Shown here: positions 1-32,141 of the stretch, piece by piece | Numbering within the stretch: position 1 is the stretch's first letter | How the letters are laid out: every line of letters starts with the position of its first letter | Virus record (IMG/VR): IMGVR_UViG_3300022183_000031 | Coordinates: 1 to 32,141 of that record | Reading direction: 5' to 3' (one strand) | DNA from: a virus | Taxonomy: Duplodnaviria; Caudoviricetes | Length of the DNA stretch: 32,141 bases | Notes under the pieces: generated by a model | The model's input: only the letters and a program-made list of their open reading frames with translations | What the model was told of the DNA's origin: nothing | The model's database searches: none | Made by a program: the position numbers and the translations under genes

Positions 1-108
1 TACGGAAACGGTATAATAGGACTTACAAATGAAAATATTAAAAAACTTACTATTGAAATCAAAAAAGGATACATTAAAGAAATCAAAAAAACGTTATTTA
101 GAGATTGA
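1..108 (+). CDS. 3' end of the gene starting at 31821 (neck/tail-completion-like virion morphogenesis protein), wrapping around the window ends
   Basis: Frame 1 reads YGNGIIGLTNENIKKLTIEIKKGYIKEIKKTLFRD* with no start codon. It is in frame with the open ORF 31821..32141 (321 nt = 107 codons). Confidence 0.75.
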   Translation, partial: YGNGIIGLTNENIKKLTIEIKKGYIKEIKKTLFRD

Positions 109-520
109 CGAATTACCGTTGTACAATTTCAATAAAATGATGTCAGATCCTAGGTTTGTAAATAGAGATGAGGTTTATAGAAAAGGCGATGAGTTACACG
201 CTATTAAATTGTATAATGATTACTTAGATAGATACGGTTTAGGTGATGATTATGAAAAATATATGTCTTATCAGGAAAAATATATAAAAATAAGTGGTAT
301 TTTTGTTATCAATGAAGATGAGGCTGTATTAAATGATTTGCATTTTATAGAAGCTGAGTTAAAACGCTTAAACCCTAATAATTTTGAGGGAATGAGTGTA
401 GAAAGTTGTTTGACACACTTAAGTAAGTGGATTGGTTATAATTTAAACTCCCGGGATATTACAATAGTAAGATTTCGAGAAATGCTAAAGGAATATGGCA
501 GAACAAATAAAAAAGAGTGA
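29..520 (+). CDS. Hypothetical protein, probable tail assembly chaperone (start uncertain)
   Basis: 163 aa ORF immediately upstream of, and overlapping, the tape measure gene. Function is inferred from position only. Confidence 0.5.
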   Translation: MKILKNLLLKSKKDTLKKSKKRYLEIDELPLYNFNKMMSDPRFVNRDEVYRKGDELHAIKLYNDYLDRYGLGDDYEKYMSYQEKYIKISGIFVINEDEAVLNDLHFIEAELKRLNPNNFEGMSVESCLTHLSKWIGYNLNSRDITIVRFREMLKEYGRTNKKE

Positions 521-3500
521 TATTATCAATGACGACGTATTACCGTCATTAAAGAAAGGTTTACAAGAAAATCTATCTGTTTTGGAAAAAATGGACGTAC
601 AATTAAAGTCCGTCGCCAAATCATTCACTACATTAACCAACGCCGAGAAAAAAAGACTTGAGGGTATAACTAAATTAAACCAACAACAACTACAAGCTGA
701 AAGGTTAGTAAAAGAGAAAATCAAAAACGATACCGAACGCGTAAAGCAACAACAACATTTAGTTAGATTAGAGGCCCTAGAGCAAAAACAAAAAGTTGCT
801 ATTCGTAAAGAAAACGAAAGACTTTTAAAAGTAAAGCAAAGGCTAGAAAAGAATTTAACTGATGAGAGCAACGCATATAAAAGGCTAGTAAAACAAACAA
901 GGGATTATAAGAATGAAAGTAAGCGTTTAGGTGCTGAATTATTAAGTTTAGAAAGTTCTGGCAAACGTAATACAAAAGCATATAGAGAACTATCTAGGGC
1001 CTATAAACAAGTAACATCAAGCGCAAAAGCAGGAGATAAACAGCTTAAAAAGTTAGATCGAACGGTAGGTGACAACTTTAGAAATGTTGGTAACTATAAA
1101 AAGGCTATTGGCGGGTTACGTTCGGCATTAGGTTCTTTAGGGTTGGCTTTTGGACTTAGAGAGGTAGTTAGAAACGTCTCGAGTACTATTGTAGATTTCG
1201 ACCAAGCGGTTACAGATTTATCTGCAATAAGTGGTAAAAGCAAAGAGGAGTTGAGCGGGTTAACCGACCAAGCAAAACAACTAGGTGCTACTACTCAATT
1301 TACTGCTAGTGAGATAACCGGACTGCAAATTGAATTAGCAAAATTAGGTTTTACAACTAAAGAAATACAAGATAGCACTGGCGGGATAGCAAATTTCGCT
1401 TCTGCGACTGGTGTTGAAATTCCGAGAGCATCAAAATTAGCCGGGAGTGCATTGCGTGCATTTAATTTAGAGGCAAAGGATATCGATAGAGTTGTTTCTA
1501 CTTTAGGTGTTGCAACTACTAAAACTGCATTAGATTTTAGTCAATTAGAAACTGGACTAAGTACGGTTGCACCCGTTGCTAGTGCCTTTGGGTTTAGTAT
1601 AGAGGACACAACAGCTTTACTAGGTCAATTATCTAACGCTGGTTTTGATGCCTCTAGTAGTGCTACGGCTACCCGTAACATATTGTTAAATTTAGCAGAT
1701 GTAAACGGTGATTTAGCTAAGAAATTAGGTAGACCGGTAAAAAGCGCAAAAGATTTGTCTATCGCATTACAAGAGTTAGATGATAAGGGTATCGATTTGG
1801 CAGAATCTTTAGAGTTAACTGATAAGCGTTCGGTAGCGGCTTTTAGCACTTTTTTAAAAGGTGCTGAAACATTACCCCAATTAACAGATAGTATAACAAA
1901 TGTTAACGATGAGTTAACGGAAATGGCAGATAAGCGTTTAGATAGCGTTGAGGGCCAATTAAAGTTGTTAAATTCAGCATGGGAGGGATTTATTTTACAA
2001 CAATCCGAAGCTGGCGGGGCGGTCGATAAGTTAAAATCTGCAATAGGCTTTTTAGCTAATAACCTAGGTACTATTTTAGGTGTTTTAGGTAGATTAATAA
2101 AAGTATTCATATCTTATAGAGCAGTGTTGTTTTCTTTAAAAATTAAAGACCATTTAAAAAACACTAAACTATTTAATAAGGCTTTAAGAAATACCGGTGA
2201 ATCAGTAGGCAAAGCAAGTGCAGGAACAAAGAAGTTAGGTAGTGCGTTAAAATCCATAGGGTGGGCAGTATTGATATCCTATGCTTATGATTATGCAAAC
2301 GCTTTGTGGGACGCCGTGAATGGTAACCTAGCGCTGGTTAGGTCGGAGAAGCTAAAGGCAAATGAACTTAAAAAGGCAAATGATAATTTCAATAAATTTT
2401 CTAAAGATATAGATAAGTCTACACAAAAGAAAATAGATGACCTAGAGAAGCAAATCAATATAGAAATAGCAAAAGGCGGGGATACTGAGGCGTTGCAGTT
2501 AAAACTTCAACGAGAGAAAATAAAAATACTCAAAGAGGAGAAACAAATAACGGTAGACAAATTTGCTGTTGTTCAAGAGGAGGCTGAAAAACAATACGAA
2601 GCGTTGAAATTAGCTGAAAGAATAAAGAAGCAAAGCGAGTCAACGGGACAAAGTTTTGTTGAAGCTATGCAAGATTTTAGAGATGCTACTTTTGACTTGA
2701 ATCCGTTCGGGGAGATGACTAACTACACTAAAATAGTAGATGAGCTTCAGGCAAAATACGATGGTGTTAGATCGGAGATGGTGTCATATTTAGAGCTTTC
2801 AAAACAAATAGAGGAAGCAATACAAGATGTAGTTTATGAGGAAACAATACAAAATATAACAATAGATAGAAATGCCGAGGCAACAAAGAAGCAAACAAAA
2901 GCCAACGAAGATAAAAACGATACATTAGAGGAAACTAATAAACACTTAGAGGAAAATTTAAGAATAAGAGGATTAATTCAAGATATAGAATCAAAAGAAA
3001 TTGAAAATATATTAAAAAAGAAAAATGAGGATGTAAATAATATCGTAGACGCAGAAGTTAGAAGATTATTAAATGAAGGTGGGGAAATTAATTACGAAGG
3101 TATAGACGAACGCTTAAAAGAGATAAAAAAAATACGAGAACAAGCAGAACAAGATGAGTTTGAAAGACTTGTTAATGAAGCAAAAGAAACAATTAAAAAT
3201 AAACAAGAATTAGATTTAAAAATAGAGCTTTTAGAATTAGAGCATCAGAACAAGATGGCTGAAATAGCCGAAGATTATGTTAGTCGTAAAGAAGAAATTT
3301 CAGACAGATTAAATTCATCTTTTCCAGAATTAGTTAAAACTACAAATGACAAAATAATCAAAAATGAAAATGACTTATACAGCCAATTAAACAAATTACA
3401 GCAACAAATTACAGATGGTTTAAAACAAAACATTGATAAGCGTATTGAACTAAGAAAGAGAGAATTTGATGAGGCGAAAAACTTACAAGATTTTTATCAA

Positions 3501-4148
3501 GAGTTAGCTAATAATGGGAACATAAACGCACAGCAGTCAATTACCAAGCAAATAGAACTACAAAGAGAAGCATTAAAAGAACAAGAGAGGTTAGAACGTC
3601 AAAAGGCTAAATTAGAGTTAATATCTAGTGGTTTAAATACATTCTCCACTGAATTAGAGAAGGGAAAATCACCTCAAGAGGCCTTTGCGACAACCGTGTT
3701 AACAAGCCAAGCGTTGGTGCAATTTTTAGGTAATTTAAACGCGTTTGAGAAGGGAACGGATAACGCTCCAAAGGGGTTGGCGTGGACGCAGGAAAAGGGA
3801 GCAGAAGTTATTACTGATAAACACGGAAATATTAAAAGTTTAGGTAGTAGTAAAGGTGCGAGTTTAACTATGTTGGACGCTGGTGATAAAGTGTATAACG
3901 CGCAAAAATCTAAATCTATTATTGAGAATTTAAGAAGTTCAAAAGATGGGGAATTAATTAGAAGGGTTAAAGAATCTGGCGGTAACTCCTATGATTTAAT
4001 GCGTTTAGAAAGTTTAATGAAAGAACAAACTCAGGCGCTTAAAAACAAAAAAGAGATAGAGATACATTGGGATAGCGTACAACGTGGATTAGTTGAGCGT
4101 GTAAAGAGAGGCAAAGATATAACAACAACTATTTATAAGACTAGATGA
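495..4148 (+). CDS. Tail tape measure protein
   Basis: 1217 aa, largely coiled-coil. Has a PhageMin_Tail/TP901-type core (FDQAVTDLSAISG...AKQLGATTQFTASE...LAKLGF; APVASAFGFSIEDTTALLGQLSNAG), hydrophobic central helices and a C-terminal FEKGT...EKGAE motif. Confidence 0.95.
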   Translation: MAEQIKKSDIINDDVLPSLKKGLQENLSVLEKMDVQLKSVAKSFTTLTNAEKKRLEGITKLNQQQLQAERLVKEKIKNDTERVKQQQHLVRLEALEQKQKVAIRKENERLLKVKQRLEKNLTDESNAYKRLVKQTRDYKNESKRLGAELLSLESSGKRNTKAYRELSRAYKQVTSSAKAGDKQLKKLDRTVGDNFRNVGNYKKAIGGLRSALGSLGLAFGLREVVRNVSSTIVDFDQAVTDLSAISGKSKEELSGLTDQAKQLGATTQFTASEITGLQIELAKLGFTTKEIQDSTGGIANFASATGVEIPRASKLAGSALRAFNLEAKDIDRVVSTLGVATTKTALDFSQLETGLSTVAPVASAFGFSIEDTTALLGQLSNAGFDASSSATATRNILLNLADVNGDLAKKLGRPVKSAKDLSIALQELDDKGIDLAESLELTDKRSVAAFSTFLKGAETLPQLTDSITNVNDELTEMADKRLDSVEGQLKLLNSAWEGFILQQSEAGGAVDKLKSAIGFLANNLGTILGVLGRLIKVFISYRAVLFSLKIKDHLKNTKLFNKALRNTGESVGKASAGTKKLGSALKSIGWAVLISYAYDYANALWDAVNGNLALVRSEKLKANELKKANDNFNKFSKDIDKSTQKKIDDLEKQINIEIAKGGDTEALQLKLQREKIKILKEEKQITVDKFAVVQEEAEKQYEALKLAERIKKQSESTGQSFVEAMQDFRDATFDLNPFGEMTNYTKIVDELQAKYDGVRSEMVSYLELSKQIEEAIQDVVYEETIQNITIDRNAEATKKQTKANEDKNDTLEETNKHLEENLRIRGLIQDIESKEIENILKKKNEDVNNIVDAEVRRLLNEGGEINYEGIDERLKEIKKIREQAEQDEFERLVNEAKETIKNKQELDLKIELLELEHQNKMAEIAEDYVSRKEEISDRLNSSFPELVKTTNDKIIKNENDLYSQLNKLQQQITDGLKQNIDKRIELRKREFDEAKNLQDFYQELANNGNINAQQSITKQIELQREALKEQERLERQKAKLELISSGLNTFSTELEKGKSPQEAFATTVLTSQALVQFLGNLNAFEKGTDNAPKGLAWTQEKGAEVITDKHGNIKSLGSSKGASLTMLDAGDKVYNAQKSKSIIENLRSSKDGELIRRVKESGGNSYDLMRLESLMKEQTQALKNKKEIEIHWDSVQRGLVERVKRGKDITTTIYKTR

Positions 4149-5848
4149 GCCAAATTAAGTACATATTAGACGGTGTAGAGTGCAACCCTTTAAATCGTCA
4201 AGATATAACATATAATTTTGATTTTAGGCCTAGGCAAATAACAGAATTAGAAATATCCATTACTAACCTAGAGTTTGTTCGTGAGGATAGAGAGCGCATA
4301 TTAAATTGGATCAGTCAAAACGGTGAGTTTTTAGGGATGCCCCTAGTTGTACAATATGAATTTGATAATGTTGAATATATGTTAGACTTCCAAGCTGACG
4401 GATATTTAAAAAAGGAAAATTCAATTATTTGCCCTATAAAAAGAGTTTACAGTAATGATAATTTATTTGAGAACTTAAACGCGCTTGGCTTTGATGTTTT
4501 AAATTGGAACGCAAGCGACTTTAGAGAGGTATATTATGAGGTAGTAGAACAAGATCAATTTGCTAAGTTTTTAAGTACATCAATAGCTTTTTATATATTG
4601 TCTAAAGAGCTTGGTGAGAGCATTATACGAATACAAGATGGAGTTACTGATTTAATAAAAGCATCAGTACCGGTTGGCGCGCCTATTCCTGGGCCGGATT
4701 GGGGTGCGATAATAGTTGCAGGTATAAAATTAGCCGGGCGAATAGCGTACACAATAGCCATATTTATAGCTTTGATTAAACTAGGTCAACAGATTATAGA
4801 GATTATTTTTCCTATTATTAGAAAGTTTAAATGTGCGAGTGTTAGAAGATTAATTGAAAAGGGGTGCGAATATCATGGATTTACTTTAAAGAGTAATTTA
4901 CTAGATAGTTTAGGTGACTTGGTTCTTATTCCCGTTCCTTTACGACCTAATAATGTGCCTTATTGGAAGGAGTTATTTTTTCCGAATTCATTGGCTTTTA
5001 ATAACGGGCATCCTAGTTTAAGAGATAGTATTAATTCAGTCGGTCAACTAGTTACTGTTATAGAGAACACGTTTAATGCAAAGAGTAGAGTAGTTGGAAA
5101 TGAATTGATAATTGAGCGAAAGACATTTTTTAATCAAAATGCAGTTCAAAATATTGTATTATCTAAAGTTTTCCAAGATGAGGTACAAAATGGGAATGGC
5201 TTAAATTCAAATGAAAAGTTCAAAAGAATTTACTGTAAATATGCAATAGATAGCTCCGACTTTAACACATTAGATGATACTAGTAAGGGACTTTCTGAGT
5301 ATTCAAGTGAGGTAATTAATTCAATAGGTGTGAACTACGAATTAATAAAAGGTTTAGATGCCATTGAAATACCATTTGCTACTGCTTCTTTAAAGGGTGA
5401 GTTAACTTTTATTCAAAAGCAAGCTAAAAAATTAGCGGGTTTAGTAGATAGTTTAACCGGTTCTAATTTAAAAGCTAAAATAGAAAGTTTAAAAAATGTA
5501 ATGGTCATAAGTCAACAATATTTCTCCGTAACTAAAATGGCCTATTTGCAAGGCAATAAATTAAACCCAAACCAAAACGCTTTTATTGGTGCAGATGTTA
5601 TAATTAATAACTATCATACAGATAGATTTATTGAGAATAATAACAAAAAGATTTATACGGGAGTTGAGGTGGCCCAAACCCAACAAGAAATGTATCAACT
5701 ATTAAATAATAATTTTGTACTTTTGGAAAGCGGTAAAGTTGCTGAGGTATTACTTTTAGAGTGGAGTGAGGAGACACATATTAGTACGATTGATTTTGCA
5801 GTTTTAGACATTAGTGTTAACGTTCAAACAATTCAAATAAATGGATGA
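4145..5848 (+). CDS. Tail tip/hub structural protein (putative)
   Basis: 567 aa directly after the tape measure gene with a 4-nt overlap. Contains an internal hydrophobic segment. Inferred from position. Confidence 0.6.
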   Translation: MSQIKYILDGVECNPLNRQDITYNFDFRPRQITELEISITNLEFVREDRERILNWISQNGEFLGMPLVVQYEFDNVEYMLDFQADGYLKKENSIICPIKRVYSNDNLFENLNALGFDVLNWNASDFREVYYEVVEQDQFAKFLSTSIAFYILSKELGESIIRIQDGVTDLIKASVPVGAPIPGPDWGAIIVAGIKLAGRIAYTIAIFIALIKLGQQIIEIIFPIIRKFKCASVRRLIEKGCEYHGFTLKSNLLDSLGDLVLIPVPLRPNNVPYWKELFFPNSLAFNNGHPSLRDSINSVGQLVTVIENTFNAKSRVVGNELIIERKTFFNQNAVQNIVLSKVFQDEVQNGNGLNSNEKFKRIYCKYAIDSSDFNTLDDTSKGLSEYSSEVINSIGVNYELIKGLDAIEIPFATASLKGELTFIQKQAKKLAGLVDSLTGSNLKAKIESLKNVMVISQQYFSVTKMAYLQGNKLNPNQNAFIGADVIINNYHTDRFIENNNKKIYTGVEVAQTQQEMYQLLNNNFVLLESGKVAEVLLLEWSEETHISTIDFAVLDISVNVQTIQING

Positions 5849-6056
5849 TATATTTGATAATTTAAAAGAGTCTTTTAAGGATTTAAACAAGCTAAAAGGT
5901 AGTTTGTTATCTAACTCTGTGAACGCGTTAAACGAACTTGAAAAGATAAAATCTAGATCGGATATTCCAGAGGATATAAAAAAAGATTTTGAAAGTAGTT
6001 TGATAGAAACTCAAAAGAAAATAAACGAATTTAAAAAATTGACTAATGCCAATTAA
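5841..6056 (+). CDS. Small coiled-coil hypothetical protein in the tail module
   Basis: 71 aa ORF overlapping both neighbouring genes. Confidence 0.65.
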   Translation: MDDIFDNLKESFKDLNKLKGSLLSNSVNALNELEKIKSRSDIPEDIKKDFESSLIETQKKINEFKKLTNAN

Positions 6057-8877
6057 TATAATATCGAGAAATTTTATCACGGGACGGCACAACACCCCGA
6101 CAAGTTTTTTATTGGCTAATCAATCCAATAAAGTAACGGAACAAATAGTTTTCACTGTTTCTTTTAACTATGCGAGTAATTCAAACGAGCTATGTAAAAT
6201 TGTATCTCAAAATTCTGTTCAAGTTTTAGGTTCGTCGTGGTCATCGAAGGGTTTAAATGTAGGTGATTCAATTACAATAAATTTTAGTTATATAGATTCT
6301 GCGGGTAGTCCCGTTGCTTTTAATCAAACTACTACTATCTCATCTATAAATGGTGATACTTTTATTTGTGATTACGATTTTGGAGCTTTTTTAGTAGGCT
6401 CTATTTTCCCTCAACAAGCGGGTAGCATAAACAATAGTATTTTATCTTTTGTAAATAATACGTCTACTAGTCCGGAAACAATAGAATTTTATCATAATTT
6501 AGTTGAAAATAATCAACAAGGTAATAGGTTTTCTTTGTTCGATGGGGAGGTTAACAGATTTGAGATAAAAGGAATTGATTTACTTTCTGTTAGTGATTCC
6601 GTAGACGTGGTTCAACTAGGTAATAAGTCGGGTGGTTCTTACAACTTAGGTACAAATAGATTATCTAGATTGCCAGATGTCGGAATAGAGAAACAATATA
6701 GATTAGATTTAATTTATGATAATTATTTAAAGTTTGATGACAGCGATTTATTAGAACCTCAATGGTATGAACAAAACAATAGTTTAAAGCCTTATTTAGA
6801 GTTCTTTGTATTACCGCAGGACAATAACCCTAATGCAAATTTACAGTTAGTTTTAGATAGTCAACTAGGAAACGTAGGGTGGGTTAATGAAAGTTACAAC
6901 CAAGGGGTTAATGATTTTACAGTTGCAGGTGTTACTTTTACCGATAATTCTGGATCACCTTTAAACACTGTTGACTATACTCAAAGTACAAATATATCGG
7001 TTCAATTAACGAGTGCAAATCCTTTTAATACAAAAATCGAGTTTCAGTTCTTTTTGATACCTAGCCAAGATAGTGTTAAAAATAATATTAACTCTATGGC
7101 TGACAATATCAGTCTAGTAAATGTTTTTTATAATGGTAGTACTGCTTCGATTATTTCAAAGGGATTGAATAACAGAAAAATATCAGTTACAAATGTTAGT
7201 ACCTTTTTAGTTGGAAACTCAATTAATATTGGATTTACTTTAAACCCTACGAGTGAATTTACAAACTACATAGAAAGTTTACCTACGAATGAGCGACTTT
7301 TTGCGATAGATGTTAACGTAGAAAACGCAGGTTTTAACGCAAATAATAATAATGCGGTTGCTTTACGCGTTGCAAGTGGTGAGCTTCAAAAAGCAGATAT
7401 TCCAAATCAACCGTATGATAAAATGACTTTCCAAGGTTTTTTTAATCATGCAAACGAAATCTCTGGGGTTAGCGAAGTTACTTATAACGGTTGCACGGAG
7501 GACGATATGTTATACCACGCAAAATTTAATTTAGAGGAGAATATAGCATGGGAGAGACTTAACTTATCTATTCAAGTTGTACGTAACAGTGATGGTATTT
7601 TCTTTGACTTGTTTAGTAAGTCAATCGGATTTGATGCATACCCAATGGTTAACGGCAAAATTCAGATAAATTTTTTAGAGGCGTTAAATCAATTTTTAGA
7701 AGCCCCAGAAAGAAATAAACTAGAATTAAAGTTAACGGGCAACCATAGTGGTAATTTATACGAGGTTGAGTTAACATGGTCTTTAATGGCTAATTGGAGG
7801 TATTGGATTGCAAATGTAAACGCGTTAAATGACTTTTATGATATTAGTCTACCTAATGACGGAAAGAACAAGGAGTGGATGCGTTATTTGCGTTTAAATG
7901 GTTATTCGTTAAAATTGAATTGTGAATTAGTACGTGATGGTGTTGGTTATTACTTTGGGTCTGGCATAAATTTAAAAGATTATGATGCAAGTTCGGATAT
8001 TGCAACAAATTTTGAGTACTACGATAGCAATGGAAACCAACAAATAGCTTTATTACCTAATGATTTGATGACGGTAAAAGCTATACATACTTTAAATAGC
8101 GGTGCATGGAATCAAAACGATTTGTGGGGTTGGTTAGCTACTAGACCTTTCGAGAGTGAGGAGCGTAAACAAATTAGTACTAAATGGGATTGGACATCTA
8201 ATAATTTGCCATTCAAACCACTAGCGGGAGAGACTAAAGCAAAATTAAGTTTCCCTAGTGCCAACGTGGCCCACGTAGAGGCGTTAATAGACACTAATTT
8301 AATTGGTACTAACTCCACGATAATTGCAAGAATAGAAACGCCCGCAAATCCTAGTTGTATAAGTCCTATCGATTGGCTATTTGATTACTTAGAGGCTAAC
8401 GCGCAAAGTAACAATGATTATTTCCCTTTGTTTGTTAATGCAATGAATGGCACGGATCTAAGTAGTACAAACGTATGTTGTCCGACTTGTACGGTTGAGG
8501 ATAAGGTAAGCGGGACACAATACGAGCTTTACGCAATAGGGCAAAAGTCTGATGTAGATGCGTTGGTTAGTGAATTATCCGGGGATCCTGCTGTTTGTTG
8601 TGTAGATGTTTATAATTTAACGAGTGGGTGTACAGTCAATTTTAAAAAAGACATTGATGATACCACCGCATTAACAGATATAAATTTAGCTAATATACAA
8701 GCGTATATACCTATGCAAATAAACACCTACTCAAACGCCAACGTTTTAAAGTTTAAAGAACGATTAGAAAGTTTAACATCTAGTCAAAATATTAGAGGCA
8801 AGATATGGGATGAGATTTTTGCAAATGGTTTTAGATTTATTTGCACAAATGGAACAAAATTTTTGAGTAGACTATGA
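6046..8877 (+). CDS. Large virion structural protein (tail tip/baseplate, beta-rich) with Cys-rich C-terminal region
   Basis: 943 aa, N/S/T-rich beta-type composition, located within the tail module. Confidence 0.6.
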   Translation: MPINIISRNFITGRHNTPTSFLLANQSNKVTEQIVFTVSFNYASNSNELCKIVSQNSVQVLGSSWSSKGLNVGDSITINFSYIDSAGSPVAFNQTTTISSINGDTFICDYDFGAFLVGSIFPQQAGSINNSILSFVNNTSTSPETIEFYHNLVENNQQGNRFSLFDGEVNRFEIKGIDLLSVSDSVDVVQLGNKSGGSYNLGTNRLSRLPDVGIEKQYRLDLIYDNYLKFDDSDLLEPQWYEQNNSLKPYLEFFVLPQDNNPNANLQLVLDSQLGNVGWVNESYNQGVNDFTVAGVTFTDNSGSPLNTVDYTQSTNISVQLTSANPFNTKIEFQFFLIPSQDSVKNNINSMADNISLVNVFYNGSTASIISKGLNNRKISVTNVSTFLVGNSINIGFTLNPTSEFTNYIESLPTNERLFAIDVNVENAGFNANNNNAVALRVASGELQKADIPNQPYDKMTFQGFFNHANEISGVSEVTYNGCTEDDMLYHAKFNLEENIAWERLNLSIQVVRNSDGIFFDLFSKSIGFDAYPMVNGKIQINFLEALNQFLEAPERNKLELKLTGNHSGNLYEVELTWSLMANWRYWIANVNALNDFYDISLPNDGKNKEWMRYLRLNGYSLKLNCELVRDGVGYYFGSGINLKDYDASSDIATNFEYYDSNGNQQIALLPNDLMTVKAIHTLNSGAWNQNDLWGWLATRPFESEERKQISTKWDWTSNNLPFKPLAGETKAKLSFPSANVAHVEALIDTNLIGTNSTIIARIETPANPSCISPIDWLFDYLEANAQSNNDYFPLFVNAMNGTDLSSTNVCCPTCTVEDKVSGTQYELYAIGQKSDVDALVSELSGDPAVCCVDVYNLTSGCTVNFKKDIDDTTALTDINLANIQAYIPMQINTYSNANVLKFKERLESLTSSQNIRGKIWDEIFANGFRFICTNGTKFLSRL

Positions 8878-9953
8878 GAAACGTAAGTAAAAAAGAGGTT
8901 AAGCTAATAAAATTACCGCCCGAAACAATTCAAGAGGATAGAGGGGAGCAACGCTGTAAAGTTCCGTTCTTAGTTGTAGGTAGTTTAAATGATGCGGTGA
9001 GTTGGAAAAATGACAGATTGGGTATTTCTTTAAAATGTGATAGCTTAACGGTTGAACTAGAAAAGACTAACGGGCAATTAATAACAGCTTTAGGTAGTAC
9101 TGTTAATTTTCCATTTGATCAAGGCACAAAGGGGTTTATTATAGATTGGCGACAACATCTAAATAGTGGTGTAGGTTGTTATAAAGTAAAAGTAAATTAT
9201 GATATTAGCGGTGTTGTAGGTAGTTATTATTATGGAGCTTATAACTTGCAAAATTATAGTGCAAATATAGTTGCAAATACGACGCGTTTATACGTTGTTT
9301 TAAATGACTTTGTAGAGAGTACGGGTATTAATTACAGAAATAGCGGTTTTGGTACTACAATACGTTTTAAGGGCAAGTTTGGATATATGCAACCGAACTA
9401 TGACAGTAAGAACATTATATTAAACGATAGAGAGGTTAAAAAAGTACGTAATCTAAGTAAAAGAACTTATGAGCTAAGAACTGACTTTATTAATAGTTGC
9501 TTTACAGAAAAGATTGATTTGGAACACTTATTAGTTGCTAATCAAATTTACATAACCGATCATAACGCGACTAATCATGTACAGAAATATTTTGACAAAC
9601 CGGTTATTTTAGATGATGAGCAAAGTCCTACGTTTGAATATAACGAAGGAGTATTAGCTAAGGTAGTGGCGTTTTTTAAGGATAAGGAGCAAAATATAGA
9701 AAGCAAGTACAGCGGTGATATTAAAAATACTACTAATGTTATTGATATTTTACCGGTTGGTGTATCTTGTGCTGATTCATATTATATAATTCAAAATTCA
9801 GAGAACACTTTAATAAATAGCGGTTCTATAAATAGCGGTGGCACTAAATATGTAAATCTTCCAGATGAGGTTTATAAAATTTACGTTGGTGGAGTTTTAA
9901 AGCAAACAATATCAATTCCGATTTACAAAAATGAAACAATAAATATAAATTAA
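8874..9953 (+). CDS. Tail structural protein (putative)
   Basis: 359 aa with ATGA overlap to the upstream gene, directly before the tail fibre gene. Confidence 0.55.
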   Translation: MRNVSKKEVKLIKLPPETIQEDRGEQRCKVPFLVVGSLNDAVSWKNDRLGISLKCDSLTVELEKTNGQLITALGSTVNFPFDQGTKGFIIDWRQHLNSGVGCYKVKVNYDISGVVGSYYYGAYNLQNYSANIVANTTRLYVVLNDFVESTGINYRNSGFGTTIRFKGKFGYMQPNYDSKNIILNDREVKKVRNLSKRTYELRTDFINSCFTEKIDLEHLLVANQIYITDHNATNHVQKYFDKPVILDDEQSPTFEYNEGVLAKVVAFFKDKEQNIESKYSGDIKNTTNVIDILPVGVSCADSYYIIQNSENTLINSGSINSGGTKYVNLPDEVYKIYVGGVLKQTISIPIYKNETININ

Positions 9954-9955
9954 TA

Positions 9956-12028
9956 ATGGCAATAGATATAAATTTAGATATAGCAAACCCTACTAGTGGA
10001 GTAGTTCCAGTAAATGATAACGGAACTTTAGTAGATAGTGTTATCGCTGAATCAAATGGAAACGTAGGAATAGGTACGGTTTTAGCAACAGAAAAACTAG
10101 ACGTTATTGGCGGGATAAAATCAACAAATAATAATGGTTATATATTCTTAAGAGATGACAGTAGTACGATTGATTTTTCAAGATCAGGCACAAATTACAT
10201 AAGAGCTGTGGGTTCTGGGGGTGAGTTTGCGTTTACGGTAAACAATTCTGGTTATTCAAACCATGTTCTTACATTAGGGGCATCAGCTACTACTATTAAC
10301 TTTTTTGGATTAGATTACGACTTTAGAGTAAAGGGAAATGCAGATGACGCTTTATTTTTTACGGATGCGTCTACAAACAACGTAGGAATAGGAACGGATA
10401 GTCCTATCAGTAAGTTAGTAGTAAGTGATTCTGCAAATGACTTACAGATGCGCGTAGGTAGTTTAACCGCAGGGATAAGCCCTTATATTAGATTACAAGG
10501 TAAAAATACTGCAAATACTACAACCTATTACGCAGATATAAAACTAGATGCTGAGAACGGTAAACTAATATTTAACGATCCCGGTACTAGTGGCGGTAAT
10601 ATAGGTCTGAGACCTATGGTTATTGATTCATCAGGAAACGTAGGAATAGGAACAACTAATCCATCAACAGAGCTTCACGTAGTAGGTGCTATTACCGTAA
10701 ATGATGGGAACAATAGTACTAAAGTAGGTACGGAGGCAGGCTTGTTATATTCAGGAGGTAATCAATCCGCATTTGGGTTTAGAGCAGGCCGAGATAACAC
10801 TGGTATTGAACAATCAGCGTTTGGTGTGAGTGCAGGGCAAAGCAACACGGGAGATAATCAATCAGCGTTTGGTGTGAGTGCAGGTCGAAATAACACGGGA
10901 GATAATCAATCTGCATTTGGCGTGAGTGCAGGTCTAGATAACACTGGAGGTTATCAATCTGCGTTCGGTTATTTTGCTGGTCGAGATAATTCAACAAATA
11001 ATCAATCTGTATTTGGTTATTTATCTGGTTATTTAAACACGGGAGATAATCAATCTGCGTTTGGTTGGCAAGCAGGTCGAAATAACGAGGGGGTTAATCA
11101 GTCAGCGTTTGGGTATTTTGCAGGATATTTAAACGAAGGAGTTAATCAATCCGCATTTGGTTCAGGTGCTGGTCAAGGTAACACTGGAACTAATCAAACT
11201 GTATTTGGTCTAAATTCAGGAAATTTAAACACTGGCACTCAACAATCCGCATTTGGCGTGAGTGCAGGTCAAAGCAACACGGGAGATAATCAATCTGCAT
11301 TTGGCAGAAACGCTGGTAGAAGTAACACAGGAGACAATAACTCAAACTTTGGATTTGAAGCAGGATACTTTTTATCAGACGGCACAACAGTAAACAAAAA
11401 CTCATCAAGTTCTGTATTCTTAGGGGCAAGTACAAAGGCACTAGGCGCAACACAAGCTAATCAAATTGTCATTGGGTACGATGCAACGGGGATAGGTGCG
11501 AATAGTGTTGTATTAGGTAACGATAGTATTGCAACTACTGCTTTGAAAGGAAACGTAGGAATAGGAACGACTAACCCATTTAGAGAGCTTGACATAGAAG
11601 GTAGTATAAATTTAAGAGATTCTTCGTTTTCAAACATAAGAGGTATATATAGTCAAGCTGGCTCTATGTTAACTTTTGATGCGAGCAGTTTTAATCTTAC
11701 TTTTGGAGGCGGTAATATAGTTGCCAATAGTATAACTGGTATAATGGATTTTAAAGCTAATGGGTTTAGTAGTTTTATGACTCATGATTCTAATGCTACT
11801 ACAACTACATTTTCATATAATGGCTCTGAAAGAATGCGTATTGTTGGAAATAATGGCAATGTAGGTATAGGAACAACATCACCATCGGAAAAACTAGACG
11901 TTGGTGGAATAGTAATAGCGGAAGGCTACAAATCGGCTGATGGTTCGACTGGAATAACGCAGAACGTAAATACTGGGGGCGGTAACACATTAGTAATTAA
12001 AAACGGAATAATAACACAAGTAATTTAA
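9956..12028 (+). CDS. Tail fibre / receptor-binding protein with GNVGIGT shaft modules and YadA-head-like 16-aa repeats
   Basis: 690 aa, Gly/Asn/Ser-rich. Five (G/N)NVGIGT motifs, 12 tandem QSAFGxxAGxxNTGxN repeats and a C-terminal IKNGIIT motif. Confidence 0.85.
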   Translation: MAIDINLDIANPTSGVVPVNDNGTLVDSVIAESNGNVGIGTVLATEKLDVIGGIKSTNNNGYIFLRDDSSTIDFSRSGTNYIRAVGSGGEFAFTVNNSGYSNHVLTLGASATTINFFGLDYDFRVKGNADDALFFTDASTNNVGIGTDSPISKLVVSDSANDLQMRVGSLTAGISPYIRLQGKNTANTTTYYADIKLDAENGKLIFNDPGTSGGNIGLRPMVIDSSGNVGIGTTNPSTELHVVGAITVNDGNNSTKVGTEAGLLYSGGNQSAFGFRAGRDNTGIEQSAFGVSAGQSNTGDNQSAFGVSAGRNNTGDNQSAFGVSAGLDNTGGYQSAFGYFAGRDNSTNNQSVFGYLSGYLNTGDNQSAFGWQAGRNNEGVNQSAFGYFAGYLNEGVNQSAFGSGAGQGNTGTNQTVFGLNSGNLNTGTQQSAFGVSAGQSNTGDNQSAFGRNAGRSNTGDNNSNFGFEAGYFLSDGTTVNKNSSSSVFLGASTKALGATQANQIVIGYDATGIGANSVVLGNDSIATTALKGNVGIGTTNPFRELDIEGSINLRDSSFSNIRGIYSQAGSMLTFDASSFNLTFGGGNIVANSITGIMDFKANGFSSFMTHDSNATTTTFSYNGSERMRIVGNNGNVGIGTTSPSEKLDVGGIVIAEGYKSADGSTGITQNVNTGGGNTLVIKNGIITQVI
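10763..11338 (+). repeat. 12 tandem 48-bp (16-codon) coding repeats in the tail fibre gene
   Basis: Units start every 48 nt from 10763 to 11291 (CAATC[ACT]GC[AG]TTTGG...). Degenerate units flank them at about 10715 and 11339. Confidence 0.95.
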
Positions 12029-12032
12029 GATT

Positions 12033-12386
12033 ATGATTTATAAATGGACAATCTCGGCAGTAGAGCGAGAAATTGAAAAAGACGGTTTGAACAATGTAAT
12101 CAAAGCAGTACATTGGAGATACTCCGCAACAAATGAAAATGAAGTAAGTGCAGAAACTTATGGAGTAGTAGCAATAGGAGAACCTAATGCTGAAACTTTT
12201 AAGCCTTTTGACGAAGTAACAGAGGCGGACGTAGCAAGTTGGCTAGAAAGTATATTTTCTGTTGAGCCTGAAAACGAAGAAGGAGAAAAGCAAACTAGTA
12301 AATTGGAGCAAATGAAAGAATCATTAATTAATAAAATTGATTTAATCGAAAACCCAAAAACAATAACAAGCACTTTAAACGCATAA
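12033..12386 (+). CDS. Tail-fibre-associated protein / chaperone (putative)
   Basis: 117 aa with a YKWTI...VI..VHWRY...F.PF..VTE..V..W pattern like that of small genes following phage tail fibres. Confidence 0.6.
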   Translation: MIYKWTISAVEREIEKDGLNNVIKAVHWRYSATNENEVSAETYGVVAIGEPNAETFKPFDEVTEADVASWLESIFSVEPENEEGEKQTSKLEQMKESLINKIDLIENPKTITSTLNA

Positions 12387-12390
12387 AAAA

Positions 12391-12546
12391 ATGGATAAAG
12401 AACAAGCAATACAAGTAATTGAACAAGCGTTGAATTTAGCAACCCAAAAAGGGGTTTTTAATTTGGCCGATGCAAGTCAAATTTTAACTGCTTTAAATGT
12501 TTTAAAGAAAAAAATGAGTGAAAAACAAGACGAATATAACGATTAA
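12391..12546 (+). CDS. Small hypothetical protein (51 aa, not in the ORF track)
   Basis: MDKEQAIQVIEQALNLATQKGVFNLADASQILTALNVLKKKMSEKQDEYND*. Fills the gap after 12386 and has an A-rich leader. Confidence 0.75.
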   Translation: MDKEQAIQVIEQALNLATQKGVFNLADASQILTALNVLKKKMSEKQDEYND

Positions 12547-12672
12547 GGAGAAGAAATAACAGCCCCAACTTTTTTAAATGGCTATCGTATAGACGTTATG
12601 ACAAATAAAATTGTTACTTTTGGGAGTAAAGAAATTTTTCCAACTAATGAGAGGCATAAATTTAGCACATGA
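12547..12672 (+). pseudogene. In-frame continuation after the TAA at 12544-12546; probable gene remnant
   Basis: Reads GEEITAPTFLNGYRIDVMTNKIVTFGSKEIFPTNERHKFST*. Its TGA overlaps the next start codon (ATGA, 12669-12672). Confidence 0.5.
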
Positions 12673-13028
12673 AAAATCTATTATTAGTACTCGCATTAAT
12701 TAGTTTTAACGCTTATAGTCAAGACAGTTGGCAGTTTAGCGCAGATAAACAAAAACACTTTATCGTTGGAGTAGTTCCTAGCATGGTTGCAAGTTCTGTA
12801 ATTAGCAATATAAACCAATACGAACCTAAATGCTTTAAAGGTTTTATTATCGGGGCTTCTGTTGGTTCGGGGTTAAATCTAGCTAAAGAGGGGTTTGATT
12901 TGTTAGGCTTTGGACATCCTAGTTACCAAGATTTAGCCTATGGTGTTTTAGGCAGTATAGTAGGTAGCTCAGTAGGTGTTGGGTTAGCTAGATTAGTTAA
13001 TGTAGGTTATAAAAGAACAAAAAAATAA
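12669..13028 (+). CDS. Exported/membrane protein, YfiM/DUF2279-like
   Basis: Signal-peptide-like N-terminus (MKNLLLVLALISFNAYS), DKQKHF and KEGFD...SYQDL motifs, and Gly-rich hydrophobic helices. Confidence 0.6.
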   Translation: MKNLLLVLALISFNAYSQDSWQFSADKQKHFIVGVVPSMVASSVISNINQYEPKCFKGFIIGASVGSGLNLAKEGFDLLGFGHPSYQDLAYGVLGSIVGSSVGVGLARLVNVGYKRTKK

Positions 13029-13040
13029 GAGATTGAAGTT

Positions 13041-13472
13041 ATGAAAGAAAGTTTAATCACACTATGGACTAGTTTAATTGTATTCTTTTTGCCAATACAA
13101 CCGTTACTGCTTATTATAGGTGGATTTATAATGCTAGATACTATTTTAGGAGTTACGAAGGCTTTTGTAACTAAGCAAAAGATTAGTAGCCATAAATTAA
13201 GCAGGGTTATTTTTAAAATGCTAGTCTATCAATTTGTTATTATACTACTTTACCCTATTGATGTTTATATAATTGGTGAGAGTTTATTTGGTTATGAGAA
13301 CTTTGCAACTAAATTAGGTGTTTTTGTTCTTCTTTTTATTGAATCGCTAAGCATTGAAGAAAACGTAAAAGCGTTAAACAAGGATAGAGGGTTTAAGTAC
13401 TACTTTGAAAAGATGTTATTAACGATAAAATCTACTAAGAAACAAATAACCGACGTAAAAAAAGAACTATGA
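13041..13472 (+). CDS. Holin
   Basis: 143 aa with several hydrophobic segments and DTILG...K....S..L and ESLSIEEN motifs. Overlaps the endolysin start. Confidence 0.85.
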   Translation: MKESLITLWTSLIVFFLPIQPLLLIIGGFIMLDTILGVTKAFVTKQKISSHKLSRVIFKMLVYQFVIILLYPIDVYIIGESLFGYENFATKLGVFVLLFIESLSIEENVKALNKDRGFKYYFEKMLLTIKSTKKQITDVKKEL

Positions 13473-13858
13473 GAAAGATTAAATACATAGCAGTTCACTG
13501 TACAGCTACGAGCCAAGACGCAAAAGTAGAATCAATACTTGCATATTGGAAGCGTAAAGGTTGGAAGAATCCGGGCTATCACTATTTAATTGACAAACAC
13601 GGCGAAATTCATAATCTACATCCAGAAGAAAAAATAAGTAACGGAGTGCGAGGGTACAACAGCGTTACTATTAACGTTTGTTACATAGGTGGGAAAGACA
13701 AAGACGACAGAACAGATATACAAAAGGCTATAATGTTGGGACTATTAAAGCATTTGAAAGGCAAATATCCAAACGCTATAATTCAAGGTCATAGAGATTT
13801 TCCAAATGTCAAAAAAAGTTGCCCAAGATTTAACGCAAAGGATGAGTACAATTTTTAA
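13469..13858 (+). CDS. Endolysin, N-acetylmuramoyl-L-alanine amidase (Amidase_2, T7 lysozyme-like)
   Basis: Zn-amidase motifs VHCTA, GYHY, GHRDF and KSCP. Confidence 0.93.
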   Translation: MRKIKYIAVHCTATSQDAKVESILAYWKRKGWKNPGYHYLIDKHGEIHNLHPEEKISNGVRGYNSVTINVCYIGGKDKDDRTDIQKAIMLGLLKHLKGKYPNAIIQGHRDFPNVKKSCPRFNAKDEYNF

Positions 13859-14279
13859 CAATACGATATATTTAATTGTTGCTTTATTCTTATTTAGTTG
13901 CACACCTCAAAAGAGATTAGCAAGGCTAGTAAAGAAACACCCCGAGCTTATAAGAGTTGACACCGTAATCGTTACAGATACTTTTACTGTAATAACACCC
14001 AAAACGCAAATAGATACGTTTTATTCAATTAAACAGCTTATTGATACTGTAAGACTAGAGAAAGAAAATTTAAGGGTTTTAACGTACCTTAAAAACGATA
14101 CTATTTACTTAGACGCTGAATGTGATACTTTAGTTATTGAAAAGATTAGAACGGTAAAAGTTCCAACAAAGACAATAGAGATAAAAAAAGAGAATTTTTG
14201 GCAAAGTAGATGGTTTAGATTCTTATTTATATTTATTTTTGTCGCCTTATTGATTAGATATTTACTATCTAAACAGTAA
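13842..14279 (+). CDS. Unimolecular spanin (lipoprotein with C-terminal transmembrane helix)
   Basis: The likely start at 13842 gives MSTIFNNTIYLIVALFLFSC (lipobox Cys), a beta-rich DT-repeat body and a C-terminal TM (WFRFLFIFIFVALLIRYLL). It follows the endolysin. Confidence 0.75.
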   Translation: MSTIFNNTIYLIVALFLFSCTPQKRLARLVKKHPELIRVDTVIVTDTFTVITPKTQIDTFYSIKQLIDTVRLEKENLRVLTYLKNDTIYLDAECDTLVIEKIRTVKVPTKTIEIKKENFWQSRWFRFLFIFIFVALLIRYLLSKQ

Positions 14280-14297
14280 TAAAAACGACACTTTTAG

Positions 14298-14330
14298 AAA
14301 AACTTTGCATTAATTTGTAAAGTTTTTTTT
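14298..14330 (+). terminator. Intrinsic terminator ending the late/lysis transcript
   Basis: AAAAACTTTGCA-TTAATT-TGTAAAGTTTTT followed by a T run. Confidence 0.8.
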
Positions 14331-14336
14331 GTTTTT

Positions 14337-14368
14337 GCTTGTTTATTTAAAATAAGTACTTACATTTG
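14337..14368 (+). promoter_or_regulatory. Bacteroidota-type promoter (probable early promoter 1)
   Basis: GCTTGTTTAT at 14337 and the -7 box TACATTTG at 14361. The same 24-nt offset occurs at 17367 and 22380. Confidence 0.8.
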
Positions 14369-14390
14369 TCTAAACGAAATAATTATTATT

Positions 14391-14717
14391 ATGAATAAGA
14401 AAACAACACAAAAGATTCTGGATATACATGAAAGAATCGAATCTATTAAATCGATGTTGCAAATCGAAAAAAGTAATTTGCGAACAGCGAGAGCGATTGA
14501 GTCCATAGAACTCCAAGAGAAAGAAATTAATTGTATTAAATCGTCAATAAGAGCGATTAGTAAATTCGAGTTAATGATAAACAAGTTATCGGTTAACAGA
14601 AGTTATTTGCAGTACAAAAAGCTAACTCTAGAAATGGAGCTAGATGCTAATTATAACCTAAATAAAGAAATACAGATTAAAGCTAAATTAGAATTAATAA
14701 ACGAAATAATAAAATAA
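14391..14717 (+). CDS. Hypothetical early protein (coiled-coil)
   Basis: 108 aa, first gene after the promoter at 14337. Confidence 0.75.
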   Translation: MNKKTTQKILDIHERIESIKSMLQIEKSNLRTARAIESIELQEKEINCIKSSIRAISKFELMINKLSVNRSYLQYKKLTLEMELDANYNLNKEIQIKAKLELINEIIK

Positions 14718-14720
14718 GCC

Positions 14721-14996
14721 ATGAAAAAACTATTTAAAAAACTATTTAAAAAACCAGAAACAAAAAAAGCAAATAGAATAATTAGGTTTTCTAAACCTTT
14801 AGTAAAAAGACAAAACGAAAAGTTTGTTTTAGTAAGTTATGCAACCCCCAACGGAATAAAAAAGAATTTAAAATTTGATGACTTTTCAGACGCTGAATAT
14901 ATTGGAATGACTGGAATTTATTACACTTTTTTATTTAGAGGTGTACACGAACAAGATGCTCCGATTATGGGGTATTGCGTATTAAAAAGAAAATAG
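14721..14996 (+). CDS. Hypothetical early protein
   Basis: 91 aa with a basic N-terminus (KKLFKKLFKK). Confidence 0.7.
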   Translation: MKKLFKKLFKKPETKKANRIIRFSKPLVKRQNEKFVLVSYATPNGIKKNLKFDDFSDAEYIGMTGIYYTFLFRGVHEQDAPIMGYCVLKRK

Positions 14997-15004
14997 TATA
15001 TTTG
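14973..15004 (+). promoter_or_regulatory. Bacteroidota-type promoter
   Basis: TTG at the same offset as in the other promoters, TATATTTG at 14997-15004, followed by an AAACGAAA leader. Confidence 0.65.
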
Positions 15005-15046
15005 TATAAACGAAAAAATAATTAATAACAAATAAATAAAAATAAG

Positions 15047-15169
15047 ATGAGAAAAGAAGAAAACAAAAACACAGAAGAACAAAGTAATGGAGAAATGGCA
15101 TTAGGAGTTATCCAAGGTCTAGTAGGACTAGCACTTTTAATTTACGGAATTTATATTTTATTTATATAA
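15047..15169 (+). CDS. Small membrane protein (40 aa, not in the ORF track)
   Basis: MRKEENKNTEEQSNGEMALGVIQGLVGLALLIYGIYILFI*, with a single C-terminal TM and its own promoter. Confidence 0.7.
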   Translation: MRKEENKNTEEQSNGEMALGVIQGLVGLALLIYGIYILFI

Positions 15170-15171
15170 TT

Positions 15172-15423
15172 ATGGAGATAACAAAAGAAAAATTAATCCA
15201 GCTTTATGATGAGATCGACAGCCAACCGTATGTGAAAATAATTTTCTTATTAAAAAAACTAGATTTACACGTGTCCACTGTTAAAGCGATGAAGCGATTA
15301 AACTATATAGGTTTTGAAGATGGCAAACACTTTTGGGTTGACGAAATGACACCAATAGACAAATTTATGATAGAACAAATTAAAAAAGAAATAACAAAAT
15401 TAAATAAAAGAAAAACGAAATGA
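15172..15423 (+). CDS. Hypothetical protein
   Basis: 83 aa with ATGA overlap to the next gene. Confidence 0.7.
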   Translation: MEITKEKLIQLYDEIDSQPYVKIIFLLKKLDLHVSTVKAMKRLNYIGFEDGKHFWVDEMTPIDKFMIEQIKKEITKLNKRKTK

Positions 15424-16016
15424 GTAAAGAGAACCTAGAGCTTTGGAATAAGGTAGAGAAAACAAATCCGAAGTACACAAAGAAAGCAAACGTAAAAGGC
15501 AATAACATTACTTCTATTGCTCCACAGTTTCAAATTATGAACGCTACCGAACATTTTGGAGTATATGGTCAATCTTGGGGGTTTAAGTCTTTAGATTTTG
15601 ACTATTCATTAAAAGACGAAGGATTGGTAAGTTTGAAAGCTGTATTCTTTTTTCCTAAAGGTCAATTTGAGATTATAAACTCAATTAGTATATGGCGAGA
15701 TAACGCAAAAACCAAAATAGATGATAATTTTGCAAAGAAATTAGAAACAGACGCTCTAACCAAAGCGTTATCTAAATTAGGATTTAACGCAGATATTTTC
15801 ATGGGAAAATTTGATGATGTTCGATATGTTGAAGAAATGAAAAAAGAATTTGCCGAACCAATTAAAAAGAAAGTATTAACAGAAAAGCAATTTGATGTAC
15901 TATGTAGTGATAAAGCAACTTTAAAACACGTGATAACCGCTTTAAATGAATATCAAATGTCAGAAGATCAAAGAAAAGTATTAATGCTTAAAAAAGCAGA
16001 CCTAGAAAAAGCATAA
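15420..16016 (+). CDS. Single-strand annealing recombinase, Rad52/Sak-like
   Basis: FGVYGQSWG and AKKLETDALTKALSKLGFNADIF motifs resemble Rad52/Rad22-family phage recombinases. Lies near an SSB-like gene. Confidence 0.7.
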   Translation: MSKENLELWNKVEKTNPKYTKKANVKGNNITSIAPQFQIMNATEHFGVYGQSWGFKSLDFDYSLKDEGLVSLKAVFFFPKGQFEIINSISIWRDNAKTKIDDNFAKKLETDALTKALSKLGFNADIFMGKFDDVRYVEEMKKEFAEPIKKKVLTEKQFDVLCSDKATLKHVITALNEYQMSEDQRKVLMLKKADLEKA

Positions 16017-16019
16017 ATT

Positions 16020-16259
16020 ATGGATTTTTTTAAAGACATGAAAAACGGTAAGCAGTATGCCAATGTTTCGTGTAGCATGAGCGTATATGCCCACCTAGTA
16101 GATAGCAAATTTGTATTAGAAAAAGATTTTAGATTAAACACTATTAAGCAGAAAAACGAATTGCATAGTGAGAGTGAAGTTTTAAAACAATTATACAAAG
16201 AGCAAAGAAAGCTAAACGATAAAATAAGAATTGAAGAACAAAAATTAAATCATAAATAA
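16020..16259 (+). CDS. Hypothetical protein
   Basis: 79 aa within the recombination operon. Confidence 0.65.
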   Translation: MDFFKDMKNGKQYANVSCSMSVYAHLVDSKFVLEKDFRLNTIKQKNELHSESEVLKQLYKEQRKLNDKIRIEEQKLNHK

Positions 16260-16265
16260 ATAAAC

Positions 16266-16553
16266 ATGGAAGTAAAAGGAAAAGTAAAGTTAATCGCAGA
16301 AACTCAAACGTTTGATTCTGGATTTACAAAAAGACAGTTAGTAGTTACAACAGATGAGACGTACCCACAAGATGTAGCAATAGACTTCGTGAAAGACAAA
16401 TGCGACGTTTTAAACGCTTATAAAGCGGGTGATAGTGTTGAAGTAGGTATAAATATACGAGGGAACGAATACAATGGTAAATACTATGTTAGTTTGCAAG
16501 GCTGGAAGATTAGCAAAGCAGAAGCAGAAGCAGAAGAAAATTTACCGTTCTAG
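16266..16553 (+). CDS. DUF3127-family protein, probable single-stranded DNA-binding protein
   Basis: MEVKGKV...FTKRQLVV...YPQ...INIRGNEYNGKYY.SLQGWKI and an acidic C-terminal tip (EENLPF). Confidence 0.85.
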   Translation: MEVKGKVKLIAETQTFDSGFTKRQLVVTTDETYPQDVAIDFVKDKCDVLNAYKAGDSVEVGINIRGNEYNGKYYVSLQGWKISKAEAEAEENLPF

Positions 16554-16568
16554 ACTAAACCAAAAACA

Positions 16569-16598
16569 AGGCGCATCATTAATTTGGTGCGCTTTTTT
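16569..16598 (+). terminator. Intrinsic terminator
   Basis: GCGCATCA-TTAATT-TGGTGCGC-TTTTTT. Confidence 0.85.
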
Positions 16599-16609
16599 AA
16601 AACTAAATT

Positions 16610-16921
16610 ATGAAATATAAAACACGAGATTTGACATTAAAAAAAAGAGAATTTTTACAAGACCAAATTATTGATTACTTGGCAGGTCGAACTTCAAAAA
16701 AAGAAATAAAAATAAAATATGAGAAACGATTTAATGTAACAGATAATAGTTTTTTTTCTACATGGAATTATATAACTGTTGACTATTTTTACATAAATTT
16801 CAAGACAAAAAAAACTGATTTTAATTTAAAAGAAGATAATCTAAGAGGCTTGGGTGAGATGGAAAAAAATTATCAATTACTTAAGTACAAAGATGACTTG
16901 ACAATAAAAGATATAAAATAG
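16610..16921 (+). CDS. Hypothetical basic protein (possibly DNA-binding)
   Basis: 103 aa Lys-rich ORF between two terminators. Confidence 0.65.
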   Translation: MKYKTRDLTLKKREFLQDQIIDYLAGRTSKKEIKIKYEKRFNVTDNSFFSTWNYITVDYFYINFKTKKTDFNLKEDNLRGLGEMEKNYQLLKYKDDLTIKDIK

Positions 16922-16941
16922 ATTACACCAAAAATAACACG

Positions 16942-16974
16942 AGGCGTTTTAACTAGGTTTAAGACGCTTTTTTT
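16942..16974 (+). terminator. Intrinsic terminator
   Basis: GCGTTTTAA...TTAAGACGC followed by T7. Confidence 0.8.
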
Positions 16975-17084
16975 GTTTTCCTATATATTTGTATCATTAT
17001 TTACATTGCGTTCGCTTATACATGCTTAAAATGCGTTTAAGAGCTATTGCGTTGTTAAGATAAAACTAAATACAAGAAAGGTGT

Positions 17085-17362
17085 TGCAAAAAATGCAGTA
17101 ACTGGCAAAAAGTGAAATTCATAAATGCTTGATATTCAATTAGTATGCAAAAATGCAAAAAAATAACTAACATTTAATGTAGTACTTAAAATCAATTCTA
17201 AAAAAAAAATAATGGAAATACGTTTTTTTTATTTTAGAGTGTGTTCTCTATAAGGCTATTATAGGAGGCTATTTTTGCATAATTTTTGCCTAAGCTAGTG
17301 TTTGTAAGGGTTGTAGCAGGTTTTTTTGTTTTTCACTAAAAATATTTTATGTTTTTTTTGCC
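17085..17362. other. Putative replication origin with convergent GCAAAAA iterons
   Basis: GCAAAAA at 17086, 17105, 17147 and 17155, and its inverse TTTTTGC at 17272, 17283 and 17355, flank an A-tract/T-tract centre. This is the largest non-coding gap and lies upstream of the primase-helicase. Confidence 0.6.
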
Positions 17363-17366
17363 TTTA

Positions 17367-17398
17367 GCTTGTTTAATTGAATATTATATTTATATTTG
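17367..17398 (+). promoter_or_regulatory. Bacteroidota-type promoter of the replication operon
   Basis: GCTTGTTTAA at 17367 and TATATTTG at 17391. Confidence 0.8.
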
Positions 17399-17402
17399 CA
17401 AA

Positions 17403-17532
17403 GTAGTTCTACTAATAATACGGATAGGTTAGTAATAAAGAACAAAAAAATTATTTAAAGCCTTTAGGGTTTGATGGTGCCGTATCACTTGAAAACTTTA
17501 AAGGCTTTGTTATTTTTAAAACATTATACGGA
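17403..17532 (+). ncRNA. Structured leader / candidate antisense riboregulator (two hairpins with complementary loops)
   Basis: Hairpin 17457-17508 has the apical loop CCGTAT (17480-17485). ATACGG occurs at 17418-17423 and 17526-17531. Confidence 0.6.
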
Positions 17533-18057
17533 ATGAATAAACAAGAATTCTTTAAAGACATACCCGGTTATGAAGGGTATTATCAAGTAAGTAATCTAGG
17601 CAGTGTCAAAAGCCTAAGTAGAAGTATAAAACTTTCGAATGGAAGGTATAGAGTGCTAAAAGAAAAGATTTTAAAACCAACCTTAAACTCTACGGGTTAT
17701 TTATTAGTTATCCTTTATAAAGATGGTAAACAAAAAGCATATAAAATACATCAGTTGTTAGCTATGGCGTTTTTAGGACATATTCCATGCGGGCATAAAT
17801 TAATAGTTGATCACATCAACAACAACCCCTTAGACAACCGAGTAGAGAATTTACAAATAGTAACAACTAGAAAGAATTGTTCAAAAGACAAAAAAGGTTA
17901 TTCAAGTGAGTACGTTGGTGTATCGTGGAATACAAAAGATAAAAAATGGCGTTCGGCAATTTCAATAAACGGAAAAGACAAATATTTAGGTAGTTTTGAA
18001 TGTGAAATTGAGGCTAGTGAAGCGTATCAACAAGAAAAAAATAAATTAAAAACATGA
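17533..18057 (+). CDS. NUMOD4-HNH-AP2 homing endonuclease
   Basis: NUMOD4 (FKDIPGYEGYYQVSNLGSVKS), HNH (VDHINNNPLDNRVENLQ) and AP2-like tail (YVGVSW...KWRSAISINGK.KYLGSF..E.EAS.AY). Confidence 0.92.
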   Translation: MNKQEFFKDIPGYEGYYQVSNLGSVKSLSRSIKLSNGRYRVLKEKILKPTLNSTGYLLVILYKDGKQKAYKIHQLLAMAFLGHIPCGHKLIVDHINNNPLDNRVENLQIVTTRKNCSKDKKGYSSEYVGVSWNTKDKKWRSAISINGKDKYLGSFECEIEASEAYQQEKNKLKT

Positions 18058-20459
18058 GAATTTCGATCTATAAAAATATAAAATCAGTATCACCTCTAAA
18101 AGATACTTCAGCGATTAAAGTGTTAGAAGAAATAAAAAGTGTTAAATACAAAAAGCAGATAGCACAAATTCGAGGAGCAGAAGATAAAGAAACTAAAAAC
18201 TATTTAAAGTCAAGGTTGCCTTATGTTACTTTTGCTGGAACTTTTACAAGCCGTTCAAATGCAAATCTTAGAAAGCATAGCGGTCTTGCTTGTTTAGATT
18301 TTGATAATGTACAAGACGTTGACAATTTAAAAGAAAATATCAACAACGATAAACATACTTTTGCATCTTTCATTTCACCAAGTGGTGAGGGTTTAAAAGT
18401 TTTAATTAAAATTCCTTTAGTAGACAACAATGATGACTACCAAGACTACTACGTTGAGTTAACAAAATATTATAACCAATACCACGAACTAGATTCGTCT
18501 ACCAAAGACATTGCTAGAGCTTGTTACTTATCGCATGATGAGGATCTTTTTATCAATACAGAAAGCGAGTTATTTACGCAAAAGTTTTATAGACCTTTAC
18601 CGATAGAAACTAAGATAATTAATATCCCAATAACTGATGTAAATGAGGTTGCAGAAAGGCTAGAAAAGTGGTTTACAAAAAGATGGACATCAACAAACAG
18701 AAATACTAATTTGCATGCCTATGCAAGGCAAATGAATGCTTTCGGTGTGGATAAGTCCATTTGTGAACAATATCTTTTTAGATATGCCCAAAATGATTTT
18801 AAAGAGCAAGAAATACAGAAACTAATTGATTCGGCGTATCGCTATACTGCTGAATTTAATACAAGGTTTTTTGAGGACACAAAAAAAGTTAAACAGATAA
18901 AAAACATAGCTATTGCAGGTGAATCGATTGAGAAGTTAAAAGACAAAATAACTGATATTGATTTTAGTAAAGTTCAAGAAGAATTCGAACAGCATAAGCA
19001 AGAATTGAAATTAGACGAATTTTGGTTTTACACGGAGAAAGACCAAATAAAATTGGCTACTTATCGATTTTTGCAATACTTAGAGCATCAAAATATATTC
19101 AAATTTTATCCTGACAAAAATAGTGGTACGTTTTTATTTGTTAAAAATGATAAGAATTTTATAAGCATTTTTGAGGAGTCCAAGATAAAGGATTTTGTTT
19201 TAGCAGATTTAAGAGAAAGAGGTAAAATAGATGCGTTTGAGTTAATGGCAAATTCAACGAATTTATTTCAGCAAAACTATCTTTCTATGGTTAGCACAAT
19301 AGATGTAGATTTTAATAAAGATACTGCTGAAACGAGCTACATTTACTATCAAAATGGGGTTGTCAAAACAACTAAAGATAATATTGAGTTACTAGATTAT
19401 AAAGATATTGATAGTTTAGTTTGGAAAAATCAAGTTATTAAAAGAGATATTAAATTAAATAACGAGAGCGACGGTGTTTTTAAATCCTTCATTTGGAAGG
19501 TATCGGGTGAGGATAAAGATAGATACTACACGCTTAAGTCTGTTATTGGCTATCTTATGCATTCGTATCAGAATGAAGCGAAACCAAAGGCGATTATATT
19601 TAACGATGAGATGATTAGTGAGGACGTGCCAAACGGTGGTTCTGGAAAAGGATTAATACATAAGGCGATTGGTCATATTAAAAACGTATGCGTAGAAGAT
19701 GGTAAGAAGTTCGATGCTAAAGGTCAGTTTGCCTACCAGAAAGTCGAAAAAGACACTCAAATTTTCTTAATGGATGACGTGCCTAAGCATTTTAACTTTG
19801 AGAGTCTATTCAGTATTATAACCGAAGGAATGACTATCGAAAAGAAAGGACAACACGCATTTCAGATACCTTTTAAAGATTCGCCAAAAATTTCTATTAC
19901 AACAAATTACACCGTACAAGGTGAGGGAGCAAGTCATGAGAGGAGAGTTTTTGAGGTTGAGATTGCGAATTACTTTAATGAAAATCACACCCCAGAAAAA
20001 GAATTTGGACATCTTTTCTTTGTAAATTGGGATGAGAATGAGTGGCAAAAGTTCGATAACTTTATGACTAGATGCGTTCAGTATTTCTTAAAAAATGGGT
20101 TGGTTGAATCTAATAAAGTAAACCTAGAATTTAGGAAATTTAAGGATGATATGGGCGCAGAATTTATTGAGTTTATGGAATCAAAAAACTTTAATGGTGA
20201 AGCAATAAATAGAAAAGAATTTAGAAACGAATTCAATAGAGAATATCCAAGAGTCGCACAATGGAATACACCACAGAAATTTAATAAAAAGGTAAAGGAA
20301 TATTGCTCTTTTTACAATATGCGTATTGAGGAGGCTAAATACAATGGAGTGGTTTGTTTTTACATTTACGGTGCGAATACTTCTAACAGCGATGTAGCAG
20401 TAGAGGATGAGGATATTTGGGATGAGTTAGAAAGAAAAACGAGTTCAGAATGGAATTAA
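18054..20459 (+). CDS. Primase-helicase (VirE_N/BT4734-like N-terminus, PriCT-like domain, P-loop helicase)
   Basis: LPYVTFAGTF, HSGLACLDFD, SPSGEGLKV and DIARACYLSHD motifs; NRNTNLH; Walker A GGSGKG; FLMDD. Confidence 0.88.
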   Translation: MRISIYKNIKSVSPLKDTSAIKVLEEIKSVKYKKQIAQIRGAEDKETKNYLKSRLPYVTFAGTFTSRSNANLRKHSGLACLDFDNVQDVDNLKENINNDKHTFASFISPSGEGLKVLIKIPLVDNNDDYQDYYVELTKYYNQYHELDSSTKDIARACYLSHDEDLFINTESELFTQKFYRPLPIETKIINIPITDVNEVAERLEKWFTKRWTSTNRNTNLHAYARQMNAFGVDKSICEQYLFRYAQNDFKEQEIQKLIDSAYRYTAEFNTRFFEDTKKVKQIKNIAIAGESIEKLKDKITDIDFSKVQEEFEQHKQELKLDEFWFYTEKDQIKLATYRFLQYLEHQNIFKFYPDKNSGTFLFVKNDKNFISIFEESKIKDFVLADLRERGKIDAFELMANSTNLFQQNYLSMVSTIDVDFNKDTAETSYIYYQNGVVKTTKDNIELLDYKDIDSLVWKNQVIKRDIKLNNESDGVFKSFIWKVSGEDKDRYYTLKSVIGYLMHSYQNEAKPKAIIFNDEMISEDVPNGGSGKGLIHKAIGHIKNVCVEDGKKFDAKGQFAYQKVEKDTQIFLMDDVPKHFNFESLFSIITEGMTIEKKGQHAFQIPFKDSPKISITTNYTVQGEGASHERRVFEVEIANYFNENHTPEKEFGHLFFVNWDENEWQKFDNFMTRCVQYFLKNGLVESNKVNLEFRKFKDDMGAEFIEFMESKNFNGEAINRKEFRNEFNREYPRVAQWNTPQKFNKKVKEYCSFYNMRIEEAKYNGVVCFYIYGANTSNSDVAVEDEDIWDELERKTSSEWN

Positions 20460-22054
20460 GACCGTATCAAAAAGAGTTATTAGACAAAATTAATAACTCG
20501 ACAGAAAAAAGAAACTGCATACAAGCGCCAACCGGTTTTGGTAAGACTGTTTTATTTACGAAGATTATAAACGACTTCGAAGGTAGAGTACTAGTTCTAG
20601 TCAACAGAACGGAGTTAGTTGAACAAACGCTATCTAAAATTGAAAAGAGCGTATTTAAAATAGTAGCTGGGGTTCGTAAAATTGAACTTCAAGACGTCAA
20701 TATTGGCATGGTAGAAACTGTCTATAATAGAATTAAGAAAAACAAAATTAATGTTAACGATTTTGATTTGATTATAACAGATGAGGTACACAATATGCAG
20801 TTTAATAAGATCTACGACGGCTATAAAGGCAAATTATTAGGTTTTACAGCTACACCTATAACAATGAATACGGAAACGTTCTTTATTGAAGATGTGAAGC
20901 ATATTAAACATATTTCATTAGAGAAATGGTACGGGCCTTTAATTTGTGGAGTAAAAATATCGGAGTTAATAGAGCAAGGGTATCTAACACCAATTAAAAA
21001 CTACGTAATACCTAATTCTAATTTAGGTAAGTTAAAGACGGATAAAAGCGGTGAGTTTAGTTCTAAATCTCAAAATGATGTATTTGATAACCAAGCCTCA
21101 ATCGAGTGTTTGTATGATAATTACGAGCATCATTGCAATGGCGAAAAAACAATGGTATTTAACTCAAACACTAAAACCAATAAAGATGCCTATGAATACT
21201 TTTTATCAAATGGAGTTAATTGTAGGAGTTATGATAGCAAGAGCCTAGATGATAGAAAAGAAATTGTCGAGTGGTTTCGGAATACGCCAGATGCGGTTTT
21301 ATTTTCGGTTGGGGTTTTTACTACCGGGTTCGATGTAGATGATGTCCAAAATATAATTCTTAATAGAGCTACTAAAAGCCTATCGCTTTATCATCAAATA
21401 GTGGGCCGTGGAGGTAGAATAACCGATAAGATATTCAAACCTTATTTTAAATTGATAGATTTAGGAGGTAACGTCGATAGATTTGGATCATGGGCGGGGG
21501 ACGTAAATTGGCATCGTAAATACAAAGAACGTGTAAAACAAATTATAGAGAATTATTTTATTTGTCCTAGTTGTCTAGAATTCGTTAAATCAAATCCATG
21601 TAGTGAGTGCGGTGAATTAAAGCCATCGATAAAGGGAGAGACAGCCAAAGAGAAAGTACATCTTGGCATTGCAGTCTCGAGAGAAAAACTACCGATCCCT
21701 ACTCCTAAAATGATGATCGATTTTGGGTTGAGAACTGGAAAAGATATAAACGAGGTAAAAAACGAGGTTGCAGATTATTTGGTTCGAATGATAGCTTATG
21801 ACGGTATGAGTTATGAGAAATATTTAAACAATGCTAAAAAAATAGAGCAAAGGATAGTTAATATAACTACTCCTATTTGGTTCGCACTTCATAGATCAAA
21901 ATTAAAAGGTAATAAGCGTAGAACTATATTAGACTTTAAAAGAAAAGTATACAAAAGAATCGAGAAATATTATGATAAAGAAAAGAGAGGATATTATACA
22001 ACAGAAAATCGTAGTGTGGTTTCGCAACAATTTCAAAGAGGATCTAATTTTTAG
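20450..22054 (+). CDS. Superfamily 2 DEAD/DEAH-box helicase with zinc ribbon
   Basis: LRPYQ, APTGFGKT, DEVH, GFTATP, TTGFDV, QIVGRGGR, CPSC...CSEC. Confidence 0.93.
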   Translation: MELRPYQKELLDKINNSTEKRNCIQAPTGFGKTVLFTKIINDFEGRVLVLVNRTELVEQTLSKIEKSVFKIVAGVRKIELQDVNIGMVETVYNRIKKNKINVNDFDLIITDEVHNMQFNKIYDGYKGKLLGFTATPITMNTETFFIEDVKHIKHISLEKWYGPLICGVKISELIEQGYLTPIKNYVIPNSNLGKLKTDKSGEFSSKSQNDVFDNQASIECLYDNYEHHCNGEKTMVFNSNTKTNKDAYEYFLSNGVNCRSYDSKSLDDRKEIVEWFRNTPDAVLFSVGVFTTGFDVDDVQNIILNRATKSLSLYHQIVGRGGRITDKIFKPYFKLIDLGGNVDRFGSWAGDVNWHRKYKERVKQIIENYFICPSCLEFVKSNPCSECGELKPSIKGETAKEKVHLGIAVSREKLPIPTPKMMIDFGLRTGKDINEVKNEVADYLVRMIAYDGMSYEKYLNNAKKIEQRIVNITTPIWFALHRSKLKGNKRRTILDFKRKVYKRIEKYYDKEKRGYYTTENRSVVSQQFQRGSNF

Positions 22055-22283
22055 CGTACCGAACGAGCGAACGAGTGGGTGGAATAAGATGATCGCTATT
22101 GGTATGTTGCCGGGTGTAAGTGATTTGATAGTTGTACAACCTGATAGAGTTATGTTCGTAGAGGTAAAAGATTATAAGGGATTGCAAAGACCGAATCAAA
22201 TTATATTCGAGCAAAAAGTAAAGGCATTGGGGTACGATTATCACTTAGTGCGTAGCTTAGATGATTTTAAACGAATTTTTTAA
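21972..22283 (+). CDS. VRR-NUC nuclease (probable Holliday junction resolvase)
   Basis: E..IQ, FSVPNE, G...GVSDL, FVEVK...G.Q...Q motifs. Confidence 0.9.
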   Translation: MIKKREDIIQQKIVVWFRNNFKEDLIFSVPNERTSGWNKMIAIGMLPGVSDLIVVQPDRVMFVEVKDYKGLQRPNQIIFEQKVKALGYDYHLVRSLDDFKRIF

Positions 22284-22284
22284 C

Positions 22285-22372
22285 TATATTTGCTACAACC
22301 TTTTTTCATAATTTAGGTTTATTTCGTTTTAGGTTTAAAATGCGGTTAATTAATTTTAATCGCTTTTTTTTT
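22285..22372 (+). ncRNA. Candidate small RNA (promoter box at 22285, ~75-nt transcript, terminator) antisense to early-gene translation starts
   Basis: TATATTTG at 22285-22292; body contains TTTTTTCATAATTTAG and TTATTTCGTTT; terminator at 22342-22372; no plus-strand ORF. Confidence 0.6.
22342..22372 (+). terminator. Intrinsic terminator
   Basis: GCGGTTAA-TTAATT-TTAATCGC-T9. Confidence 0.85.
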
Positions 22373-22379
22373 ATTTTAC

Positions 22380-22411
22380 GCTTGTTTATTTGAATTAAAT
22401 AGTTATATTTG
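22380..22411 (+). promoter_or_regulatory. Bacteroidota-type promoter (probable early)
   Basis: GCTTGTTTAT at 22380, TATATTTG at 22404, then an AAACGAAA leader. Confidence 0.8.
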
Positions 22412-22433
22412 CACAAACGAAAAATTAATTATT

Positions 22434-22778
22434 ATGAAAGGAATTAAACAAATAAACACTTGCACCAGTTACTGCGCTTGTGGTGGATGTTTTGAACAAG
22501 TTCAAGATAGTAGCTTTAACTTAGATAAGCTGGAAAAGAATCAAGACTTTGAATATTTTATACCAGTAACTGATGAGCATCATATACATTTTGATTTTGA
22601 GCTAGTAGATAAAGAGGTTACACTAGTTAAATCTGAATACAAAGACGAACCATACGAATTAACAGAATCTAGTTTAAAGGCTTTGATTAAAAAAGTAGAG
22701 CAAAACAGTGAGTTTGAATTTGAGGACAGCGACTTTGTTAGCGATTGGAAACAGTTCGGAATGACTGGAACTTTATAA
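22434..22778 (+). CDS. Acidic hypothetical protein with N-terminal Cys cluster
   Basis: 114 aa containing CTSYCACGGC. Confidence 0.7.
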   Translation: MKGIKQINTCTSYCACGGCFEQVQDSSFNLDKLEKNQDFEYFIPVTDEHHIHFDFELVDKEVTLVKSEYKDEPYELTESSLKALIKKVEQNSEFEFEDSDFVSDWKQFGMTGTL

Positions 22779-22787
22779 AAAAACAAA

Positions 22788-23054
22788 ATGAAAAATTTAT
22801 TATTCATAATCATAGTAGTAGGAGTTTCAACGTTACTCGGTTATCTTTGGTGCTACAATACAGTAGAACCGATATACGTTGAAAAGCCTTGTATTGAAAA
22901 CTATGAGCAAAAACGAATAGAAAACTTAGACAAATTAAACTTTGAAATTAAACGTCAAGAGATGCTAGATGTTTACGAGGGTGTAAGAGGATTTGACAAG
23001 CAATACCAATTTTGGGATACTTTATCCTTTATTTTAGTAGAAGAACAATTTTAA
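22788..23054 (+). CDS. Membrane-anchored hypothetical protein
   Basis: 88 aa with an N-terminal hydrophobic helix. Confidence 0.7.
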   Translation: MKNLLFIIIVVGVSTLLGYLWCYNTVEPIYVEKPCIENYEQKRIENLDKLNFEIKRQEMLDVYEGVRGFDKQYQFWDTLSFILVEEQF

Positions 23055-23064
23055 TAAAAATACA

Positions 23065-23319
23065 ATGAATTTAAACAAAGAAAAAAAGCAAATGAATAAA
23101 CTACCTGAATGGTTACAAAAACTACGGCAAATAAGTCCTATGTTAGCCAGACAAGCTGAAACCGATTATATAGACCTTAAAAAGCAAATAGAACAGTTAA
23201 GGGTTGAAGAAGAAACAACCACTTGGGATGCGTTTTTAGAAGAAGTTAGAAAAAAGTGGGGCGAAAGTGATAGCGCCGAATTTGACGAATGGCTATATGG
23301 TCAATTAAATGAAGCTTAA
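23065..23319 (+). CDS. Hypothetical protein
   Basis: 84 aa; an alternative start exists at 23092. Confidence 0.65.
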   Translation: MNLNKEKKQMNKLPEWLQKLRQISPMLARQAETDYIDLKKQIEQLRVEEETTTWDAFLEEVRKKWGESDSAEFDEWLYGQLNEA

Positions 23320-23367
23320 AACTTAACTATGTTTTAATTTTTTAGTTACATTTGTACAAATTTTAAC

Positions 23368-23997
23368 ATGGATTTGACGAAAATAATTAACTCGCTGAAA
23401 GGATCGAAGTGGTATTTGATACTAGCAGTTTTTATAGGTTACTTTTTGTATTTATTTAAAAAACCAGTAGAAACCATAATGGAACTAGGCACGGAAAAGT
23501 ACTTAAAAGAAGTGCCAAAAAGAGTAAATAGAGACGTTATAGTCAACGAACTATTAGAGGAGCTTATGAATATTTGTGGAGCTAATAGAGCTTATATATT
23601 TAGGTTTCACAATGGGCAAAACTACTTCGATGGAACGCACAAGTTAAGAATGAGTTGTGAGTATGAAGTAGTGGGTAAAGGAATAGAACCACAAGCTAAA
23701 TTCTTAAAAGACATACCGACCTCACTTTATCCTAAATTTATTGCAGAAGTAGTCGATGGAACAATGCGTTACGAGGATGTAAGAGATATTAAAGACGCTA
23801 CAACTAGAGTGACGTTAAAAGAGCAAGGGATTTATTCTATTGCAGTAGCACCGTACTTTGATAAAAACGACAATTTAATAGCAATGATTGGAGTAGACTA
23901 CGTAGGTAGAAAAGCAAATAAAGATTGTATTTTAGAAAAACAAATATTTCAAAAAGAGGTTAACTCTATCGGTGAGGCCATGGTGAACAAGTTATAA
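23368..23997 (+). CDS. Membrane-anchored GAF-domain protein
   Basis: N-terminal TM (WYLILAVFIGYFLYLF), then a GAF-like pattern (GANRAYIFRFHNG...YEVV...L..QGIYSIAVAPYF....LIAMIGVDY). Own -7 box TACATTTG at 23347. Confidence 0.75.
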   Translation: MDLTKIINSLKGSKWYLILAVFIGYFLYLFKKPVETIMELGTEKYLKEVPKRVNRDVIVNELLEELMNICGANRAYIFRFHNGQNYFDGTHKLRMSCEYEVVGKGIEPQAKFLKDIPTSLYPKFIAEVVDGTMRYEDVRDIKDATTRVTLKEQGIYSIAVAPYFDKNDNLIAMIGVDYVGRKANKDCILEKQIFQKEVNSIGEAMVNKL

Positions 23998-24020
23998 TTT
24001 TTTTTGTATATTTGTGAATT

Positions 24021-24233
24021 ATGAGAACACTAGATTTAATTTTATATTCGTTATTGTCTTTGGTATATTATCTAATCTTTGTAATTGATAAGATAATAAC
24101 TTGCCTATCATTCAAATCAACCCCAAGTTTTAAAGCATGGATAGAAGATAAATACGAATTAAATCTTAAAAGAAATTCATTTATCAGAGTGGTTTTAATG
24201 CTATTGGTAATGACTCTAATATTAATTATTTAA
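24021..24233 (+). CDS. Small two-TM membrane protein
   Basis: 70 aa with hydrophobic termini. A -7 box TATATTTG at 24007-24014 lies just upstream. Confidence 0.6.
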   Translation: MRTLDLILYSLLSLVYYLIFVIDKIITCLSFKSTPSFKAWIEDKYELNLKRNSFIRVVLMLLVMTLILII

Positions 24234-24245
24234 TTTTTTTTAATT

Positions 24246-24533
24246 ATGGATAAACGCAAAAATAACGGTGGACATAGTACCAAAGGTTTCGCTGGCAGAA
24301 AGCCAAAGGCGAAAGAAATAAAAATTGCTGAGGAGCTAGATAAAGTTGCTGATTTAAACGCTGTGTTTAAAGCATTATTTGAGCGCGTAAAAGACAATGA
24401 TGTCGGGGCAATAAAACTATGGCTGTCATATAGACTAGGATTACCAAAGCAATCTATTGATCATACTACAAATGGAGATAATATAAATGCATCGATAACT
24501 CCAATATCTTTTGTAAAATCAAACGATGATTGA
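24246..24533 (+). CDS. terS: Terminase small subunit
   Basis: N-terminal NGG...GRKPK motif, C-terminal GLPKQSID.TTNG motif, and overlap with the TerL start. Confidence 0.75.
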   Translation: MDKRKNNGGHSTKGFAGRKPKAKEIKIAEELDKVADLNAVFKALFERVKDNDVGAIKLWLSYRLGLPKQSIDHTTNGDNINASITPISFVKSNDD

Positions 24534-25773
24534 AATAAATGATAAGTTTAAAACATTATTTGAGCAACCCAAAGACGTACGTTACTACGTTATTGTTGGA
24601 GGCAGGGGTTCTGGCAAATCGTTCGGCGTTGGTACGTGGGCCTGCTTAAAAACGTTTGAAAAAAATTGTCGAATATTATATACCCGTTATACTTTAACAT
24701 CTGCACACATATCAATTATTCCAGAATTTAATGAGAAGATAGAAATACTTAATGCAGATTCTAAATTTCATATAACAAAATCGGAGATAATAAATAAAGA
24801 TACTTCAAGTGATATTTTATTTAAAGGAATTAAAACCTCAAGTGGTAACCAAACAGCAAATCTAAAATCTTTGCAGGGGGTATCTGTTTGGATATTAGAC
24901 GAGGCCGAGGAGTTGGAAGATGAGAAAACCTTTGATAAAATAGACTTATCAATACGATCAAAAGATTCCCAAAACATTGTAATATTAATACTTAACCCAA
25001 CACTTAAAGAGCATTGGATATATCAAAGATTCTTTAATGACAAAGGAGTAGATGATGGATTTAACGGAGTAGTAGATAACGTTTGTTATATTCATACGAC
25101 CTACCTAGATAATTTAGATAACCTATCCGACAGCTTTTTAAATAATGTTGAAAATATTAAATTGAAAGATCCCGATAAGTACAACCATGAGATACTAGGA
25201 GGTTGGTTAGAACATTTAGATGGTGTTTTATTTGTTAAAAAAGAACTAAACTATTATAAAGGTGATTTAAAAGACTACGAAGCAAGCGCAGGGTTTGTCG
25301 ATATTGCAGACACGGGAGAGGATTACCATTCTGTTCCAATAGGAAAGATAATAAATGATAAAATTTACATTGACGATGTTTTATTTACTAAGCAAGGCAC
25401 GGAGTATAATGTAGAATTAACTGCTGAGATAGTAAACAAACATAAATTAGATATATTAAGAATAGAGAGCAATATGGGCGGTTCGATGTACCAACAATTA
25501 TTGCAACCTTTATTAAATAATGCGACTCAAGTACAACCTATCAGGGCAAAGACTAAAAAACACACTAGAATAACTACTATGGCAGGCTTTATTAAGTCCT
25601 TTTGTGTGTTTAGATCAGATTACGAGCATGGAAGCGACTATGACTTATTTATGCGCAATTTAACGCAATATTTGAAAGATGGAACGAGTAAACACGACGA
25701 CGCACCAGATAGTTTGGAGGGATTATGTAAATTATTTAGAGTATATTACCCACACATTTGGGATAATGTTTAA
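24526..25773 (+). CDS. terL: Terminase large subunit (PBSX-like)
   Basis: Walker A GGRGSGKS, Walker B WILDEAEE, LNP motif, and nuclease motif HDDAPDSL. Confidence 0.95.
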   Translation: MIEINDKFKTLFEQPKDVRYYVIVGGRGSGKSFGVGTWACLKTFEKNCRILYTRYTLTSAHISIIPEFNEKIEILNADSKFHITKSEIINKDTSSDILFKGIKTSSGNQTANLKSLQGVSVWILDEAEELEDEKTFDKIDLSIRSKDSQNIVILILNPTLKEHWIYQRFFNDKGVDDGFNGVVDNVCYIHTTYLDNLDNLSDSFLNNVENIKLKDPDKYNHEILGGWLEHLDGVLFVKKELNYYKGDLKDYEASAGFVDIADTGEDYHSVPIGKIINDKIYIDDVLFTKQGTEYNVELTAEIVNKHKLDILRIESNMGGSMYQQLLQPLLNNATQVQPIRAKTKKHTRITTMAGFIKSFCVFRSDYEHGSDYDLFMRNLTQYLKDGTSKHDDAPDSLEGLCKLFRVYYPHIWDNV

Positions 25774-26993
25774 AAGTGAATTATCTCTTTCAACTCATCA
25801 TCAGTGTAAAGTCCTAGATCTTTTAGCTTTGCCATTGCATTAGCCTTCTTTTCCAAGATTTCTGATTTCTCTTTATCGCCTTGTTGCAATAGCTTAATGT
25901 GGCTAAAATCTCTCTCGAGCCATTCGCCTTTTTTAGTAAGTCCGAATATTTCTGCATATCTATTTGCTATCTCTTGACCTTGAGGTATAACAGTACTTTG
26001 GTATGCTTGGAATAGGCCCTCCTCTAAGTTGTTAAATGTAGAGGCCTTTTCTTTGCTAAATAGATTATCGTTTAGCCCAAAGTGGTCAATAATGCGCTTA
26101 AAATTGCTTTCAACCTCCTCAAACAACATTAAATCCTTTGTAGGGAATGACATCGATTGCCACTCTAAGGAAGCGTTCGACATAATCACTTGCATTTGCT
26201 TATTGTCTATCCCGTAATCTTTTTGATATTGCTTCTCTAATCGCTCTCTTTCATTCTTAGTTAACCCGATAGAGTTTTCAGAGTTGCTGGCTTTATTTGA
26301 TAATATACCCAACGCGCCTCTTTTGTTCATAATCACGTTTCTAAATTGATAAGCTGATCTAATATTACTTATCTCCATGTATAACGGTCTTAAAGGACTT
26401 TCACCTTTTATACCGTTTTTTACAGCGTTAACTTTTGTGTGATTAATACAATTAGTTTCTATTTTTTCGATAGAGCTACTACCATTTTGTAGTTCGTAGT
26501 ATTCGATAATATCTTCAATTTTGGATTGCTTATAAGATTTACCGGTTAATTGAATACCTATCTCCGAGGGATTTAAGTTAGTTAACCCGTCCGGTATCTC
26601 TTGGTTATCAAAGGCTTTAAGCATATATTCGTAATTATTACCGTAAATACTTAAATTAGTTACGGCTTGAATTATATGTTGGTTACCCTTCATTAATGGA
26701 TTTGGATTCTCTAGCAAATTAATAACGTCGCTATTTTTAACCTCTTGGCTTTCGCCGTTAACTAACTTGTAATGCCTCCAAGTCCCACTAGCTTGTAAAT
26801 GTGCTAATCTATTAATAACGGCGTAAACCTCGGCAGTTGTCATGTAGATATTAAAAGCGTTCCAAGTATCTGGATTTAAAAATTCGGGTTGACCGCTTAA
26901 GATATAGTTGTTACTAGGTATCTTTGGTGTATTATAATAATCGTTACCTCGGTTAAATAGGTTAAAAAAATCTTTGAACGGTTTAAATTCCAT
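25770..26993 (-). CDS. Portal protein (HK97-family), on the opposite strand
   Basis: 407 aa with LLENPNPLM, GNNY, GESPL, GALGIL and TFNNLEE motifs. Located between TerL and the protease gene. Confidence 0.9.
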   Translation of the reverse strand: MEFKPFKDFFNLFNRGNDYYNTPKIPSNNYILSGQPEFLNPDTWNAFNIYMTTAEVYAVINRLAHLQASGTWRHYKLVNGESQEVKNSDVINLLENPNPLMKGNQHIIQAVTNLSIYGNNYEYMLKAFDNQEIPDGLTNLNPSEIGIQLTGKSYKQSKIEDIIEYYELQNGSSSIEKIETNCINHTKVNAVKNGIKGESPLRPLYMEISNIRSAYQFRNVIMNKRGALGILSNKASNSENSIGLTKNERERLEKQYQKDYGIDNKQMQVIMSNASLEWQSMSFPTKDLMLFEEVESNFKRIIDHFGLNDNLFSKEKASTFNNLEEGLFQAYQSTVIPQGQEIANRYAEIFGLTKKGEWLERDFSHIKLLQQGDKEKSEILEKKANAMAKLKDLGLYTDDELKEIIHF

Positions 26994-27010
26994 ATCTATA
27001 TAATAATTTT

Positions 27011-27042
27011 ATACAAAGAAACAAATTTTTTTTGTAACTTTG
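27011..27042. promoter_or_regulatory. Divergent promoter region for the portal (minus strand) and head operon (plus strand)
   Basis: Plus-strand TAACTTTG at 27035-27042. Minus-strand near-consensus TTTCTTTG (complement of 27014-27021). Confidence 0.6.
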
Positions 27043-27059
27043 GCGTAATTATTCTTAAT

Positions 27060-27176
27060 ATGAAAGAAGATAATAAAAAAAAGTTAGCCGAAAGAATAGA
27101 TAAAATGGATAATTGCCATTTAAAAGAGAGGTTAAAAAAAGAATTAGAAGTTAAATCTAAACTTGTTAAAAAATGA
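27060..27176 (+). CDS. Small basic protein (38 aa, not in the ORF track)
   Basis: MKEDNKKKLAERIDKMDNCHLKERLKKELEVKSKLVKK*, with ATGA overlap to the protease start. Confidence 0.6.
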   Translation: MKEDNKKKLAERIDKMDNCHLKERLKKELEVKSKLVKK

Positions 27177-27973
27177 TTAAGAGCATTGATTTTCCAAAAA
27201 AAGAGTTTACTAGTAAGCAAGAATTATTTAAAGCTCTAAAAGATAGTAAGAATGATTTGATAGGTTTAAAAAAAGCTAAAAGCGTTGTTAAATCATCTCC
27301 TATTATTAGTTTTCAATCTTCTACTAATAAGAATTTAGACGTAAAAGAAAATCATATTTTAGCAGTTATTAATACAACCAACTATTTAGATAGTCATAAC
27401 GACGTTCATTTAAAAGGAATTTGGACAAAGTCAGTAAAGGAGCAACAAAATAAAATTTACTACTTAGTTAATCACGATATGAGTATCGGGAGTGTTGTAG
27501 CTTATCCTAAAGACGTTAAAGTTAGCGTTAAAAATATTGAATGGAGTGATTTAGGGTTTAACTTTAAAGGAACTACTGATGCTTTAATGTATGAAGTAGA
27601 TAAAAGTAAAATTAACCATTTAGAGGCAAGTAAGATAATAAAAGAAAATATAGATATTCAGCATAGCGTATCAATGCAATATGTTAAGGTAGAACTTTGT
27701 ATTAATTCATTAGATAAAGAATACGAGGAGGAGAAACTAAATTACGACAAATATATTAGCGATGTAGTGAACGCCGAAAAGATAGATGAGCAAGGTTATT
27801 TTTGGGCCGTTATTGAAGCTAAAATACACAAAGAGGGTAGTATGGTACTAAACGGGAGTAATGATGCCACACCTTTATTTCAAGGAAAAAACGAGCCGTT
27901 GAAAGACACTCGATTAAATAAGAGCGAGCCGTTGAAAGACACTCGAAAAGTAAGTATGTATAATTTTAACTAA
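27173..27973 (+). CDS. Prohead (capsid maturation) protease, putative
   Basis: DSHNDVH..G.W.KS, LVNHD, QHSVSM and EGSMVL.GSN.ATP motifs. Directly before the capsid gene. Confidence 0.8.
   Translation: MIKSIDFPKKEFTSKQELFKALKDSKNDLIGLKKAKSVVKSSPIISFQSSTNKNLDVKENHILAVINTTNYLDSHNDVHLKGIWTKSVKEQQNKIYYLVNHDMSIGSVVAYPKDVKVSVKNIEWSDLGFNFKGTTDALMYEVDKSKINHLEASKIIKENIDIQHSVSMQYVKVELCINSLDKEYEEEKLNYDKYISDVVNAEKIDEQGYFWAVIEAKIHKEGSMVLNGSNDATPLFQGKNEPLKDTRLNKSEPLKDTRKVSMYNFN
27892..27946 (+). repeat. Two exact 22-bp direct repeats, each a potential GAAA-capped hairpin, just upstream of the capsid gene
   Basis: CGAGCCGTTGAAAGACACTCGA at 27892-27913 and 27925-27946. Confidence 0.9.
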
Positions 27974-27985
27974 AGAAAAAAAGAG

Positions 27986-29278
27986 ATGACTAAAACATTT
28001 CAAGAATTTCTAACGGCAAAATCAATCGAACAAGAGGTATTCGATAATAAGTCGGCAGAAGAAAAAGCAGGTTTGTACAATGAGTACAACAAAGAGTTGA
28101 AAACATATATCGAGGAGTTAGACTCTAAGGTAAAGGATTCAGCAAGTAAAGAGGAGTTAGCTAAAGCCATTAAGCAACTTCAAGACAACCAAGTAGAGCA
28201 GATGAAAGAATTAAATTCTGCTTTAAAAGAGATGGGATTATCTATTAAAGCTAACACAGAGAAAGCTAAAAAAGATAACTCTAAATCAATTAAGTCTGAA
28301 TTAGTATCAAACTTAGATAAGTTAAAATCTTTATCTAGCCATGACAAAGAAACTGTACATGGTTCGGAGTTTACGATTAAAGCTCCAGCAGATATGCTAT
28401 TGTCTACTAATGTTAGCGGTGGTAATATCCCGGTTGAGGATAGATTAACTGGGGTTAATTTAATACCAACTAGACGTGTAAGACTTTTAGATTTAGTATC
28501 TCAAGGTACAACGCAATCAAACATTGTTAGTTGGGTTTACCAAGCTAACCAAGATGGTAGCGCTAATTACACAACAGAAGGAGCTGTTAAAAATAAAATT
28601 GATTTTGATTTAATAGTTGCGTCTGAAAAGGTTCAAAAGATTACAGCTTTCATTAAAGTTTCTGATGAGATGATGTCGGATATTGACTTTATAGACTCAT
28701 TAATTCAATTAGAGTTAAGAAAAGAGCTTTTAAAGAAAGTTGAAACAGAGGTTTACGCTGGTGCTGGTGGTGCAAACGCGTTGAGTGGTATTAGAACATT
28801 AGCGACAGCCTTTACAGCGGGTTCTTTTGCTAACACTATTGATAATGCAAACGAAGTAGATGTGCTTACTGTTGCAATGAATCAAATAATGATTGCAGAG
28901 CATGACGGAGCAACAGCAATTTTAATGCACCCTTCTGATGTTACATCTTTAAAAATGGTTAAAGTATCTGCAACAGATAAGCGTTATGTTGAGCGTTTAG
29001 CAATGGTTGCCGGGGAGTTATCATTAGATGGAACGCCTATTATACCATCAACATTAGTAACACGAGGAGAATATTTAGTGGCGGAGTTTGCTCTAGATAT
29101 GCTTTTAAACAGAGAGGCTGTTACTATTCAAGTTGGTTTAGATGGTAACGATTTCACTAAGAATATGAGAACAATCTTAGCTGAATGGAGAGGTGTTAAC
29201 ATCATTAAAAATAATGATAGAACGGCGTTTGTTAAAGGTGTTTTTGCAACTGATAAGGCTTCATTAGAAACTGCATAA
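27986..29278 (+). CDS. Major capsid protein (HK97 fold with N-terminal delta domain)
   Basis: 430 aa with a coiled-coil N-terminus, TEGAVK, KITAFIKVSDEMMSD, ILMHPSD and FTKNMRTILAEWR motifs. Confidence 0.95.
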   Translation: MTKTFQEFLTAKSIEQEVFDNKSAEEKAGLYNEYNKELKTYIEELDSKVKDSASKEELAKAIKQLQDNQVEQMKELNSALKEMGLSIKANTEKAKKDNSKSIKSELVSNLDKLKSLSSHDKETVHGSEFTIKAPADMLLSTNVSGGNIPVEDRLTGVNLIPTRRVRLLDLVSQGTTQSNIVSWVYQANQDGSANYTTEGAVKNKIDFDLIVASEKVQKITAFIKVSDEMMSDIDFIDSLIQLELRKELLKKVETEVYAGAGGANALSGIRTLATAFTAGSFANTIDNANEVDVLTVAMNQIMIAEHDGATAILMHPSDVTSLKMVKVSATDKRYVERLAMVAGELSLDGTPIIPSTLVTRGEYLVAEFALDMLLNREAVTIQVGLDGNDFTKNMRTILAEWRGVNIIKNNDRTAFVKGVFATDKASLETA

Positions 29279-29288
29279 TTATTAAGAT

Positions 29289-29459
29289 ATGGCGACAGAA
29301 AAGAAAACAACAAAAGAGGCGAGTAGATTAGACTTAAACAAAGTTTATAGTATTGAAGTTTTAAAAAACGGAAAACATCTACGAAAAGGTGATACTTATG
29401 AGGTTAGCGGTGACGTTGCAAATGTTTTAATTAATAAAGGTTTAGCAAAGGTTAAATAA
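29289..29459 (+). CDS. Small post-capsid protein (56 aa, not in the ORF track)
   Basis: MATEKK...KGDTYEVSGDVANVLINKGLAKVK*, with TAATG overlap to the next gene. Confidence 0.75.
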   Translation: MATEKKTTKEASRLDLNKVYSIEVLKNGKHLRKGDTYEVSGDVANVLINKGLAKVK

Positions 29460-29962
29460 TGGCAAACATTATACAAATATCAGATTTTGATGGCGGTAGA
29501 TTTTCTATCGCTGTCAACTCTTTTCAAGAAAACGAACTACAAGCGTATATTGATCAATATCAAAAAGAGGCTCTAATAGATTTATTAGGGTTGGAGTTAT
29601 ACGAATTATTAATTTTGGACTTAGATGCAAATGGAGTACCTCAAAGTCAAATTTATTTAGACATCTTCAATGACTTTTATAAAGAGATTTACGGAGAGTA
29701 TGAAAGAAGTCAAGGTATTAAATTTTACTTAAAGGGTATTATTTATTTTCATTACGTTCGAGATTTGTATAATAGACAAACGACAGTAGGAGTTAAGAAA
29801 GTAAAGGGAGAGAATTCTGATAGCGTTAATGTGTTTGATATTTACACACGTTACAATAATTCTATTGAAACGGGCAAAGTGATACAAGCGTACATCTATA
29901 ATAATGATACCGACTATCCAACATTTAAAGGTCAAGAATTGGACTTTGTAATTAACATATAA
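29459..29962 (+). CDS. Head-tail adaptor (putative)
   Basis: 167 aa after the capsid gene. Inferred from position. Confidence 0.6.
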   Translation: MANIIQISDFDGGRFSIAVNSFQENELQAYIDQYQKEALIDLLGLELYELLILDLDANGVPQSQIYLDIFNDFYKEIYGEYERSQGIKFYLKGIIYFHYVRDLYNRQTTVGVKKVKGENSDSVNVFDIYTRYNNSIETGKVIQAYIYNNDTDYPTFKGQELDFVINI

Positions 29963-30636
29963 TGAATAGTATTTATAACTCAATTAAAGATATTGTAAGT
30001 AATTTAGATTTAACTATCTATGTTTGTAGCAATATTGGCAACTCTATAAAAGCTAAAGATACTTTGTACATAGCAAACGGAGATAAATTAATTGATGATA
30101 ACGGTATTATTTATAAGGTTGTGAACTTAGTTGTTAATGAGAGCTTTGATTTGATTGCTGATGATGGTATTAGTGTTTTTAACTTAGATAAGTTACATTT
30201 TTTTGGTATTAAATTACCTACTTATTTAACTGGAAAGGCTTTAAGCGTTAATAGCGAGTACCAACAAATAAGCAGTAGAACAAGAGAGAAAGTTCCTTTT
30301 ATATGGTTGGTAACTGGTTTTAAAGAGGACATAGATGTTGTAGAAAGTCCGATGATTTATAGCAATATTAAGTTGTTTTTTCTATCAGATACAGATGAGC
30401 GTAAATGGCTAACAGAACAGCACTACGATATTGTAATAAACAGAATGAGAAATCTTTCAGTAAGGTTTTTAGATTATGTTAAAAATTCTGTAAAGTACGA
30501 ATATAGTAGAGCCAATCTAATAGGTCAAGAGCGTTTTGGAGTATATGTAAGCAATGGAGCAAAGGAGAAGATTATAGATGAGGATTTAAGCGGTGTCTGC
30601 TTAGAATTAGAATTAAGAATAAATAAAGATTGTTAA
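29962..30636 (+). CDS. Neck / tail terminator protein (putative)
   Basis: 224 aa between the adaptor and major tail genes; contains a PFIWL motif. Confidence 0.55.
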   Translation: MNSIYNSIKDIVSNLDLTIYVCSNIGNSIKAKDTLYIANGDKLIDDNGIIYKVVNLVVNESFDLIADDGISVFNLDKLHFFGIKLPTYLTGKALSVNSEYQQISSRTREKVPFIWLVTGFKEDIDVVESPMIYSNIKLFFLSDTDERKWLTEQHYDIVINRMRNLSVRFLDYVKNSVKYEYSRANLIGQERFGVYVSNGAKEKIIDEDLSGVCLELELRINKDC

Positions 30637-30655
30637 AAAATTAAAATAACAAAAA

Positions 30656-31594
30656 ATGGAATTAATAGGATGTGGATGTTCAGATAACATTCAAAACACG
30701 GGAAACAGTACCCAAAAACTGTTTAAATTAACGACTGGTAAGTATTGGACGCCAGCAATTAACTCAGACGGAGAGAGAAACAGTTTAGATTTAACATTAA
30801 CGCCAACTGCGTTAAAAGATGAGTTAATATTACGTATTAACGAACCTGATCCGACAAAACGTTTTTATCCAATTTTGGGTATTACTAACGTTTTACCGGA
30901 AGAAACTGATGCAACTTATGCAACATCGGACACGAACGAGCGTACTAAATTGTTTGAAGGTATTAAAACAGTAAACTTTCAATTTAGAGATGCAAGTAAT
31001 CAATACTTTGCTAAATTGCAAAATGTTTGTGTAGACTTTACAGAATTCAGTATTGATGCGTGTGGTTCTATTCTAGGACAAAAAGAGGGAACAAAGTTAT
31101 ATGGTAGACCGGTAAACCAAGCGAGTTACGACGCTAAATTTATGGAGCGTACAGCATCGGAAACTTCAATGATTTCTGTTCAATATGATTATGCTAGACA
31201 AAGTTCTGATGCTAATCAATGGATGGTAACGGCTAGTGAATTAGATGGCTTTGATGCGAATACGTTTAGCGGTTTGGTTAGTGGAGAGGTTTTAGTTGGC
31301 CCTATCTCTACTACGAGTATAGTTGTAAATGTCCATAAAGATTTCGGTACTGCGGTTACTAAACAACCGTTGCTAGGTTTACAACCATCGGACGTAGTTT
31401 TAACAAACACTACTACCTCGGCTGTTGTGGCTGTTTCGGCAGTAACGCCAGATGCTACGGTAAAAGGTAGATACGAGTTAACAATAGCTTCCCAAACTGC
31501 TTCTGATAATGGGACAATTAAGATTTTCAAACCAAGCGCGACCGGAATGGTAGCAGGTTTTGAAAGTAATTTAGAAACTTTAATTTTTGCATAA
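30656..31594 (+). CDS. Major tail protein (putative) with C-terminal Ig-like extension
   Basis: 312 aa, T/S-rich, N-terminal CxC...NTG, RFYPI motif and a beta-rich C-terminus. A terminator follows shortly downstream. Confidence 0.7.
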   Translation: MELIGCGCSDNIQNTGNSTQKLFKLTTGKYWTPAINSDGERNSLDLTLTPTALKDELILRINEPDPTKRFYPILGITNVLPEETDATYATSDTNERTKLFEGIKTVNFQFRDASNQYFAKLQNVCVDFTEFSIDACGSILGQKEGTKLYGRPVNQASYDAKFMERTASETSMISVQYDYARQSSDANQWMVTASELDGFDANTFSGLVSGEVLVGPISTTSIVVNVHKDFGTAVTKQPLLGLQPSDVVLTNTTTSAVVAVSAVTPDATVKGRYELTIASQTASDNGTIKIFKPSATGMVAGFESNLETLIFA

Positions 31595-31595
31595 C

Positions 31596-31769
31596 ATGGT
31601 GTTCAAGATAGGGAGTACTTCTATCAATCCAGAATATGTAAAAAGCTCTACGGAAGATGAGGCTGTAAAGCATTTAAGTAAACTAGATGAGAAAGAAGTC
31701 AGGAAAATATGGAGGTTAGTGCATGGCACTCCAAAAGGAAAGAAAACAGTCAAAAAGACTGATAAGTAA
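31596..31769 (+). CDS. Small basic protein (possible tail chaperone)
   Basis: ATG at 31596 gives MVFKIGSTSIN...KKTDK (57 aa), directly after the major tail gene. Confidence 0.65.
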   Translation: MVFKIGSTSINPEYVKSSTEDEAVKHLSKLDEKEVRKIWRLVHGTPKGKKTVKKTDK

Positions 31770-31774
31770 AAAAG

Positions 31775-31807
31775 AAAGAGAGTTATTAATTTAGCTCTCT
31801 TTTTTTT
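31775..31807 (+). terminator. Intrinsic terminator
   Basis: AGAGAGTTA-TTAATT-TAGCTCTCT followed by a T run. Confidence 0.85.
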
Positions 31808-31820
31808 GTATTTTTACTGT

Positions 31821-32141
31821 ATGGCAATAGGAAACAGCAAATTACATGAATTGTTAAGGAGAGAAAAATATCTAATTGACGCAATTTTATGGTATAATAT
31901 TTTTGATACAAATCTCAAAGATCAAATACTAAATTGGATAAAAATAGATCAGTTAACTAATAAAGGAGTAAATAAAGATGGCGACATTATTGGTTATTAC
32001 TCACCCGTTACGGAATTAATAAACCCTAAAAAAAAGGCAGGCGAACCCTACACTTTAAATGATACCGGGGCGTTTTATGAAAGTATGTATGTCCAAGTCT
32101 TAAAGGACTCTATTGTAATTAATGCAAACCCAATAAAAGGA
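31821..32141 (+). CDS. Virion morphogenesis / neck-like protein, open at the window end and continuing at position 1
   Basis: MAIGNSKLHELL...G.NKDG..IGYYSPVT...KKKAGEPYTLNDTGAFYES...NANPIKG, with no stop before the window end. Confidence 0.75.
   Translation, partial: MAIGNSKLHELLRREKYLIDAILWYNIFDTNLKDQILNWIKIDQLTNKGVNKDGDIIGYYSPVTELINPKKKAGEPYTLNDTGAFYESMYVQVLKDSIVINANPIKG

Follow-up and report, generated by a model that had tools for sequence, protein, structure and literature searches.

In the phage DNA studied here, a leader separates a Bacteroidota-type promoter from an HNH–primase/helicase–helicase operon. On strong comparative support from homologous sequences this leader is a real RNA element, and likely a so far uncatalogued RNA switch that turns replication genes on and off. 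Its core is a two-hairpin kissing-loop/terminator leader, because a third site at the start codon is optional (5/60 primase-anchored elements). A preliminary description had presented it as a three-site riboregulator; the element has proved real, and it is the third site that many relatives do without. The window, by which we mean the whole stretch of DNA analyzed (32,141 nucleotides), is the 32.1-kb record of a Bacteroidota-type phage with a completeness rating of 100%, and contains tail, head, lysis, and replication genes.

Leader architecture and operon context

Transcription of the leader is assigned to a Bacteroidota sigma-A-type promoter, TTG-N19-TATATTTG (17369..17398, plus strand), recognized from its sequence, including what we take to be its TTG element, and from the similar box that heads homologous elements. 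Such a box is placed at −12 to −5 relative to +1 in PMC9723704; because the box ends at 17398, the predicted +1 is at ∼17403, and hairpin 1 would therefore be the 5′ end of the transcript. The A/T-rich spacer upstream (17086..17361, no strand assigned) was delimited from the positions of convergent GYAAAA (left) and TTTTRC (right) motifs and includes the inverted repeats I3, I6, and I11. The convergent order is the same in 36/43 homologous loci, and we infer that the spacer is a candidate replication origin. A 35-nt stretch just 3′ of the upstream terminator (16968-17002) is matched by other high-depth short contigs from DNA sequencing runs and may be a repeated element common to other genomes. 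Promoter boxes of the form TAnnTTTG at 14361, 14997, and 22404, possibly an early-promoter class, have a common downstream motif, YAYAAACGAAA or near it, that is absent from the leader's promoter.

The leader is predicted to fold into two hairpins, and all of its features lie on the plus strand. Hairpin 1 (17406..17443; 11 pairs, about −6.0 kcal/mol) holds site a, ATACGG, in its loop (17418..17423). Hairpin 2 (17455..17509) combines a long terminator-like stem with a 4-bp apical stem and presents site a′, CCGTAT (17480..17485), the complement of both site a and the third site, ATACGG at −7 to −2 of the AUG (17526..17531). An interrupted U-tract (17506..17517), with a run of three, then GTTA, then a run of five, is a predicted leaky termination point; the stem is long but the tract is broken up, and a strict terminator scan did not call it. 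The stretches that make up the hairpins, loops, and third site of the preliminary description were all confirmed at their given coordinates (ten stretches checked). The fold with both hairpins has an energy of −31.8 kcal/mol (z = −3.0), and 2/200 shuffles are as stable. Predicted unpaired probabilities are 0.62-1.0 for site a, 0.99-1.0 for a′, and 0.36-0.91 for the third site, and both loops are open in the fully folded RNA. A competing antiterminator helix is absent from the predicted folds; nesting of a:a′ or a′:third, if forced, costs 14-20 kcal/mol. The trio of a 6-mer, its reverse complement, and the same 6-mer, with at least three G+C, arises once when the leader is dinucleotide-shuffled 3000 times. 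At each of its two targets a′ is complementary over exactly 6 bp, the shortest class in a family that ranges from 6 to 12 bp, and the duplexes amount to −7.7 and −7.5 kcal/mol with flanks and −5.7 for the core. Because a 6-bp pairing is weak by itself, the case for pairing rests on homologues. Across hairpin 2, 35 codons (17428-17532) can be read without a stop in the HNH frame; this open stretch has no ATG, GTG, or TTG start and is probably due to chance.

The first gene behind the leader encodes, by ORF and domain scan, a NUMOD4-HNH-AP2 endonuclease (17533..18057, plus strand). Its stop is overlapped by the start of a primase/helicase gene identified in the same way (BT4734-like N, PriCT_1, DUF5906; 18054..20459, plus strand), and SF2 helicase and VRR-NUC nuclease genes (20450..22283, plus strand) belong to the same operon as the primase. 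Unlike the window, most homologous leaders have the primase gene directly behind them, and most have no nuclease gene there; the HNH gene of the window was likely inserted later and thereby acquired the start site belonging to the leader. The HNH N-terminus MNKQEFFKDI (17533-17570) resembles the start MKVSFFKDI of the primase at the sister locus L178 (L178:268-300), at the DNA level too, a likeness between sequences that suggests insertion via microhomology at the primase start. A scan of 21 first genes behind leaders of the family found four NUMOD4 nucleases, two BT4734-type primases, one Prim-Pol, two DUF6291, one Lin1244_N, one SNF2, one methylase-helicase, and nine genes without a family; DUF6291 and Lin1244_N we take to be initiator-like. 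It follows from this survey that the leader goes with replication modules. Control of the HNH, primase, and helicase genes, as first proposed, is thus too narrow a role, since the family precedes many unrelated replication genes and HNH genes. Elsewhere in the window, the portal gene (25770-26993) lies on the minus strand, opposite to all neighboring packaging/head genes, and converges on the terminase gene.

Conservation of the kissing pair and of the start-codon site

Primase relatives collected from viral and metagenome contigs gave 159 loci with 88 distinct upstream regions, and none were found in the bacterial genome collection. A detector that relies on nothing but a promoter matrix, trained with clear cases, and a terminator-like hairpin found the element in 59/88 upstream regions; it missed the true elements L178, L232, L033, and L037. 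Among 49 non-redundant elements (<85% identity), the a:a′ loop-loop duplex reaches a score of at least 15 in 48, against 17% of 2352 non-cognate a/a′ pairs, and the cognate partner is top-ranked in 38/49. The sole miss, L004, comes from a wrong promoter pick, and its true pair is present. These 49 elements carry 47 different codes of 6-12 bp, and the stems of the code-bearing hairpin loops covary. Cultured Flavobacterium phages have the element before their replication operons, with the pair GTGGAACG/CGTTCCAC in mumin and snusmum, GTGAGACG/CGTCTCAC in lillamy, and GTGAGAAG/CTTCTCAC in morran, so that the changes between codes are two-sided (compensatory). As judged from these comparisons, the a:a′ pairing is conserved. 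Phage mumin6-1 has a second copy with a different code before its NUMOD4 nuclease gene; with codes this diverse, the copies at two-copy loci would differ by chance, and such differences were not counted as evidence, nor were the ∼700 estimated matches to the exact three-6-mer pattern in viral contigs, which are too unspecific. Code sites changed at 11% versus 8.4% for hairpin-2 stems (P = 0.11, in a set biased toward one code by search design), and because they are not significantly faster than the stems, selection for new specificities is not indicated. Two variant leaders (L286:466-600 and L281:2356-2490) have 5′ and downstream segments that are complementary over ∼20 bp or more, which far exceeds the length of a kissing pair.

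For the third site, the set was widened with patterns blind to it, giving 149 unique candidates, of which 43 were dropped by A/T-context and downstream-ORF filters; 92 were left at <90% identity. True elements lost to the filters include L308, L165, L333, L235, L202, and the second copies in L005 and L300. The start region pairs with its own a′ at a score of at least 15 in 19/92 elements and in 121/7818 non-cognate combinations, and the third-site scores are bimodal, with none at 13-14. Within the 19 elements, 55/240 non-cognate pairs reach 15 because most codes begin with AC. By source, the site is present in 5/60 primase-anchored, 6/15 scaffold-anchored, 8/15 code-anchored, and 0/2 named elements. 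Its codes fall into six classes and its scaffolds, by eye, into three: a main GC(C/T)..TGGC group, the window with L178, and L198/L025. We aligned 14 members of the main group, picked for having the third site and with the window left out; a:a′ and a′:third are each 100% paired, three pairs are changed on both sides in each, and the four one-sided third-site changes are all G.U. The homologue alignment proposed in the preliminary description thus shows, within a subfamily, coordinated change of the 6-mer at all three sites. These comparisons indicate that the third site is an optional subfamily trait within which all three sites change together, and that the three-site form is a covarying variant of the two-site element.

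The third site of the window is backed directly by one sister scaffold, L178, which has an identical CATTATACGGAATG directly before its primase gene. The hairpin-1 site of L178 is ATGCGG, with one G.U, and a compensatory G-C/A-U pair separates the apical stems of hairpin 2 in the two sequences. On the model of the main third-site group (R1), the window's scaffold scores 23 bits (E = 0.57). The G+C count at −12 to −1 is 3-5 with a third site and mostly 0-2 without one, and in the ACAACC class the a′:third helix can reach far enough to include the AUG. The sequence of site a is directly repeated at the third site, and in several members the two copies share A-rich flanks. At L235:1304-1620 the third site is followed by an apparent truncated nuclease remnant without a start codon, which suggests a deletion exactly at the former AUG. 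Five further leaders (L306, L386, L486, L447, and L360) precede genes of a single small family (N-terminus MANV or MAKV). Their spacer 3′ of hairpin 2 is 45-51 nt long, some of them carry an additional short inverted repeat, and they have no scored third site.

Elements with and without the third site also differ in their tails. A U-run of at least six is present in 1/19 elements with the third site versus 46/73 without it and, within one scaffold, in 1/17 versus 11/20 (P = 0.002). A first, cruder tail definition gave 2/11 versus 18/48 (P = 0.30, not significant); the second was chosen after the first was seen to misplace stem ends, the related sequences are not independent, and we treat the difference as supportive only. 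Shorter U-tracts with a third site are as expected if translational control replaces part of termination. In 6/92 elements (L305, L328, L336, L314, L350, and L517) a frame of 25-36+ codons begins at an AUG 0-3 nt 3′ of site a, runs through hairpin 2, and ends near or overlaps the downstream start. These elements are possibly a leader-peptide variant like P4 kil or P1 icd, in which a:a′ could block leader translation and hence be OFF. We rejected a leader peptide as the general mechanism, given that the frame occurs in those six only and not in the window.

A proposed switch and the competing readings

The reading we prefer, held with moderate confidence from sequence comparison and analogy, is that the leader would act as an RNA switch in which a:a′ kissing is the ON state and the terminator together with a′:third pairing is the OFF state. 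Since there is one a′ and two identical targets, the a:a′ and a′:third pairings are mutually exclusive, and because they exclude each other, a:a′ would free the start site in three-site members. When a′ leaves the polymerase it would be captured by the hairpin-1 loop, and the zipping of hairpin 2 would be hindered, as has been measured in guanidine-IV. Capture would also keep a′ off the start site, allowing the HNH gene to be translated and the primase by coupling. If capture fails, hairpin 2 would form and part of the transcripts would stop at the U-tract, while in read-through transcripts a′ would pair at −7 to −2 and lower initiation. In an optional step, the least certain, the released RNA of ∼110 nt with its free a′ loop would compete in trans, and the outcome would be a self-specific negative feedback on the replication genes. 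Because there is no conserved ligand pocket, folding kinetics and competition by the released RNA would be the simplest inputs to tip the balance. The earlier proposal of a kissing loop set against start-site occlusion, plus attenuation at the U-tract, appears to fit the comparative data.

Two published observations give this scheme its background. Flavobacterium initiation is described as needing no Shine-Dalgarno sequence and as lowered by pairing near the AUG (PMC6847099), and in guanidine-IV read-through is promoted when the 5′ hairpin kisses the loop of the terminator, a contact that the terminator stem counteracts as it grows (PMC11611296). The polarity, with a:a′ as ON, is borrowed from guanidine-IV, another RNA, and the 6/92 leader frames count against it. 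The trans step is the least supported part of the mechanism because the code sites change no faster than the stems. It is a tentative and on balance doubtful extension that each leader releases an RNA of ∼100 nt whose 6-12-nt loop code shuts off only transcripts of the same code, in lytic Bacteroidota phages. If true, such an RNA would be a minimal protein-free, self-addressed circuit, both a replication timer and a kin-exclusion signal, and it would amount to c4/CI logic without lysogeny, wired to a terminator or a start codon and reprogrammable via three short words.

The kissing loop might instead be OFF, or purely structural, folding or protecting the short terminated RNA or helping the terminator, in which case the leader would only dose read-through and the third site would be a second brake. 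We consider this unlikely, although it accounts for several observations: both loops are open in the fully folded RNA, no competing antiterminator helix is found given the cost of forced nesting, leader frames begin just after site a in a few elements, and T4 endonuclease genes are dosed by terminators and by hairpins that hide the RBS (PMC2988022). It is at odds with the exclusive pairings, by which a:a′ frees the start site in three-site members, and with guanidine-IV, where the complete terminator disfavors the kissing loop (PMC11611296). We give hardly any credence to a small-molecule riboswitch related to guanidine-IV. The topology is the same, two hairpins joined by a pseudoknot with the 3′ one a terminator (PMC9788692), and there are two output types on one scaffold, but the downstream genes are replication and nuclease genes. 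A role of the 6-mers as protein binding sites, for example in primase or HNH autoregulation, or of the third site as a duplication relic, with the pairing incidental, is very improbable. Such a role would suit the direct repeats with their A-rich flanks and the origin-like region that the leader adjoins; against it, a single primase family is preceded by freely changing codes (47 among 49 elements), the code ACGGTCAA stands before proteins that are unrelated to one another, differences between sites still allow G.U pairing, and the hairpin loops that hold the sites have covarying stems.

There is more to weigh in the possibility that the leader is mainly a trans-acting c4/CI-like RNA, in which released or processed hairpin 2 silences genomes of the same code and so provides immunity or superinfection exclusion; we regard it as distinctly improbable. 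Its target, anti-target, and target stand before replication genes as in P4 seqA–CI–seqC (PMC4825925). The code is freely variable, and antisense promoters are not enriched (a −7 box within 120 nt in 5/49 elements versus 7/49 in a control stretch, for this promoter type), meaning that any regulator would come from the same strand. The single site here is 6-10 nt long, whereas c4 and CI use longer or paired sites. Code change is not faster than that of the stems, and no Rfam c4 match was obtained. The lifestyle of the carriers also speaks against it. No tyrosine integrase (PF00589) or S24 repressor (PF00717) was found in the 29 carrier records searched, among them 15/15 IMG/VR records at least 90% complete, with the window's own 32.1-kb genome included; a scan of 39 ORFs of the window was also negative for integrase and repressor. 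As positive controls, two integrase-bearing phages did match the integrase model, and the integrase-bearing control Leef_1 gave a single doubtful detector hit. The blanks of model R1 in two integrase-bearing phages prove nothing, because R1 is scaffold-specific; it scored the window and the mumin phage weakly and missed mumin genome-wide. The cultured carriers are described as virulent, with no mode of replication other than the lytic one (PMC7077304). In the bacterial genome collection the pattern for the third-site scaffold, which covers one scaffold only, had 94 matches; a single one is a real element by R1, and it lies on an 8-kb contig from a metagenome-assembled genome. Prophage or lysogen immunity is thus unlikely, given the lack of integrase and repressor, the lytic cultured carriers, and the near-absence from bacterial genomes, and the RNA-based immunity raised in the preliminary description is, in the P1/P4 lysogen sense, not supported by these carriers. 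A plasmid-like or carrier state is conceivable, as is exclusion among co-infecting lytic phages.

Relation to known regulatory RNAs

Loop pairing as an ON state has a precedent in the IncI-alpha/B/K plasmids, where an intramolecular loop pairing (pseudoknot) in repZ/repA turns on the replication initiator and competes with an inhibitory pairing; the inhibitor is the separately transcribed Inc antisense RNA. We propose the same use of loop pairing as ON, with a rival inhibitory pairing, for the leader, but it has no antisense promoter enrichment and its terminator is part of the leader. For a counter-transcript like that of the plasmid antisense attenuators (pT181, IncI/B/K), the search for antisense promoters of the −7-box type showed no enrichment here. 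In P1/P7 c4 the targets are a1b1/a2b2, and in P4 kil and P1 icd the downstream target is at the translation start. P4 seqA–CI–seqC has, like the leader, a same-strand anti-target between two targets before replication genes (PMC4825925); in our set, an anti-target flanked by targets on the same transcript is found only in the subfamily (19/92). The phage leader differs from P4 CI and P1/P7 c4 in being ∼130 nt in all, with one 6-12-nt site and a simple terminator-like hairpin, and in having carriers without integrase and repressor. c4 is RF01695 (PMC2864571). The Rfam search proposed in the preliminary description gave no gathering-level match in the window and 14 loci, and the E-value matches were chance-level only.

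In guanidine-IV (mepA) and Gd4v, of similar size, the loop of a 5′ hairpin likewise kisses the loop of a terminator hairpin (PMC11611296, PMC9788692), and the leader, too, has its two hairpins linked by a pseudoknot, with a terminator-like hairpin on the 3′ side. Guanidine-IV also uses its kissing loop as an antiterminator without overlapping helices (PMC11611296), which for the leader is proposed by analogy. The phage leader differs in its replication genes downstream, in the third, start-codon site of the subfamily, and in a freely changing code without conserved ligand-binding nucleotides; conserved pseudoknot nucleotides of the guanidine-IV kind are absent from the 49 elements.

The leaders of T4-type homing-endonuclease genes offer a parallel in that RNA structure hides their start site and nuclease expression is limited by terminators (PMC2988022), but theirs are local hairpins relieved by a late promoter, whereas here the proposed occluder is a distant loop. 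DNAVirus_8377, an unnamed 105-nt candidate with a predicted terminator, is described as mostly freshwater, with Bacteroidetes hosts, and as lying upstream of HNH_3/NUMOD4/AP2 genes (PMC10690425). By its table description, it may be the same scaffold as the leader; in the main text of that paper the identifier does not occur, and "pseudoknot" is used only for gp32. We found no description of the leader motif in the accessible text of PMC2864571 and PMC5737381, and full-text searches, with most subscription papers outside their reach, returned no kissing-loop leader of Bacteroidota phages.

The timing of replication genes in Bacteroidota phages is little known, and the leader carriers show no repressor. 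If primases, helicases, and initiator-like genes are indeed gated by a ligand-free kissing loop, with termination and start-site occlusion as two interchangeable outputs, this widespread leader would represent a regulatory module of a new kind. For a phylum that does not use Shine-Dalgarno sequences, the third site would illustrate a way in which initiation could be blocked by an RNA. The idea is directly testable, as the same hosts are infected by cultured Flavobacterium phages whose codes differ, and if the codes are orthogonal, they would supply simple riboregulator parts for Bacteroidota. Set beside the known systems, the leader is a member of neither of its two closest counterparts: it is like guanidine-IV in topology and like P4 seqA–CI–seqC in logic.

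Follow-up and report, generated by a model that had tools for sequence, protein, structure and literature searches.

The window analysed here, all 32,141 nucleotides of IMG/VR record IMGVR_UViG_3300022183_000031, encodes a Flavobacteriia-type siphophage according to domain annotation, with HK97-type capsid, terminase, portal, tape measure, holin, amidase, ssb, primase, helicase, and VRR-NUC nuclease genes. Among cultured phages, it comes closest to those of Flavobacterium and Cellulophaga (~33–36% identity), and its host is likely a Flavobacteria-type bacterium. A metagenomic contig of the identical phage (L482) carries a terminal overlap, so the 32-kb genome is probably circular and complete.

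Two nucleotides past the VRR-NUC stop codon begins a compact unit (22285–22372) consisting of a Bacteroidota -7 promoter box, a 39-nt core, and an intrinsic terminator (Table 1). The original prediction, a phage small RNA antisense to the leaders and start codons of early genes, had been built on this box, this terminator, and a plus strand free of ORFs between them, and all three were found where it had placed them. The box at 22285 has no -33 TTG, as is also the case for the promoters at 23347, 24007, and 27035; the early promoters at 14361, 14997, 17391, and 22404 follow the pattern TTG-N19-TAnnTTTG. Given the spacing of 4–5 nt between -7 box and transcription start in F. johnsoniae (available text of PMC6847099), the RNA is predicted to start at 22297 or 22298. 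In the predicted fold, the loop of a weak 5' hairpin exposes seed 1, the anti-start-codon sequence UUUUUCAUAAUUU with its anti-AUG at 22307–22309. The terminator stem pairs 22342–22349 with 22356–22363 and is followed by a T run at 22364–22372; the primase-helicase-VRR-NUC transcript probably ends at this same terminator.

Table 1 Features of the predicted sRNA unit and of its predicted target sites in the window
Feature	Position	Strand	Remarks
Gene 14391, 5' end and start codon	14372..14395	+	two seeds, register -19; cofold in top 0.7% of 574 background starts
Gene 14721, leader and start	14699..14729	+	two seeds, register -22; cofold in top 1.2%
Seed-2 motif at predicted 5' end of the 15047 transcript	15008..15015	+	39 nt upstream of ATG
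Gene 15420, seed-2 match extending into ATG	15412..15421	+	
Gene 16020, start region	15998..16022	+	predicted target additional to those originally listed; top partner also in L478
Gene 16610, start	16599..16615	+	13-nt exact match at 16603–16615
VRR-NUC nuclease gene	21972..22283	+	final gene of primase-helicase operon, upstream of the sRNA unit
-7 promoter box TATATTTG	22285..22292	+	consensus from available text of PMC6847099
Predicted sRNA, ~75 nt	22297..22372	+	from -7 box spacing and terminator
Weak 5' hairpin, 5 bp, 13-nt loop exposing seed 1	22297..22319	+	predicted fold
Seed 2, contains CG, complementary to AAACGAAA leader motif	22319..22330	+	single-stranded in predicted fold
Intrinsic terminator, 8-bp stem, 6-nt loop, 9 T	22342..22372	+	predicted fold
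Gene 22434, 5' end and start	22415..22439	+	predicted target; adjoins the sRNA downstream

Seven metagenome matches were available for comparison: five relatives (L476, L477, L478, L480, and L481), the same phage (L482), and one unrelated sequence (L479). Window and relatives share 75% identity across 19281–22413, and the VRR-NUC gene is the upstream neighbour of the unit also in L001, L476, L477, L478, and L480. The core is identical to that of the relative L001 at 38 of 39 positions, compared with 71 of 152 (47%) four-fold sites in the helicase and VRR-NUC genes (binomial test, 6e-12; 5e-4 if the highest local baseline, 0.77, is used). The -7 box is retained in all relatives though both of its flanks vary, the terminator is modified in L001 and replaced by a wholly different hairpin in L477 with the core intact, and the core likewise remains intact in L001 and L478/L480, where the downstream gene is a different one. 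Just two core alleles were found, position 22321 being A in the window and T in all relatives. Judged from sequence, the unit is conserved in the manner of an RNA module that functions single-stranded. No match to the locus was returned by blastn against GenBank phages, scans for related loci using the helicase or gene 14391 recovered no relative, the seed-1 string was absent from two GAF-gene relatives (L474 and L475), and the matches of a loose two-seed pattern search were largely unrelated. Pattern searches also gave no comparable promoter–anti-AUG–terminator unit in six cultured Flavobacteriia phages, and no exact promoter-plus-seed pattern in 301 Bacteroidota genomes.

Every perfect leader or start-codon match that had been claimed for the unpaired part of the RNA was located in the window. 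The motif AAACGAAATAA lies at 14372 and 14699, AAACGAAA at 15008, 15413, and 22415, and ATTATGAA at 14388 and 22431; AAACGAAA also occurs three times within coding sequence on the plus strand (812, 7452, and 14813). AACGAAA makes up the predicted first transcript bases at three early promoters, with two further copies in internal leaders, and the spacing of the two seeds in the RNA (register -20) is near that of 7 of the 11 leader motifs (-19 to -23). The start of gene 16610 carries an exact complement of 13, 14, 13 or 12 nt across four leader versions, a length of at least 12 nt being reached at 6 of 574 background starts. In L478/L480 this gene has a replacement leader in which a seed-2 match precedes a seed-1 match, amounting to a switch from seed 1 to seed 2. 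Its product is a charged helical protein of 103 aa with six close homologues only; no family was matched, and the structure model is helical, of low confidence, and without a clear fold match; a reading as an HTH regulator found no support. Type I toxin-antitoxin systems combine one small hydrophobic toxin mRNA with a long, near-perfect antisense RNA, and such a system was rejected for gene 16610 on account of its charged 103-aa helical product, the 13-nt match, and the several targets.

Pairing was scored for 38 of the 40 annotated starts, omitting the TTG-start gene 31587 and also gene 29, which lies too close to the edge. Early modules were defined by position (14391–16610 and 22434–23065, 11 genes), leaving 27 other genes, and controls were drawn from six GenBank phages (311 auto-called starts) and from 20 stretches from the phylum of a Sphingobacterium (263 host-like starts), two of these stretches having at least 70% GC. 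With the caveat on all p-values that the locus had been selected for these very matches, early starts paired better than the other starts, both as duplexes (-15.7 vs -11.7 kcal/mol, p = 0.002) and in cofolds with the full RNA (p = 0.009; p = 0.0003 against background), and better than the control-phage (p = 0.003) and host-like starts (p = 0.009). The early leaders also beat the shuffled controls against which the original prediction was to be checked: their longest exact complements sum to 101 over 11 leaders, compared with 82.6 ± 4.3 in dinucleotide shuffles (101 reached in 0 of 500), and their mean duplex energy is -15.4 vs -9.7 ± 0.9 (0 of 300). Neither the early mean nor the gap between early and other genes was equalled in 300 whole-core shuffles, or in 300 shuffles of seed 2 with seed 1 kept; the CG-containing seed, singled out beforehand as the informative part, thus adds pairing beyond that of the anti-AUG seed.

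Five early genes absent from the original list still show the better pairing, in weaker form (p = 0.04), as does a broader 18-gene set running from the lysis end to terminase (p = 0.03); genes 15172, 22788, and 23065 have ordinary scores, and lysis gene 13041 pairs as well as the early genes. Starts matching both seeds number 3 of 38 in the window, 5 of 14 in L478, and 1 of 574 among controls, this one being start 33641 of Cellulophaga phage phi46:1 (L506), where a pattern search found no cognate RNA unit. Among 33 anti-AUG cores, that of the window ranks first on the window's early leaders. The early promoter-leader cassettes are duplicated (14323–14395 vs 22365–22438, 81%), which inflates motif counts, and an RNA descended from an inverted leader would match the sibling leaders without targeting them. 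With two core alleles, covariation rests on one position, 22321, which agrees with the leaders in 3 of 5 cases in the window and 5 of 6 in the relatives (one-sided p ~0.2, not significant); reciprocal core–leader preference was seen in 15 of 19 comparisons (p = 0.03), among leaders that are homologous and non-independent. Computation supports a predicted sRNA gene that is conserved, stands alone, and carries two seeds with a preference for the early leaders of the phage itself.

A class of anti-start-codon RNAs, FopS, is already described in Bacteroidota hosts. As set out in the available text of PMC11697453, FopS comprises 14 paralogous sRNAs of B. thetaiotaomicron, each with a single-stranded 5' seed and a terminator, which prevent translation by pairing over start codons, as established for FopS-10; their targets are host SusC-type/PUL mRNAs, and they are bound by RbpB through their U/A-rich 5' part. 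The same text notes FopS in one phage; a FopS probe was present in 63 viral stretches. Like FopS (RF04319), the window unit combines a sigmaABfr -7 promoter, its box directly preceding a 5' seed that starts UUUUUCAUA, with a single-stranded 5' part, in this case bearing a weak 5-bp hairpin, and an intrinsic terminator within ~70–75 nt, and it is predicted to pair across start codons. The nine-base anti-AUG start is common to it and the FopS R1/R1' seed, the next stretch is similar, and the 3' part of R1' differs. Unlike FopS, which has 12–15 copies per genome, the unit is present once in the 32-kb record of a Flavobacteriia-type phage, has a second, CG-containing seed that matches phage leaders, and has phage early genes as predicted targets. 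RF04319 (gathering threshold 56 bits) gave no match to 22297–22372 even at E ≤ 10; the same model gives 57–82 bits to genuine FopS copies found in viral contigs. By prediction the unit would therefore act in a FopS-like manner, but it is a non-member of RF04319. Rfam returned no match at E ≤ 1 across the whole window, c4 and GibS included, only tRNAs at eight related loci, and no FopS match in L187 and L310.

The 18-nt seed-1 stretch occurs exactly in 62 viral stretches, some of the sites being true gene starts on the opposite strand and many a seed followed by a terminator. A longer seed-1 form was found in at least 122 Sphingobacteriaceae stretches, with several copies per genome, in at least 110 distinct contexts, at least 101 of them with a T run behind. 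This multicopy anti-AUG family shares the identical 18-nt stretch and a terminator with the window unit and differs in its 3' half, which lacks the CG seed, and in often lying behind tRNAs or other leaders. Multicopy anti-start-codon cores with terminators were seen in Sphingobacteriaceae genomes (L185–L306) and in viral contigs (L124–L183), where the phage members often lie directly behind tRNAs or another conserved hairpin. These had no Rfam match at the loci tested and look like an undescribed FopS-like family, which would extend the range of FopS-like anti-start-codon RNAs beyond Bacteroidaceae, into the genomes of Sphingobacteriaceae and into several groups of phages. In unrelated phage units (L310, L313, and their kin), an identical 13-nt anti-AUG loop sits on a different 5' stem.

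Our preferred reading, to which we assign a probability of roughly 55%, is that the ~75-nt RNA acts in trans, pairs with the leaders and start codons of the phage's own early genes, blocks their translation, and accumulates after the early phase to damp early proteins. For the two-seed shut-off of early genes originally proposed, the conserved unit and the computed early-leader preference speak in favour, while transcription and repression, like pairing in the cell and timing, are steps that we infer. Bacteroidota hosts make do without Shine-Dalgarno pairing and without Hfq (PMC6847099 and PMC11697453, in their available text), and initiation in Flavobacterium is driven by A-rich positions at -3, -6, and ~-13 (PMC6847099, likewise). 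Seed 1 would serve as a general FopS-like anti-start-codon seed, and seed 2 (anti-AAACGAAA) as the address conferring early-gene preference; the RNA would seed on the AUG region as well as on AAACGAAA at the 5' ends of early mRNAs, and once paired would cover the A-rich initiation positions. With a promoter devoid of the early-type TTG and a terminator shared with the replication operon, it would be expected to build up with or after replication-gene expression, early proteins being damped as late expression begins. Since the terminator also serves the operon, the RNA may alternatively be 3'-UTR-derived, as FopS-14 is (PMC11697453, available text). No integrase or repressor family was matched among the 40 proteins scanned, and a damper acting between the early and late phases of a lytic cycle fits this annotation better than lysogeny control.

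We regard as unlikely, while giving it serious weight, a real FopS-like sRNA directed mainly at host mRNAs (e.g. outer-membrane transporters or defence genes), its match to phage leaders being an inverted-leader relic or a side effect. Such a target range would follow that of FopS, which acts on host SusC-type mRNAs (PMC11697453, available text), and seed 1 is an anti-start-codon sequence general to Bacteroidota, its 18-mer forming the core of the Sphingobacteriaceae family and mirroring true gene starts in other viruses; an exact 17-nt complement of seed 1, however, was found in just 2 of 401 genomes, with one true gene start among four sites. The best duplexes of the window fall within the top 2–7% of background (about 1–9% by cofold), the very best is exceeded by 2.4% of background starts, and no start of the phage itself is an outlier. 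At ranks of only the top 1–7%, host mRNAs may be hit too, and a host genome would contain many comparable sites. Nor do other phage units display self-preference: among 30 distinct anti-AUG units in viral contigs, scored on the genes in the fetched flanks, 16 preferred their own (p = 0.42), the window ranking 3rd of 30 and L162 (identical to L001, which lacks the early region) 15th. What tells against mainly host targets is the specific early-leader pairing that seed 2 contributes (0 of 300 shuffles), together with the absence of two-seed starts (0 of 263) from host-like stretches, an indirect stand-in for the phage's own host.

It is improbable that no regulatory RNA is made and that the core is an inverted early-leader copy lying at the 3' end of the replication operon before an ordinary terminator, or else a DNA-level site. 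The operon requires a terminator anyway, the sequence is AT-rich, the -7 box is without a -33 partner, the two strands of the window together carry 71 copies of TAnnTTTG, and TTTAGGTTT is present twice, 19 nt apart, as would suit the DNA-level variant. Such a copy would not account for a single-stranded stretch conserved at 38 of 39 positions while its terminator is swapped, for a box retained although its flanks change, or for the matching promoter-seed-terminator layout of FopS and other phage units. Very improbable, too, is an RNA that does not repress by pairing and instead acts as a decoy, binding a host RbpB-like RRM protein, or as a sponge that soaks up host anti-AUG regulation: UUUAGGUUU is repeated in the core, and RbpB binds FopS through its U/A-rich 5' part (PMC11697453, available text), but a decoy would have no need of a CG seed that fits the early leaders in register. 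A conserved minus strand, providing a good leader and ATG for a micro-peptide (MKKG...), is scarcely credible and was rejected, as the ORF has 9 codons in the window and 17 in relatives such as L001, residues beyond MKKG are not shared, no minus-strand -7 box was found nearby, and the U-run belongs to the plus strand.

We know of almost nothing about the timing of gene expression in Bacteroidota phages. Extending the own-early-leader reading, we suggest, tentatively, that repressor-less Bacteroidota phages might switch from early to late expression by means of one sRNA joining a host-style anti-start-codon seed to a phage-specific address seed; the address would stand in the opening bases of early transcripts and would have been written anew even ahead of a gene with a replaced leader. 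If true, the regulon would have a repressor consisting of RNA only, and a new early gene would enter it by acquiring eight letters; a 75-nt RNA silencing a set of early genes through a common leader address would make a compact regulon switch and a template for programmable silencing in Bacteroidota.

Among known phage RNAs, c4 is a trans-acting two-seed RNA. As reviewed in the available text of PMC12197685, c4 (P1/P7), sar (P22), OOP (lambda), and the Hfq-dependent PreS and VpdS act on the translation of phage or host mRNAs; unlike the window RNA, they concern one or two lysogeny genes or depend on Hfq, and mirroring of the leaders of many early genes is absent from their description there. 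GibS (RF04182), a 145-nt, host-encoded, metabolic RNA of Bacteroides, likewise uses two seeds (R1 and R2) to pair with translation-initiation regions that lack Shine-Dalgarno sequences (PMC7366714, available text), whereas the window RNA is predicted to be ~75 nt long, is phage-encoded, and has no Rfam match. A Bacteroidota phage sRNA directed at its own early leaders was not found in the literature covered, subscription papers lying outside that coverage.

Several further features of the genome were observed. The portal gene (25770–26993) is inverted between the terminase and head genes and is the sole clear minus-strand gene. A 610-nt non-coding stretch (16922–17532), with palindromic and T/A-run sequence, a -7 box at 16984 directly behind a terminator, and, near 17310, a 10-nt reverse complement of 22290–22299, is a candidate for a replication origin or a further RNA. 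Downstream of the primase-operon promoter (17400–17520) and of another gene's promoter lie structured leaders with long hairpins, and in L001 two structured leaders (2280–2390 and 6700–6810) resemble one another. Ahead of the terminase region, a gene for a GAF-like membrane-anchored protein (23368–23997) has its own promoter and is 93% identical in L001, and at the position of the window's 70-aa ORF 24021 the relatives carry an ECF-sigma-like gene (L001 8260–8778).
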